A DNA stretch of 64,000 nt, from the NCBI GenBank assembly GCA_031409275.1, contig JANNXA010000014.1, positions 96,001-160,000 of the forward strand, written 5' to 3'. A model generated the notes under the pieces. That model saw nothing but the letters and a program-made list of their open reading frames with translations. It made no database searches and was not told the DNA's origin. The stretch comes from Planctomycetota bacterium (GTDB lineage Bacteria > Planctomycetota > B15-G4 > SIAN01). The stretch's first letter is position 1; each line of letters starts with the position of its first letter. Position numbers and translations under genes: made by a program. This document shows, in pieces, positions 1 through 64,000 of the stretch.

Positions 1-550
1 CCACTTTGGGGTCATCCTCGACGACGACCGGCGAAGGAGCCGGGGCATCGCTCTTCTGCGCGTTCATCTCCGCGAGCGCCGCATCGCGCCGCCGGCGCAG
101 CAGATCGTCGATGAGGGGATTCGCTACGTTCTTCTCCGGAGGCGCGGCACCGTTGCCGTTGGCGACCGGACCGCCACTCGGGCCCGGGGCGTCGGTTGGA
201 GCGGGCAGATCGGTCGGCAGGCTCAGAGAGCCCACGCCTTGCGGCGGCTGCGCCTTGAGGCTGCCGAGCGGGCCTTCGCGACGCAGGGACGCGCCGTTGC
301 CGTTCTCCGCCGGCGGCGTGGACTTGGCCACTTTGGGTTCGGTCTTGCGTCCGCCACGCGGGTCGGCCGGCTTCGCGCCGCTCTTCGCGTTGGCCGCCTT
401 CGGATCGACCGGTTTCGGGACGCCTCCGACCAGCGCGCCTTCGCGCTCCTCGAAATCGCCCGCGCCCTTGATGGCCACCGTCAGGATCGCGCCGATGACC
501 AGCACGATGCCGACGACCAGAAAACGCTCGATGCTCCCGATGGTGCGCAT
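1..550 (-). CDS. Membrane-anchored protein with Pro/Ala/Gly-rich linker, 3' end outside the window (possibly LysM-type)
   Basis: Manual translation MRTIGSIERFLVVGIVLVIGAILTVAIKG...; GGAGG RBS upstream of ATG at 550; frame appears open to the window edge; not in the ORF track. Confidence 0.7.
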   Translation of the reverse strand, partial: MRTIGSIERFLVVGIVLVIGAILTVAIKGAGDFEEREGALVGGVPKPVDPKAANAKSGAKPADPRGGRKTEPKVAKSTPPAENGNGASLRREGPLGSLKAQPPQGVGSLSLPTDLPAPTDAPGPSGGPVANGNGAAPPEKNVANPLIDDLLRRRRDAALAEMNAQKSDAPAPSPVVVEDDPKV

Positions 551-721
551 CGCCCCTCCCTGCCCCCGAAAAACGGAGACCTTGCCTGCGGACGCGAAAC
601 TTGATTCGCCTTCAGGCCGGTCCGGATCGCGAAGCCGCCAAACCTCGCCAATCCGTTCGCACGATCACTCCGACGTGGAGCGTTGCGACGAGGCGGGATG
701 TTAGGTCGCGAAGCGACACAG

Positions 722-1429
722 TCAAGGCGAGCGAGTACGACGTCGACGCAGCAGTAGACGCAGAAACGCGCCCATCCGATGGAAGACCCACAAGCGCGTG
801 AGCCACGCGAAGCGTGCGGCCGCGCGCCGCGCGCGCGCGTCGAGGAGATCGGGTGCGTAACGCGCTTTGAACTTGAGCACGGCCGAGCGATCGAGCCACG
901 CCAATCGCCGCAGACACCAGCCACGCCAGCCGTTCGGACCGAGGACCCACGCCGACTGGAAGTCGATCAGGAAGACGACACCATCGGGGTCGACAAGGAT
1001 GTTTCGCTTCTGGCGCAGATCGAGGTGGACGACGCCGCGCGAATGCAGTTGCGCGACGCGCTCACCCAACCCGAGACAGGCGACTCGCATCCGCTCCGGC
1101 GCGAAGCTTCGCCGCAACGGATCGGCGGCGAAGTACTCGCTGGCGATGGCGTCGGCATCGATGCGGCCATAGAGACGTGGCACGCCAGGCATCCCGGCCA
1201 GCGCGGCAAGGGCACGCTCCTCGCGGCGCAGCACCCGGCGCCCGTAGAGAGAGCGCACCCATGAGTGCATGCCACGGACGTCTTTGATCAGCAGGTCGCG
1301 ATCGCCGTGACGAACGACGGAGACGCGCGATTTGGTGGCGCTGCCCGGGTGAAGAGGGCGTCCCGGCGACGCGTCGAGCTCGACACGGGTTGGGAGGAGC
1401 TCCGCCGGCGGCGGCGCGCCATTCACCAT
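722..1429 (-). CDS. RIO/Kdo-WaaP-like atypical kinase
   Basis: LLIKD, RREERAL, HSRGVVHLDLRQKRNILV and LIDF kinase motifs; ATG at 1429 overlaps the upstream stop. Confidence 0.75.
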   Translation of the reverse strand: MVNGAPPPAELLPTRVELDASPGRPLHPGSATKSRVSVVRHGDRDLLIKDVRGMHSWVRSLYGRRVLRREERALAALAGMPGVPRLYGRIDADAIASEYFAADPLRRSFAPERMRVACLGLGERVAQLHSRGVVHLDLRQKRNILVDPDGVVFLIDFQSAWVLGPNGWRGWCLRRLAWLDRSAVLKFKARYAPDLLDARARRAAARFAWLTRLWVFHRMGAFLRLLLRRRRTRSP

Positions 1430-1998
1430 GGGAGCAGGAACTTGCTCCCGAGCACGGCGAGGCCCGCCACCACCAGCAGCGCCGTGCTGACCTCGCTGTT
1501 GTGGACCACCAGCGCCGGGTCGAAGCGTCCGGGCGCGCGCAACCGAGGCCACGGGCTCGGGATGAAGTCAGGAACCTTGCGGTCGAACTCATCCCATTCG
1601 GCGCCGAAGCGGCGGCGCAGGCGACCGCCCTCGACCCGAAACTTGTGGGGCAGGTAGTAGAAGAAGAAGACGCCCAGCGCGAAGGGGAGCAGCAGGATCA
1701 GCAGGTATCGGCTGGCGCTCCCGCGGGCGTCGTTGCTGGCGGCGAAGAAGACCCCCACCATGATCAGGAAGGTGCCGAGGTAGAGCGGGTTCTTGACGTG
1801 CGAGTAGGGCCCGCTCTTGATCACCGCCTGGTTCTTGCGCAGGTGGCCGCACGCCCACAGACGGAGTGCCTCGCCGGCGAGGGCCAGGCCGCAACCGATC
1901 GCGTAGAGCGGCAGAGTCGGGCGCGCCATGTAGAAGATCGTCGCTCCGGCGAGGTAGACGGCGATCCGGCGCAAGGTCGGCTTCTTCGAGGCTGGCAT
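1423..1998 (-). CDS. Isoprenylcysteine carboxyl methyltransferase/PEMT-family membrane protein
   Basis: GEALRLWACGH and SGPYSHVKNPLYLG motifs, EGGRLRRRFG, several TM segments. Confidence 0.85.
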   Translation of the reverse strand: MPASKKPTLRRIAVYLAGATIFYMARPTLPLYAIGCGLALAGEALRLWACGHLRKNQAVIKSGPYSHVKNPLYLGTFLIMVGVFFAASNDARGSASRYLLILLLPFALGVFFFYYLPHKFRVEGGRLRRRFGAEWDEFDRKVPDFIPSPWPRLRAPGRFDPALVVHNSEVSTALLVVAGLAVLGSKFLLPW

Positions 1999-2085
1999 GG
2001 CGCGACGTTAGCAGCGGACTCCGCCACCCGCCACCGAGGCGACGCCGCCCCTTTGCGCGCTCGCGCGACGCGCTAACTTGCCGCG

Positions 2086-2705
2086 ATGCCGAACGTCGCC
2101 TCGCTCCTCGCCCGAGTTCGTCGCCTCGCTGCCGTGCTGCTGCTCGCCGCGCTGACGCCCTGCACCGGCTGCGTGGGCGGCAACGGCAGAGGGGCCGCCG
2201 ACTGGCAGGGCGCGATCCCGACCGACGAACCGGCGGTCGTGACGATCGAGAACCTGAGCTACTCGCCGGCGCGGATCCTGGGGCTGGTCAGCGACGACCA
2301 TCCCGCCGCCGAGTCGGAAGATGCCGAGCTGCGTCGCACCGGCATCAAACGCATCCCGGCGCACCGCATGGAGGTGCTCCTCGACGAGCTCAGCCGGCAG
2401 GGCTTCCTCGCCAGCTCGCAGCCGCTCGAGAAGTTCGAGCCCAGCGATCCGAAACTGGTGCTGCGACGCCTGGTGGTGACGGTCGGCACCGAACGGCGCG
2501 CCTTCACCCTTCCGCGCGGTCCCGCCGCCGACGTGGCCGAACGCTTCAACGTGCAGGCGCACGCCGTGCAGGCGATGTTCAACGAGGTGGTCGACTTCCG
2601 ACTCGAAGGCTCGGCGAAGAGCTCGCTCCACTTCTACGAACTGCAGCAGAAGCTCTTCGACGCCAACCGCGCCCGCAAGGACGCGAGCGCTCCGGGCCGT
2701 TCTCC

Positions 2706-2709
<4 letters not shown>
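2086..2709 (+). CDS. Hypothetical lipoprotein
   Basis: Hydrophobic signal ending in CTGC; stop overlaps the kdsB start. Confidence 0.65.
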
Positions 2710-5068
<2,359 letters not shown>

Positions 5069-5092
5069 CCCGATCCTGCTGGCGAGGAACCC

Positions 5093-5395
5093 ATGGAACG
5101 TCCGGAAGCGGAAAGCGAAGACGCCGACGACACGAACTTCGATCCGGCCAGCTTCGTCGGCCTGGTGATCGGCTTGGCGACGCAGGCGCAGGTCTTCTTC
5201 GGCGCGATCGACAATCCGATCACGAAGCAGAAGGAGAAGGTCGACCTGCCACGCGCGAAGAACATGGTCGACGTGCTCGGCATGCTCGAGCAGAAGACCG
5301 CGGGCAACCTCTCGAAGGACGAGGCCGAGTTCATGAAGCGCATCCTGGTCGACCTGCGGATGCGTTACGTGAAGGCCAAGTCGGCCGCCGGCTGA
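5093..5395 (+). CDS. DUF1844 family protein
   Basis: DLPRAK..VDVLGMLEQKTAGNL..DE...L..LRMRYV pattern; follows pyrG. Confidence 0.9.
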   Translation: MERPEAESEDADDTNFDPASFVGLVIGLATQAQVFFGAIDNPITKQKEKVDLPRAKNMVDVLGMLEQKTAGNLSKDEAEFMKRILVDLRMRYVKAKSAAG

Positions 5396-5425
5396 GAGAG
5401 GCTGGAACGGGCAGAGCGCCGCGCT

Positions 5426-6826
5426 TCAGCGCATCGCGCCCGCCGGCCCGCTCGTGGTCGGCAGCGTCTTCTCCGGCACGAAGCGCAGCAGCCACGGCTG
5501 CGCGGTGGGATCCCGCTTCCACTGGTCGAGGATCCGGAGCGCGATCTTCAGGCTGCCGACTTGCGTCGGATGCACGCCGTCCGCGGTGTCCTCGACGCAG
5601 AGCCAGTCGAGCCCGTCCGCGCGCGGCCGGATCCCGTCGCACCACGGGTAGTACGCCCACGTGAGCCACGGCGCGATCGCGGCCACGACGCCGGCGCGGT
5701 AGTTGAGACCGCCCGCCAACTGCGTCTCGATGGCCCACTTGATGGCCCAGCCGTTCTCGTAGCTCTCCGGCTCGACCACGGGCACCGCGTAGCCCTCGTA
5801 GGTGATCGGGGAGAGGTAGGCGAGCGCCGCGTTCGGGAAGCGGGCCTTGGCGTTGACGATGAGGCTCTCGACGCCGTCCTGCACGGTGCGAGCGCGCGAC
5901 GGAAACGTGCCTGCGATGCGTTGCGCCCCGCTCAAGATCCACAGCACCTGCACCTGCGCCGCGGTGACGCCGTTGGCGGCGAGCTCGGTCGGAACGTACT
6001 TCGTCCAGTACTTCGAATTCGGATCGCTCATGTCGATGGCGTCTTCGCCAGCGAGGCAGAGGTCGACCCAGCGGATCGCTGGCGAGATCGCGCCATCCGA
6101 CTGCGCCAGCGGCACGAACTCGGCCCAGATCTTTTTCGACACGCTGAATCCGATGCCCGCGACCACCAAGCTGCCGCGTGCGCTGGGGCGACTCGATCCG
6201 TCAAGCGGCTCGAGCGCGGCCGCGATCGCCTCGCCGGCCTCGCGGTGCGCCTTCGGCGGCTGCACTTGGCCACCCGGCCAAAGCCCTCCCTCTTCGCCGA
6301 GGTAGGTGCCGCTGCCGAGTTCATCGAGCGGCGTGAGTCCATACGACGTCCGCGAGCAGTCGGGCGGGACGAGGACCGAGGCATCACTGTCACGGCCATC
6401 GCGTGTGATACGGCAAGACGCCCCGTTGGAGCGCCGCGGTGGCGCGCCGTCGACGACGAACTGCGCGAAGAAGACGGTGTCGATGAGGTCGGGGGAGTCG
6501 TTGATCGTCGACTCGAAGGAGTGATGGCCACGCGCGTCGAACACGAAACCGTGGTCGCAGAACAGCGGGAAGTCGAGGCAAAGCGAGAGGTGGCCGGCCG
6601 GTGTGGGGCCTTCGCCAAGCGACACCATGAAATGGCCGGACGCGCCGGCCGGACCCTGCATCCGGACGGTGACGATGGACCCCGGAGCAGCGGTCGCCGG
6701 GACGTCGAGTCGCGCGCCCGGATCGCCGTCGCAGCCCTGAGCGTGCAGCGAGTCGGAAATCCCTGCCGCGAGGGCGACGATCAGGATGGAGTGCGACGCG
6801 CAGTGCAACCGGGTCGTCTTGCGCAT
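5426..6826 (-). CDS. Secreted protein, N-terminal beta-sandwich plus SGNH-hydrolase-like domain
   Basis: Signal peptide; GIGFS and DGVHP (DxxH) resemble SGNH blocks; GGLWPGG motif. Confidence 0.6.
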
Positions 6827-6957
6827 CTTCGAATCCTCCTGTGAGCCGCCCCGCCCCTCGGCAGCTCACCGCAAACGCCGTACGTGCGAGGGAGCTCGGG
6901 GGACGCCCCCATCCGAGACTTCGCGGCCGCGGCCAACGCGCTTACGCTTGGCGCCCG

Positions 6958-7452
6958 ATGGACACGAAGACTCAGCCCTTGGAAGCGCAGGTCGGCGACA
7001 TCGTGCTCTGCCACGACGCGACCTACCGCGACAACCTGAAGCTCCCGAGCGAGCTCGGACTCGTCCTCGACGCGCGCAAGGACCGCGCGAAGGTCTATTT
7101 CCCCGGCAGCGGCGGCGAACCGTGGATCCCGGTACCGATGCTCGCACGCGTGCGCGCGCCGGTCGGCCACCCGACCGTGCCGCTTTGGATGCAGCGCGCG
7201 GCCTACCTCGCCGGCTCGCTCGACATGCAGTTCATGGAGGTGACGCAGGTCGGCGCGGACGGCTGCGCGCTGCGCCTCTTCCACGGCGAAGCGGAACTCG
7301 AGCAGTTCGACGCGCTGCGAGCCGGGCTTGGCGACGAGCTGCGCTACTGGCGGCTGCTGCCAGCCGGAATGCACAAAATGGAGTCAGCCGTCGCGTTCCT
7401 GGCGCGCGAGCGCACCGACGCACCCGTCCCGCCGCCGCGCGCGCAGGAGTGA
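6958..7452 (+). CDS. Hypothetical protein (possible N-terminal SH3/KOW-like beta domain)
   Basis: [18 protein letters not shown]...; protein-like composition; first gene of the regulator operon. Confidence 0.65.
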
Positions 7453-7454
7453 GC

Positions 7455-9323
7455 GTGGCGGAAGGTCCTCTGCAGCTCGTCTGGAACGATGCCCGCGGCG
7501 AGCACCACGCGATGGCCATCGTGCGCCCGCTTCGAATCGGCCGTGCTCCCGAATGCGAGCTCCATCTCGACGAGGAGGGCGTGTCGCGCATCCATTGCGA
7601 GGTGCGTCCCGACGGTGATCTGATCGCGCTGACCGATCTGCACTCGACCAACGGCACCTACGTGAACGGCACCCGCGTCCACGAGGCGCGCCTGAAGGAC
7701 GGCGACACCATCGTGATCGGCCGCCTGCTGCTGCGGATCGAGGAGCACGCGGGAGCGCACGAGGCCTACAAGACCTGCTCCGTCGGTTCCGACGAGGTCG
7801 AGATCGCCATCGACGCGGCGTCCTCGACCTACCCGCCCGCCGGCCTCTCTTTCGAGAGCGGCCAGCGCCACCTGCAGGCGCTCTACGGAATCCTGCGCGT
7901 CATCGGCGATTCGGCCGACGTCGCCCAGGTCCTGCGCGGCGCGCTGCGCACGATCCTCGACACGCTCGGGCTCGATTTCGGCCACGTGCTGATCGGGCCG
8001 CGACCCAACCCAGGTGCGACCCTCGAGCTGCGCGCCGCGGCCAGCCATGCCACGGACGGAACGGCGCCTCCGTGGAGCAACACGGTCGTGCGCCGCGTGC
8101 TCGAGAATGGCCAGGCGGTGCTCGCCAACGACGTGCAAGCCGAACCGGAACTGAAGGCCGCGAAGAGCATCGTGGCCGCGCGCAGCGTCCGCATCTGCTG
8201 CGCACCGATCCCGTTGCGGGGACGGGTCGGCGTGCTCTACGTCGCCGCGCGCGGGCTAGCGAGCCCCGTGCTGCCGGAAGACGTTGCGTTCCTCTGCGCC
8301 GCGGCGCGGCAGGTCGGACTCGCCGCCGACGCACTCTCCGAGCGCGAGTCGCTCGCGCGAGAGAACGAGCATCTGCGCCAGGCCGTGCCGCAGCGCCAGC
8401 TGGTGGGAGCATCCGAACCGATGCGCCGCTTGCGCGAACTCGTCTCGAAGACGGCGCAGGTCGACGCGACCGTCCTGGTCACCGGCGAAAGCGGCACCGG
8501 CAAGGAGCTCGTTGCTCGCGGGATCCATGGCGCCAGCGCGCGCGCGGCCGGTCCCTTCGTCGCCGTCAACTGCGGCGCGCTGCCGGCGAACGTCGTCCTG
8601 AGCGAGCTCTTCGGCCACGAGAAGGGGGCCTTCACCGGAGCGACGGCGCGCCGCATCGGGCTGGTCGAACTCGCGCGCGGCGGCACGCTCTTCCTCGACG
8701 AAGTTGGCGAGCTGCCGCTCGACGTGCAGGTCATGCTGCTGCGCCTGATCGAGGAGAAGCGCTTCTTCCGGGTGGGCGGCAACGAGGAGGTCAGCGTCGA
8801 CGTCCGCTTCGTCGCAGCGACCCATCGCGACCTCGAAGCCGCTTGTCGCAGCGGTGCGTTTCGCACCGACCTGCTGTTCCGTCTCAAGGTCGTGGCGATC
8901 ACCACGCCGCCGCTGCGCGAACGGCTCGCCGACCTCGAGGAGCTCGCGGCCTTCCTCCTCGACGAGATCGCGCGCGCGACCGGCCGACCGACCAAGCCGC
9001 TGCTCCCCGAAGCGATCGAGCGAATGCGCCAACACGCGTGGCCGGGCAACGTCCGCGAACTGCGCAACGCGCTCGAGCGCGCGCTCCTGCTTTCGAGCGG
9101 CCCGTCGATCGGTGCCGGCGACCTCGGCCTGGCTGCGGCGAGCGTCGTCTCCGACACGACGAGCGGCCCTCTCGTCTCGCTCGAACAGATCGAGCGCGAC
9201 CACGTTCGTCGCGTGCTGGCCGCGACGCGCTGGAACAAGACACGCGCCGCCGAGATCCTCGGCATGGCCCGCATCACGCTCTACGAGAAGATCCGCACCT
9301 TCGGTCTCGAGCCGAGTCCATGA
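7455..9323 (+). CDS. FHA-GAF-sigma54-dependent transcriptional activator (Fis-type HTH)
   Basis: FHA IGR...VSRIHC...[12 protein letters not shown] region; [47 protein letters not shown]; start could also be GTG at 7449. Confidence 0.95.
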
Positions 9324-11302
9324 ACGGCGGCCAGACGCGATTCTTCTGCCGCTGCGGGCGCCTGATCAGCGTCGACGCCTCGGTGCGCGACGTGGTCTGC
9401 CCGACCTGCCGCGAGAAGAGCGTCGTCCCGAATGTCGGCGTCGCCGCGCCGCCGCCTCAACCTGCGCCATCCGCGCCACCGGCGCCGTCGGTCGGTCCGG
9501 CCGCCACCGCCGTCCTCGGCCTGCGCAGCGCGCAACGGCTCGGCCGCTTCGAGCTGAAGAGCGTGCTCGGGCAAGGCGGCATGGGCACGGTGTGGCGCGC
9601 ACTCGACATCGAGAAGAACGTCGAAGTGGGGCTGAAGGTCCTGCATCCGAACCTGCAGGCGCGCCCCGACTTCGTGTCGCGCTTCCAACGCGAGGCGCGG
9701 GCGGCCGCGGGACTTCACCATCCGAACATCGTTCAGGTGCTCGATGCCGGCGTCGACCAGGCCACGCCGTGGATCGCGATGGAGCTGGTCGAGGGCGAGG
9801 ATCTGCTGGCGGCGGCGCAGCGCGGCGCGCTGCGACCGGACAACTTCCTGCCCGTCGCCGAGCAGGTCGCGCGCGGGCTGCTGGCCGCGGCCGAGATGGG
9901 TATCACCCATCGCGACATCAAGCCAGGCAACCTGCTGCTGCGGCTCGATGGAGTGGTGAAGGTCGCGGACTTCGGTCTCGCCAAGGCGGTCGATTCCGAT
10001 TCGCGTCTGACGGTGACCGGCGAGATCCTCGGCACGCCGCACTACATGTCGCCCGAACAGGGGCGCGGCGAGCGGGTCGACCACCGCTCGGACCTCTACT
10101 CGCTGGGCGCGACTTTCTACCACGTGCTCGGCGGCGCCCCGCCGCATGAGGCCGACACGGCGGTCGCGGTCATCCTGAAGCACCTGCGCGAGGAGCCGCT
10201 GCCACTGCGAGCGCGCAACCATCGCGTCGCGTCGGGCGTCGAGCGCGTCATCCATCGGCTGCTGCAGAAGAGCCCCGATCAGCGCTACCAGACGCATGCC
10301 GCGTTGCTGTCGGACCTCGAGCGCCTAGCCTCGGGACGCGAACCGGTCGGCGGCGCCGATCCGCCGATGCGCCGCGTCCAGCAGGGCGGCACGACATACG
10401 TGCTGCCGCATGAAGCGACGACCGAACTCGTGCTGGAGCCCGCCGGATCGATCCGTCGGCTGCTTGCGTTCGCGCTCGACCTGTTCGCGCTCGAACTGCT
10501 GCTCCACGTCGTGCTCTTCGCCGGACGCGCGCTGCTCGACGAGCCGACGACGCGAGTGGCCGGATTCGCACGGCTGCTGGTCCCCGAGCTGCCTCAAAGC
10601 GGATCCGCAGGCGCCATCACGCTGGCCGTGGTCGGAATCCTCGCCGCACTGATCTACTACGCCGGCGCCGACGCGCGCGGCGGACGGACGCTGGGCAAGC
10701 GCTGGATGCGTCTGCGGCTGTGCCGACGCGATGGCGGCGACCTCGGCGTGCTCCGCGCGCTGCTCCGCACGCTGCTGGTCGCGCCCGGGCTGCTGATGGT
10801 CGCTCCGACGCTGACGGTCTGCGCGCAGTCGCTGCTCACGCTCGCGACGAGTGCCCCGTCGTTGCCACGACAACTGGTCGGCGCCGGGATCGGTTGGTTC
10901 CTGGTGCTCGAACTGCTGGGGCGCATGACCGCATTCGGGCGGCCGCTGCAGGATGGGCTCGTCGGTGCCGTGACCTATTCCGCCCAGACTGCGACACGCT
11001 CCTTGCCGCCGCCCACCGACCGATCGGCACGCTCGCCCGCACGCGCGGTTCGACTGTCGCTGGTGCCGGGCCTAGGCGTCATGTACGCCGGCCATCCGCT
11101 GCTTGGCGTTGCGCTCCTGGCCGCGATCCTCTACGCGCTGGTCGCGGCGCCCGATCCTCGCACCGGACTGGCACTGTGGCTCGCCTCCGCCTTCGTCGCC
11201 CGCGCTCTCGCGCGTCGGAACTCGATGCGGACCACGGATGCGAGCGCGCCGCCGCCCGGACCCGCCGCTGCGACGACGCTGATTCGCCGTCAGGAAAGCT
11301 GA
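9320..11302 (+). CDS. Hanks-type Ser/Thr kinase with N-terminal zinc ribbon, RDD domain and C-terminal PGLG membrane motif
   Basis: [55 protein letters not shown] (RDD); [12 protein letters not shown] overlap with the activator. Confidence 0.92.
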
Positions 11303-11424
11303 CGAGCGTACGGAAAGCGGCCACCGTCGCGGCGCGCGACGCGGCCGCGGTCAGCCGTCGACGAACCGACGCAAGTCGCTTCAGGACACTGAGTTGACGC
11401 GCTTGATTCCGGCCCTGGAGGGGG

Positions 11425-11440
11425 CGGCACGGCGCTTGTT
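11425..11440 (+). promoter_or_regulatory. Putative sigma54 (-24/-12) promoter
   Basis: CGGCACGGCGCTTGTT versus consensus TGGCACG-N4-TTGC; correct spacing, but the -12 element is GT rather than GC; about 60 bp before the next start. Confidence 0.55.
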
Positions 11441-11501
11441 CTAGAGCCCACCGTCGACGCGCTCGTGAAACCAGATGCAGCGCTCGGCGGGAGGACTTCC
11501 A

Positions 11502-12101
11502 GTGACCCTGGTCTGCGCGACCCACCCCGCAGTTGAAGCGATTGCTCGCTGCGTCCGCTGCGGTGTGCATCTCTGCGACGAGTGCCGCTCGTTCGAGGGG
11601 GTGCGCAACCTGTGCGCGCGCTGCCACGCGACCGCCCATGCGGCGAGCGGCGCGACGAACCGGGTGAACGCCTCGACGAGCGCAACTCCCGTCGCGACGG
11701 TCGCGCCGCCGCGCCGCCAGCGATCTCGGTGGCTGGCAGCGGCGCTGTCGCTCGTTCCCGGTCTCGGGCAAGCCTACTCCGGTCGCGTGCTGCGCGGCGC
11801 GTTCTGCTTCGGCGGCGCGCTCCTGCTGCGCGATGCACCGTTCATGACGCCGCTGCTCGGCGCGTTCCTCTACGCGTTCGGGTTGTTCGACGCGTTCCGC
11901 TGCGCCGAAGCGACGACGCTCAGCAGTGTCGAAGCGGGCAAGGCGCGCGGCGACGACACGGCGTTCCTGCTTGCTGGCCTGCTGGTCATCGTTGCCACGG
12001 TGACGTCACGCGGCGGCTTCGCAGCCGCGCCACCGCAGCAACTCCTGCCGCTCGCAGCGCTTGCCGCTGGCCTCGTCTTCGCTCACGAGACTCGGCGCTG
12101 A
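11502..12101 (+). CDS. B-box zinc-finger membrane protein (DUF5683/TM2-like)
   Basis: CATHP...CVRCG..LCDEC...[20 protein letters not shown] helices; GGAGG RBS before the GTG start. Confidence 0.8.
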   Translation: MTLVCATHPAVEAIARCVRCGVHLCDECRSFEGVRNLCARCHATAHAASGATNRVNASTSATPVATVAPPRRQRSRWLAAALSLVPGLGQAYSGRVLRGAFCFGGALLLRDAPFMTPLLGAFLYAFGLFDAFRCAEATTLSSVEAGKARGDDTAFLLAGLLVIVATVTSRGGFAAAPPQQLLPLAALAAGLVFAHETRR

Positions 12102-12178
12102 ACCTCTCCGCTCCCGGAGCCCTGTCGATGATCGCCCTCACTCTGCCGCTCGCCGCCGTCAACCGCCAATCGCAGTTC

Positions 12179-12505
12179 ATGCCGTTCTGCGTCGGCTGCG
12201 GCATGCGCTTGCCCGAACTGCGCCACCACGCGCTCGCCTGCCCGCATTGCGGCGTCGAGCTCGTCCGCGCCGACGGCACGCGCGCCAGCGCCTCGCGACT
12301 GACGAAGTGGTTGCGCGCGGGCGCGAGCGCCGTTGTGCCAGGGGCCGGCCAGGCCCTGAACGGCGAGCTTGGCAAAGGGCTGCTCGTGCTCCTGACCTTC
12401 TGGCTGGTCGTTCCCTGGATCTGGGGCATCGCGGACGCGTGGCGCACGGCGCAGCGCCTCGCGCTCGCCCCGCTCGCTGCAAGTGAAGCGCACGGACGGC
12501 ATTGA
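12179..12505 (+). CDS. Zinc-ribbon membrane protein with PGAG motif
   Basis: MPFCVGCG...CPHCG; VVPGAGQALNGELGKG; WIWGIADAW; alternative start at 12128. Confidence 0.75.
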   Translation: MPFCVGCGMRLPELRHHALACPHCGVELVRADGTRASASRLTKWLRAGASAVVPGAGQALNGELGKGLLVLLTFWLVVPWIWGIADAWRTAQRLALAPLAASEAHGRH

Positions 12506-12552
12506 GCCGGACGACTCGAAATCACCCCCCTTCCGTTTCGGAGGAAACACGA

Positions 12553-13416
12553 ATGTTCAAGTTGATCGGCAAGACCCTGGTGCTCGGCGGCCTTGGCGCA
12601 GGCGCGCTCGGCTGCCTCTACGGCAAGGATCAGCTGCATGCCTGGTTCGATCAGGGCAAGCGCGAGATCGCCACGAAGATCGACGAACTGCAGGGCATGA
12701 AGGGCGAACTCTCCAGCATCGAGTCGCGGGTCCACTCGCTCGAAGGCGAGATCCGCGAACTGCGCGAGCACGCGCTCGAGGAAGAGGTCGAAGTGCAACG
12801 TCTCGACCGCGAAGCGGGCGATCGCAAGCAGGCGCTCGAACGGCTGAAGAAGGGTCTCGAGAAGGCGCAGGCGCTGCTGGCCACCAACGCCAGCCAGTTC
12901 GTGATCGGCGGCATCGCGTACGGTCGTGGCGACGTCGAACGCGACGTGGCCGAGAAGCTCGACCTCTACCAGGTCCAGCAGGACACGCTCGCCCAGCTCG
13001 GACAGACCCTCGACGTGCGCCGCAGCGCGCTGGCGATGGCGAAGGAGAACGTCACCCGCGGCGAGTCTCTGCGCGGCGAGCTCACCGGCAAGCTGCATCT
13101 CCTCCAGGCGAAGCTCGAGAAGCACCGCGCCCGCGAGATCTACGCCGAGGCGGTGGCGGGCGACTTCGACGCCACCGAGTTCCAGACGGTGATCGGCGAG
13201 GTGCGCCAGCGCTGCGCGAAGTTCGAGAGCAAGCTCGAAGTGAAGGGCCGGATCCTCGACGAGCGCATGAAGCTTGCGGTCGGCACGAAGGCCGCAGGCA
13301 TCGACTACGAGGCTCCGGACCGTCCGGAAGGCGGCGGACTCGAGGAGCGTCTCTCGAAGCTGCTCGGCCCGGCGCAGGAACTTCCCGCTTCGGTGGTCAT
13401 CGTCCGCCAGCAGTGA
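12553..13416 (+). CDS. Membrane-anchored long coiled-coil protein, PspA/IM30-like
   Basis: GGAGG RBS; N-terminal hydrophobic helix; two long coiled-coil arms around FVIGGIAY; C-terminal LEERLSKLL helix. Confidence 0.65.
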   Translation: MFKLIGKTLVLGGLGAGALGCLYGKDQLHAWFDQGKREIATKIDELQGMKGELSSIESRVHSLEGEIRELREHALEEEVEVQRLDREAGDRKQALERLKKGLEKAQALLATNASQFVIGGIAYGRGDVERDVAEKLDLYQVQQDTLAQLGQTLDVRRSALAMAKENVTRGESLRGELTGKLHLLQAKLEKHRAREIYAEAVAGDFDATEFQTVIGEVRQRCAKFESKLEVKGRILDERMKLAVGTKAAGIDYEAPDRPEGGGLEERLSKLLGPAQELPASVVIVRQQ

Positions 13417-13487
13417 CTCGTCCTTGAACCTGGTCGCGGCGCCGTGCGAGGGCCTTCCTCGTGCGGCGCCGCCCTCCGGAGCACGCG

Positions 13488-13997
13488 ATGCGCGCCAGCA
13501 CCGTCCTCTTCCTCGGCTTGTTCGGCAGCCTCGCGCTGATCGGACGCGCGCGAGATTCGATGCATCACGACCACTGCCGCGAAGTTCAGCGCGGCCGCGA
13601 CGTCGCCACGCCTGCAGTCCCGCCCGCACGCAGCGCGATCGTGCGCGCGCTCGAACGCGACCACGAGCAGCTCGCACAACGCTGCCGCGAACTCGACCGC
13701 TCCGTCCAGGCGGTCGATGGCTCGCTGCGAACGCTCCGCGATGTCGCCGCGCGCCCTGGTGGCGAAGCGGTGAGCGGCGAGCTCGCGGCCGTCGAAGCGG
13801 GGCGCGCGCAGCTGCAACGGATGCGCCAGTCCTGCGAAGCGCAGCGCGCGGCGCTCCACGCCCGCATCCAGCTCGCGCGTGCCGGAATCACCGAGCGCGC
13901 GCTCGAGCCGCTTGCCGACCCGATCGGCCCCATCGAGGCGCTGGATCAGCTAGAAGTCGAGCGCCGCGTCCGGCCGCTCACTTCGCGCGCGCGGTGA
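13488..13997 (+). CDS. Membrane-anchored coiled-coil protein
   Basis: GGAG RBS; N-terminal TM then heptad-rich helices. Confidence 0.6.
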   Translation: MRASTVLFLGLFGSLALIGRARDSMHHDHCREVQRGRDVATPAVPPARSAIVRALERDHEQLAQRCRELDRSVQAVDGSLRTLRDVAARPGGEAVSGELAAVEAGRAQLQRMRQSCEAQRAALHARIQLARAGITERALEPLADPIGPIEALDQLEVERRVRPLTSRAR

Positions 13998-15174
13998 CTC
14001 GCAAGAGCGCCGGTTCAGCGCTGAGAGCCGTCACCAGCGTCACGGTTCCCTCGATCTTGCCCGCCGCGGACGCCACGAGCTTCAGCTTCAGCAGGTAGCA
14101 GTGCCGTTCGAGATCGAGCGTCGTCGAGAGCTCGAGTCCCGGGATGTCCGATTCGAGCTTCGAGATCACGGGAGCCTCGGTGCCGGGGAAGAAGAAGCGC
14201 ATCTCCTTCTCCGACTCCTCGCCGACGGCGACTGACCCGAAGCCGACGACGCCGCGCTCGAAGTACCAAGAAGGCACGATCTCGCCGCGCAGCGGGACGA
14301 GCAGTTCGCGGAAGTCCTTCGGCGCGTTCGGGCGGAAGACGACGGTCGACGCGAACGCCGGGATCGGGGTGTTGCCCTCCAGACGCGCGTGGAGCGTCGT
14401 CACCCAGTCGCGCGTTCCGCCGGTCACGGGCGTGATCGTCGGCTCATCCATCCACAGCTTGATCGGCAGGTCGTGGGTCACGAAGGGTGCGATCGTTGGC
14501 AGCGGCACGGCATCGTCGGGCAGGTGGAGCGTCACTCGCAGCGACGCTTCGCCGCTCTTTCCAGCCTCCACGCGCCCGAGGTCGAGTTGCTTGGGCTCGA
14601 CCAGGATGGTCGGCACCACCGAATAGCGGAACTCGACGCGCGGCTTTGAACGCGCCAGATCGGAGAAGTGCATCGTGACGGCGGTGTTCCGCTGTCCGGC
14701 AGTCGTTGCAGTGATGCGCGCCTTGAGCTTGACGAAACCGCCGGGCGGGATCATCGAGCGATCGTGCTCCAACGTCAGGCAGCGGCACTCGCTGTGGACG
14801 TAGACGATGTTGAACGGACGGTCGCTGCGGTTCTTGACCGCAAACTCGAGCTCGACGACCTCGTTGGGTTCGAGGACACCGAGCTCGAAATTCGGCGGCT
14901 CGATGAGGTAGGCCGAGTCGTCCTTGACCTTGCCCCTCTCGCTGGCGACCAGGACGCGAGTGGGAGGCAGATCGCGCGTCGACGCGGAAGGCGGGGCGTC
15001 CGCCGCCGAGACGTCATCGCCGCCCTCGAGCGGCGCGTTGGCCACTGGCGCCGGAGCGGGTGCCGCGTTGGAGCGCTGCGTCGAAGGCTCCTCTCCGCAC
15101 GCTGACAAGAGGCCCAGGAGCGTCAGAGCGGCCGCGGGGATGGTTCGCAGGAGGGATCGCATGAAGTTCCTCAT
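13978..15174 (-). CDS. DUF1573 Ig-like lipoprotein (paralog A)
   Basis: Lipobox LSAC; F.VKN.SDRP..I..VHSECRC...IPPGG; repeated LDLG/FG Ig starts; ATGA overlap. Confidence 0.8.
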   Translation of the reverse strand: MRNFMRSLLRTIPAAALTLLGLLSACGEEPSTQRSNAAPAPAPVANAPLEGGDDVSAADAPPSASTRDLPPTRVLVASERGKVKDDSAYLIEPPNFELGVLEPNEVVELEFAVKNRSDRPFNIVYVHSECRCLTLEHDRSMIPPGGFVKLKARITATTAGQRNTAVTMHFSDLARSKPRVEFRYSVVPTILVEPKQLDLGRVEAGKSGEASLRVTLHLPDDAVPLPTIAPFVTHDLPIKLWMDEPTITPVTGGTRDWVTTLHARLEGNTPIPAFASTVVFRPNAPKDFRELLVPLRGEIVPSWYFERGVVGFGSVAVGEESEKEMRFFFPGTEAPVISKLESDIPGLELSTTLDLERHCYLLKLKLVASAAGKIEGTVTLVTALSAEPALLRVTARAK

Positions 15175-16334
15175 CGAACTTTCGCACGTACGGGCAACAG
15201 CATGGGCTCGGTGGACGCCTCGATCGCGATCCTGACCTCGCCCTCGAACTCGCCGGCCGCGGTTGCGAGGAACGTCACCTGCACGCGCAGCGAGCGGCCG
15301 CTCGTCCCCGATTCCGGCAGGGCTTGCGCCTCGAGCTCCGGGCATGAGGTCGTCACGCTCGTGACTTTTGGCGCTTCTTTGACCCAGACTAGCCGCACCG
15401 TGCCACGTCGTGTTTTGCCAATCTCGGCGACGCCGAGGTGGAGTTCCGCGGGATCAAGGTACATGCCTCCGTGCACGCTCCCGGTGAGCGGGAGCTTCGC
15501 CCGACGGTGTCCGGGCGCATCGAAGATCAGTTCGCTGCGGAACGCCGCCAGCGTGCTGCCGCAGTCGAGTTCGAGGCGCAACGGCTGATCCACTTGCGCG
15601 ATTCCGCCGGGCAGCTCGGTCAACGCCGCTTGCCCCAGCACGATGCGGATCGGCAGCACCGCCGCCAGCCGCGGTGCGAACGTCAACGGCGAGACCCCCG
15701 AGGGAAGCTGGTAGCGGACGCGAAGGTCGACCACGGCGGGAGCGCCGACGACGCGCTGACCGAAGTCAGCGCGCGCCGGATCGAAGCGCAGCTCCGGCTC
15801 GATCGAGTAGCGGATGGCGACGCGATGCGTGGTGACCACGCGATCGTTCGCCTGCACGAAGGCGGTCAACAACTTGTTGCCGCGGTTCTCCGCGCGAATC
15901 GTCGTGGAGACTCGTCGGCGGCCGCCCGGCGCCAGGTCGCCGCGCTCGTAGGCGAACGCGACGCAGTCGCATGACCCGTCGATGTTCACGAGCCGCAGCG
16001 GCCGCGCGTCGAGGTTCACGATCTCGAATGAACAGGCGGCGTCTTCGTCGGGACGAAGCACCCCGAGGTCGATCTCGGCGGGCTCCACCGCGAAGGCATA
16101 TGGATCCGCATCGCTCACCACCTGCTTGCCGCGAGGATCATTGGAATGGCGCGCCGCCGGGGCGGGAGTCTCGCCGGCGCCGGCCGCGTCGGGCTCTTTC
16201 GTTGCGGTCGTCGTCGAAACGACGGGCTCCGCGGCCGGCGGCGCCACCGGATCGACTTCGGGCTTGTCGCACCCGACGCCGGCGAGCAACCACGTGAACA
16301 GAAGGCGGCAGCGGCGCCGAGTCCGGTCGTTCAC
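15171..16334 (-). CDS. DUF1573 Ig-like lipoprotein (paralog B)
   Basis: GVGC lipobox; IDLG..F.IVN...GSCDC...LAPGG; GTGA overlap; collinear with paralog A. Confidence 0.8.
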   Translation of the reverse strand: MNDRTRRRCRLLFTWLLAGVGCDKPEVDPVAPPAAEPVVSTTTATKEPDAAGAGETPAPAARHSNDPRGKQVVSDADPYAFAVEPAEIDLGVLRPDEDAACSFEIVNLDARPLRLVNIDGSCDCVAFAYERGDLAPGGRRRVSTTIRAENRGNKLLTAFVQANDRVVTTHRVAIRYSIEPELRFDPARADFGQRVVGAPAVVDLRVRYQLPSGVSPLTFAPRLAAVLPIRIVLGQAALTELPGGIAQVDQPLRLELDCGSTLAAFRSELIFDAPGHRRAKLPLTGSVHGGMYLDPAELHLGVAEIGKTRRGTVRLVWVKEAPKVTSVTTSCPELEAQALPESGTSGRSLRVQVTFLATAAGEFEGEVRIAIEASTEPMLLPVRAKVR

Positions 16335-16702
16335 GGACGCGCATCCGGAGCGCTGCTGCCAGCGAGTTCGGCGAGCAGACGTGGCAGCTCGGCGGCGAGA
16401 TGGGAGCGCGCGATAGCGGCGCGACAACCAGCGGCCCGCGCCTGCGCGAGCAACTCGACGCGCCCGTGCGAGGCGAACGCGATGGTCGGCATGCGACCCG
16501 CGAGCTTCGGCAATCCGGCGAGCGCCGCCGGGCCGGCCGACTCGAGATCGATCAGGCAACCGCGAGCGGCGATCGTGCCGCCTTCCTTGGGAAGGTCGCT
16601 GAGGCAGAGCACCGGCCAGCCTCCCGCGCGCGCAGTCGCCTCGATCTTCGCGCGGAAGAAGAAGTCCTGCACCAGCACGAGGATCGGGGCTGCACGGTCC
16701 AT
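16331..16702 (-). CDS. Degenerate stand-alone receiver (CheY-like) domain protein
   Basis: ILVLVQDFFFRAKI, LIDL, IAFASH, AQARAAGC. Confidence 0.7.
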   Translation of the reverse strand: MDRAAPILVLVQDFFFRAKIEATARAGGWPVLCLSDLPKEGGTIAARGCLIDLESAGPAALAGLPKLAGRMPTIAFASHGRVELLAQARAAGCRAAIARSHLAAELPRLLAELAGSSAPDARP

Positions 16703-16868
16703 ACGTCGTTTCCCGTTCGCCACCCCTGCCGGCTCGGGGCGATCGCGGCCCGCCCTGTCGACACGCGGGAAGCCGCATGTTCAACGGATGGCGGGCCGCA
16801 CGAGCCACGGCCGCAACGCTGTCTCGCTGCCTCGCTGCGACGGCGCGCCGCAGAAAGGCCTCGATCGA

Positions 16869-17225
16869 TCAGTCGGGGATCGTCAGTTCCTGCCCGACCT
16901 TGATCTGGTCCTTGTTGTTGATGCTGGCGCGATTCGCTTCAAGGATCTTCCGCCACTGCGCCTGATCGTTGTAGTACTCACGTGCAAGGCTGAAGAGCGT
17001 GTCGCCCTTCTTCACGACATGCGTGCGAGTGGCTGCCGGCGCGCCGACCGCCGACGACGAACCGGCCGGCGACTCCGGCGGTGGATTGCGCCACGACGAT
17101 TCGTGGCCGGAATCCGGATCCGAGGGCAGATCCTCCGGGATCGTCTGATCATTCGACCCATTGCTCTTGCACGCGGCCAACGCCAGCAGTGCCGCCGCCC
17201 ACATTCCCTTCGAACGCAAGTTCAT
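16869..17225 (-). CDS. LysM peptidoglycan-binding lipoprotein
   Basis: LAAC lipobox; HVVKKGDTLFSLAREYY...W..I..AN...IKVGQELTIP. Confidence 0.92.
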   Translation of the reverse strand: MNLRSKGMWAAALLALAACKSNGSNDQTIPEDLPSDPDSGHESSWRNPPPESPAGSSSAVGAPAATRTHVVKKGDTLFSLAREYYNDQAQWRKILEANRASINNKDQIKVGQELTIPD

Positions 17226-17329
17226 CGCCAACTCTCCCCGTCCCATTCGCACCCGCACGGACCATCCGGCGTAGCGCGATCGCCAAGGAGCGGGATTGTA
17301 GCAGCGCGACGAGACCAGAGCGGAAGGCT

Positions 17330-18223
17330 TCAGCGATCGACTTCACCGGCGCCAAGTTCCGGACCGGAAACCTCTTCGCCGACCAGCATGCTGCGCAGCC
17401 TCTGCATCAGGAGCTGGCGATTGGTGTCGCCGCGGGTGCGATGGATCTGCACGAGGTTGCGCAGCATCCGCAACAGCATCGCCCCATCGGACACCGGCAT
17501 CAGGTGGCTCGGGTCGTACTCGACCTGCCGCTCCTCGAGCAGCTGAACGCACTCCGCCTCCCCGAGCACGCGCCCACCGTGGAACGGGTCGAGGAAGCGT
17601 CCCGGCTCTTGGGTGCCGTATCGGACCACGAAATGGCCCGGCAGGCCAATGCCGATCAACGGCAGCTGCAGGCGCCTCGCCACGAAGAGGTAGATCGCAG
17701 AGAGAGCGATCGGGATGCCGACCCGCCGCTCGAGCACGAGGTGGATGAACCAGTTGTCGGGGTCGTAGTAGTTCCTCGGAGCGCCTTGGAAGCCGATCTC
17801 CCGGCCCAGGAAGCGACTCAGCGCGTCGACGACCTCGGTGGGGTCACGCTTCGTCCCGAGACGCGCGGCGAACCCGTCCGCCAACCGATCGAGCGCCACC
17901 CTGACGGTGCTTGCGTCGAGCTCGAAGTCGCGCGTTCGCGCCAGCAGAACGCAGCCAGCCTCGAGCGCCGACTCGTCGCGATCGATGCGCTCTCCGAGGA
18001 GCCGCATCTCGCCTTCGAGGACGCAACCGCGCACCTCGTCGCGGGCGAGACGCGCTCGGCCGCGCAACTTCGCGTCGGGGGAGTCGATCGCTTCGTCGAG
18101 GTACGACAGCGCCTTCGCACCGTGCTCGCGCAGCGCTCGACGCGCTTCCTCGACGACTCGCGGATTTGCGTCCGAGAGCAGAGAAACCACGGCGCGAACC
18201 CGCGCTGGATCCGGACGGTGCAT
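17330..18223 (-). CDS. SirB1/transglutaminase-like (Transglut_core2) protein
   Basis: GFQG...YYDPDN, VLERRVGIPIALS, GIGLPGHFVV, FLDPFHGG, LLRMLRNL. Confidence 0.9.
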   Translation of the reverse strand: MHRPDPARVRAVVSLLSDANPRVVEEARRALREHGAKALSYLDEAIDSPDAKLRGRARLARDEVRGCVLEGEMRLLGERIDRDESALEAGCVLLARTRDFELDASTVRVALDRLADGFAARLGTKRDPTEVVDALSRFLGREIGFQGAPRNYYDPDNWFIHLVLERRVGIPIALSAIYLFVARRLQLPLIGIGLPGHFVVRYGTQEPGRFLDPFHGGRVLGEAECVQLLEERQVEYDPSHLMPVSDGAMLLRMLRNLVQIHRTRGDTNRQLLMQRLRSMLVGEEVSGPELGAGEVDR

Positions 18224-18483
18224 CGTCCTACTCCGCGTCAACCCCAGTTGTGACGAGCCGGATCTATAACGCCGCTGCGAGAAGCCACAAGCAGTTCGCT
18301 CCAAGTCGCGCTCCGGGCCGCGCCCGCCCCGGGGAGCCGCATCGGAAGGATCGCGAGCCCGCGTGACTCATCCTCCCGTGCGAGGCGACGGGAGGTCGGC
18401 GCAGGACGAAGCGGGAAATCGCGGCTCCGACGAGGTCATGCGTCGACCGCCCGAGCCGCAGCAGGGGCTCGAGATCAAGCGGG

Positions 18484-19275
18484 CTAGAGACCGGCCGCTT
18501 TCGCCGCCTGCCAGGCGCGCTCCATCTCCTCGAGCGGCGCGCCGGGCAGGCGCCCCGCCAATGCCTGCTCGACGTGTCGAAAGCGCTGGTCGAAGCGCTG
18601 ATTGGCCTCACGCATCGCCTGGTCGGCGTCGACGTCGAGCTTGCGCGCCACGTTCACGACGGAGAAGAGGAGGTCCCCGAGTTCCGCCGTGAAGCGCGCG
18701 CGGGTCGCGGTGCCGACGCGCTCCGCCTCGAGTTCCTCGATCTCCTCGCGCACCTTGGCCAGCGCTCCATCGACGTCCGGCCAATCGAATCCCAGCTTGG
18801 CGGCCTTCTTGCCGAGCTTCTGCGCACGCGCGAGCGCGGACAACCGCTGCGGCACCTCGTCCAGACGTGAATGGATGGCGCCCGAAGCGTCGCCCCGAGC
18901 CGCCCGCTCGGCATCCTTGATCCGGTCCCATTGCGAGAGCACCTGCGCCGAGTCGCGCGCCGTCGCCTCGCCGAAGACGTGCGGGTGGCGATGGATCAGC
19001 TTCTCGCGGATGCGCTGCGCGATCTGCGCAAGGTCGAAGGCGCCGGCCTGCTCGGCGATGCGCCCCATCAGGAAGACGTTCATGAGCAGGTCGCCAAGTT
19101 CCTCGCAGATCGACTCGGCGACGCCGAGCGCGACCGCATCGGCGACCTCGGCGGCCTCCTCCTGCGCGCACGGTGCCATCGTCGCGAGCGTCTGCTCGCG
19201 ATCCCACGGGCAGCCGTCGCGCAATCGATCGACGACTTCGAGCAGGCGCGTAAGCTCGACGATGCGTGGGTCCAT
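18484..19275 (-). CDS. mazG: Nucleoside triphosphate pyrophosphohydrolase
   Basis: CPWDREQT, EELGDLL, KLIHRHPHVF, GFDW, ELGDLLF; two MazG domains. Confidence 0.96.
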   Translation of the reverse strand: MDPRIVELTRLLEVVDRLRDGCPWDREQTLATMAPCAQEEAAEVADAVALGVAESICEELGDLLMNVFLMGRIAEQAGAFDLAQIAQRIREKLIHRHPHVFGEATARDSAQVLSQWDRIKDAERAARGDASGAIHSRLDEVPQRLSALARAQKLGKKAAKLGFDWPDVDGALAKVREEIEELEAERVGTATRARFTAELGDLLFSVVNVARKLDVDADQAMREANQRFDQRFRHVEQALAGRLPGAPLEEMERAWQAAKAAGL

Positions 19276-19307
19276 GCAGTCAGCTCCCGATCACACGGAG
19301 GCGGCGG

Positions 19308-19637
19308 ATGATGCGCTTCGATCCAATGGCTGTCGACTGGAAGCCGACCAGGCGGCGCGGCATCTACGTCGAGCAGCTCTGGACCGACCCGGCGAACGGC
19401 GATGCCGCGGTGCTCGTGCGCATGGATCCGGGCTGCACCTATCCGCGCCACCGCCACGTGCGCGAGGAGGACGTCTTCGTCCTGCAAGGCGGCTTCCGCG
19501 ACGAAGAGGGCGAGTACGCCTGCGGGACGTTCCGCCGCTTTCCGGCCGGCTCGGTCCATGAACCGGTAGCGCTCGCCGGCGACACTCCGTGCGTGCTCTT
19601 CTCCGTGGCTCGCGGCGGCATCGAGCGGGTCGGCTGA
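19308..19637 (+). CDS. ChrR-like cupin domain protein
   Basis: LVRMDPG..YPRHRH..EE.FVLQG.F.D; PAGSVH.P. Confidence 0.85.
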   Translation: MMRFDPMAVDWKPTRRRGIYVEQLWTDPANGDAAVLVRMDPGCTYPRHRHVREEDVFVLQGGFRDEEGEYACGTFRRFPAGSVHEPVALAGDTPCVLFSVARGGIERVG

Positions 19638-19661
19638 ATCGAGCGGCTCGCGGCGAGGCGC

Positions 19662-20915
19662 TCACTCCCGCCAGCGTTGCGCCTCGGGAGTGAACTCGGT
19701 GCGCACCAGACCGCTCGGCGCATCACGCGACGAGATCGTGCCGTCTCCATCGAGGTCGAGACGGCGGAACATCGAGCTGCGACCGGGGTATTCGGCCCGC
19801 GCGATGGAGCCGTTGCCGTCGAGGTCGTAGCGAGTGAAGCAGTCGTCGAAAGCGGCGAGCGGTCCTTCGACGCGAGCGGCAGTGACGGCCGTCTCGAGTT
19901 CGCGCAGATCGAGATCGCCGTCGCCGTTCTCGTCGAACCGGATGCGCGTCGCCGCGAAGCGCGCGAGTTCGATCGTCGATAGGCTCCGGTCGCGATCGCG
20001 ATCGAGGAGCTGCATCGCCGTCTTGGCATCGGCCGCCAGGATCATCGGATAGGGGCCGCCGAATGCCCGCGAGCGCGGCAGCTCGGTCCGGTCGAGCGAA
20101 CCGTCGCCGCTGCGATCGAACAGCTCGATCAGGGGCGTCGGGATCCCGAGCTCCTTGACCGAGACCCCGCCGTTCTTGTCGCGATCGAGCTTGATGAAAA
20201 GCGCTCGCCGGTCCACGGCTAGGGGCAGCAACGACAGCTCGCCAGCGGAAAGGAGGTCGTTGCCGTCAAGGTCGGCGCGCGCATGGGCGAGGCGCGTGAG
20301 CTCGCCCGCATCGAAGCGGCCGTCGCGATCACGATCGAACCGATGCAGGTCACCGCCGCCGACGATCAGCCCCCACTCGAGCGCGGGGTTCGCGGTGCCG
20401 AAACTCGCTTGGGAGCGCGCGACGGGCGCGCGCAGCGCGACGAGGTAGTCGACGATGACGCGCGCTTCCTTGTCGCTGATCGCGGCGTCCTTCTTCTCGC
20501 GCATGCGGCGCACGGTGTCGGCCCAACCCGCCGCGCTCTTCGCCGAGCGCTCGACGCGAGTCTCGTCATGGCAGGCAAGACAACGGCGCTCGAACACTTC
20601 GTTCTTCGTGACCAGAGTTCCGATCGCGACCAGCAGGCGGTCGGGAGCCACCGCTTCGCTCGCCGGTTTGAGCGGCGGCGCTTTCGCGCTGCGGCCGAGC
20701 TCACCGGTCGAAAGCCAGCCATCGAGATCGACGTCCAGCGACACGAACGTCGTCCCCGACCCCTTCCACTCCGACCGGCCGACGAACCCGTTGCCGTCGG
20801 TGTCGAGCGTCTTCAGGAACTGGCGCCCTGCCGCGCTCTCGCCCTGCGCCGCCGCCACCGAGGCGCAGAAAACGATGACGAGCGCGCTGGCCAGCATCGA
20901 CGGCGGCTGCATCAT
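19662..20915 (-). CDS. Secreted multi-EF-hand protein with one c-type heme
   Basis: Signal peptide; ten DxDxDG-like loops; CLACH followed by W..TVRRM. Confidence 0.8.
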   Translation of the reverse strand: MMQPPSMLASALVIVFCASVAAAQGESAAGRQFLKTLDTDGNGFVGRSEWKGSGTTFVSLDVDLDGWLSTGELGRSAKAPPLKPASEAVAPDRLLVAIGTLVTKNEVFERRCLACHDETRVERSAKSAAGWADTVRRMREKKDAAISDKEARVIVDYLVALRAPVARSQASFGTANPALEWGLIVGGGDLHRFDRDRDGRFDAGELTRLAHARADLDGNDLLSAGELSLLPLAVDRRALFIKLDRDKNGGVSVKELGIPTPLIELFDRSGDGSLDRTELPRSRAFGGPYPMILAADAKTAMQLLDRDRDRSLSTIELARFAATRIRFDENGDGDLDLRELETAVTAARVEGPLAAFDDCFTRYDLDGNGSIARAEYPGRSSMFRRLDLDGDGTISSRDAPSGLVRTEFTPEAQRWRE

Positions 20916-23851
20916 CGATCGACTCCCAACAACCCGAAGCCGCGCACATCCTCCGCGCTGAGCGGAACGCGCAGCACGCGCAGCAGCTCCTGCGCATCGA
21001 GGAAGCGGGCGCCTTCGTGCGAGACGTCCTTCAGGCGCCGACCATCGGGGTCGCTCATGCGATCGAGCGGGAACTCCTCGAGCACGAGGTCGCGCACGCG
21101 CAGCCCCTCGCCGAACAACGGGCCGATGATCAGCGGCTTGTCGCTCGACGAGGTGTCGAGCACGGATGCGGCCGAGCGGCCGGCGACGAGCGCGCTGCGG
21201 CGCAGGAACGGCGGGTTGTACCAGGCGGCCATCACCAGCCGGAACGCTCCGTCCGGCATCGGCTCCGCCGCGACGATCTTCGGCGACTCGGGATCGGTGA
21301 TGCGCACGATCGCGACCGCTCCCGGCGTCATCGTCTCCTCGATCGGCTGCACCGCGAAGCAGGCGTAGTCGTGCTCCTGCGTCGGCAGGTCGCCACCAGG
21401 ACTGCCAAGGTCGAATCGCGACAGCACCTGCACGTCGAGCACCCGGTTGGTGCTCTCCGGTCGGGCCGACGTCGCCGGCGACTCGACGCGCACCTCGGGC
21501 GGCGGGAAGAGCCGCTCCGGCTGGGTCGGTTCGGTCACATCGAAGAGGAAGAAGCCTTGCAGACCGCCGGCGACCGCCGCGATCTTGCGCGCCTCGGTGC
21601 GTTGACCGAGTCCATCGTCGGGGCGCGCGTACTGGAAGAGGACCTTCACCGCGTGGACATCATCCGCGCGAGTCGGGTCGAGGTTCGGATCGAGGTGACC
21701 GACGAGATCGACTTTGCCCGCGGTCGCGACATCGAAGATCTTCACGCCGGCGGCGCCGTCCGCGACGTAGAGGTGCGGCCAGCTCAGATCGAGCCCGACC
21801 GCCTCGTGCGTGGGCAGCTGCGACAGCGCTTTCGGCTTGGCCGGCTCGCTGACGTCGAAAAGGCGCACGCCGCCGCGACCATCGGCGACGTAGAGGACGC
21901 TGCCGCGCACCAGCAAGGCGCGCGGATCCGTCGTCTCCAGGAAGGCGACGCGTTCGGGGAAGGCCGCGCGACGTGCGTCGACGATGGCGACGCCCGCGCC
22001 GGCGATGGCGACGAAGAGCGTCTCGAAGCGCCCCTGCAGGTCGTCGCAGCGCGCCGCGATCGCGACCCCGCCCGGCAGCGCCAGCGATGCAAGCGGGGTC
22101 GACGCGTCGAGATTCTCGCGATCGACCGCGACGAGGTGGACGCCGCGCAGATCGAGGATCGCGGCGACCTCGCGCGACAGCCCGAAGCTCGGAGAGCCGA
22201 GCCCGACCGTGGCCGGCGAGCGGTGGCACTCGACGCAGCCGCGCGCCTGCGCGCGCGTGGTGTGCAGCTGATGATGGATCATCGTCATCCCGGAGAGTCC
22301 GGCGGCGGTCACCGGCAGCTCCTGGTCGAGGACGAGCGCGCCGGTCGCATCGTGAACGCTGCCCATCGTCGAGAAGCCGACCAGGAACGGCGCGACCTTC
22401 CCTTCGTCGTTCCAGCCGAAATAGAAGTGCTTGTAGGTCGCGAACACCTTCTCCTGCGTGGAGCAGCGTCCGGGTGTCCGGTCGCCGGTGACCAGATCGA
22501 GCTGCGAGAAGGATTCGTTGCGGTCGAAGTGGAAACCGAAGAAGTTGGCGTTCCACGCGGCGTGGCAGGTGTAGCACTCCAGCCGCTCGTGTTGCGGCGT
22601 CATCGCGCGCGCCGCCTTCGCGTTGTATTCGGGCCGCGATGGATCGATGACGTGAGTCGCCTGCGGGATGAAGTGGCGCTTGCCGTCGACCTTCGAAACC
22701 AGGTACGTGAGCCCCGCCTCGACGTGCAGATGGTCGAGCTTGCGGCCGCGAGAGGTCGTCAACGAGGAGACCTCGTCGAAGGTGCCGTGGCAGTCGGTGC
22801 ACTCGATCTCGACGGCGTGCTCCATGAAGCCCCAGATCTCGCCATCCCCCATCACGTCGCGCACGGTGTGGCAATCGACGCAGTGCATGCCGCGTTCATG
22901 GTGGACATCGGGCGGGACGATCGAGCGGTCGTTCACGTAGAAGACGCCGTTCTGCAGCGCCGCGGTCGTTCCGGGCACTTCCGGTCCCGCCGGCATTCCG
23001 GGCGCGAGCTGCGCCAGGCCGCGAAACTGCAGCCCGATCGAGGCGTCGCCGTAGTGGCAGTGCACGCAGGTCTGCGTCGGCGGCGCCGACACCATCGCGT
23101 GGCGCTCGGGATGACCGGGCTCGAAACGGTCGACGGTCGGATCGGCGCTGCGAGAGATGCCGTCGTCAGCGTAGGTCACGTGGCACGCGGAGCAGCCGGC
23201 TCCGCGGTAGTTGCCGTCCTGGCCGAGGCGGCCGCGCACGGCGGTGCCGCCCCCCCATAGATGGCATTGCATGCAGCTCTTGCGGCCAAGGTCGGTGACG
23301 TGACCCGCCAGCGAATCGCGACGCGTCGGGTCGTCGGCGAGCGGGAACCCGGGCAGCTCGGCGTAGGCCCCGTTGGGGCGACTGCGATCGCGATCGACCA
23401 CCGGGAAGATGCTGTAGCGGGTCCGGCGCTCCTTGCTGAGGCCGTTCTCGTAGAGGCTGTCGGAAAGGTGGCCGGCCGTCGTGCAATGCAGCGACTTCAG
23501 CAGGTTCTCGCAGTCGTTCGTGTGGCAGCTGCCGCAGACGCGGCTGGCCACGCGCAGGTCGCCCGGATTGACGAACTGGATCCAGGCTGGATCGTAGTCG
23601 AGCGGCAGCAGCCGCTCGTCGTTGGGCGGCGTCGCGCGCGGCTTCACGTGCGCTTGGACCTTCGTCGTCGCCTTCGCGTCGCCGCCGTGGCACGCCGTGC
23701 AGGTCAGCGGCTGCCAGGGGTGCATCTCCTCGATGCCGCCGTGACACGCCGAGCAGCCCTCCGCTTCCGGCCCCTTCGGTTGCTGGGCGCGCGCGGCCGG
23801 CAGCAGAGCGAGCAGGAGCGTCGCGCTCCACGCGACGACGCGGGTCGCCAT
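20912..23851 (-). CDS. Decaheme cytochrome c fused to an LVIVD-repeat domain
   Basis: Signal peptide; 10 CxxCH motifs counted; LYVADG..GV..FDVS.P repeats. Confidence 0.88.
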   Translation of the reverse strand: MATRVVAWSATLLLALLPAARAQQPKGPEAEGCSACHGGIEEMHPWQPLTCTACHGGDAKATTKVQAHVKPRATPPNDERLLPLDYDPAWIQFVNPGDLRVASRVCGSCHTNDCENLLKSLHCTTAGHLSDSLYENGLSKERRTRYSIFPVVDRDRSRPNGAYAELPGFPLADDPTRRDSLAGHVTDLGRKSCMQCHLWGGGTAVRGRLGQDGNYRGAGCSACHVTYADDGISRSADPTVDRFEPGHPERHAMVSAPPTQTCVHCHYGDASIGLQFRGLAQLAPGMPAGPEVPGTTAALQNGVFYVNDRSIVPPDVHHERGMHCVDCHTVRDVMGDGEIWGFMEHAVEIECTDCHGTFDEVSSLTTSRGRKLDHLHVEAGLTYLVSKVDGKRHFIPQATHVIDPSRPEYNAKAARAMTPQHERLECYTCHAAWNANFFGFHFDRNESFSQLDLVTGDRTPGRCSTQEKVFATYKHFYFGWNDEGKVAPFLVGFSTMGSVHDATGALVLDQELPVTAAGLSGMTMIHHQLHTTRAQARGCVECHRSPATVGLGSPSFGLSREVAAILDLRGVHLVAVDRENLDASTPLASLALPGGVAIAARCDDLQGRFETLFVAIAGAGVAIVDARRAAFPERVAFLETTDPRALLVRGSVLYVADGRGGVRLFDVSEPAKPKALSQLPTHEAVGLDLSWPHLYVADGAAGVKIFDVATAGKVDLVGHLDPNLDPTRADDVHAVKVLFQYARPDDGLGQRTEARKIAAVAGGLQGFFLFDVTEPTQPERLFPPPEVRVESPATSARPESTNRVLDVQVLSRFDLGSPGGDLPTQEHDYACFAVQPIEETMTPGAVAIVRITDPESPKIVAAEPMPDGAFRLVMAAWYNPPFLRRSALVAGRSAASVLDTSSSDKPLIIGPLFGEGLRVRDLVLEEFPLDRMSDPDGRRLKDVSHEGARFLDAQELLRVLRVPLSAEDVRGFGLLGVDR

Positions 23852-23859
23852 CGCGCGGC

Positions 23860-25020
23860 TCAGGAAAAGAGCCGCGGCAGCAGTCGCCCGCGAGCGAGCG
23901 GCGACTCGACGCCGAGCAGCTTGCAGACGGTCGGACAGACGTCGATGGTGCTGCAATCGGTCGCGATCGTCTTGCCCGCCTTGAAGTCGGGGCCCCACGC
24001 GACGCATGCCACCTTGTTCAGCTCGTCGGACGCATCGCCGTGGTCAAGGCCGTTGCGCTGGTTCAGGTTCTTGTCGCGGCCGAACTCCGGCAGGACGAGG
24101 ATCGACGTCGAATCGCGCAGCTGCGCGTCACCGAGTACGGTGTCGAGGATGCGGCCGAGCTCCTGATCGTTGCGCTTGATCACATCGACGTACGCGTTGA
24201 AGGAGCCGTGCGCGACGTCCGCATTCGTGAGCGAGACGCACGACAGCACCGGTCGGAAGATCTGCAGGATGTTGCCCGCGATGCGCAGCGCCTTGGCGTC
24301 ACCGGAACCTGGTCCGGTGAGGCTCACGGTCTCGCTCTGCGTGATCTCGTCGACGATGTACTTCTCGACGCGCGCGGCCGTGACCTCGTCGTTCAGCGCG
24401 GGACCGGTGACCCCGTCGCCGATCGCGCCACGCAAGCGATTCAACGCCGCGTACGCCTTCGGATCATCGGCGCGCGGCGTCCCGAACTGGCCGAGCACCT
24501 CGCGGAACTCCTGGTTGAAGATGCCCTCGCCGTCGATCACGTTCGCGCCGAAGGGAGCGCCCCAGCCGCGATTCAATCCGTACGCGAAGTTGACCCCCTG
24601 TGACCCGTTGTTGGCCGACAGCCAGGCGCCGCTCGCCGGGAGCTTCAGCTCCTTGCGGACGTACTCGAAGATGGTCGGGTTGAAGCCGCGCGAGTTCTCG
24701 CGAATGCCCATGTACTCGGGCACTCCGGTGAGGATCGACAGCGACGCGCCATAGTGGCCTAGATTCGCGGCCGCGCAGTTCGGGAAGACGACGCCCTGCG
24801 CCGCGAGCCGCATCAAGTTCGGCACGTTCGCTGGCGTGCCGATCGTGTCCTTGCTGCGAACGCCGCCGGCGAAGAGGACGAGCACGACCCGCTTCGTCTT
24901 CAGCGCGCCCACCGGCGGCGCCGCGAAGAGGGGGTTGCTGAGGGCGAGCGCGCTGGCCGCGACGGCACCCGCCTGCAGGAACCCGCGGCGCGTCACGGAC
25001 GGCAACGATGGCGTGTCCAC
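23860..25020 (-). CDS. Tat-exported DUF1501-like / alkaline-phosphatase-fold protein
   Basis: TRRGFLQ Tat motif; LVLFAGGVR, ADVAHG, PEFGRD, GLDHG; GAGGAG RBS before the GTG start. Confidence 0.75.
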   Translation of the reverse strand: MDTPSLPSVTRRGFLQAGAVAASALALSNPLFAAPPVGALKTKRVVLVLFAGGVRSKDTIGTPANVPNLMRLAAQGVVFPNCAAANLGHYGASLSILTGVPEYMGIRENSRGFNPTIFEYVRKELKLPASGAWLSANNGSQGVNFAYGLNRGWGAPFGANVIDGEGIFNQEFREVLGQFGTPRADDPKAYAALNRLRGAIGDGVTGPALNDEVTAARVEKYIVDEITQSETVSLTGPGSGDAKALRIAGNILQIFRPVLSCVSLTNADVAHGSFNAYVDVIKRNDQELGRILDTVLGDAQLRDSTSILVLPEFGRDKNLNQRNGLDHGDASDELNKVACVAWGPDFKAGKTIATDCSTIDVCPTVCKLLGVESPLARGRLLPRLFS

Positions 25021-25030
25021 GGTCAGCTCC

Positions 25031-26152
25031 TCAGTAGGACTGGTACTCGGAATGGGTCAACAACGCGCGCAACACGAGCCTCGCGTCCGCGCCACCCTCG
25101 ATCTCGCGCACGAAGGCGGAACTCTCCGCCGCCGTCGGCGGTCGGGCAAGGAAGTGCAGGAATCGATCGGCCACCTGCTCGGCAGGCGTCGCACCGTTAC
25201 CCAGCGCCCCATCCGCGACGCCGGAGTCGAGCATCATCTTGATCAAGACCGAGCGAAGCGGACGCGAGTCAGAAAGCGCCAGGAGCGCGTTGCGGCAGCG
25301 GCGGAACTCCTGGTAGTCCGGCACGCGGCCGAGCAGATCGGCGTAGAGCGACCGCACGAAGACGCGATCGCTCTTCGGGCGCGGCTGCGCAACGCGCTGC
25401 TCGTACGCGAGCGAGCCGAGCCAGCCAGCGACGAGGTCGGGCCATGACAATGGCTCGTTGCGCAGCCGCTCGGAGTCGGCGGCCAGCCGCTTCTTCGGCG
25501 GCGCGTCGCCGAAGATCGCCGTGAAGCGACGCTCGACGAAGCAGGGCTCACTCTGTGGATGCTCCGCGGCGATGCGCACGAAGTCCGCCTGGCTCGACCC
25601 GCTCTTCCCAAGCACATTCGCCGGGTAGCCGTCGTACATCCGCTTGGCTGCTTCCAGCAGCGCCGGCTCCTTCTGAACGGTGATTCCGAGCAATTGCTCA
25701 AGCACCACGGTCGCGAACGTGTCGTTTCCAGGGTTGCGTGCGTTGAAGAACTGGCTCGAAACGATCTGGCGGAGCATCTCGCGGATGGAGAGCTTGCGTC
25801 CAGCGAGCAACTGCGGGATCGCCGCGAACGCATCGGTCGACGGCCGGAAGTTGTCGATCAACAAAAAGTAGAAGAGCTCTTCTTCGTAGCAGCACTCCGC
25901 TGCGACGAAGCTGGACGAGAACTCACGGATCCACTCGCCGCGCGGCTTGCCTTGAGCGGCCTGCCACTCGGACGGCAGTGGCGTACGGCCAGCGAGGTCG
26001 ACGGTCGCGGCGCGGATGAAGCGACGGTCGAGCGGTGCCAGCGTCAACGACCGCTGCAACTCGGCGCCCGGAGCCTCGAGCGCCGCGGCGGCGATGACAT
26101 CTCGCGGGCCTGGCGCGAAGCGCCGAATCGAGAGGCTGACTGGATCGATCAT
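25031..26152 (-). CDS. DUF1549/DUF1553-like helical protein
   Basis: FIR...DLAGR.P..E, FVRSLY.DLLGR.P..E, FL.FL.RPPT..E, ALLT..EY. Confidence 0.7.
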   Translation of the reverse strand: MIDPVSLSIRRFAPGPRDVIAAAALEAPGAELQRSLTLAPLDRRFIRAATVDLAGRTPLPSEWQAAQGKPRGEWIREFSSSFVAAECCYEEELFYFLLIDNFRPSTDAFAAIPQLLAGRKLSIREMLRQIVSSQFFNARNPGNDTFATVVLEQLLGITVQKEPALLEAAKRMYDGYPANVLGKSGSSQADFVRIAAEHPQSEPCFVERRFTAIFGDAPPKKRLAADSERLRNEPLSWPDLVAGWLGSLAYEQRVAQPRPKSDRVFVRSLYADLLGRVPDYQEFRRCRNALLALSDSRPLRSVLIKMMLDSGVADGALGNGATPAEQVADRFLHFLARPPTAAESSAFVREIEGGADARLVLRALLTHSEYQSY

Positions 26153-26290
26153 CCTCGCCCTCGCTTCGCGTTGCGGTCAGCGACGAACCGGCCTGACGCT
26201 GGAACGATAGCGCTGCCCCCGGCCCTCGCACGCGGTGGAGCGGCGCCATTGGCACCTATCGGCACAGAGCCGCGGCATCAGCAAGGCGTG

Positions 26291-26328
26291 AAAAAAGGAG
26301 GCCCGAGCTCGCAAGCCCGGGCCTCCTT
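26291..26328 (-). terminator. Rho-independent terminator after the thioredoxin-like paralog pair
   Basis: AAGGAGGCCCGAGCT-CGCA-AGCCCGGGCCTCCTT inverted repeat with an A6 run (U tract on the minus strand). Confidence 0.85.
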
Positions 26329-26366
26329 CGTTCACGATTCTCGATGCAATTGACCGGAAGTGCGGC

Positions 26367-27113
26367 TTACGCCTTGGTCACCTTCCGCTCATCAGCCCAC
26401 TTCTTCTTCAGGGCCGCTTCACGCGTCTCGACCGCCTTCATCTGGTCGTTCAGCGCCTTCTCTTCCTTGGCCCATTCCGATTCCTTCGCAACCGTGGACT
26501 TGGCCTTCTTGGTCGCGAGGGCGGAACGCTTCGCCTCGATCTGGTCGATCTCGGTGAGGATGGTCTTGGTCTCCTTCACCACCGTCTCGAGGTCGTTCTT
26601 GTACGTCTTCGCAGCCGCGCGCTTCATCAGCGTGAAGAGCTTCGACGGCGAGATGTCCTGTCCCTCGACCGAGCCGATCTTCGCGCCCGTCGTGTCGACC
26701 ACGACCATGCGCGGCAGCTCCTTGCCGCCGAGGATCTTCCAGTACGGATGGCTGTCGGTGATCTTGTTGCCGTTCAGCTTGATCTGCTGAAACATCGTCG
26801 AGCCGATCTGGACGTTCTCGTCCATCAGCGTCGTCGCTTCGACGTTCTTCATGAACTGCGCGTGGTCCTCGAGCGCGCTGGTCAGGAAGACGATCGCCGG
26901 CTTGCCGGAGTTCTTGTAGCTGTCCGGGAGCGAGGAGTAGAGGCTCTCGGGGTTGAATCCTTCGTAGGAGTTGAACTTGGGCTCATCCCACTTCAACTCG
27001 ATGCGCGCCATACTGGCGCCGCAGCGTCCGCCGCCTCAGCCACCCTTCAGATCGGGCGTCAGGGCGAGGGCGGCCACCACCGCCATCACACCCGCAAGCG
27101 CAAACCTCTTCAT
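26367..27113 (-). CDS. Candidate exported selenoprotein 1 (in-frame UGA at codon 26), thioredoxin-like body plus coiled-coil tail
   Basis: GAAGGAGAGGA RBS; MKRFALAGVMAVVAALALTPDLKGG-UGA(27038-27036)-GGGRCGAS in frame with ORF 26367..27011. Confidence 0.75.
27002..27023 (-). promoter_or_regulatory. SECIS-like hairpin
   Basis: UGCG-G-CGCCA/GUA/UGGCG-CGCA; loop starts 23 nt after the UGA with G first. Confidence 0.6.
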
Positions 27114-27361
27114 CGATCCTCTCCTTCGTTGGCCACAGCTGAGCGGAGGGGGCATCCGTCCGCGGCTGAGCGATGTCGCTTCGATCGTTGATTACGCCAT
27201 CCCGGCTGAAGCGGCGCAAGGTCCTGTGACCGTCTGCTCCGCGGCGACCGGTGCTCGTCCGCCGAGAATCACCGGCACGCCTGTCCATGCCTTCCATCGT
27301 AAAAGACGATCAAAGAAATTTGTATCTCCATGATGTCTCCAACGAGTCGTCGTTCTCGAAT

Positions 27362-28168
27362 TCAGCCCTTCGCAACCTTGCGGTCGTCGCTGAACTTCTT
27401 CAAGAGCTCGGAATCGCGCGTCTGCACGTCCTGCAAGGCCTTGGCGAGAGCGGCCTCCTCGACACCGATCTCCTGCAGCTTCGCGCCCTTCGCAGTCTTC
27501 TTCTGCTCGACCAGGAGCTTCTGCTTCGCCTCGATCTGGTCCATCTCGTCGAGCAGCGAGCGCGTGTCCTTGACGACCTTGTCGAGGTCGGCTTTGTACG
27601 TCTTGCTTGCAGCCTTCTTCATCGACTTGAAAAGATTCGACGCCGAAAGCTCATTGCCTTCAAGGACGCCCGCCTTCTTGCCGGACGCGTCGATCACGAC
27701 CACGCGCGGCAGCGACTTGCCGCCGAGCGTCGGCCAATGCGGGTGGTCCTTCGAGACCTTGTCGCCCTTCATGCGGACCGCGCGGAAGAGGCGAGCGCCC
27801 ACTGCGACGTTCTCGTCGCCGAAGACAGCCGTTTCGAGCTCGGACATCTTCTTCGCGGCATCGGGCAGATCGGTGCCGAGGAAGAGGACGAGCGGCTTGC
27901 CGACTTCGGTGTACTCGGCCGGGAGGCACGAGAAGAAGTTGGTGGCGTCAACGTGGTCGTAGAGGTTGATCTTCGGCGTCTCCCACTTCATCTGGAGACG
28001 CGCAACGCTCGACGTGCCTTGGCGGGAAATACCGCCGCCGCTACGCATTCCACCACCGGATCGGGCGGCTCCGCCGCCCCCACCGCCGCATCAGCCGCCG
28101 CGAAGGTCGGGAGAGAGTGCGAGAGCGGCCGCGACCGCAATCGCTCCACCGAAAAGCCGGATCCGCAT
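27362..28168 (-). CDS. Candidate exported selenoprotein 2 (in-frame UGA at codon 26), paralog of 26367..27113
   Basis: GGGAG RBS; MRIRLFGGAIAVAAALALSPDLRGG-UGA(28093-28091)-CGGGGGGAARSGGG in frame with ORF 27362..28048. Confidence 0.75.
28063..28079 (-). promoter_or_regulatory. SECIS-like hairpin
   Basis: GGGCGGC/GGA/GCCGCCC perfect 7-bp stem; loop starts 19 nt after the UGA with G first. Confidence 0.6.
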
Positions 28169-28383
28169 GTAACGCTCCCTAAGTCGACTCGGCGCCGCTG
28201 GCGGATCGACATGCTTTCGCCGGGCATCCGGCGCAGCGTCCGATCGACGGCGCAATCGGTCTTTTCATAGCAATGGCACGACGAAAAGTGACGGAGGCGT
28301 GTCAAAGCCGCGTTAGTGCGCATTCAGATCCATCGGTGAGGCTCACGCACCGCAATCGGGTCGTCCGATCCGCGCGCGACCAT

Positions 28384-29607
28384 TCAAGTGGTCGCGAGAA
28401 TTCTTCTCGCCGCGTCGAGCTCGGAGGTCAACGCGTCGACCACGTCCGCGGGCGACGGGCAACCGGGCAGGGTCGGCAGCGTGTAGGTCTCGACCTCGAA
28501 GCAGTCGGTCAGGCCGAGGCGCCGTGAGATCCGCAACGCCTGGATCCACTCGCCTCGCGTCGTCAAGAGTCCATCGACCTGCGCGCGATCGATCGGCACG
28601 TGGTAGTGGACGCGCAGCTCCGCACCGACACTCGCGCCGGCAAACGCGGTGATGCCCTCGTCGAGGTCGAGGTAAGGCGCAACGCGACCGTTCGCCTCGC
28701 GAACGAACGATTGATGCAGCCAGCGCGGCTCGACGAAGCGGCGCAGCGCCGACAACTGCTGGTCGGCCGTCCCGTCGGACCGCGCGACGAGGGCGCTCGA
28801 AAGCTGCATCTTGCCGATACGAACGCCGGCCGCCGCGAGCAGTCCGAGCGCCAGTTCCGGCGCTTCGAACTCGACCGCCTGGTGACAGCAGTCGTAGCAG
28901 AGTCCGAGGTGACGGCGGAGCGCTTCGGACGCCGCCGACGATGCCCCTCCCGCCGCAACGTAGCTCGCGCGCGTCGCGGCGCTCGCGAGCGGACCGCTGA
29001 AGAAGGCGACCGCCTCCGCGGATGTCTCGATCGTGGTGAACGGCTCGGGCTCCAGGCACAGCACCACTTCGCGTCCCGTCTCTTCGAACAAGCGCGCGAG
29101 ACCGGCCGCGACGAGCGCGAGGTTCGAGGCGATCGCGCGATGCACCTCCGGGCCATTGCCGTCGAGCTTGCACGCGCCGGCCAACGTCGAGATCGGGACG
29201 ACGGATCCGGCGGGGACCAACGTCGCCGCGACGCGCGCCGCCTGCAGCGTGAAGTCGACACGCGCCGACTCGAGCCAGCTCGGCCGATAGACGTCGCGCT
29301 TCACCCGTTCGCGGTGGAAACCGCCGAACGGAAAGCAGTTGAACGTGGCGATCGTGAGCCGCCGCTGCGCGAGAAAATCGGCGAAGCGCGCGCATCGATC
29401 GGGCTGCGCCAATTCGGACGCGGTCGCGGCGCTGACGAACAGCCCCACCGGAAACGAGGCGTCGCCGACGAAGCGGCGCGCGACGGGGACCACGAACTCA
29501 TCGAGCGACCGCTCGACCTGCGCCAGGGTCTCACCGGCGTGAACGTTCGTGCAGTAGGTGAGGGTCGCGGCGGCGCGGCGTTCGCCTTGTCCCGTTGCCA
29601 TCTGCAT
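28384..29607 (-). CDS. eboE: EboE-family sugar-phosphate isomerase-like TIM-barrel protein
   Basis: YCTNVH.GE, FP.GGFH...VK..VY.P.W, LEPEP, D.CH.AVEFE, GKMQLSSAL, EPRWLHQ, RVHYHVP, EVETYT. Confidence 0.88.
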   Translation of the reverse strand: MQMATGQGERRAAATLTYCTNVHAGETLAQVERSLDEFVVPVARRFVGDASFPVGLFVSAATASELAQPDRCARFADFLAQRRLTIATFNCFPFGGFHRERVKRDVYRPSWLESARVDFTLQAARVAATLVPAGSVVPISTLAGACKLDGNGPEVHRAIASNLALVAAGLARLFEETGREVVLCLEPEPFTTIETSAEAVAFFSGPLASAATRASYVAAGGASSAASEALRRHLGLCYDCCHQAVEFEAPELALGLLAAAGVRIGKMQLSSALVARSDGTADQQLSALRRFVEPRWLHQSFVREANGRVAPYLDLDEGITAFAGASVGAELRVHYHVPIDRAQVDGLLTTRGEWIQALRISRRLGLTDCFEVETYTLPTLPGCPSPADVVDALTSELDAARRILATT

Positions 29608-29673
29608 CGCCCGCCTCACGCATCATGCGCGCCTCGTTTCAGCCCCACGCGCGGGCACGTTAGCGTCGCTGCG

Positions 29674-30810
<1,137 letters not shown>

Positions 30811-31528
30811 TGCGCCCGAAGAAGAGGTGTCCCGCCCCTTCGATCGTCTCGACGGCACGCAGGTCGGCGAAGCGCCGCGCGAGGTCGGCGGCGTCCGGCG
30901 GCGCAACGAGTTCGTCTGCGCCTGCGAGCACCAACGCGGCGGGCGCCGCGAGCCGCTCGGGCACGTGGCCGGCGTACTTCGCCATCGTCAGCGGCGGCGC
31001 CACGCCAAGCCATCCCTGCGCGCCGCCTTCCGCTGCGCATTCGAGCGCCCGGATCGAGCCGAAAGAGAAGCCAGCGGCCAGCAGCGTCGCCACCGCCGGC
31101 CAGCGCGCCCGCATCCACTCGGCGACGAGACGGTAGTCCTCCTTCTCGCCGCGCCCGCCGTCGTGAATTCCTTCGCTCTTCCCGACGCCGCGAAAGTCGA
31201 ATCGGGCCACGACGCCACCGGCCACCGCCATCGCGCGAGCGCCATGGACGACGACCGAGTTCTGCATGGTCCCGCCGTGCAGCGGGTGCGGATGGCCGAA
31301 GACGGCGAGGAAGCGCGGAGTCGGGTGCAGACGCGGGTCGGGAAGCTCGAGGCGACCGTCGATGCGACCGCCGGCGCCCGCGAGGTGGAACGGTTCGAGC
31401 GGCGGCAGCGGCTGCATGCGGCGGCGACTCCCATTGCGGCGAAAAGCGTGGCCGAGATTCGGCAGTTGAACGCGGGCCCGCCATTTAGAGACTGAAGTTT
31501 TCTCCCGAGAGCGCCCGATCCCACCCCC

Positions 31529-34084
31529 ATGAATCCTCACGTTCGCGAATTCCACGTCGCCCCGCGCATGCCCGACCCGCTCGCGCGGCTCCTCGAGCTG
31601 GCAAAAAACCTCTGGTGGTGCTGGCACCCCGAGGCCGTCGACCTGTTCCAGCGCATCGACTCGGCGGCGTTCGCCCGTTGCGCGAGCAATCCCGTCGGTC
31701 TGCTCGGCGAGATCGATCCACGCCGGCTCGAGCAGCTCTCGGCCGACGCTTCGTTCCGCGCCCACTACGACCACGTGATCGAGGCCTTCGACAAGGACCT
31801 GCGGCGCACCTCGTGGTTCGAGCGCGCCTATCCCGACTTCAAGGGCAAACGCGTCGCCTATTTCTCCGCCGAGTTCGGCATCCACGAGTGCCTGCCGCTC
31901 TACTCGGGCGGTCTGGGCGTGCTGGCGGGCGACCTGCTCAAGTCGGGCAGCGACCTCGGCGTGCCGCTGGTCGGCGTCGGCATCGCCTACCGCTTCGGCT
32001 ACTTCCAGCAGCAGATCAACCACGACGGCTGGCAGACCGAGCACTATCCCGAGAACGACTTCTCGCGCATGCCGATGGACCTGGTCCGCGGCGGCGACGG
32101 GCGCGCCCTGGTGCTGAAGGTGCAGATGGGCGCGCGAGTGGTGCGCGCGCAGGTGTGGAAGGTCAACGTCGGCCGCGTCCCGCTCTACCTGCTCGACACG
32201 AACCTCCCCGAAGCCTCCGAACAGGATCGCCGCATCACGGAACGGCTCTACGGCGGCGACAAGCGCGTACGCCTCGAGCAGGAGATCCTGCTCGGCATCG
32301 GCGGCGTCCACGCGCTGCACGGGCTGGGCATCGACGTCGACGCCTACCACATGAACGAAGGCCACACGACCTTCCTCACGCTCGAACAGACCGCGCGACT
32401 GATGGAGAAGGAGAAGCTGCCGTTCGAGGAGGCGCGCTACCTGGCCGCCGCGGTCAACACCTTCACGACCCACACGCCAGTCCCCGCCGGTCACGACGAG
32501 TACGACCCGGAGTGGATGCGCGAGTACTTCGCGCCCTATGCGATGCGACTCGGGATCCCCGACTCCCAGCTCATCGCGCTCGGCCAACGCGAACCGGGGA
32601 ACGCCAACAAGAGCTTCGTGATGACGATCCTTGGCCTGCGCATGGCCAAGCACAAGAACGGCGTCAGCAAGCTGCACGGCGAGGTCACGCGCGAGATGTG
32701 GCAAGGGCTGTGGCCGATGCTGCAGACCGACGAGTTGCCGATCTCCCACGTGACCAACGGCGTGCACAGCCAGAGCTGGCTGTCCGCGGAGATGCGCCGT
32801 CTCTTCGACCGCTACTTCGAGCCCGACTGGCTGGCGCAATCGACGCGCACCTCGGTCTGGGAGAAGGCGCGCGAGATCCCCGATGCCGAGCTCTGGCGCA
32901 GCCGCTGCCGGCTCCGCCAGCGCCTCGTCAACGAAGTGCGCGCCCGCCTGCTGCGACAGGCGCAGCGCGGCGTCGTCTCGGCGGCGCAGTTGCGCCGCGC
33001 CGAGCGCGCGCTCGACCCCGAGGTGCTGACGGTCGGCTTCTGCCGCCGCTTCGCGACCTACAAGCGCGCCACGCTGCTGTTCCGTGATCTCGACCGCCTG
33101 AAGCGCATCTGCCGCCATTCCGAGCGGCCGATCCAGTTCGTCTTCGCCGGCAAGGCGCATCCGCAGGACGAGCCCGCCAAGAAGTACATCCGCGAGATCG
33201 TGCGGGAGAGCTGGGGCGAGGATCTGCTCGGACGGCTCGTCTTCGTCGAGAACTACGACATCGGCCTCGCGCGGATCCTGGTGCAGGGCGTCGACGTGTG
33301 GCTCAACAACCCGCGCCGACCCTACGAGGCGAGCGGCACTTCGGGCATGAAGGTCGTCCTGAACGGCGGCCTCCACATGTCGATCCTCGACGGCTGGTGG
33401 TGCGAGGGCTGGCGCGGCGACAACGGCTGGGCGATCGGCAACGGCCACGCCGCCGCGGACGAGGAGATGCAGGACCAGCTCGACGCGCTGTCCGCCTACG
33501 ACCTGCTCGAGCACGAAGTCGCGGCGAGCTTCTATTCGCGCGACAAGGATGGCGTGCCGACGCAGTGGTGCCAGTTGATGAAGGCGTCGATCGGCGGATT
33601 GGCGCCGCAGTTCTCGAGCGATCGCATGCTCGAGGAGTACGCCACTCGCTTCTACGCGCAGTCGCTGCGCGTCCAGGGCGAGCTCACGGGCGCGAATCGC
33701 GGCCGACTGCGCGGCCTGAACGATTGGTGGCGCATGGTGAACAGCGAGTGGGACCACGTGCGAATCGTCGACGTCAGCGTCGACACCAGCCCGGTCCACC
33801 CGCTGGGCTCGCGGCTGCCGGTGCAGATCGCCCTCGATTGCGGCCCCATCGACCCGAGCCACGTCGTCGTCGAAGTGGTGCACGGCCCGACCGACGGCGA
33901 TGGCCGCATCGTCGACGCCGTCGTCGCGCCGGCGACCCATGCCGGCCACGCCGATGGATTGCAGCGCTACACCGCCACGATCGCATGCGGCCGCTCGGGA
34001 CGACAGGGACTCGCGGTGCGCGTGCGGCCAGGACGGCCCGGTTCGGAGTGGATCTTCGATCAGACACTGGTTCGTTGGGGTTGA
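31529..34084 (+). CDS. glgP: Alpha-glucan (glycogen) phosphorylase
   Basis: NLWWCW, YFSAEFG, YSGGLGVLAGD, HMNEGH, RRFATYKR, EASGTSGMK. Confidence 0.97.
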   Translation: MNPHVREFHVAPRMPDPLARLLELAKNLWWCWHPEAVDLFQRIDSAAFARCASNPVGLLGEIDPRRLEQLSADASFRAHYDHVIEAFDKDLRRTSWFERAYPDFKGKRVAYFSAEFGIHECLPLYSGGLGVLAGDLLKSGSDLGVPLVGVGIAYRFGYFQQQINHDGWQTEHYPENDFSRMPMDLVRGGDGRALVLKVQMGARVVRAQVWKVNVGRVPLYLLDTNLPEASEQDRRITERLYGGDKRVRLEQEILLGIGGVHALHGLGIDVDAYHMNEGHTTFLTLEQTARLMEKEKLPFEEARYLAAAVNTFTTHTPVPAGHDEYDPEWMREYFAPYAMRLGIPDSQLIALGQREPGNANKSFVMTILGLRMAKHKNGVSKLHGEVTREMWQGLWPMLQTDELPISHVTNGVHSQSWLSAEMRRLFDRYFEPDWLAQSTRTSVWEKAREIPDAELWRSRCRLRQRLVNEVRARLLRQAQRGVVSAAQLRRAERALDPEVLTVGFCRRFATYKRATLLFRDLDRLKRICRHSERPIQFVFAGKAHPQDEPAKKYIREIVRESWGEDLLGRLVFVENYDIGLARILVQGVDVWLNNPRRPYEASGTSGMKVVLNGGLHMSILDGWWCEGWRGDNGWAIGNGHAAADEEMQDQLDALSAYDLLEHEVAASFYSRDKDGVPTQWCQLMKASIGGLAPQFSSDRMLEEYATRFYAQSLRVQGELTGANRGRLRGLNDWWRMVNSEWDHVRIVDVSVDTSPVHPLGSRLPVQIALDCGPIDPSHVVVEVVHGPTDGDGRIVDAVVAPATHAGHADGLQRYTATIACGRSGRQGLAVRVRPGRPGSEWIFDQTLVRWG

Positions 34085-34173
34085 TCGCCGACCGCACTTT
34101 GGCGGCGAACGCTGCTTTGACGATGATCGCGGTCTCGCGCACGGCACACCCGCGCGCGCAAGAGGAGAGCCTG

Positions 34174-34476
34174 ATGCCGAAGAGTCTCGCGCGCGTTGCC
34201 GCGGCAGTGGCGCTGTGCGCCGCGCTGCCCAGCTGCTTCACCTTCACCCACACGGTGGGTCGCGGGCCGCAAAGCCCGACCCCGGTCGTCACCACGCAGA
34301 CGCAATGGTTCGCGTTGTGGGGCCTCGTGCCGCTCGACCCGGTCGACTCGGCGGCGCTTGCCGGCCCGGTGCGCGACTACAAGGTCACCACCAAGTTCAC
34401 GCTCGTCGACGTCGTGATCACTGCGTTCTCGAGCTTCGTCACGCTCTATCGCCAGACGGTCATCCTCGAGAAGTGA
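34174..34476 (+). CDS. Bor/Iss-like small lipoprotein
   Basis: GAGGAG RBS; LPSC lipobox-like; WFALWGLVP; T..DV.I. Confidence 0.7.
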   Translation: MPKSLARVAAAVALCAALPSCFTFTHTVGRGPQSPTPVVTTQTQWFALWGLVPLDPVDSAALAGPVRDYKVTTKFTLVDVVITAFSSFVTLYRQTVILEK

Positions 34477-34478
34477 AC

Positions 34479-37400
34479 ATGCGCCGCCACCCACTCGTCG
34501 TCGCCCTCCTCCTGCTCGCCACGCTGCCGCTCGCGAGCGGCTGCTGGCCGATCGCGCCGATCGCCGCTCTTGCGGCGGCCGGGGGCGGCGGCGGTGGCAG
34601 TGACGCGGCGAGCGCCGCGGCGCTCACCGGCACCGTCATCACCGACGCGACGGTCTTCGGATCGAGCCTCGCTCTCGACCGCGAGCCCAACAACTCGGTC
34701 GGTCGCGCCACGCCGCTGCCCTCGTTGACGGATGGCTCCACGGCACAGGGCGAGGGGACGACGGCGCTGGCGCTCCATTTCCAGGCGCTGCTCGACGAAG
34801 GTGGCAGCGCGCACCTGATGGCCCGCGAAGCGCTCGACGATGGCGAGCGCCGCCATGAGATCGGCGGCGACCCCGCGACGACCCACGTGGCGCGCCTCGA
34901 TCGCGAACTGCTGCTGGTACGCGCGCAGCCCGACGGCCACGCGCGCGTCGACGTCACTCCGCTGGTGAGCGGCTACGTGAAGCGGCGTTTCGAACTGGCG
35001 CTGCCGGTGGTCCCTGCCGGCGCGAGCGCCCTCCTCGACGCGCTCTTCGTGCTCGACAGCAGCGGCCCGACGACGCGACTGATCGCCTTCGATGCGCAGG
35101 ACGGCTCCGCGCTGGCGCTGCGCGACCTCGGTCGCGGCAGCCTGCGCCAGCTCGCCGGTGCGCGCGATCTGGCGCAGGACCGCGAACGGCTCTTCACCAG
35201 CGATCCGGTCGCCGGCACCCTCTTCGAGGTCGAGCTCAACGGCCAGGGCAGCGCGCGTCAGCTCGGCGATCTGCGCCAGCTGCCGATCGTCGCCAACGGC
35301 TCGATCGCGGCGCTCGGCTACGACGGGATCTTCCTGCACGTGTTGCGCGCCGACGGCGTGCTGACCTCCTACGACTCGCACTTCTCGATCGCCGGCCAGC
35401 GCGACTTCTGCCCCGCCGGCGCGACCGTCCGCTCGCTGGTTGCGACGCTTGATCTCGGCATCGACAGCTGGCATGTCGAGGTACCGGCCGGCACGACGAT
35501 GCGACTCTCCTTCGCCGCGAACTCCGTCGCCGAGCATCGGTCGCACCATTTCTTCGGCGTGCGCACGCGCGCGGCGATCGAGGAGGCTGGCGCCATCGCG
35601 CCCGACCAGTTCGAGCGCTTCATCGCGGACGGAAACGCGGTCGAATTCGATCTGACCGGCGGCGTGGCGCCCACCGGCTACGACCTCTACGTCGGAACTC
35701 TCGCAGGCGCCGCTCGCTACCGACTGGCGCTGAATCGCGCGGCGCGAACGCCCGCTGCACCGGCCCCCACCTCCGCCGCGCCCGATGCGACCCTCGCCGC
35801 CAACCTCGTCGATGCGATCGCGGCGCTGACCCCGGCCACGCTCGACGAGCAGGCCGCCGATCCGTTGCTTCCGGAGTTCGTGCCGGGACGGCTCCTCCTC
35901 GGTCGCCGCGAGGGTGCCGCCGCGCTGGCGCTGCCGCCGTCGCCGCGCGGCCTGTCGCTCGCTGCCGAATCGAGCAGCCCGTCGGGCTTCGACCTCGTGC
36001 GAGTGACGCCGAATGGGCAGTGGCGCGGACCGGCCGCGCGCACGCTGAACGGGGCAGAGAGCCGTCGCGCCCGTCGCCGCGAACAGTCGCGCCAGCTGCT
36101 GGTCGCGACCAACGCGTTGGCGGGTGCGCGCGACGTCGCGTGGAGCGAGCCCGACTTCGTGGCGCGCGCGCTCGCGACGCCCAACGACCCGGGCTACTCC
36201 TCGCTGCAGGATTGGCACTACGACCTGTTGAACCTGCCGGCGGCGTGGGACATCACCACCGGCTCCTCGTCGGTCGTCATGGCCATCGTCGACACCGGCG
36301 CGCGCACCGACAACGTCGATTTCTTCGCCAACATGGGCAGCGATGGCTTCGACTTCGTCAGCGGCTCGAACAGCGGCGACGGTGACGGACGCGACACCGA
36401 TCCCTTCGATCAGGGAACCTTCAACGGCAACAGCCACCACGGCAGCCACTCTGGCGGCACCATGGGCGCGCGCGGCAACAACGGCACGCAGGGCACCGGA
36501 ATCTGCTGGGACGCCGATCTGATGCCGCTGCGCGCGCTTGGCACCGACGGCAACGGCAGCCTGAGCGACATCGCCGAGGCGATCCGCTACGCCGCCCGTC
36601 TCAGCAACGCATCCGGCGTGCTGCCGTCGCAACGGGCTGCGGTCATCAACCTGAGCCTAGGCACCAGTTCCGCTTCGAACACGATGCGCAATGCCATCGA
36701 TGCCGCCATCAACGCGGGAGTCGTCGTCTGCGCCGCCGCCGGCAACGACGGCAACGGAGAAGCGGTCCTCTTCCCGGCCGCGTTCAGCGAGGTGATCGCG
36801 GTCGCCGCCGTCGACTTCGACGGCGACCTCGCCTACTACTCGAACACGGGACCCGAGATCGACATCGCCTGCTCGGGCGGCTCGAACGTGCTCGGCCAGT
36901 CGAGCAAGGACATCTGGTCGACGGTCGGCGTCGGCGTGAACGGCTCGCTGCAGAATCTCGCCGGGACGTCGATGGCGTGCGCGCACGCTTCCGGAATCGT
37001 CGGGCTGATCGTCTCGCAACTTCCGACGCTGAACCAGACCGAGGCGACCGAACTGCTGACGTCGACGGCCGTCGACCTCGGCGCCATCGGCTTCGACGAC
37101 GGCTTCGGCCATGGCCTGGTCGACGCGGCGGCCGCCGTGAACGACGCGACCGCGGTGCTGTCGCTGCCGACCGACGAAGTGGACTTCGGCAACACCGGCA
37201 CGCGGCTCCTGGTCCAGGCCAGGAACCTCGGCGGCGGCAGGTTGATCCTCGACTCGATCACGCCGAGCAGCGTCCAGACGCCCTCGGGCGTCAGCGCCAC
37301 CACCGGCTGGCTCGCCATCGAACCGCTCGCGGACGGCGTCACCCTGCAGCTCACCGCCGATCGCACCGGACTCGCTGCCGGCGACTACCAGATCAACCTC

Positions 37401-37736
37401 GACATCGACAGCAACGGCGGCGATGACGACGTGCTCGTCGACCTGACCGCGGGCGGCAGCGGCGTCGCGGACGTCGGCGACGTCGTGATCGACCTCGTCG
37501 CCAGCGACGGCGTGACCCTCGTGAAGCGGCGCACCGCGAAGATCGGTTCCGGCTACGCCTTCACGCTGGCGGGCGTCGCGCGCGGCAGCTACTTCGTGCG
37601 TTGCGGCGTCGACCTCGATGGCGACGGCGTCATCGGCGAGTTCGGCGAACCGTTCGGGGCCTACCCCAACGTCGCCGACGAAGCGTTGCTCGAAGTCGGC
37701 GGCAGCAGCCTCGGACTCGACCTCGTCCTCGAGTGA
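34479..37736 (+). CDS. Large S8 subtilisin-like protease, probable lipoprotein with accessory beta domains
   Basis: ASGC after a hydrophobic signal; IVDTG, HGSHSGG, AAGND, GTSMA. Confidence 0.92.
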   Translation: MRRHPLVVALLLLATLPLASGCWPIAPIAALAAAGGGGGGSDAASAAALTGTVITDATVFGSSLALDREPNNSVGRATPLPSLTDGSTAQGEGTTALALHFQALLDEGGSAHLMAREALDDGERRHEIGGDPATTHVARLDRELLLVRAQPDGHARVDVTPLVSGYVKRRFELALPVVPAGASALLDALFVLDSSGPTTRLIAFDAQDGSALALRDLGRGSLRQLAGARDLAQDRERLFTSDPVAGTLFEVELNGQGSARQLGDLRQLPIVANGSIAALGYDGIFLHVLRADGVLTSYDSHFSIAGQRDFCPAGATVRSLVATLDLGIDSWHVEVPAGTTMRLSFAANSVAEHRSHHFFGVRTRAAIEEAGAIAPDQFERFIADGNAVEFDLTGGVAPTGYDLYVGTLAGAARYRLALNRAARTPAAPAPTSAAPDATLAANLVDAIAALTPATLDEQAADPLLPEFVPGRLLLGRREGAAALALPPSPRGLSLAAESSSPSGFDLVRVTPNGQWRGPAARTLNGAESRRARRREQSRQLLVATNALAGARDVAWSEPDFVARALATPNDPGYSSLQDWHYDLLNLPAAWDITTGSSSVVMAIVDTGARTDNVDFFANMGSDGFDFVSGSNSGDGDGRDTDPFDQGTFNGNSHHGSHSGGTMGARGNNGTQGTGICWDADLMPLRALGTDGNGSLSDIAEAIRYAARLSNASGVLPSQRAAVINLSLGTSSASNTMRNAIDAAINAGVVVCAAAGNDGNGEAVLFPAAFSEVIAVAAVDFDGDLAYYSNTGPEIDIACSGGSNVLGQSSKDIWSTVGVGVNGSLQNLAGTSMACAHASGIVGLIVSQLPTLNQTEATELLTSTAVDLGAIGFDDGFGHGLVDAAAAVNDATAVLSLPTDEVDFGNTGTRLLVQARNLGGGRLILDSITPSSVQTPSGVSATTGWLAIEPLADGVTLQLTADRTGLAAGDYQINLDIDSNGGDDDVLVDLTAGGSGVADVGDVVIDLVASDGVTLVKRRTAKIGSGYAFTLAGVARGSYFVRCGVDLDGDGVIGEFGEPFGAYPNVADEALLEVGGSSLGLDLVLE

Positions 37737-37825
37737 CGACGCAGCGTCCGCGGCCGGCGAGGCAACTTCCGGCCGGACGCGGCGCGCGAGGAGTGCAACT
37801 CGAGCCTCGAAGTGAGCGGCGTCCG

Positions 37826-39199
37826 CTACGGCGCGATGCCGTCGCGCGCAAGGTCCGCACGAGTCGCGAGGTCGGCGCGCGTGCCGGGCGGCTGCGAGTA
37901 CCAACCGCCGGCACCGCCGTCGGCGGCGAGTTCGTCGCGCACCTGCAGGACCGTGAACATGCCGCCCATCGTGATGTAACCGTGCGGGCCGACGCCGCCG
38001 ATCATCGGCAGGCTGTTGCGCGGAATGGTCGGATCGTGGTCGTCAGCGGCCGGCGTCTCGATCGCTGGAGCGCCCGCCGCCGCGCCGCCGCCCATGCCAC
38101 CCATGCCGCCGCCCATTCCGCCACCCTCGCCCATGTCGCTCCCGACCTGCTCGAAGGCTGGCACATGTCGCGACAGGGCGTCGTCAAAGCGCCCCAGATC
38201 GCTGCCGATGAGGATCGGCAGGCCGTGGCCCATCTGCGTCATCACGTGATGGGTCATGTGGCAGTGCAGCGGCCAGTCGCCGGGGTTGTCGGCAACGAAC
38301 TCGACCACCCGGACGGCTCCCACCGGCACCAGCACCGACGTCTCGGGGTAGCGCGCCGACTTCGGCACCTCACCACCATCGGTCGCCACCACCGTCACGA
38401 CGTGGCCGTGCAGATGGATCGGGTGGTGGTGCATCGCGCTCAGGTTGCCGATACGGATGCGAACCCGTTCGCCGCGCCGCACTGCCAACGGCGCCGTGCC
38501 CGGGTAGATCCGCGCGTTCAGCGTCAGCACGTTGAAGTCGACCATCTCGTTGGGATCGGGTCGGCGCGTGCCAGGCGCGATCTTCCATTCGCTCAGCAGG
38601 TAGACGAAGTCGCGATCGGGCGGCGGCTCGGTTGGCTGGCGCGGATGGACGATGAGCATCCCCATCAGCCCCATCGCCATCTGGGTCATCTCGTCGTGAT
38701 GGGAGTGGTACATGAACGAGCCGGCATCAGTGAAGGTGAACTCGTACTTGAACGTCTCGCCCGACTCGATCGGCCGCTGCGTCAGGCCGCCAACGCCATC
38801 CATGCCGTTGGGAACGCGCACGCCATGCCAGTGGACCGACGTCGCCACGTCGAGGCGATTGGTGACGTAGATGCGAACGCGATCGCCTTCCACCGCCTCG
38901 ATCGTCGGCCCGTGCACGCGGCCATTGAAGCCGTAGCACTCGGCGACGAGGCCCGGCGCAAATTCGTGCGTGACGGACTGCGCGATCAGGTGGAAGACCT
39001 TGACGCCGTCGACCTCGCGAAATGGCAGGGTGGCGCCATCGGGCGTCACGGTCGGCCGATATCCGCCGAGCATCGGGGCCGGCGCCGGCGCCGGATCACG
39101 CGGCAGCAACGACCCGGCGCGCGCGCGCGCACTGAACGCCGCGAACGCCGCCATGGCGCCGGTCGAGTTCCACAGGAAGCGGCGACGATCGTCGCGCAT
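37826..39199 (-). CDS. Tat-exported multicopper oxidase (two-domain type)
   Basis: RRRFL; HWHG, YHSH, HPIHLHGH, HCHMTHH; Met/Gly-rich insert. Confidence 0.93.
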   Translation of the reverse strand: MRDDRRRFLWNSTGAMAAFAAFSARARAGSLLPRDPAPAPAPMLGGYRPTVTPDGATLPFREVDGVKVFHLIAQSVTHEFAPGLVAECYGFNGRVHGPTIEAVEGDRVRIYVTNRLDVATSVHWHGVRVPNGMDGVGGLTQRPIESGETFKYEFTFTDAGSFMYHSHHDEMTQMAMGLMGMLIVHPRQPTEPPPDRDFVYLLSEWKIAPGTRRPDPNEMVDFNVLTLNARIYPGTAPLAVRRGERVRIRIGNLSAMHHHPIHLHGHVVTVVATDGGEVPKSARYPETSVLVPVGAVRVVEFVADNPGDWPLHCHMTHHVMTQMGHGLPILIGSDLGRFDDALSRHVPAFEQVGSDMGEGGGMGGGMGGMGGGAAAGAPAIETPAADDHDPTIPRNSLPMIGGVGPHGYITMGGMFTVLQVRDELAADGGAGGWYSQPPGTRADLATRADLARDGIAP

Positions 39200-39201
39200 G
39201 G

Positions 39202-40602
39202 TCAACGCTCCTCGCCGCTCAGGTGCGGTCGGCTGCCTGCCAACAGTTCTTCGAGGTCGAGCTCGGCGACCCGCGCGGCGAGCGCAAGCTCGGAGGCGCG
39301 CTCCTCGGCCGCGAGTTCGCCGCCACGCGCGCTGAGCACGTCGAACGCGCCGATCTGCATCGCGTTGTATTGCTGGACCGTCTCGCGCACGAAGCGCGCG
39401 TGCAGCGGCGCCTCTTCCAACAGCGCTGCGGCAGCGCGATCGGCGAGACTCTGCGCCGCCACGGCCGCGACACGCGCCCGCGACGCCACGTCGAGCTGTA
39501 GCTCGCGCGCCGTGAGCTGCTCCGCACGCAGTTGCGCGCCGCCCGCGAAACGCGCCACGCCGCCGGCGTCGAAGAGCGGCAGCGCCAATGCCAGCGACGG
39601 TCCGATGCCCCAATCGTCGCTCGTCTCGTGCTTCGCAACCAGCCCGACGTCGGCCGGGCCAAGCCACGCCGCGCGTGCCTCGACGCCGATGCGTTCCGCC
39701 GCCGCGACGATGCGCGCGCGCTGGACCTGCAACGCGAGGCTTCTCTCCACGGCCCGGAGCGCCGCGACGCTCGGAGTCGGCAGCGAGGCGCGGCGCGGCG
39801 GTGGCCACTCCCCCGTCGCTTGCCACTCGCCCACCGCCCCATCGAGAGCCAGCGCCCGCTGAAGCTCCTCCTGCGCCGAGAACTGCTCCTGCGCTGCGTG
39901 CAACGCTTCATCGCGAGCGCGCGCCGCTTCGATCGCGCCGATCGTGCGATGCGGATCGACCACGCTGCCCGCCGCATGCAGCGTCTCCATCAAGTCGGCG
40001 CTCGCCATCGCCGCCGCGCTCGCGAGTCGGGCGCGCGCCAGCCGCTGCTGCGACGCCAGCGCGTTTGCGTGAGCACGCCGCACCGCGAAGAGGTGATGCA
40101 CCAACGCCTCGGTGACCTGCGCCTCGGTCGCGGCGCGCTCCGCCTCGGCGAGACGGCGATGCAGCGGCGCGAAGAGCAGCTCAAGGAACGGCTGCGCCAA
40201 GGAGAGCTCGATCTCATCGGGACCGGAGAAGAGCTTCCAGTTGGCGGCCAGCACCGGATTGCGCGGCAGCACCGCGCGGCGCAACTCCGCGCGCGCGACG
40301 CCAAGCCGCTCGACCTGCGCGGCGAGCCCGGGATGGAGCAGCAGCGCCAGTTCGACCGCTTCCGCCTCGGTGACGCCATCGGCCAGACGCGTCGCGATCG
40401 CCTGCGCGAGTTCGGCGGCCGCGGGCTCGTCCTCGGAGGCTTGCGCCGTGGCGCGCGGTCGTGCGTCCGCGACTCCGGCGCGCTCCGCAACTGCTGCGAC
40501 GACAGCGTCGCGATCCTCCGCGAACTGCTCGTCGAGCGAGCGGCATCCCGCCGCCAACAGCAGCAGCAGCAGCGGCGGCGTCCACCGCGACCGCCACTGC
40601 AT
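39202..40602 (-). CDS. TolC-family outer-membrane lipoprotein (copper-resistance type)
   Basis: AAGC lipobox; AVELAL...P, LP.NP, LPLFD.G, YNAMQIG.FDVL. Confidence 0.88.
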   Translation of the reverse strand: MQWRSRWTPPLLLLLLAAGCRSLDEQFAEDRDAVVAAVAERAGVADARPRATAQASEDEPAAAELAQAIATRLADGVTEAEAVELALLLHPGLAAQVERLGVARAELRRAVLPRNPVLAANWKLFSGPDEIELSLAQPFLELLFAPLHRRLAEAERAATEAQVTEALVHHLFAVRRAHANALASQQRLARARLASAAAMASADLMETLHAAGSVVDPHRTIGAIEAARARDEALHAAQEQFSAQEELQRALALDGAVGEWQATGEWPPPRRASLPTPSVAALRAVERSLALQVQRARIVAAAERIGVEARAAWLGPADVGLVAKHETSDDWGIGPSLALALPLFDAGGVARFAGGAQLRAEQLTARELQLDVASRARVAAVAAQSLADRAAAALLEEAPLHARFVRETVQQYNAMQIGAFDVLSARGGELAAEERASELALAARVAELDLEELLAGSRPHLSGEER

Positions 40603-41264
40603 CACTGTTTGCGGCCCGCGACGGCGCGCGCGTCCGCCAGCGCCTTGTCGAGCGCGCTCTTTGGATCCTTCTTCACGCCGTCCACGCATTCCGCCGAGCT
40701 GAGCCGCACGATCTGGCCCGCGACGACGCAGAAGGTGTTCGCGCTGACCGGCTTGCCGGTGATCGGGCAATTCGCGTTCGCCACATCGACCAGCTCCGGC
40801 TGGATCGCCTTGGCCAGCACCACCTGCGAGTCGGCGCGCGCCGCGGCCACGCACTCCGCTGAATGGAGGCGCAGTTCGTAGCCCTGCAACTGCAGCAGCG
40901 TCGGCTCACCCTCGATCTTCTTCCCCGTCACCGGGCAGAGCGCGTTCTCGAGCTTCGTCACCGTGGGGTAGGAGTGCTTCCACGCCGTCGCCTCGTCCTG
41001 CGCGATCTTCTTGTTGCAGCCCTTGCAGCAGATCCAGATGCGGCCGTAGGCCGTGTCGGTGAAGAGCTTCGAGGAGGCGGGCTTGCCCATGATCGGGCAG
41101 CTCTTGTTGGGGAACGCCGGGACCGTCACTTCGAGCGCCGGGCTGACCACGGGCGTCGCGGGACTCTCCTGCAGCGACGCGCTGCGCGCGGTCGGCGCCA
41201 TCGGGGCGATCACGGTGGTCAACAGCAGTTCCGCCAGGCTCGACGGCAGAACTCGCATCCACAT
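40602..41264 (-). CDS. Exported protein with three YHS/TRASH-like metal-binding repeats
   Basis: NKSCPIMGKP..CCKGC, NALCPVTGK, NANCPITGKP; GAGGAG RBS. Confidence 0.8.
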   Translation of the reverse strand: MWMRVLPSSLAELLLTTVIAPMAPTARSASLQESPATPVVSPALEVTVPAFPNKSCPIMGKPASSKLFTDTAYGRIWICCKGCNKKIAQDEATAWKHSYPTVTKLENALCPVTGKKIEGEPTLLQLQGYELRLHSAECVAAARADSQVVLAKAIQPELVDVANANCPITGKPVSANTFCVVAGQIVRLSSAECVDGVKKDPKSALDKALADARAVAGRKQ

Positions 41265-41406
41265 GGGGATCTCCTCGCGGCGAAGCGGAACAGGAAGCGC
41301 CAGCATCTCTACGCGGCGCGCCACCCGGGGTTGGTAGTTTGCGCGCGCTGCGCTCGATTGCAACGAGCGCCTTCCCGGCCGACTCCCGCATCGAGAGCGC
41401 TGCGTC

Positions 41407-42063
41407 TTGAATTCCGATCTCCCCTATCGCAAGCACTACGGCGACGCGCAGGCACTCCATTACGCTCACGCCAAGCAGGCTGCCGTGGCGACCCACCAGG
41501 GGGAGGCGGCGCTGGTCGAGCGCGCCCTCCGAAAGGTGCCGCGGACCGAGTCGCTGCTTGACCTGCCGTGCGGCGCGGCGCGGATGACCGCCGTGCTCGC
41601 GCAGCTCGGCTTCACCCACCTGGCGGCGGCCGATGTCTCGCCGGCGATGGTCGAGCTGGCGCGCGCGCGCCTCGCCGATGACGGCATCGATGCCCCTGTC
41701 TCGCTGGCCGATGCCGAGCACCTGCCGTTCGCCGACAGCGCGTTCGACAACGTCTTCTGCTTTCGCCTGTTCCACCACTTCCCAAGCGACGACCTGCGTA
41801 CCACCGTCGTACGCGAGCTCGCGCGCGTGGCGCGGCGGCGCGTCTTCTTGAGCTACCTCGACACGCGCAGCTTCACGTCGCGCAAGCGGGCGTTCGAGCG
41901 GCTGTTCCGTCCGCGCCCGCCCTCCAAGTTCACGCAGACGCCACGCGAGTTCGCGGCGCTGCTGATGCGCGGCGGCCTGCGCGTCGTCGCCGACCACGCG
42001 CGCTTCCCGTGGTGGCACTCGCTGCGCCTCGTCGTCGCCGAACCGGTGGCGCGCCACCCTTGA
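41407..42063 (+). CDS. Class I SAM-dependent methyltransferase
   Basis: [33 protein letters not shown]. Confidence 0.88.
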
Positions 42064-42142
42064 TCGGAAGCGGGGGCGGACTGCTAGCCTCCCCGCCTCG
42101 ATCCGGCCGCGCCATCGGCGTGCCACCACCCGGAGATCGCGC

Positions 42143-43105
42143 GTGAACCTCGCCCCATCCCTCACCGTCGCCGACGTCGTCACGCTGCTCGAGCGACCGT
42201 TGCTCGACCTCGTCTTCGAGGCGGCCTCCACCCATCGACGCCACCACGCGGCGGATGCGATGCAGTGCTCCCAGCTCCTCTCCATCAAGACGGGCGGCTG
42301 CTCGGAGGATTGCGGCTACTGCAGCCAGAGCGCGCGCTTCAAGACGCCCGTAGAGCGCGAGGCGCTGATGGAGGTCGATGCGGTGCTGGCCACGGCGCGA
42401 GCCGCGAAGGAGAACGGCGCCGACCGCTTCTGCATGGGCGCGGCATGGCGCGAGGTGAAGGATGGCGAGGCGTTCGAGCGCGTGCTGAAGATGGTGCGCG
42501 GCGTGAAGGAGCTTGGCCTCGAAAGCTGCGTCACCCTCGGAATGCTCAATGAGGCGCAGGCGCGCCAGCTCAAGGACGCCGGCCTCGACTACTACAACCA
42601 CAACCTCGACACCGGCGCGAGCCACTACGAGAAGGTGATCACGACGCACACGCTCGCCGATCGCCTCGACACGCTCGACCATGTTCGCAGCGCCGGCATC
42701 CACGTCTGCAGCGGCGGCATCCTCGGACTGGGCGAGACGACGCACGCGCGGGCCGAACTCCTCCATCAGCTCGCCACGCTGTCGCCGCAACCGGAGAGCG
42801 TGCCCATCAACACGCTCGTGCAGGTGCCGGGAACCAAGTTCGAGAACAACGCGCCGCTCGACTGGACCGTCGTGGTGCGCGTGGTCGCCGCCGCGCGCCT
42901 GCTGATGCCCGACGCCGTTATCCGCCTCTCGGCCGGCCGCACCGGAATGACGGAAGAGGGGCAGGCGCTCTGTTTCCTCGCCGGAGCCAATTCGGTCTTC
43001 ATCGGCGACGAACTGCTGACCACGCCCAATCCCGACCCCAAGAGCGACGCGGCGCTGCTGGCGAAGCTCGGCCTGCAGGCGCTGGCGCGCAGCGCGGAAG
43101 CGTGA
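42143..43105 (+). CDS. bioB: Biotin synthase
   Basis: [38 protein letters not shown]. Confidence 0.98.
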
Positions 43106-44991
43106 CGCGAAGGCTCGACTTCGAGCTCGAAGCGGAGCTCGCCACGTGGGAGCGCGCCGGGCTGCGGCGGACGTTGCCACGAGCGGCGGGCGGCGCGGCG
43201 ACGGAGCGCGCCGCGGCGCCGATCGACTTCGTCTCGAACGACTACCTCGGTTTGACGCGCGATCGGCGCGTGATCGACGCGGCGCACGCGGCGTTGGAAC
43301 GCAGCGGCGCGGGCAGCGGTGCGGCGCGCCTCCTGGGCGGTGGCCTCGCCGGCGCCGCGGCCTCCGGTGACGACGCGTCGCGCGCGGAAGCGCTGCTGGC
43401 CGAGTGGCTCTCCGAGGAGTCGGCGCTGCTCTTCCCGTCGGGATGGCACGCGAACCTCGGCGTCGTGACCACGCTGGCCGGTCGCGGCGACGCGCTCTTC
43501 TCCGATGCCTTGAACCACGCCTCGCTGGTCGACGCCTGCCGGCTCGCACGCGCTCACGTCGACCGTTACGCGCATGGCGACATCGACGAGCTCTCGACGC
43601 AGCTCGCCCGCGCGCGGGGTGCGCGCCGACGCGTCGTCGTCACCGAGTCGATCTTCAGCATGGATGGCGACCTCGCGCCGCTCGCCGCGCTGCACGAGGC
43701 GTGCGAGCGACACGACGCGTGGTTGATCGTCGACGAGGCGCACAGCCACGCGCTGCTCGGCCCGCATGGCGCGGGCGCATGGGCGGCGGCGGGATTGCCG
43801 ACCACTCGGCTTGCCGCGCGCGTCGTCACCGGCGGCAAGGCGCTCGGCGTGGCGGGCGCTTTCGTGGTCAGTGGCCGCCCGTTGCACGAGCTGCTCGTCC
43901 AAGCCGCGCGCCCCTTCGTCTTCACGACCGCGCCGCCACCCGCCGTCGCTGCCGCACTCGCCGCCGCCATCGAGATCGCACGTGGCGCCGACGCTGCGCG
44001 CGCGCGCGTGGTGGCGCTCGCTGCGCGTCTGGCGAAAGAGCTGCGTCGCAGCGCTTTCGCGGTGCGCACGCCGAATCCGGCGGCGGCGATCGTGCCGTTC
44101 CTGGTCGGCGACGCCGCGGCCACCAGCGCGCTCGGCCGCGAGTTGAGCGCTGCCGGTTTCGCGGTCGGCGCGGTGCGACCGCCGACGGTGGCGGAGGGGT
44201 CGTCCCGCCTGCGCCTGGTGGTCCACGCCCACAACAGCGAGGCGCAGGTCGACGCGCTCGCCAGCGCGCTGCTGGCGCGGGCGCGGCCGCGCGCGACCCC
44301 GGGCACGACTCGCGATGGCGCTTCGGCGCGCGCGACGCCGTGGTTCGTGGTCGGGACCGACACCGGCATCGGCAAGACGGTGGCCAGCGCACTGCTGCTG
44401 CGCGCGGCGCGCCGGCTCGGGCCCGCCTGCTACTGGAAGCCGGTGCAGACCGGTGACGAAAGCGATACGGCGGCGGTCGCGGCGTTGGCTCAAGCGGCGC
44501 CGCACGAGCTGATGGCGCCGCTCCACCACTTCCCGCGGCCCGCTTCACCGCACGAGGCGGCCGCGGCCGCCGGCGAGTCGATCGAGCCGGCCGTGCTGCA
44601 AGCCGCGCTGACCGCCGCGCGCGAGGAGCGCCACGGCACCCGCCTCATCGTCGAACTCGCGGGCGGACTGCTGGTTCCCTATCGCACCGGCGCGGCGCCC
44701 TACCTGCAGGCCGATTGGCTCGCGCGCGCGCGACCGCGCTTCGTGCTGGTCGCGCGAGCGGGACTCGGCACGTTGAACCACACGCTGCTGACGCTCGAAG
44801 CGCTGCGCTCCCGCAAGCTCGAACCCGACGCGCTGCTGCTGGTGGGCGAGCCCCACCCGGCGAACGCGGCGACGCTGCGCGAACTGTCGGGAGTTGGGGC
44901 GCTCTTCGAGCTGCCGCGCTTCGAGCCGCTATCGGGCACGGCGCTCGAAGCGTGGCTCGACGCGAACGCGCTGGTCGAGGTGCTGCGATGA
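43102..44991 (+). CDS. bioF: Fused 8-amino-7-oxononanoate synthase / dethiobiotin synthase (BioF-BioD)
   Basis: [33 protein letters not shown]; then [37 protein letters not shown]. Confidence 0.93.
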
Positions 44992-46289
44992 GCGGGCCGC
45001 CGCGCTCGCTCGGTCAGCGCGACGCGGCGTGCCTCTGGCACCCTTACACGCAGCACGGCAGTGACGGCGCGCCGATCGAGGTGGCGGCCGCGCGCGGCGC
45101 GACCCTGACGCTCTCCGATGGGCGCGAAGTGATCGACGCGATCAGTGCGTGGTGGACCTGCCTGCACGGCCACGGCGAGCCGCGGCTGATCGAGGCGGCA
45201 CAGCGCCAGGCGCGGCGGCTCGATCACGTCGCCTTTGCCGGCGCGACGCATGAACCGGCGGTCGCGCTGGCCGAGGCGCTGCTGGCGATCGCGCCGCGTG
45301 GCGAGCGGGCGCTGACGCGCGTCTTCTTCAGCGACGACGGCTCGACCGCGGTCGAGGTCGCGCTCAAGATCGCCTTCCACTTCCACGCGCAGCGCGGCGC
45401 GACGGCACGGCGCAAGTTCCTCGTCTTCGAAGGCGGCTACCACGGCGATACGGTCGGCGCGATGAGCGTCGGCGATCCCGACCCCTACTTCACCGCCTAC
45501 GCGCCGCTGCTCTTCGAAGTGGTGCGCGTCCCCGTCGCGGCCGCCGCCTTCGCCGCGGCGTTCGAGCAGCACGCCGACGCGCTCGCCGCGGTACTGATCG
45601 AGCCGCTCGTCCAGGGCGCCGCGGGCATGCGCATGCACGACGCGGCGTTGCTGCGCACCATCGCCACGACCTGCCATGCGGCCGGCGTGCCGCTGATCGC
45701 CGACGAAGTGATGACGGGGTTCGGGCGCACCGGCGCGCTCTTCGCCTGCACGAAGGCGGGCATCGCGCCCGACCTGCTCTGCCTCGCAAAAGGGCTGACC
45801 AGCGCAATGGCACCGCTGGCGGCGACGCTGGCCACCGAGCAGCTCTTCGATGCGTTTCGATCGAGCGAGCGACGTCGCATGCTGGCGCACGGCCACTCGA
45901 TGACGGCCCATCCGATCGGCTGCGCAGTCGCGCTCGAATCGCTGGCGCTGTGCCGCGAGAACGACGTCGCCGCTCGCCTCGATGCGATCGGCGCGCGCAT
46001 CGAAGCGGGGCTCGCGCCCCTGCGCGGCGATCCGCGCGTGCGCGAGCTGCGGCGGTGCGGCGGGATCGTCGCGTTCGACCTCGCGCCACAGCCGAGCGGG
46101 GCCAGCAGCGGCGGCTACTTCACGGAGCTGGCACCACGACTGCGCGCGCGCGCCATCGATCACGGCGTGCTGCTGCGGCCGCTGGGCGACGTCGTCTACG
46201 CGCTGCCACCCGCCTGCACCACCGAGGCGCAGTGCGACGCAATCGCCGCGGCGATGCGGGCGATGGTCGAGTTCATCCCCGCTCGCTGA
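44988..46289 (+). CDS. bioA: Adenosylmethionine-8-amino-7-oxononanoate aminotransferase
   Basis: WHPYTQ, DAISAWW, SDDGSTAVEVALK, YHGDT, DEVMTGFGRTG, LRPLG. Confidence 0.97.
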   Translation: MSGPPRSLGQRDAACLWHPYTQHGSDGAPIEVAAARGATLTLSDGREVIDAISAWWTCLHGHGEPRLIEAAQRQARRLDHVAFAGATHEPAVALAEALLAIAPRGERALTRVFFSDDGSTAVEVALKIAFHFHAQRGATARRKFLVFEGGYHGDTVGAMSVGDPDPYFTAYAPLLFEVVRVPVAAAAFAAAFEQHADALAAVLIEPLVQGAAGMRMHDAALLRTIATTCHAAGVPLIADEVMTGFGRTGALFACTKAGIAPDLLCLAKGLTSAMAPLAATLATEQLFDAFRSSERRRMLAHGHSMTAHPIGCAVALESLALCRENDVAARLDAIGARIEAGLAPLRGDPRVRELRRCGGIVAFDLAPQPSGASSGGYFTELAPRLRARAIDHGVLLRPLGDVVYALPPACTTEAQCDAIAAAMRAMVEFIPAR

Positions 46290-46689
46290 TCCCCTCGAAC
46301 GCTGCGATGGCGCGGCGCGCCGCCGGCGGGATCTCGCAACTCTTCAGCGCCACGTCGACCCACACCAGCAGCGCCTTCGCGACGGCGAGCCGCTCGCTGC
46401 CGCGGCGCACTTCGTACTGCATCTCGAAGCTCTTGCCGCCGAGCCGCGCGGTGCGCACAGCAACGTGGAGCGAGTCGCCGCGCCGCGCCGGCCGCTCGTA
46501 GCGGATGGTCGCTTCGCCGAGCAGGAAGGGCGGGATGTCGCCCTCCACCAGCTCGAGCTGCGCGAAGTAGTCGAAGCGCGCCTGCTCGATCAAACTCCAG
46601 TAGACCGCGTGGTTCACGACACCGGCCACGTCGACGTCGACCCAGCGCAACGGTACGGCGGCGGTGAAGCGGAAGGGTTCGTTCGCCAT
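46273..46689 (-). CDS. Hot-dog fold acyl-CoA thioesterase (4HBT/YbgC-like)
   Basis: RWVDVDVAGVVNHAVY...EQAR; LGGKSF. Confidence 0.9.
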   Translation of the reverse strand: MANEPFRFTAAVPLRWVDVDVAGVVNHAVYWSLIEQARFDYFAQLELVEGDIPPFLLGEATIRYERPARRGDSLHVAVRTARLGGKSFEMQYEVRRGSERLAVAKALLVWVDVALKSCEIPPAARRAIAAFEGISERG

Positions 46690-46697
46690 CGGATCGC

Positions 46698-48197
46698 TCA
46701 CGGGTACCAGCGGATCATCACGCTGTCGAGGCCGAGCGCCAGCCCGGTCGATTCGAGGTTCTTGCCGGTGGCGCGCAGCTCGAGGACATGCGGGCCGCGT
46801 TCGAGATGCACGGTCCCGAGCAGCGGTTCGCGCAACAGCGTGCGCGGGCTGAAGAGATCGATCGGCGCGCCGACCGCAGCGCCATCGACGAACGCCTGCC
46901 AGCAACCGCCATCGGGCGTGCGCGTCAGTCGCAGGTAGAGGTCGTAATCGCGGGCGTTGCTGAGCTCGAACGGGAGCTGCAGCACGGCTTGATCGAGGCG
47001 CGTCGGCACCAGACGCACTTGCGCACCGTAGGCCCAGAACGGGCCGCTCTCCACCGTCGGTGTCGGCGCCTCGTCGGGGACCTGCAGCAGCTCGAGCAGC
47101 TCCTCTTCTTCCGGTTCGAGTCGCAGCTCGGCGAAGGGGAGTCGCTCCTGCGGACTCGGCAACGCGGAGAAGATCGCGTGCGGCTCCTCCTGGTACCAGA
47201 AGGCGACGCTCGACCAGGCGTCACGGCGGTCGCCCAAGAGCGCCCACTCGCCGTTGCGCCGCGCATAACCAAGCCGCTCGAACGTGACACCGAGTCCCTT
47301 CTCGAACGGCACCGGGTCGAGCACGTGCCAGCGGCACGCCGTCGTGCGCGCGCCGGAGCCGGTCCCTTCGAAGCAGGTCACACCGCCGAACGGTCCGGTG
47401 TCGACACGAAAGCCCCACGCATCGTCGAAGGCGCTCTCGAAGCCGCTGCCAATGAAGCTCGCCGTCTCCGAGAGGTCGACGAAGAAGCGGTCGTCGCCCT
47501 CGCCCGGCCACCCCTCTTCGCCCGACCAGATTGAGAGGACCGTGCCGACGTAGTGGCCGCGGCCGAGGATCTCGGCGACGCGGTGTTGCCGCAGCGCCCC
47601 TTGCCGTGGCGTGGCGCGGAACTGCGCATGGAACGTCCGCAGGTTGGGGCAGGGCGCGTCGGTCTCGACGTAATCGACCTGCCAGAAGACGAGGCGAGCC
47701 GGCCGGCTCGAATCGTTGCGGATCGAGATCTCGGCGCCCTTGTTGAAGGGCATCGGCCACCACGAGGAGCGCGCGCGGCCGTCGCCCGCGACGCGGACCG
47801 GCAGCGTGTCGACCGGCGCCTCCTGCGCGTTGCCGACGGCGAAGAAGTCGCCAATCGGCGCCTCGACCGAGGGATTGGTCTCGCCATCCCAACGCGCGCG
47901 CAGCACCAGCATGCGCGCGTAGTACGGGTCATCGCTCTCCGCGGTCAGCCAGAGGTGGCGGATGACGCCCGAGCCGCCGATGCGGGCGATGGCGATTTCG
48001 GCGCCGGCGGCGATCGGCAGGAAGTCGAGGTTGCTGTTGACGTCGAGGTGAGAGCTCGAGATCCGTCGGTAGCGCCCCTCGGTCGGGCGGAAGAGGTCGC
48101 CGAGACCCGAAACCGCGGCGGGCGTCCCCTGGCCGACGGCGATCGAGGCCAGGAGCAGCAAGGCGCCGGCGATTGAGGAACAACGTTTTGGATCCAT
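46698..48197 (-). CDS. Secreted DUF2961 (GH172-like) protein with C-terminal CBM-like domain
   Basis: GSGVIRHLW.T, WDGE..PSVEAP.GDFF, WPMPF, G.GHYVG, GEGD..F. Confidence 0.85.
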   Translation of the reverse strand: MDPKRCSSIAGALLLLASIAVGQGTPAAVSGLGDLFRPTEGRYRRISSSHLDVNSNLDFLPIAAGAEIAIARIGGSGVIRHLWLTAESDDPYYARMLVLRARWDGETNPSVEAPIGDFFAVGNAQEAPVDTLPVRVAGDGRARSSWWPMPFNKGAEISIRNDSSRPARLVFWQVDYVETDAPCPNLRTFHAQFRATPRQGALRQHRVAEILGRGHYVGTVLSIWSGEEGWPGEGDDRFFVDLSETASFIGSGFESAFDDAWGFRVDTGPFGGVTCFEGTGSGARTTACRWHVLDPVPFEKGLGVTFERLGYARRNGEWALLGDRRDAWSSVAFWYQEEPHAIFSALPSPQERLPFAELRLEPEEEELLELLQVPDEAPTPTVESGPFWAYGAQVRLVPTRLDQAVLQLPFELSNARDYDLYLRLTRTPDGGCWQAFVDGAAVGAPIDLFSPRTLLREPLLGTVHLERGPHVLELRATGKNLESTGLALGLDSVMIRWYP

Positions 48198-48321
48198 CGT
48201 CGTAGGAGACTCCTCTCGCCCCGCGGCGCCCATCAGTGGGCGTCCACGTCGCGAGCTACCATGCGCCCCGCTTCGGCCCTGCCGCCACTCGCCGAGGCTC
48301 CCAAAGAAGAAGGATGCCACG

Positions 48322-51300
48322 ATGCTGCGCTTTTCGATGGTGGGCACGTTGCTGCTCCTCGGCTCGCTCGCCCCGGTCTTCGCAACGCATCGAGGGGCGC
48401 CTCGCGCGCGGCCCAACGCACCCGCGAACGGTGACGCCGCCGATCTCGCTGACGCCGAGCGCGCGCCCATCGCCGCCAACCCGGTCGGCACCTGGCGCCT
48501 CGACAGTCTGATCGACCAGGCGGCGATCTCCGGCATCGACCCCAGCGACGTCGATCCGGCCACGTTCGTGCTCCACGATCTGCGCTTCGACGACGGTGGC
48601 GCCGGAATCGTCCCGGTCGACACCCCGTTTGGCAGCGGCAAGGTCGTGGCCGGCGACGGCTCGGCGCAGCTGCAGGCGAGCGGCAAAGCGGCGCTCTTCC
48701 GCATCAAGGTCCCGAAGACGAAGGCGAGCGATGTGGGCGCCATCGCCTATCGAGTGCGCTCGAGCGACTGCAGCGAAGTGGCCCTGCTGCGCGACACGAG
48801 CGTGTTGCAGATGTTGAATGGCGGTGGCGGTCCCGGTGGCCCGGGTGGCGGCAACTTCGGGATTCCGCTCGGCGGCGGTGGCCCGCCGATCCCGTTCGCC
48901 GGCGGTCGCTTCGGCGCACCGCCCGCGGGCGGAGCCAATCCGCCAGCGCCAGCAGGAGCGCCGCCGGCGGGTGGAAACGGGCCGGGTGCCGGCAACGGAC
49001 CGCCGCCGGCGCCTCCTGCCGGAATCGCGCCGCCGCCGACTCCAGGTGGCGCGGGAGGTCCCGGTGGCCCCGGTGGTCGGCGCCGCGGTGGGCCCGGCCT
49101 TGACGCGAGCTTCGATCCTCGCGACTTGCTCCGCGGCGAGATCCGCAAGCTCGACGCGAACGGCGAGTGGCACACGCTCGCGCGCAGCGGCAAGGCCGCG
49201 AGCGGCGGCAATCCCATGTTCGGGGGAATGGCCTTTGGCGGCAACGCGCCCGCAACCACCGAGCTCGAAGAGCTCGCGCTCGTCGTCCTGGTGCCGGCCG
49301 ACAAGGCGACCGACGGCGTGAAGGTCGACCTCGAGTTCATCCACGTGCTCGATGCGAAGGCGGACTACGCCTCGAAGACCGTCGCGCCATGCACCGTCGA
49401 ACGTGCTCGCGTGCTCCACCAAGGCATGCACCTCAACACGCCGGCGTCGGTGACCTGGCGACTGGTGCCGCCAACGGGAGCGAAACTGGTCGCCGGACTC
49501 ACCGCACTCACTGAGCAGCCGATCAAGCTGCTGGTCCACGTGGCGGCCAACGGCGCGCGCACGACGCTGCTCGAGAAGTACTTCGACGGCGGCTCTCGCG
49601 TCGACCCGATCGCGCTCGACCTCGCCGACTACGCCGGTCAGGAGATCGGGCTCGAGATCGAAGTGCTCGAGGAGAACGAGCCCAACGTCGCCTTCCTGTT
49701 GCAGCCGTTGGTCTACGGCGCGCGCAAGGAGGGGGTCCGCAACGTGATGCTCTACTTCTGCGACACGTTGCGCGCGGATGCGCTGTCGGCCTACGGCAAC
49801 ACGCGGCCGACGACGCCCAACCTCGATGCGCTGGCCGCCAGCGGAATCCGCTTCGAGCGCTGCTTCAGCCAGGGCGCGTGGACCTACGTCTCGATGCCCT
49901 CCTCGCTCTCCTCGCTCTTCCCCAGCGTGAACGGCATCAAGAACGGCGGCGAGCAGATCGCCAGCTCGGTGATCACGGTCGCCGAGGCGTTCCGCGAAGC
50001 GGGCTACCTGACGGCGGCCTTCATCCGCAATGACTTCGTCGGCCCGACCACCCACACCGAGCAGGGCTTCGATTTCTTCTTCCCGGGCGACGTGATCGGT
50101 CCGGCGAACACGGCGGGTGTCCAACAAGCAGTGGCGCGCATGTTCGGCCGCAATCCAGCCGGCGCCGACGCCGGTCAGGGCGGGATGAACTTCAACAGCG
50201 GCTCCTCGCGCGACCTGTTCACCAAGGTGCAGCCGTGGCTCGACCAGTACCGCGACGTGCCCTTCGTCCTCTACATGCACGCCGTCGATCCGCATGAGCC
50301 ATACGACCCGGAAACGGCCGATCGCGCGAAGTTCTTGAGCGATGAAGATCACGCGAAGTTCAAGGAGATGGAGAAGAAGCTCTCTGACTTCCAGCAGCGG
50401 CAGCAAAACCAGTTCGGCGGCGGCGGCGGTCCGCTCGTGTTCAACACTCCCGGCGGAGGGGTTGTGGCGGCGCCTGGAAACACCCCGCCGACCGCGCCCG
50501 CGGTCGACCCTGCGGTCGATCCCGCGGCCGATCCAACAGCCGACCGCGCCGAGGTGCCGGTCGCGGCACCCGCAGCGTCGAACAGCGCCGCGCCGCCCGC
50601 CGGCGCCGTCGCCCGCGGCTCCGAGATGCTCGACAGCTACATCGCCGCAGGGATCGATCCCCACGACTTCGTTCGCAAAGAACGCGCGATCTACGACGCC
50701 GAGGTGCACTACTTCGACCGTCACTACAAGCTGATCCGTGACTACTTCGCGCAGCACGGGCTGACGAACGCCACCGTCTTCAGCTTCAACGCCGACCACG
50801 GCGACGAGTTCCTGGAGCACGGCTCGAAGGGCCACGGTCAGTCCGTCTATGCCGAGCTGACCCACGTGCCGTGGATCCTCTCGGCGCCCGGCCTCCTGCC
50901 CGCGGGCAAGGTCATCGGCGACAACGTCGCCAACCTCGACCTCGGCCCGACGCTGCTCGGACTCGTCGGCCTCACGCCGGCCGACTCGATGCAGGGCCGC
51001 AACCTCGCGGCCGAGCTGCAGAGCGGCGACGAACTGCCGGCGGTCGCGATCTTCACCGAGAAGTGGGGTGGCCCGATGTTCGGCGGCGGTGGCGACATCG
51101 GCGAGGAGATCCTCGGCGACTTCGCGGTGATCGAAGGGCGTTGGAAGACGGTCGTCCATCGAACGATGGAGCCGTCGATCGGCGCGGATGGAAAACCCGG
51201 CCCACTGCAGCTCAAGATCGAGCTCGAGATCTTCGACCTGCTGGCCGACATGACCGACTCGAACTCCTTGATCGCCACCGAACGCGAACGGGCCGAGGCG

Positions 51301-51423
51301 GCCAACAAGCGGCTCGAGACGTGGGTCGGCGAGATGAAGAAGCTCCACGCGCGCTACGCCGGCGAAGACACGCAGAGCGACAACGCGATGGAGATGATGA
51401 AGGCGCTCGGCTACGCGCAGTGA
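48322..51423 (+). CDS. Large secreted sulfatase-like hydrolase with Gly/Pro-rich inserts
   Basis: DTLRAD.L..YG..R.TTPNLD, DPHEPY, YD.EV, ADHGDEF.EHG..GHG. Confidence 0.88.
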   Translation: MLRFSMVGTLLLLGSLAPVFATHRGAPRARPNAPANGDAADLADAERAPIAANPVGTWRLDSLIDQAAISGIDPSDVDPATFVLHDLRFDDGGAGIVPVDTPFGSGKVVAGDGSAQLQASGKAALFRIKVPKTKASDVGAIAYRVRSSDCSEVALLRDTSVLQMLNGGGGPGGPGGGNFGIPLGGGGPPIPFAGGRFGAPPAGGANPPAPAGAPPAGGNGPGAGNGPPPAPPAGIAPPPTPGGAGGPGGPGGRRRGGPGLDASFDPRDLLRGEIRKLDANGEWHTLARSGKAASGGNPMFGGMAFGGNAPATTELEELALVVLVPADKATDGVKVDLEFIHVLDAKADYASKTVAPCTVERARVLHQGMHLNTPASVTWRLVPPTGAKLVAGLTALTEQPIKLLVHVAANGARTTLLEKYFDGGSRVDPIALDLADYAGQEIGLEIEVLEENEPNVAFLLQPLVYGARKEGVRNVMLYFCDTLRADALSAYGNTRPTTPNLDALAASGIRFERCFSQGAWTYVSMPSSLSSLFPSVNGIKNGGEQIASSVITVAEAFREAGYLTAAFIRNDFVGPTTHTEQGFDFFFPGDVIGPANTAGVQQAVARMFGRNPAGADAGQGGMNFNSGSSRDLFTKVQPWLDQYRDVPFVLYMHAVDPHEPYDPETADRAKFLSDEDHAKFKEMEKKLSDFQQRQQNQFGGGGGPLVFNTPGGGVVAAPGNTPPTAPAVDPAVDPAADPTADRAEVPVAAPAASNSAAPPAGAVARGSEMLDSYIAAGIDPHDFVRKERAIYDAEVHYFDRHYKLIRDYFAQHGLTNATVFSFNADHGDEFLEHGSKGHGQSVYAELTHVPWILSAPGLLPAGKVIGDNVANLDLGPTLLGLVGLTPADSMQGRNLAAELQSGDELPAVAIFTEKWGGPMFGGGGDIGEEILGDFAVIEGRWKTVVHRTMEPSIGADGKPGPLQLKIELEIFDLLADMTDSNSLIATERERAEAANKRLETWVGEMKKLHARYAGEDTQSDNAMEMMKALGYAQ

Positions 51424-51462
51424 TGGACCAGGCGCCACGCTGCGGCGGCGCGACGAAGGAGC

Positions 51463-52002
51463 ATGACCTTGGGTGACCTGCGCGACGCCTTCAAGAAGGC
51501 CGGGCTGATCGACGACAAGACCAACCGCCGCCTCCAGCACGAGCAGCGGGTGGTGAAGAAGGAGCTCGGCCGCGAAGGGCTCGAGGAGCAGCGGCGCCGA
51601 GAGGAAGCGGAGCGCGTCGAACGGGACGCCCGCAAGAAGGCGGACGTGAAGACGGCGCAGCAGCGGCTCGATCAGGAGAAGCAGCGCAGCGAACGGTTGA
51701 AGCGGCTGCGCAGCGCGCTCGACGAGCAGGCGATTCGCGGGACCGGCGGCCCGCGCCGTTTCCACTGGGTCGACGCCGAGGGCTACTGCCCGTGGATCGC
51801 GCTCGACGACACCACCGGCCGGCGCATCGAAGCGGGCGAGATCGCGCTGGTGATGCTGCCCGAGCGCGGCGATACGGCGCTGGTCCCCCGCGCCCTGGCG
51901 CTGGAGCTCCACGCGAGCTTCCCCCACCTGGTCCTCCACCTCGCCGGCGGGACCGGTGCGGCGAGCAGCAGCGCACCGCCGGTCGAATCGGGCGGTCGCT
52001 AG
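51463..52002 (+). CDS. DUF2058 (YaiL)-like protein
   Basis: LRDAFKKAGLI, charged helix, RRFHW, I.AG.IALV...LVPR; AAGGAG RBS. Confidence 0.75.
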   Translation: MTLGDLRDAFKKAGLIDDKTNRRLQHEQRVVKKELGREGLEEQRRREEAERVERDARKKADVKTAQQRLDQEKQRSERLKRLRSALDEQAIRGTGGPRRFHWVDAEGYCPWIALDDTTGRRIEAGEIALVMLPERGDTALVPRALALELHASFPHLVLHLAGGTGAASSSAPPVESGGR

Positions 52003-52243
52003 GAGCGTGTCCGAGTATTTCGAGCCGGCCACGAGCCATCGGACGGCTCCGGGCGGCCGGCCAGAACGAGCGGCCCGAAGAACGGCCGACGAGTTGCGAT
52101 CAGTACGGCAGCGCGGTGGTCGTTCGCCGCCGCGCCGCGCGCCGCGAGGAGCGCCGCCGTCCCGCCGCGAGAAACGGCGCGGGCGGGCGGGATTCCCCGC
52201 GGCGCACCGTGGCGCCGCCCGCCGTCGACTTTGACTTCACACC

Positions 52244-52486
52244 ATGGCCGACCGCACTCAACGCTTTGAAGACAACGTCGGCGGCCTCTGGTACGTCGAC
52301 AAGTCGTGCATTCTCTGCTCGCTCTGCTCCGACCTCGCGCCGAAGAACTTCCGCGAGAGCAAGGACGGCGACCACGACGTCGTCTACAAGCAGCCCGAGA
52401 CGCCCGAAGAGCTGGCGCAATCGCAGCAGGCGAAGCTGCAGTGCCCGGTCGAGGCGATCGGCGACGACGGTGACGCGGCGGCGTGA
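52244..52486 (+). CDS. Single-cluster ferredoxin
   Basis: YVDKSCILCSLC...AP.NF...CPVEAIG. Confidence 0.92.
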   Translation: MADRTQRFEDNVGGLWYVDKSCILCSLCSDLAPKNFRESKDGDHDVVYKQPETPEELAQSQQAKLQCPVEAIGDDGDAAA

Positions 52487-52881
52487 AACGGCGCGTTGAC
52501 GCGGAGACGGTCCGAGCGCTCGCGCTCGCGCTGCCCGAAGCGGTCGAGTCGGCGCACATGGACCACCCCGACTTCCGCGTGCGCGGGAAGATCTTCGCCA
52601 CGCTCCCCGCCGACGGCGCATCGACCTGCCTCAAGGTCCGGCCCGAGGACCTCGAAGCGCTGGTCGCCGCCGATCCGAAGTCGTACCGCCCGGTCTGGGG
52701 CGGCCGCTGGCTGGCGATCGACCTCGCGCACGTCTCGCGCAAGGCGCTGGCGGCGCTGCTCGCCGACGCCTGGCTGCTGACGGCGCCCAAGAAATTGGCA
52801 ACCGCTTTCCTCGCGCAGCGGCCTTCAACGCGAGGCGGCGACCTCGGCCGCGCTGAGCGCGACGGTGATGGCGCACCATGA
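52483..52881 (+). CDS. MmcQ/YjbR family protein
   Basis: ALALPEA.E..H...PDFRV.GKIFATL; AW...APKKL. Confidence 0.88.
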   Translation: MKRRVDAETVRALALALPEAVESAHMDHPDFRVRGKIFATLPADGASTCLKVRPEDLEALVAADPKSYRPVWGGRWLAIDLAHVSRKALAALLADAWLLTAPKKLATAFLAQRPSTRGGDLGRAERDGDGAP

Positions 52882-53964
52882 ATCGGGTTCGCGCTTCATG
52901 AGGTAGCGCGCGTCGGCGAGGTGGACGCGAGCGCCGCCATCGGCCGTCGCCTCCGCCCATCCCCACGGCAGCCGCGCGAAGGAGCGCATCGCCGCCGCCG
53001 CGGGCTGCTGCCACGCGAAGCGCACGCGCGGATCGGCGCGGCCGATCGGGACGCCCGCCGCGGCCAGCGCGCCGCTGCCGTCGACGGCGCGGCTCGCCAC
53101 TTCGCGACCGGCAAGATCGAACGTCCGCCAGCGCAACTGCACGCCGTCGTCGAGCGCGAAGGCAAAGCGCGTCGGATCGGCAAGCGTCGGTGAACGCATG
53201 CGAATCATCGCGGCGAGCTGCGGATCGGCGCGCACCAACGACTCGACGCGCGCCCCCAGCAGCGCGAGCAGCGTGAGGTAGCCCGCCACCAGCGACGCGC
53301 CGATCGCGACGACTCGCTGCGGCCGCGCGGCCCCGACGCCGCGGGCGCGCGCGACCGCCAGCGCCGCGATCAACGGCGGCAGCGCCCAGCGAACGAACGG
53401 CGGCGAGCGATCGTGCAGCAGCACCGCGAGCAGCGCCAGCGCGCCAAGCAGCGTCCAGGCAACATGCCCTGCACGACTCCGCGCGCCAGCGAGCGCGGCC
53501 GTCCCCCCGAGCAGCAGCCACAGCCACGGATCGACGATGAAGACGAGATCGCCGAAGTGGCGCGTTTCGGCGAACGGAAGCCAAGGACGTACGCCGTAGT
53601 TGTTGAGCAGATCGAGCGCCGGATGGGTCAGCAATCCGAGCGCGGCCGGCCAGAGGTAGGCGCGCCACCGGAGGCGCGGAGCGGAGCGGTCGCGCGGCAG
53701 CTCGCGCCCCTCGATCCAGCGGATGGCGGCGGCGAGCAGCAGCGTCTGCACCACGAGGCCGAGCAGCGCGTGGGTGAGGCCGCGATGGTGGACGAGATAG
53801 GCCGCCTTGCGCGCCATTCCGTCGGCCGCGAACAGCATCACCACGGCATCGGCATCGGGCAGATTGGCGCCGATCAGCAAGGAAATCGGGGCGAGCGGCG
53901 TCAAGCGACCGACTCGAGTCTTCGCCAGCGCTGCGCCGCACAGCGTGTGGGTCAGGTTGTCCAT
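52825..53964 (-). CDS. YdjM-family metal-dependent membrane hydrolase
   Basis: MDNLTHTL.G, NLPD.D, HRGLTH, HP.LD..N.YG, FIVDPW. Confidence 0.9.
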   Translation of the reverse strand: MDNLTHTLCGAALAKTRVGRLTPLAPISLLIGANLPDADAVVMLFAADGMARKAAYLVHHRGLTHALLGLVVQTLLLAAAIRWIEGRELPRDRSAPRLRWRAYLWPAALGLLTHPALDLLNNYGVRPWLPFAETRHFGDLVFIVDPWLWLLLGGTAALAGARSRAGHVAWTLLGALALLAVLLHDRSPPFVRWALPPLIAALAVARARGVGAARPQRVVAIGASLVAGYLTLLALLGARVESLVRADPQLAAMIRMRSPTLADPTRFAFALDDGVQLRWRTFDLAGREVASRAVDGSGALAAAGVPIGRADPRVRFAWQQPAAAAMRSFARLPWGWAEATADGGARVHLADARYLMKREPDSWCAITVALSAAEVAASR

Positions 53965-53983
53965 GCGAGCGCTCCGCCGCCCC

Positions 53984-55249
53984 TCACGATGCACCCGGCG
54001 ACGACGGCGGCGACCGCTTCGTCGGCCGCGGCTTGGGCCCGACGTCGGGACCTGGCGACGCGCGGTCGAGCAGCGAGCCGCGCGTGACGGCCGCGTCGCC
54101 GAAGCGCGCGCGCAGCTCGTCGACGGCCCGCGTCACCGCTCGCCCCTGCTTGACGGTGCGATCCTCGAAGAGCGCGGGCTGCTGTCCGTTGCGGAAATGG
54201 GACAGCGACACGCCGATCAAGCGGATCGAGCGGCGCGTGGTGTCGCAGCGCTTCAGCAGCTCGCGCGCGACGGGCAGGATCGCCTCGGTGGTGTCGACGC
54301 CTTCCGCGACCGTGCGCGCGCGCGACACCGTCTCGAAGTCGTCGGTGCGCAGCTTCACGGTCACCGTGCGCCCGGCGAGGTGATGGCGACGCAGCCGAGC
54401 GGCGAGCTGCTCGATCAGCGCCAGCAGCATGCGCGCGACCTCCTCGCGATCGTCGACATCGACCTCGAAGGTGTGCTCGCGCCCGAGCGACTGCGCCGCG
54501 CGTTCCGGCTCGACCGGCCGCTCGTCCTCGCCCCGCGCGAGCGCGAGCAGGTGCGGACCAACGTTGGTCCCGAGCGCGGCCGCAAGATGCGCGGGATCGA
54601 GGCGCGCGACGTCGCCGATGGTGCGCGCGCCAAGTTGGTGGAGGCGCGTCGCCGTCTTCGGCCCCGCTCCCCACAGCCGCTCGAGCGGCAGCGGTGCGAG
54701 GAACGCGGCGGCGGCGCCCGGCGCGCCATCGACGACGACGAGCCCCGCCGGCTTCTTCAGGTCGGACGCGATCTTCGCGACGAACTTGCAGGGCGCGACG
54801 CCGATCGAGACCGAGAGCTGCTCCTGCGCCTGCACGAGGTCATGGATCTTGCGCGCGATGGTCGGGCCATCGCCGTGGAGCCGCTCGCTGCCGGTGACGT
54901 CGAGGAACGCTTCATCGACCGAGAGCGGCTCGACGAGATCGGTGAAGCGCTCGAGCAGCGCGAAGAAACGCTGCGAAACGGCGAGGTAGAGCTCCATGCG
55001 CGGCGGCAGGAAGATCGCCTGCGGACAGAGCGCAAACGCGCGCCCGATCGGCAGCGCCGAGTGGACCCCGAAGCGGCGCGCTTCGTAGCTCGCGGCGGAG
55101 ACCACCCCGCGGCCGCGGCCGCCTTTGGGATCGGCCCCCACCACCACCGGCAGGCCGCGCAACTGCGGACGCTCGCGCACTTCGACCGCCGCGTAGAACG
55201 CGTCGAGGTCGACATGGAGGATCGTGCGCGGCGTCGTGGAAGCGGTCAC
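53984..55249 (-). CDS. dinB: DNA polymerase IV
   Basis: ILHVDLDAFYAAVE, SYEARRFGV.SA, SVDEAFLD, AKIASD..KP.G. Confidence 0.96.
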   Translation of the reverse strand: MTASTTPRTILHVDLDAFYAAVEVRERPQLRGLPVVVGADPKGGRGRGVVSAASYEARRFGVHSALPIGRAFALCPQAIFLPPRMELYLAVSQRFFALLERFTDLVEPLSVDEAFLDVTGSERLHGDGPTIARKIHDLVQAQEQLSVSIGVAPCKFVAKIASDLKKPAGLVVVDGAPGAAAAFLAPLPLERLWGAGPKTATRLHQLGARTIGDVARLDPAHLAAALGTNVGPHLLALARGEDERPVEPERAAQSLGREHTFEVDVDDREEVARMLLALIEQLAARLRRHHLAGRTVTVKLRTDDFETVSRARTVAEGVDTTEAILPVARELLKRCDTTRRSIRLIGVSLSHFRNGQQPALFEDRTVKQGRAVTRAVDELRARFGDAAVTRGSLLDRASPGPDVGPKPRPTKRSPPSSPGAS

Positions 55250-55272
55250 GGCGCGGCCATCATGCCGTGCGT

Positions 55273-56304
55273 TCAGTGCGCCCCAGCGACCGGCAGGAAC
55301 AGCGCGAAGCCCTTCGAGAAGAGGACGCCGAGCACGATGCAGACCGGGAAGGTCAGCAGCCATGCGTAGAGGATCTTCTTGCCGACTTCCCAGCGCACGC
55401 GCCGCATCCCCTTCGCGGCAGCGACTCCGGTGATCGAGCCGGTGATGGCGTGGGTCGTGCTGAGCGGGATGCCTTGGCTGGTGCAGACGAAGATCGTCGT
55501 CGCCGCGCCGACCTCGGCCGCGAAGCCCTGGTAGGTCTCGAGGTGCGACAGTCGGCTGCCCATCGTCTTGATGACCGACCAGCCGCCGACCATCGAGCCG
55601 ACGCCCATCGCGACGGCGCAGATGATGCGCACCCAGAACGGCACGTGCCATTCGCCGTGCGCCGCGCCGCCCGCCATGAGGGCGCCGGTGATGATCCCCA
55701 TCGCCTTCTGGGCGTCGCCGGTGCCGTGCGCAAACGCCATGTAGCCGGCCGAGGCGATCTGCAGCTTTCCGAAGACGGAATTGACGTGCGCCGGCCGCCA
55801 GCGCCGGCAGATCCAGCAGACCAGCGTCACCACCACCATGCCGAGCAAGAAACCGATGATCGGCGAGGTGAAGACGCCGATGACGATCTTCTGGATCCCC
55901 TTGCCTTCCAGCGCGTGGCCGCCAGCCGTGGCGATCACGGCGCCGACCAGCGCCCCCATCAACGAGTGCGAACAGCTGATGGGCAGCCCGCGCCACGTGC
56001 AGAGCGTGATCCACAACGGCGCCGCGATCAGCGCCGCGAGGTAGGTGGCACTGGTCAGCAACGCCGGATCGGCGATCTCCTTGCCGACCGTCTTCGCCAC
56101 CTCGCCGCTGACCAGCGCGCCGATGAAGTTGAACGCGGCGCCGAAGAGCACCGCCGTCACCGGCTTCATGACGCGCGTGCAGACCGCGGTGGCGATCGCG
56201 TTCGACGCGTCGTTCCAGCCGTTGGCGAGGTCGAACAGGATCGCGCCGGCGACGATCAGCCAGCCGACCCAGCCGAGGTGATCGAGCGCTTCGAGGAAGC
56301 TCAT
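55273..56304 (-). CDS. pit: PiT-family inorganic phosphate transporter
   Basis: NGWNDASNAIAT, GLPIS.SH, HG..DAQK.MG, P.STTH. Confidence 0.93.
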   Translation of the reverse strand: MSFLEALDHLGWVGWLIVAGAILFDLANGWNDASNAIATAVCTRVMKPVTAVLFGAAFNFIGALVSGEVAKTVGKEIADPALLTSATYLAALIAAPLWITLCTWRGLPISCSHSLMGALVGAVIATAGGHALEGKGIQKIVIGVFTSPIIGFLLGMVVVTLVCWICRRWRPAHVNSVFGKLQIASAGYMAFAHGTGDAQKAMGIITGALMAGGAAHGEWHVPFWVRIICAVAMGVGSMVGGWSVIKTMGSRLSHLETYQGFAAEVGAATTIFVCTSQGIPLSTTHAITGSITGVAAAKGMRRVRWEVGKKILYAWLLTFPVCIVLGVLFSKGFALFLPVAGAH

Positions 56305-56317
56305 CGAGGAGCGCCGC

Positions 56318-56941
56318 TCACGAGTGCCGGATCACGATCGACTCGACCACGTTGGCGACGTCCGAGCAGGAGTCGGTCGCCTTCTCGAGATCGCCGTAGA
56401 TGTCCTTCCACTTGATGATCTCGATCGCGTCGGTCTTCTCGTCGAAGAGCGCGGCGAGGCCGTGCTGCTCGATGCGATCGCCTTCCGACTCCTGCTGCTG
56501 GATCTGCAGGCAGGTGTTGAGGATCAGCTGCGGCTTCTTCAGGTTGCGCAGCAGCGGCATCAGTTCGCGGATGAGCGCGGTCGCCTTCAGCAGCACCTTG
56601 CCCAGCGCGCGCGCATCGTCGGTCGGCGCCTTCACGCGGTAGAGCACCAGCCGACTGGTGGCTTCGTCGATGTGGTCGAGCACGTCGTCCATGCGGCAGA
56701 CGAGTTCGTGGATCTCCTCGCGATCGAAGGGAGCGAGGAAGGTCCGGTTCAGCTTCTCGATCGCCTCGCGCGTGAGGTGATCGCCCGCGTGCTCGACGTT
56801 GTTGATCTGCTTGGCCTTGTTGGGCAGATCGGTGAAGTCGGTCAGGAAGGCGTCGAGCAGGCGCCCCGCTTCCTGCAAGTTGTCGGCGGCGCGCTCGAAG
56901 AGATCGAAGAAGCCTTCATCCTGCGGCAGCAATCGGACCAC
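56318..56941 (-). CDS. DUF47 (PhoU-like) phosphate transport regulator
   Basis: FFDLF, EH.GD, LN.TF..PFDRE.I, E..GD, LE.A.D; adjacent to pit. Confidence 0.92.
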   Translation of the reverse strand: MVRLLPQDEGFFDLFERAADNLQEAGRLLDAFLTDFTDLPNKAKQINNVEHAGDHLTREAIEKLNRTFLAPFDREEIHELVCRMDDVLDHIDEATSRLVLYRVKAPTDDARALGKVLLKATALIRELMPLLRNLKKPQLILNTCLQIQQQESEGDRIEQHGLAALFDEKTDAIEIIKWKDIYGDLEKATDSCSDVANVVESIVIRHS

Positions 56942-57082
56942 GGGGTGCCCTCTCTTCCCGCCGCGCGCAATGCAGCGGCGACCATCCCTCAAGGACCCAT
57001 CACCCAGTCTTCACGAAGCGGAGAAAGGTAGGCGCGGCCGAGAGTCGACGCAAGCGCGAGGAAACTGCCTCGGGTCGTGCCG

Positions 57083-59038
<1,956 letters not shown>

Positions 59039-59073
59039 CGCTGCAACATACCGGCCCTTCGAGGAGAGTGGCG

Positions 59074-60144
59074 ATGCGGCGATGGCGATTCGTGTTCGCG
59101 CTGGCGCTGGCAGGGGCGCCGCTCGCCGCCGGCCGGACCAGTCGAACCGCGGCAGCGGCAGCATTGACCGCCGACGCAGGGACCTTCGAAACAGAGCAGC
59201 GCGACGCGACCGCGCGCTACCTCGCCGCGCTGCGTCCGGAGTCGCGCACGCGAGCCCAGTTCGCCTTCGACGACGCGCAGCGACTCGACTGGCACTTCAT
59301 CCCGCGCGAGCGCCGCGGACTTCCGCTCGCCGCGATGGAGCCGCAGGAGCGGCTCGCGACCGACGCGCTGCTGCGGTCGTTCTTGAGTTCGCGCGGCTAC
59401 CTGCGCGTCGACGGCGTGCTGGGACTCGAACAGGTGCTGCGCGAGGCGGAACAGGCCAAAGGAGGCGACGGCCTTTGGCGCAATCGGGAGCTCTACTTCG
59501 TCAGCGTCTTCGGCGAGAGCTCCGGCAGCGCGCCGTGGGGGTGGCGCTTCGAGGGGCACCACCTCTCGCTCAATTTCACGGGCGTCGCGGGCTCCGGCAT
59601 CGCGGCGACACCGCTTTTTCTCGGCGCCAACCCCGGACAAGTCCGTAGCGGCCCACGCACCGGCTTCGAACTGCTGGGGGCGATCGGGACTGCGGCGCGA
59701 GCGCTGCTCGCGGCCCTGCCGTCGGCGCAGCGCGCGGATGCCGTCGTCGCGACGGCGGCTCCGGCGGACGTTCTCTTTGGTCCGGGCAAAGCTCCGCCCG
59801 ACCTTGCGCAGGGACTTGAGCTGTCGAAGTTGGAGGAGGGCGCGCTCGCGCGCCTCGTCGAACTGGTGCAAGAACTGCCATTGAACGACCTGCGAGCGAG
59901 CCAGACCGCGGCACTGCAGACGGCCAGGCTCCGAGGCCAACCGGCCGCCGAGGGGCGCTTCGTCTGGGCGGGGAGCGAAGAGTTGGGCAAGCCCCACTAC
60001 TGGCGGCTGGTGCTCGGCACCGCGGTCACCGAATGGGACAACACCCAGGATGACGCCAACCACGTCCACTTGCTGGTGCGCGATGTCCGTCACGACTTCG
60101 CGGGTGAGTGGCTGCAGCTCCACCACCGGGCGGAGGAGCGGTGA
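59074..60144 (+). CDS. DUF3500 family secreted protein
   Basis: W.FIP..R.GL, LS..GY, WGWRFEGHHLSLN, P.FLGANP, DN.Q..ANH.H. Confidence 0.9.
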   Translation: MRRWRFVFALALAGAPLAAGRTSRTAAAAALTADAGTFETEQRDATARYLAALRPESRTRAQFAFDDAQRLDWHFIPRERRGLPLAAMEPQERLATDALLRSFLSSRGYLRVDGVLGLEQVLREAEQAKGGDGLWRNRELYFVSVFGESSGSAPWGWRFEGHHLSLNFTGVAGSGIAATPLFLGANPGQVRSGPRTGFELLGAIGTAARALLAALPSAQRADAVVATAAPADVLFGPGKAPPDLAQGLELSKLEEGALARLVELVQELPLNDLRASQTAALQTARLRGQPAAEGRFVWAGSEELGKPHYWRLVLGTAVTEWDNTQDDANHVHLLVRDVRHDFAGEWLQLHHRAEER

Positions 60145-60373
60145 AAGTCGCGATAGCGCGGGGTTCCCCGCCGGAGGTGGTTCAATGCGCGCGCGAGTCC
60201 AGATGGGTATCAGCACATCGCCCGATCCGGCGGTCAAACTGACCGTCGTCCCCCGCGAGTTGACGACGAATTTCAGCTACTATACATTGTCCATATTGTC
60301 CATCATTGGCATTTAGGTCGGTAAGTCTGCGAACGGAGAGCGATCACCTGCACGGTTCGGCGGATGCCTGGAA

Positions 60374-60388
60374 TGGCACGACGAGTGC
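60374..60388 (+). promoter_or_regulatory. Putative sigma54 promoter
   Basis: TGGCACGACGAGTGC, exact GG-N10-GC spacing, in a 500-bp intergenic region. Confidence 0.55.
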
Positions 60389-60644
60389 GATAAGTGAAAT
60401 CAACGTGAAGACCAAAGACAGGTCGACAGATCGGCGCTAGCTTTGGCGCTCGTTGCGTTGACGGCAAGATTGCGCTCTGCATCGCAGTAGCGCAGCTCGC
60501 CTCGGAGCAGCGGCCGAAGTCCCCCGACGACGGTTCGGTTTCGTTTGAACAATGGTCGCCGACTTCCCCCAAGTCGACGACTCCGTGTGAAGAAGAAGTC
60601 GATTGAACCCCTTCTGGTGCCTGAGAGAGAAAAGGAGCGAGTCC

Positions 60645-62147
60645 ATGATGAAATCGAGTTCCATCGCGCTGATCGCGCTGTTTGGCGCGGCGCCTGTCGC
60701 GATGGCCGGGACGTTGAACGTCCCTTCGCAGTACCCCACCGTGCAGGCCGGCATCGATGCCGCCGTCGACGGTGACACCGTGCTCGTGGCCAAGGGCACG
60801 TACGTTGAGAACATCGACCTGAAGGGCAAGCAGATCACCCTGCAGGGCAAGGGCATCAACATCTCGGTCCTGAACGGCAAGAAGGGCGGCTCGACCGTCA
60901 CGATGAAGTCGGGCGAGACGGCTGCCACCGTCATCACCGGCTTCTCCATCCGTGAAGGAACCGGCACGCCGATCAGCGGCAAGCTCTACGGCGGCGGCGT
61001 CTACATCGCCGGCGGCTCCGATCCGACCATCATCGACACCGCGGTCGGCTTCAACACGGCCGACTTCGGCGCCGGTCTGTTCATCGACGTCGGTAGCGAC
61101 CCGTTGATCCAGGACTGCCTGATCGTCAACAACGTCACCGGTGCCGCGGGCCTCGGCGGCGGCATCTACATCGCTGGCAACCCGGTCCTCGACAACAACC
61201 GCATCGCTGAGAACACGGCGACCAGCGGATCTGGCGGCGGCGTCTACGCTGCCAACAGCACGACCTCGTACACGAACAACCAGTTCGACCACAACCTCGC
61301 CTACTACGGCGGCGGCCTCCACATCAGCGGCGGCACCCCGTCGATCACCGACAACCTCTTCGAAGAGAACACGGTGATGCGCGCGCCGATCAACGGCGAA
61401 GGCGCCGGCCTCGCGATCACCAACGGCGCGACGCCGTGGGTGTACAACAACGAGTTCCGCCTCAACCTCGCTCACAGCGGCGCCGGCATCTACGTCTACG
61501 ACGCCGCTCCGTCCATCGTGACCAACCTGATCCACGACAACAACGCGGCGGTCAACACGACGGGCGCGTTCGGCTACGGCGGCGGCATGTCGCTCGGCAA
61601 GGGTCGCGGCACGATCGAGCTGAATGAGATCTACTTCAACTCGGCCGCACTGGGCGGCGGTGTCTCGACGCGCAGCTCGACCACGACGCTGCTCTGCGGG
61701 AACATCATCGACCACAACGACACCGGCGCTGCGGGCGTCGGCGGCGGCGTCTATTCCAAGGACTCGAACCCGACCTTCCTCGCCAACACCGTCGCGGCCA
61801 ACAACGCCCTCAAGGGCGGCGGCGTCTATGCGGTGGGCAACAAGGGCCCGGCGTTCGACACCTCGATCATCTACTTCAACACTGCGAGCTCGAACAAGTC
61901 CTTCTTCGACGGCACCGGTGGCAAGCTGACCTTCGGCTTCTCCGACATCGAAGCGGCCTCGCTCGGTGGCTCGAGCCTCTCGATCGACCCGCTCTTCGCA
62001 AACCTGGCGACGCGTGACTTCAGCCTCCAGGCCTCCTCGCCTGTGATCGACGCCGGCAACTTCACCTTCACGGGTGGTGCGACCGACGTCTACGGCAACG
62101 TCCGCGTGAGCGGCGGCCGCGTCGACATGGGCGCCGTCGAGAACTGA
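60645..62147 (+). CDS. Secreted right-handed parallel beta-helix protein (choice-of-anchor Q-like C-terminus)
   Basis: AAGGAG RBS; VP.QYPT.Q.GID; many N.A..GGG repeats; DP.F...DF.L...SP.IDAG...DMGA.E. Confidence 0.9.
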   Translation: MMKSSSIALIALFGAAPVAMAGTLNVPSQYPTVQAGIDAAVDGDTVLVAKGTYVENIDLKGKQITLQGKGINISVLNGKKGGSTVTMKSGETAATVITGFSIREGTGTPISGKLYGGGVYIAGGSDPTIIDTAVGFNTADFGAGLFIDVGSDPLIQDCLIVNNVTGAAGLGGGIYIAGNPVLDNNRIAENTATSGSGGGVYAANSTTSYTNNQFDHNLAYYGGGLHISGGTPSITDNLFEENTVMRAPINGEGAGLAITNGATPWVYNNEFRLNLAHSGAGIYVYDAAPSIVTNLIHDNNAAVNTTGAFGYGGGMSLGKGRGTIELNEIYFNSAALGGGVSTRSSTTTLLCGNIIDHNDTGAAGVGGGVYSKDSNPTFLANTVAANNALKGGGVYAVGNKGPAFDTSIIYFNTASSNKSFFDGTGGKLTFGFSDIEAASLGGSSLSIDPLFANLATRDFSLQASSPVIDAGNFTFTGGATDVYGNVRVSGGRVDMGAVEN

Positions 62148-62192
62148 TCACGTCCACAAGCCGATATTGAACGCGAGTCTGAATGCAGATTC

Positions 62193-62232
62193 GGGAGGGG
62201 CCGGCTCGACAAGAGCCGGCCCTTCTTCATTT
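62193..62232 (+). terminator. Rho-independent terminator
   Basis: GGGAGGGGCCGGCTC-GACAA-GAGCCGGCCCTTCTT followed by a U-rich tail. Confidence 0.75.
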
Positions 62233-62393
62233 CCTGGGCGCACGCTGCCGACCGACTCGGTCTCGCCCCAGTGAGGGTGCGGGTTCGACCCTTGGACTGA
62301 GAAGTTCCCACGCGCCCCTGCTTGTGGTGGCGTGGGACGCGCCGAATAATCGCGCGCCACCTTCGCGCTCTACTCTCCAATCGGAATCGACCC

Positions 62394-64000
62394 ATGCATG
62401 CATCCGTCGGGGCGATCGCGGCTGTCTTGGCTGTTGCGCTGGCGCCTGCCGCGCTCGCCGGCGCTGGTGGCAGCAAAACCCCTGGCCCCTGGGTCGGTCC
62501 GGGCGGCTCGCCACGCATCGATCGCCACCTCCTGATTCGAGTCGAACCCGGCGTCACCCTGCTCGAAGGCGAAGACGCGGCGGGAAACATGACGACCGGA
62601 GTGTCGGAGCTCGACGCACTGAATCGCAAGTTCCACGTCAACGCCGTATGGCGCGTGCACCAGGATCCCCCGCGCGGTCGGCGTGATCCTGCCCTGTTCC
62701 GCTCGCTCGGACTCGATCGCATCTACTACGTCCAGTTCATCCAAGGGCGCAACGACATCGACCGGATCGCAACCGAGTACGAGGGATTGACCTCCATCGA
62801 GCTCGCGTGGGCCGACCACATCGTCGGCCACTGCAGCGTCCCCAACGACACCAAGTACTCCTCCCAGTGGAACTGCACGTGGGAGGATCTCGACTGCGAG
62901 CCGGCTTGGGACATCGCGACGAAGTCGAACGTCCTCATCTCGGTGATCGATAGCGGCGTCGAGATCACTCACGCGGACGTGGACGCGAACCTCTGGACCA
63001 ACCCTGGCGAGATCAAGGGGAACAAGGTCGACGACGACGGCAACGGCTATGTCGACGACGTCCACGGCTACGACTTCTGGAACGCCGACGGCGACCCCAA
63101 AGACGACTACGGCCACGGCACCCACGTCGCTGGCATCATCGGCGCGGAAGGCAACAACAGTCGCGACGTCGCGGGGGTCTGCTGGAGCGCGACCATCCAG
63201 GCCGTCAAGGTGCTCGACTCGCTCGGCTCGGGAACCTGGACCTCGATCTCGCAGGGCATGGTCTACGCGGCAGACAACGGTTCGCTCGTGTCGAACTACA
63301 GCCTCGGTGGAACCAGCTACGACGCGAACGTCGACTCGACCGTCCAGTACGCCGCCGGGCTCGACATCGTCCAGGTCGCCGCGGCCGGGAACCTCGCTTC
63401 GAGCGCGAGTTTCTACCCCGCGGCCTACAACGACGTGATCGCGGTCATGGCGTCGGACATCGCCGAGAAGCGCGCGCGCTGGTCCAACTTCGGCAGTTGG
63501 TGCGACCTCTGCGCCCCGGGAGACGGCATCACCAGCCTCTGGATCAATGGCGGCACCAGCATCCTCACCGGGACGTCGCAGGCGGCCCCGCACGTCGCGG
63601 GCATCGCCGCCATGGTGCGCACGCTCAATCCGCAGATGGACCGCATCGACACGGAACTGCTGATCGAATACACGGCCAAGGATCTCGGCGCAGCCGGTCG
63701 CGACTCGAGCTACGAGTGGGGCCTTGCTGACCTCCACCGCGCGCTCGACGCGGCCGCATCGCTCACTCTTTCCACCACGACTTCAGCCCGCGGCGGACAG
63801 GTCGATCTCTACGTCCATCGGCCCGACTCGCCGAACGACTACTTCGTTCTGCTGCCGTCGACTTCCGAGCGCCGTCCCGGTTTCGCGCTCAGCGCATCGT
63901 TCTCGGGCGACGCTCGCATCGTCCCGATCAACTGGGATGCGGTCACCGACCTGTCGTTGCTGCTGCCCTTCGTCGGAGTCTGGAACGGCTTCGCCGGCAA
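62394..64000 (+). CDS. Secreted S8 subtilisin-like protease, 3' end outside the window
   Basis: Manual translation MHASVGAIAAVLAVALAPAALA...; VIDSG, DDDGNGYVDD, GHGTHVAG, AAGN, GTSQAAPHV; not in the ORF track. Confidence 0.92.
   Translation, partial: MHASVGAIAAVLAVALAPAALAGAGGSKTPGPWVGPGGSPRIDRHLLIRVEPGVTLLEGEDAAGNMTTGVSELDALNRKFHVNAVWRVHQDPPRGRRDPALFRSLGLDRIYYVQFIQGRNDIDRIATEYEGLTSIELAWADHIVGHCSVPNDTKYSSQWNCTWEDLDCEPAWDIATKSNVLISVIDSGVEITHADVDANLWTNPGEIKGNKVDDDGNGYVDDVHGYDFWNADGDPKDDYGHGTHVAGIIGAEGNNSRDVAGVCWSATIQAVKVLDSLGSGTWTSISQGMVYAADNGSLVSNYSLGGTSYDANVDSTVQYAAGLDIVQVAAAGNLASSASFYPAAYNDVIAVMASDIAEKRARWSNFGSWCDLCAPGDGITSLWINGGTSILTGTSQAAPHVAGIAAMVRTLNPQMDRIDTELLIEYTAKDLGAAGRDSSYEWGLADLHRALDAAASLTLSTTTSARGGQVDLYVHRPDSPNDYFVLLPSTSERRPGFALSASFSGDARIVPINWDAVTDLSLLLPFVGVWNGFAG

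Follow-up and report, generated by a model that had tools for sequence, protein, structure and literature searches.

Two tandem genes on the minus strand of a 64,000-nucleotide stretch of planctomycete DNA, here called the window, each carry a single in-frame TGA at codon 26 that is most likely decoded as selenocysteine (Sec, U). They belong to a family in which a TGA closing the signal segment is conserved far beyond chance. In the explanation that best accounts for the whole of the evidence, and which we hold with high confidence, the TGA is decoded by SelB and tRNA-Sec with the aid of a nearby hairpin and the product is an exported protein with a Sec/Cys redox arm. The selenocysteine reading, as originally predicted, is strongly supported by the decoding machinery of the source genome, by a conserved TGA/Cys column, by positioned hairpins and by co-occurrence of the family with selA.

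Reading frames of the two paralogs

Gene callers assign only 26367..27011 to paralog A and 27362..28048 to paralog B, with products of 214 and 228 amino acids, respectively, that start from a Met downstream of the TGA. When the sequence was re-read on the minus strand, each paralog proved, as had been claimed, to be a single frame interrupted only by the TGA at codon 26, and the N-terminal sequences agreed with those first written: MKRFALAGVMAVVAALALTPDLKGG-U-GGGRCGAS-MARIELKW from ATG 27113 for paralog A and MRIRLFGGAIAVAAALALSPDLRGG-U-CGGGGGGAARSGGG-MRSGG from ATG 28168 for paralog B. Both upstream starts are led by Shine-Dalgarno-like motifs (Table 1). The called starts were said to lack a well-spaced ribosome-binding site, and there is indeed no such motif at ATG 27011 and only a weak GGTGG at 28048. 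The Cys residues reported to follow the TGA are also in place, as U-x4-C in paralog A and as UC in paralog B.

Table 1. Features of paralogs A and B in the window
Feature	Position	Strand	Remarks
Paralog A, full read-through gene	26367..27113	(-)	248 aa; stop TAA 26369..26367; orthologues share the architecture
Paralog A, Shine-Dalgarno-like AAGGAG	27121..27126	(-)	7 nt 5' of ATG 27113; read from sequence
Paralog A, predicted Sec-type signal peptide	27042..27113	(-)	Residues 1 to ~24: MKR, hydrophobic core, TPDLKG
Paralog A, TGA, codon 26, predicted selenocysteine	27038..27036	(-)	Sole frame interruption
Paralog A, SECIS-like hairpin	27002..27023	(-)	Core GCGCCA[GUA]UGGCGC; loop 25-27 nt after U of UGA; encodes G-A-S-M-A
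Paralog A, predicted thioredoxin-like domain	26604..26942	(-)	Residues about 58-170; FLTSALED where relatives have RECxxC
Paralog A, predicted C-terminal helical hairpin	26391..26591	(-)	Helices 175-205 and 211-241; AlphaFold2
Intrinsic-terminator-like stem-loop and T run, 3' of paralog A	26299..26318	(-)	
Paralog B, full read-through gene	27362..28168	(-)	268 aa; terminal stop TGA 27364..27362
Paralog B, Shine-Dalgarno-like AGGGAG	28175..28180	(-)	6 nt 5' of ATG 28168; read from sequence
Paralog B, TGA, codon 26, predicted selenocysteine	28093..28091	(-)	Sole frame interruption; Cys next (G-G-U-C-G-G)
Paralog B, SECIS-like hairpin	28063..28079	(-)	GGGCGGC[GGA]GCCGCCC; loop 21-23 nt after U of UGA

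An assembly error at the two TGAs was considered and can be set aside, because contigs of two further DNA runs of the same study (X3 and X4) cover both codons without differences. A 211-nt contig from an RNA library of another study is identical to 26996..27206, a segment spanning the start codon, TGA and hairpin of paralog A. The contigs from RNA libraries (runs X9 and X12) make up small shares, and such libraries may contain DNA, so that they attest to presence and not to transcription, its level or its ends.

Conservation of the TGA codon within the family

Paralogs A and B are 44-46% identical to one another. A protein search with paralog A found homologues in 32 of 61 related genomes, and one TGA was recorded in the rows that reached the N-terminus. 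A profile built from alignment A1 (23 members), in which the Sec column is invariant, matched genes in 114 of 401 sampled Planctomycetota genomes (86 of 288 genera), and multiple copies in a single genome are frequent. Family genes also occur in the closed or near-closed genomes G192, G416, G073, G201 and G292. Of the listed profile matches, 113 extend to the N-terminus, and a hand count gave an in-frame TGA closing the signal segment in 108 of them.

The residue at the TGA column was determined for 64 distinct family genes that were extracted, and it is U in 53, Cys in eight and neither in three. The prediction had turned on what homologues carry at this column, and no TAA, TAG or frameshift was found there among the 64 genes. 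The Cys-bearing genes are L082, L083, L084, L087, L090, L092, L093 and L044 and, leaving L044 aside, they fall at at least four separate places on a quick, unrooted tree. Since the tree is unrooted, no ancestral state, with or without a CxxC motif, is claimed. Neither Sec nor Cys is present at the tip in L085, L086 and L097, and therefore the tip residue is not indispensable in every member.

These data bear directly on whether the TGAs could be true stops, either because a 25-codon upstream ORF precedes an independent gene that begins at the annotated Met or because both genes are pseudogenes with nonsense mutations. All gene callers and database records do give products of about 214 amino acids, covering 86% of the query. 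However, 53 of the 64 genes, from many genera, retain both the TGA and the frame, and the stretch from the TGA to the annotated Met is itself conserved in sequence. In several homologues, of which ...GASSAKLNL and ...SASLAKLT are examples, the sequence 3' of the TGA offers no start codon, and the annotated Met of paralog A has no ribosome-binding site. Upstream of the TGA, variation is highest at third codon positions, with values of 17 versus 10 and 11 in the orthologues of paralog A and of 20 versus 14 and 8 in those of paralog B. Moreover, a signal peptide would be pointless with no passenger to export, and we consider that true stops have next to no probability.

SECIS-like hairpins

The hairpins of paralogs A and B begin 14-19 nt 3' of the TGA, within the coding sequence. 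That of paralog A has a 25-nt core folding at -13.1 kcal/mol (z = -2.51), a stability reached by 4 of 200 shuffles, and its loop, (A)GUA(U), lies at +24..+28. For paralog B the 23-nt core folds at -15.3 kcal/mol (z = -2.59), a level attained by 2 of 200 shuffles, and the structure can be extended to 28054..28088. Its loop is G-rich and lacks GU, and the loops of its orthologues are of the same type (GGG, GGU and GGA). Rules of the bSECISearch type call for a stem-loop directly 3' of the UGA, with an apical loop about 16-37 nt away and a G among the first loop bases; in this form, both hairpins conform to the rule. A scan of the region against Rfam yielded no matching SECIS family, only chance matches below threshold.

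Folding energy over the whole folding window did not single out the Sec sites (mean z of -0.64 for U sites, -1.59 for Cys sites and -1.65 for terminal TGAs; -0.77 for the 42-nt folding window of paralog A) and, because this measure is non-discriminating, position- and loop-specific tests were used instead. A hairpin with a GU loop located 18-33 nt after the TGA is present at 41 of the 53 Sec sites, compared with 7.4 +/- 2.5 of 53 in shuffled sequences (maximum 14 in 200), one of seven Cys sites, two of 40 terminal TGAs and a positional background of 10.7%. The downstream element that had been sought is thus present, in SECIS-like form, and enriched over all four controls, while 12 of the 53 U sites, paralog B among them, fail the GU-loop rule.

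The Ser codon AGU is concentrated at the same place, accounting for 30 of 70 (43%) Ser codons in the loop window versus 35 of 786 (4.5%) elsewhere in the same genes. At least five flanking base pairs can be formed at 26 of these 30 sites, whereas this applies to 110 of 2429 other AGU triplets. The 30 AGU-anchored hairpins represent 20 distinct stem-loop sequences. This anchored test was chosen in place of a covariance model because selecting hairpins for their pairing renders a count of covariation circular.

Selenocysteine machinery and co-occurrence with selA

The search for Sec machinery in the source genome located all four components, selA (484 bits), selB (334 bits), selC (tRNA-Sec, 76 bits) and selD (338 bits). 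The selD gene itself contains one in-frame TGA, with a GUU loop at +30 after the UGA, and contig C9 of the same genome carries a thioredoxin-like gene with a classical U-G-P-C motif and an AGGU loop at +26. Among the 401 sampled Planctomycetota genomes, selA is present in 110 of the 114 that are family-positive versus 180 of the 287 without the family (Fisher p = 3.7e-14, kin genomes not being independent), and three of the four family-positive genomes without selA have selB over the cut-off.

An exceedingly improbable alternative is that the TGA is read through without Sec, either by a near-cognate tRNA for Trp, Cys or Arg or by a recoding signal unrelated to SelB. In its favour, selenium in the protein is a prediction, and the loop of paralog B lacks the GU of most relatives. 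Against this, presence of the family tracks selA and selB, and U is exchanged specifically for Cys at several separate places on the tree. Furthermore, the hairpin geometry of the family matches that of selD and of the UGPC thioredoxin-like gene of the source genome, and TGA also serves as the terminal stop in 40 of the 53 genes.

Protein architecture and the N-terminal tip

Export and signal-peptide cleavage are predicted from sequence for both paralogs. The mature protein is predicted to consist of a flexible Gly-rich arm bearing Sec and Cys, a thioredoxin fold of the DsbD-gamma type devoid of CxxC, and a helical hairpin. The AlphaFold2 model has a mean pLDDT of 86 and a pTM of 0.79, with residues 18-28 below 50. 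Its best Foldseek match is DsbD-gamma (1uc7_A, E = 6.6e-5, TM 0.58 on target), one of 14 chains with E <= 0.001, and a family profile run against the PDB matched the thioredoxin-fold protein 3fk8_A (E = 1.3e-4), placing YLTSSDEK opposite FGANWCTDC. The thioredoxin fold is shown by the confident AlphaFold2 model and by both the Foldseek and the PDB profile matches. In both paralogs the CxxC expected after strand 1 is missing, the corresponding sequences being FLTSALED in paralog A and FLGTDLPD in paralog B, and a sister branch has RECxxC there. At the Pfam gathering score, no thioredoxin family is reported for any of the 23 A1 members. One database homologue has a precomputed PF13098 assignment. 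PF13899 and PF13098 are assigned to Atlas neighbours (scores 0.82-0.85), which serve as leads only.

In a register analysis, an A, L or V stands four residues ahead of U in 51 of the 53 genes. The proposed -1 cleavage residue is Pro in 12 of the 53, which fits signal peptidase I poorly. A second Sec or Cys lies within six residues of U in 51 of the 53 U-forms, in the patterns UC (20), U-x3-5-C (14), UU (13) and CU (4). The same holds for 30 of 31 CxxC-less forms, and the tip is kept where CxxC has been lost.

The location of U or C right behind a hydrophobic segment, preceded by G in 31 of the 53 genes, could also suggest a lipoprotein in which Sec replaces the lipobox Cys and is acted on by Lgt and signal peptidase II, yielding a lipid anchor linked through a selenoether. 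In bacterial lipoproteins the signal peptide ends in a lipobox, [LVI][ASTVI][GAS]-C in PROSITE-style notation, and some family members (...AGAG-U) fit it when U is read as C. Read in this way, however, the lipobox core occurs at only eight of the 53 U sites, and neither paralog of the window conforms, position -3 being K or R and position -5 D; the -1 residue is Q in 20 of the 53. A lipid block on the selenium would also leave unexplained why a second Cys or Sec is conserved and why the cost of Sec is borne. Given the count of eight in 53 and the failure of both window paralogs, this reading was rejected as very improbable.

Neighbouring genes and possible metal binding

No conserved functional neighbour that would point to a pathway was found among the genes adjoining family members. 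In the window, the paralogs are surrounded by genes for a multihaem cytochrome c, a sulfatase-like protein, a PSCyt2-like protein, a TIM-barrel protein and MutY. A conserved downstream gene occurs only within family f1, lipoyl synthase adjoins in family f2, and in the CxxC branch an exported neighbour that lacks a Pfam match is conserved.

The tip could alternatively act as a hook for soft metals (Ni, Cu, Hg or Cd), or as a carrier of Se or S, with the thioredoxin-like body as a chaperone scaffold. Although the proteins would still be selenoproteins, we consider this function unlikely. After cleavage, the ligands of such a hook would be the free N-terminal amine, Sec2 and the nearby Cys or Sec. 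The nickel superoxide dismutase has a processed N-terminal nickel hook, which G-U-x4-C resembles. A vicinal or near-vicinal second chalcogen in 51 of the 53 U-forms and the persistence of the tip in the absence of CxxC are both in keeping with metal binding, and the Haft preprint (10.1101/2022.07.06.499078) argues for metal binding by CU and CC motifs in other recently discovered selenoproteins. On the other hand, no metal transporter, chaperone or resistance gene occurs as a conserved neighbour, the body is closest to thiol-disulfide oxidoreductase domains, and retention of CxxC in the sister branch points to redox chemistry. A function as a periplasmic redox arm, proposed by analogy only, is most likely.

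Proposed mechanism

In the mechanism that we propose, the TGA would be read as Sec by SelB and tRNA-Sec, aided by the hairpin within the coding sequence. Since Sec comes right behind the signal peptide, the SECIS would have to be accommodated in low-complexity linker codons, those for G-A-S-M-A in paralog A and for Gly in paralog B. The approximately 24 N-terminal residues would act as a Sec-pathway signal peptide and, we infer, be cut one residue before Sec, so that the mature periplasmic protein would start with G-U-G-G-G-R-C (A) or G-U-C-G-G-G (B). The reactive centre would then be the Sec/Cys pair at the tip of a disordered Gly-rich arm, cycling between selenol/thiol and selenenylsulfide states. 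The CxxC-less DsbD-gamma-like domain, in which (F/Y)LTSxx(E/D) replaces RECxxC, may serve as a docking or scaffold module, and the C-terminal helical hairpin may mediate assembly. In the sister branch, where CxxC is intact, the arm probably exchanges reducing equivalents with it.

More tentatively, and with appreciable doubt, the family may constitute a new class of periplasmic selenoproteins in which the catalytic selenium stands outside any fold, at mature position 2 on a Gly-rich tether, in the form U-x4-C, UC, CU or UU. Such a selenenylsulfide or diselenide arm would have replaced the CxxC of a DsbD-gamma-like domain, which was later lost in the branch of paralogs A and B. In this scheme the Sec-Sec pairs of relatives would be the first in bacteria, with two consecutive UGAs served by one SECIS.

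Significance

If confirmed, the family would add to the 119 families and subfamilies of the 2026 catalogue. It also exposes a systematic blind spot, in that public records are cut at the TGA; the signal peptide and the reactive residue are lost as a result and the proteins look cytoplasmic and featureless. All database homologues are truncated in this way and are called "hypothetical". The Sec site itself is unusual, lying at the mature N-terminus and outside the thioredoxin active site, with UU in relatives, and could offer selenium biochemistry a naturally occurring example of an arm with a tethered selenenylsulfide or diselenide. As a case of recoding, it illustrates how a low-complexity linker must encode a SECIS, a constraint seen as a conserved G-A-S-x-A and the rare codon AGU. 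More broadly, the family points to a far broader use of selenium in the planctomycete cell envelope than the annotated selenoproteomes of the phylum would imply.

Comparison with known systems

The original suggestion of a family missing from the described selenoproteins stood up to comparison with NCBIfam release 20, Pfam and Table 1 of the 2026 catalogue (PMC13188914), which lists 119 prokaryotic selenoprotein families and subfamilies. Searches of NCBIfam release 20 and Pfam with both ORFs and the 23 A1 members gave nothing significant, only chance-level matches, and in no row of that Table 1 does Sec follow a signal peptide or form a UU pair. None of the three sources lists the family. S9 Table of PMC4807772, with selenoprotein candidates from two Planctomycetes, might contain a member.

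Bacterial selenoprotein genes of the fdhF/selD type share with the family an in-frame UGA, a GC-rich hairpin of SelB type inside the ORF with its loop 21-30 nt further on and G or GU in the loop, the existence of Cys-bearing homologues, and selA, selB, selC and selD in the genome. The family differs from them in having Sec at codon 26, behind a signal peptide, and a SECIS made from linker codons.

Selenoproteins with a thioredoxin fold and UxxC or CxxU motifs (Sec-thioredoxin, the PF13098 thiol:disulfide interchange proteins, DsbA/DsbG-like proteins and UGC-TlpA; PMC13188914) have in common with the family the fold, the combination of Sec and Cys and, often, export. In those proteins Sec occupies the CxxC position, whereas in the family it lies outside it, 30-90 residues upstream on a disordered N-terminal arm; paralogs A and B contain no CxxC at all and the Pfam and NCBIfam models of those families are unmatched.

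The closest structures are those of DsbD-gamma and of Thioredoxin_7 or DsbH-type domains (among them 1uc7_A, 1vrs_D and 2fwf; E = 6.6e-5 to 6e-4, TM about 0.6 on target). Identity to these is, however, 13-20%, and T-S-x-x stands for CxxC in the branch of paralogs A and B. The family adds a C-terminal two-helix hairpin and the N-terminal Sec arm, and the membrane domain of DsbD is absent.

Mammalian thioredoxin reductase ends in a Gly-Cys-Sec-Gly arm at the flexible C-terminal end of the chain. Here the arm is N-terminal, with the order of residues reversed, in the bacterial periplasm and with no flavin or NADPH domain, so that the resemblance is one of analogy and not of homology. Nevertheless, the adjacent Cys and Sec residues with their glycine flanks (G-G-U-C-G-G in paralog B) are shared, and the mammalian arm may provide a model for a selenenylsulfide shuttle in this family.

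Reading frames of the tandem paralogs

Both tandem open reading frames can be extended upstream, in frame, to ATG codons led by Shine-Dalgarno-like hexamers, yielding read-through proteins of 248 aa (paralog A) and 268 aa (paralog B). A TGA as codon 26 is the only break in either frame; it is preceded by a signal-peptide-like segment consisting of MKR or MRIR, a hydrophobic core and (T/S)PDL(K/R)GG, and is followed by GGGRCGAS-MARIELKW in A and by CGGGGGGAARSGGG-MRSGG in B. The original prediction had described these Shine-Dalgarno-led starts, TGA codons and flanking peptides, and every detail that could be checked was accurate. No terminator-like site was found between B and A, so that one transcript may carry both paralogs. 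The run of exported genes downstream of A is typical of planctomycetes, and its listed ORFs for a sulfatase-fold protein and a cytochrome overlap by about 150 nt; gene context of the family yielded no pathway hint.

Coordinates of features of the window and of loci mentioned in the text
Feature	Position	Strand	Basis or remark
Called tandem ORFs	26367..27011 and 27362..28048	-	ORF listing
Upstream in-frame starts	ATG 27113 (A), ATG 28168 (B)	-	Upstream extension of frame
AAGGAG before A start	27126..27121	-	Read from sequence
AGGGAG before B start	28180..28175	-	Read from sequence
A hairpin, GCGCCA[GUA]UGGCGC	27002..27023, with extended stem	-	Loop +25; core z = -2.51
B hairpin, GGGCGGC[GGA]GCCGCCC	28063..28079	-	Loop +21; core z = -2.59
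Strong intrinsic-terminator-like hairpin, T run	26299..26318	-	Directly after A stop
Exported-gene run	20912..26152	-	373-aa PSCyt2/DUF1549-like, 386-aa sulfatase-fold (DUF1501-like), 1031-aa multihaem cytochrome c
selD, same genome (L010)	G000:C40:252211-253134	-	
Selenoprotein candidate, same genome	Contig C9, ~150280-151380 (L100:1300-2400)	-	TGA L100:1801-1803
Two selD matches, genome G102	C261:2594-3517 and C294:17674-18027		In-frame TGA in each
P0053, neighbour of CxxC branch	L045:2010-3290	+	Also at 23 further loci

An assembly error had been named as a possible source of the TGAs. Both are present in zero-difference contigs from two DNA runs of the same study (X3 and X4, whose samples carry no flag as possible sources of the DNA), which is good evidence against such an error. 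A 211-nt contig without differences (26996..27206) from X9, a metatranscriptome library of another study, covers the 5' leader, start codon, TGA and hairpin of A, and a relative's contig with six differences in the RNA library X12 retains the TGA; as these are contigs and RNA libraries may contain DNA, they support transcription weakly.

Conservation of the TGA codon

The A read-through protein gave matches in 32 of 61 related genomes, those reaching the N-terminus carrying one TGA. Profile A1, built from 23 diverse read-through members and with an invariant Sec column, detected family members in 114 of the 401 genomes sampled from the phylum and in 86 of 288 genera. Among the 150 A1 matches listed, 113 begin at profile position 10 or earlier and, of these, 108 carry at least one in-frame TGA and five carry none (both hand counts).

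From the family loci examined 64 distinct genes were extracted, with L022 and L099 (weak non-member) excluded. The signal segment ends in TGA in 53 genes (U-forms), Cys takes its place in eight (L082, L083, L084, L087, L090, L092, L093 and L044) and neither is found in three (L085, L086 and L097), a ratio that inflates the share of the two smaller classes because rows with no stop were fetched deliberately. L044 was assigned to the Cys-forms by eye, its TGA lying upstream of the start codon. In the three genes with neither residue the signal peptide is followed by ...AQRGGGRGG..., so that the tip residue has been lost in some lineages. Conservation of TGA or Cys at this column, a corollary of the original prediction, is borne out: the site is TGA or Cys in all but these three genes and TAA, TAG or a frameshift in none. 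Close orthologues all have the TGA, and over the 24 codons preceding it their variation is greatest at third codon positions; several homologues have no start codon 3' of the TGA. Since a further TGA serves as the terminal stop in 40 of the 53 U-form genes, the codon is not reassigned genome-wide.

SECIS-like hairpin

A 3'-adjacent SECIS had been expected. A plain stability test, based on the folding energy z over 54 nt past the site, failed to discriminate (mean z -0.64 for U sites, -1.59 for Cys sites and -1.65 for terminal TGAs); these GC-rich sequences fold regardless. Under a rule specifying at least five contiguous pairs and a 3-7-nt loop with GU, starting 18-33 nt downstream of the U in UGA, a hairpin was found at 41 of 53 U sites, as against a mean of 7.4 (sd 2.5, maximum 14 of 53) in 200 dinucleotide shuffles of these sites, one of seven Cys sites used as a negative control and 2/40 TGAs that end these genes; across the loci concerned the frequency was 10.7% at every 7th position and 11.9% at all UGA triplets. 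The most frequent loops were AGUU (10) and GUA (9). Two further tests are independent of hairpin choice. The loop AGU is a Ser codon, and it accounts for 30 of 70 Ser codons in the loop window versus 35 of 786 elsewhere in the same genes (p = 1.4e-18); with that AGU as the sole anchor, at least five flanking pairs occur at 26 of 30 sites versus 110 of 2429 other AGU triplets of the same loci. The 30 AGU hairpins comprise 20 different stem-loop sequences.

The hairpin of A has its GUA loop at +25 and accounts for the conservation of the peptide G-A-S-M-A. B is among the 12 U sites that fall outside the rule, its loop containing G and no GU, and its SECIS is therefore less canonical; its orthologues have loops of this G-rich type (GGG, GGU, GGA). 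The geometry of both equals that of two hairpins of the same genome, those of selD (CCUG[GUU]CAGG, loop at about +30) and of the UGPC gene (9-bp stem, AGGU loop at +26).

Selenocysteine machinery

A selenoprotein presupposes Sec machinery, and the genome under study (G000, with the window at C14:96001-160000; 5.59 Mb, 55 contigs, 92.9% complete) carries selA (484 bits), selB (334 bits), tRNA-Sec (76 bits) and selD (338 bits). The selD gene, directly adjoined by selA, is itself a selenoprotein gene with one in-frame TGA in the usual SelD context, SSCAG-U-AAK. The same genome also encodes, on contig C9, an unannotated candidate selenoprotein that is exported and thioredoxin-like (MMKTLLAVAATALFASEALA...), with the classical active site F-F-T-S-L-G-U-G-P-C.

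Across the phylum selA was found in 290 of the 401 sampled genomes, and a cross-table made by hand on this sample places it in 110 of 114 family-positive genomes versus 180 of 287 others (Fisher p = 3.7e-14, related genomes not being independent). Four family-positive genomes are exceptions: in G033, G102 and G183 (84-92% complete) selB exceeds the curated cut-off, and G139, in which no selA, selB or selD was found, has a weak family match (E = 8.9e-8). In the 90%-complete assembly of G102, where no selA was found, two selB-like genes exceed the cut-off on one contig, and there are two selD matches.

Conservation, machinery, hairpin and co-occurrence together uphold the selenoprotein interpretation, and both TGAs very probably encode Sec, B with slightly lower probability because of its GGA loop. 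The gene specifies a thioredoxin-fold protein with a predicted signal peptide in a Sec-competent genome, and has a conserved, very probably recoded TGA and a SECIS-like hairpin.

Protein fold and family branches

AlphaFold2 gave a confident model for A1 (mean pLDDT 86, pTM 0.79), in which pLDDT falls below 50 at residues 1-8 and at residues 18-28, where Sec lies. An alpha/beta domain (strands 73-78, 109-114, 135-139 and 145-150, with helices between) is followed by two long C-terminal helices (175-205 and 211-241). The best Foldseek match was the DsbD C-terminal domain (1uc7_A, E = 6.6e-5; also 1vrs_D and 2fwf), followed by DsbH, ERp19, AGR2 and thioredoxins, and the sequence profile matched thioredoxin-fold 3fk8_A (E = 1.3e-4) with YLTSSDEK opposite FGANWCTDC. 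These results indicate that the body is a thioredoxin fold from which CxxC, the active-site motif, has gone in the window's branch. Atlas neighbours outside the family's own clusters, which carry Thioredoxin_7 and Thioredoxin_2 (scores 0.82-0.85), are leads only.

A quick, unrooted tree has one deep split (99% support) between 26 rows, 25 of them with L(V/I)(L/M)REC-x-x-C, and 34 rows lacking REC-x-x-C, A and B among them. The two paralogs form sister clades inside the window's genus, and the genomes G005 and G007, with one copy each in the A-query search, branch outside them, so that the duplication is recent; this CxxC-less pair, from a freshwater-sediment lineage, has the tips U-x4-C and UC. 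Genes of the CxxC branch have a conserved same-strand downstream neighbour, P0053, whose product is exported, measures about 390-430 aa and matches no Pfam family; it is absent beside the window genes and is a possible partner of the CxxC branch.

Databases and literature

Database homologues, in sets of 50 and 88, were all unnamed or 'hypothetical protein', the named ones being from Planctomycetota MAGs, and close homologues of A, about 214 aa long with 86% query coverage, are evidently cut at the TGA. Neither Pfam nor NCBIfam (June 2026) has a model of the family. In the review PMC13188914, a Sec following a signal peptide, this domain and adjacent UU are each missing from the 119 families of Table 1, and Planctomycetes occurs zero times. 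No description was found in the literature searched, including 10.1101/2022.07.06.499078, PMC4807772 and deep-Sep (PMC12013277), although subscription-only papers or supplements might contain one. The family has been missed by catalogues and annotation pipelines and, in agreement with the original prediction, matches no described selenoprotein in these sources.

The predicted Sec tip and its possible function

The tips of the 53 U-forms are UC (20), U-x3-5-C (14), UU (13), CU (4) and lone U (2), and the tip is kept both with CxxC (22) and without it (31), a second chalcogen being present in 30 of the 31 CxxC-less forms. The UU forms (L036, L037, L046, L066, L070, L076-L078, L080, L081, L088, L094 and L095) have two consecutive TGAs, predicted to encode Sec-Sec, and a single downstream hairpin. 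At the fourth position before U, A, L or V occurs in 51/53 genes; at the second, G, A, S or C occurs in 37/53 but P in 12/53. The pattern fits cleavage by signal peptidase I one residue before Sec, which would leave a mature N-terminus G-U... or Q-U.... A lipoprotein reading was rejected, since only eight of the 53 genes, A and B not among them, have a lipobox.

After the predicted export and cleavage before G-U, the Sec/Cys pair on its disordered Gly-rich arm might form a selenenylsulfide redox centre; the CxxC-less body would then provide docking and the helical hairpin might contribute to assembly, and the sister branch would use the arm jointly with its CxxC. Given Sec, this redox arm is a reasoned guess towards which we lean slightly, the main functional rival being that the tip serves as a metal-binding hook. 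A and B join what is very probably ordinary bacterial Sec recoding to a thioredoxin fold, with Sec placed on an N-terminal tether outside the active site of the fold. Mammalian thioredoxin reductase carries a Gly-Cys-Sec-Gly tail, and this may be the nearest working analogy for the Sec arm.
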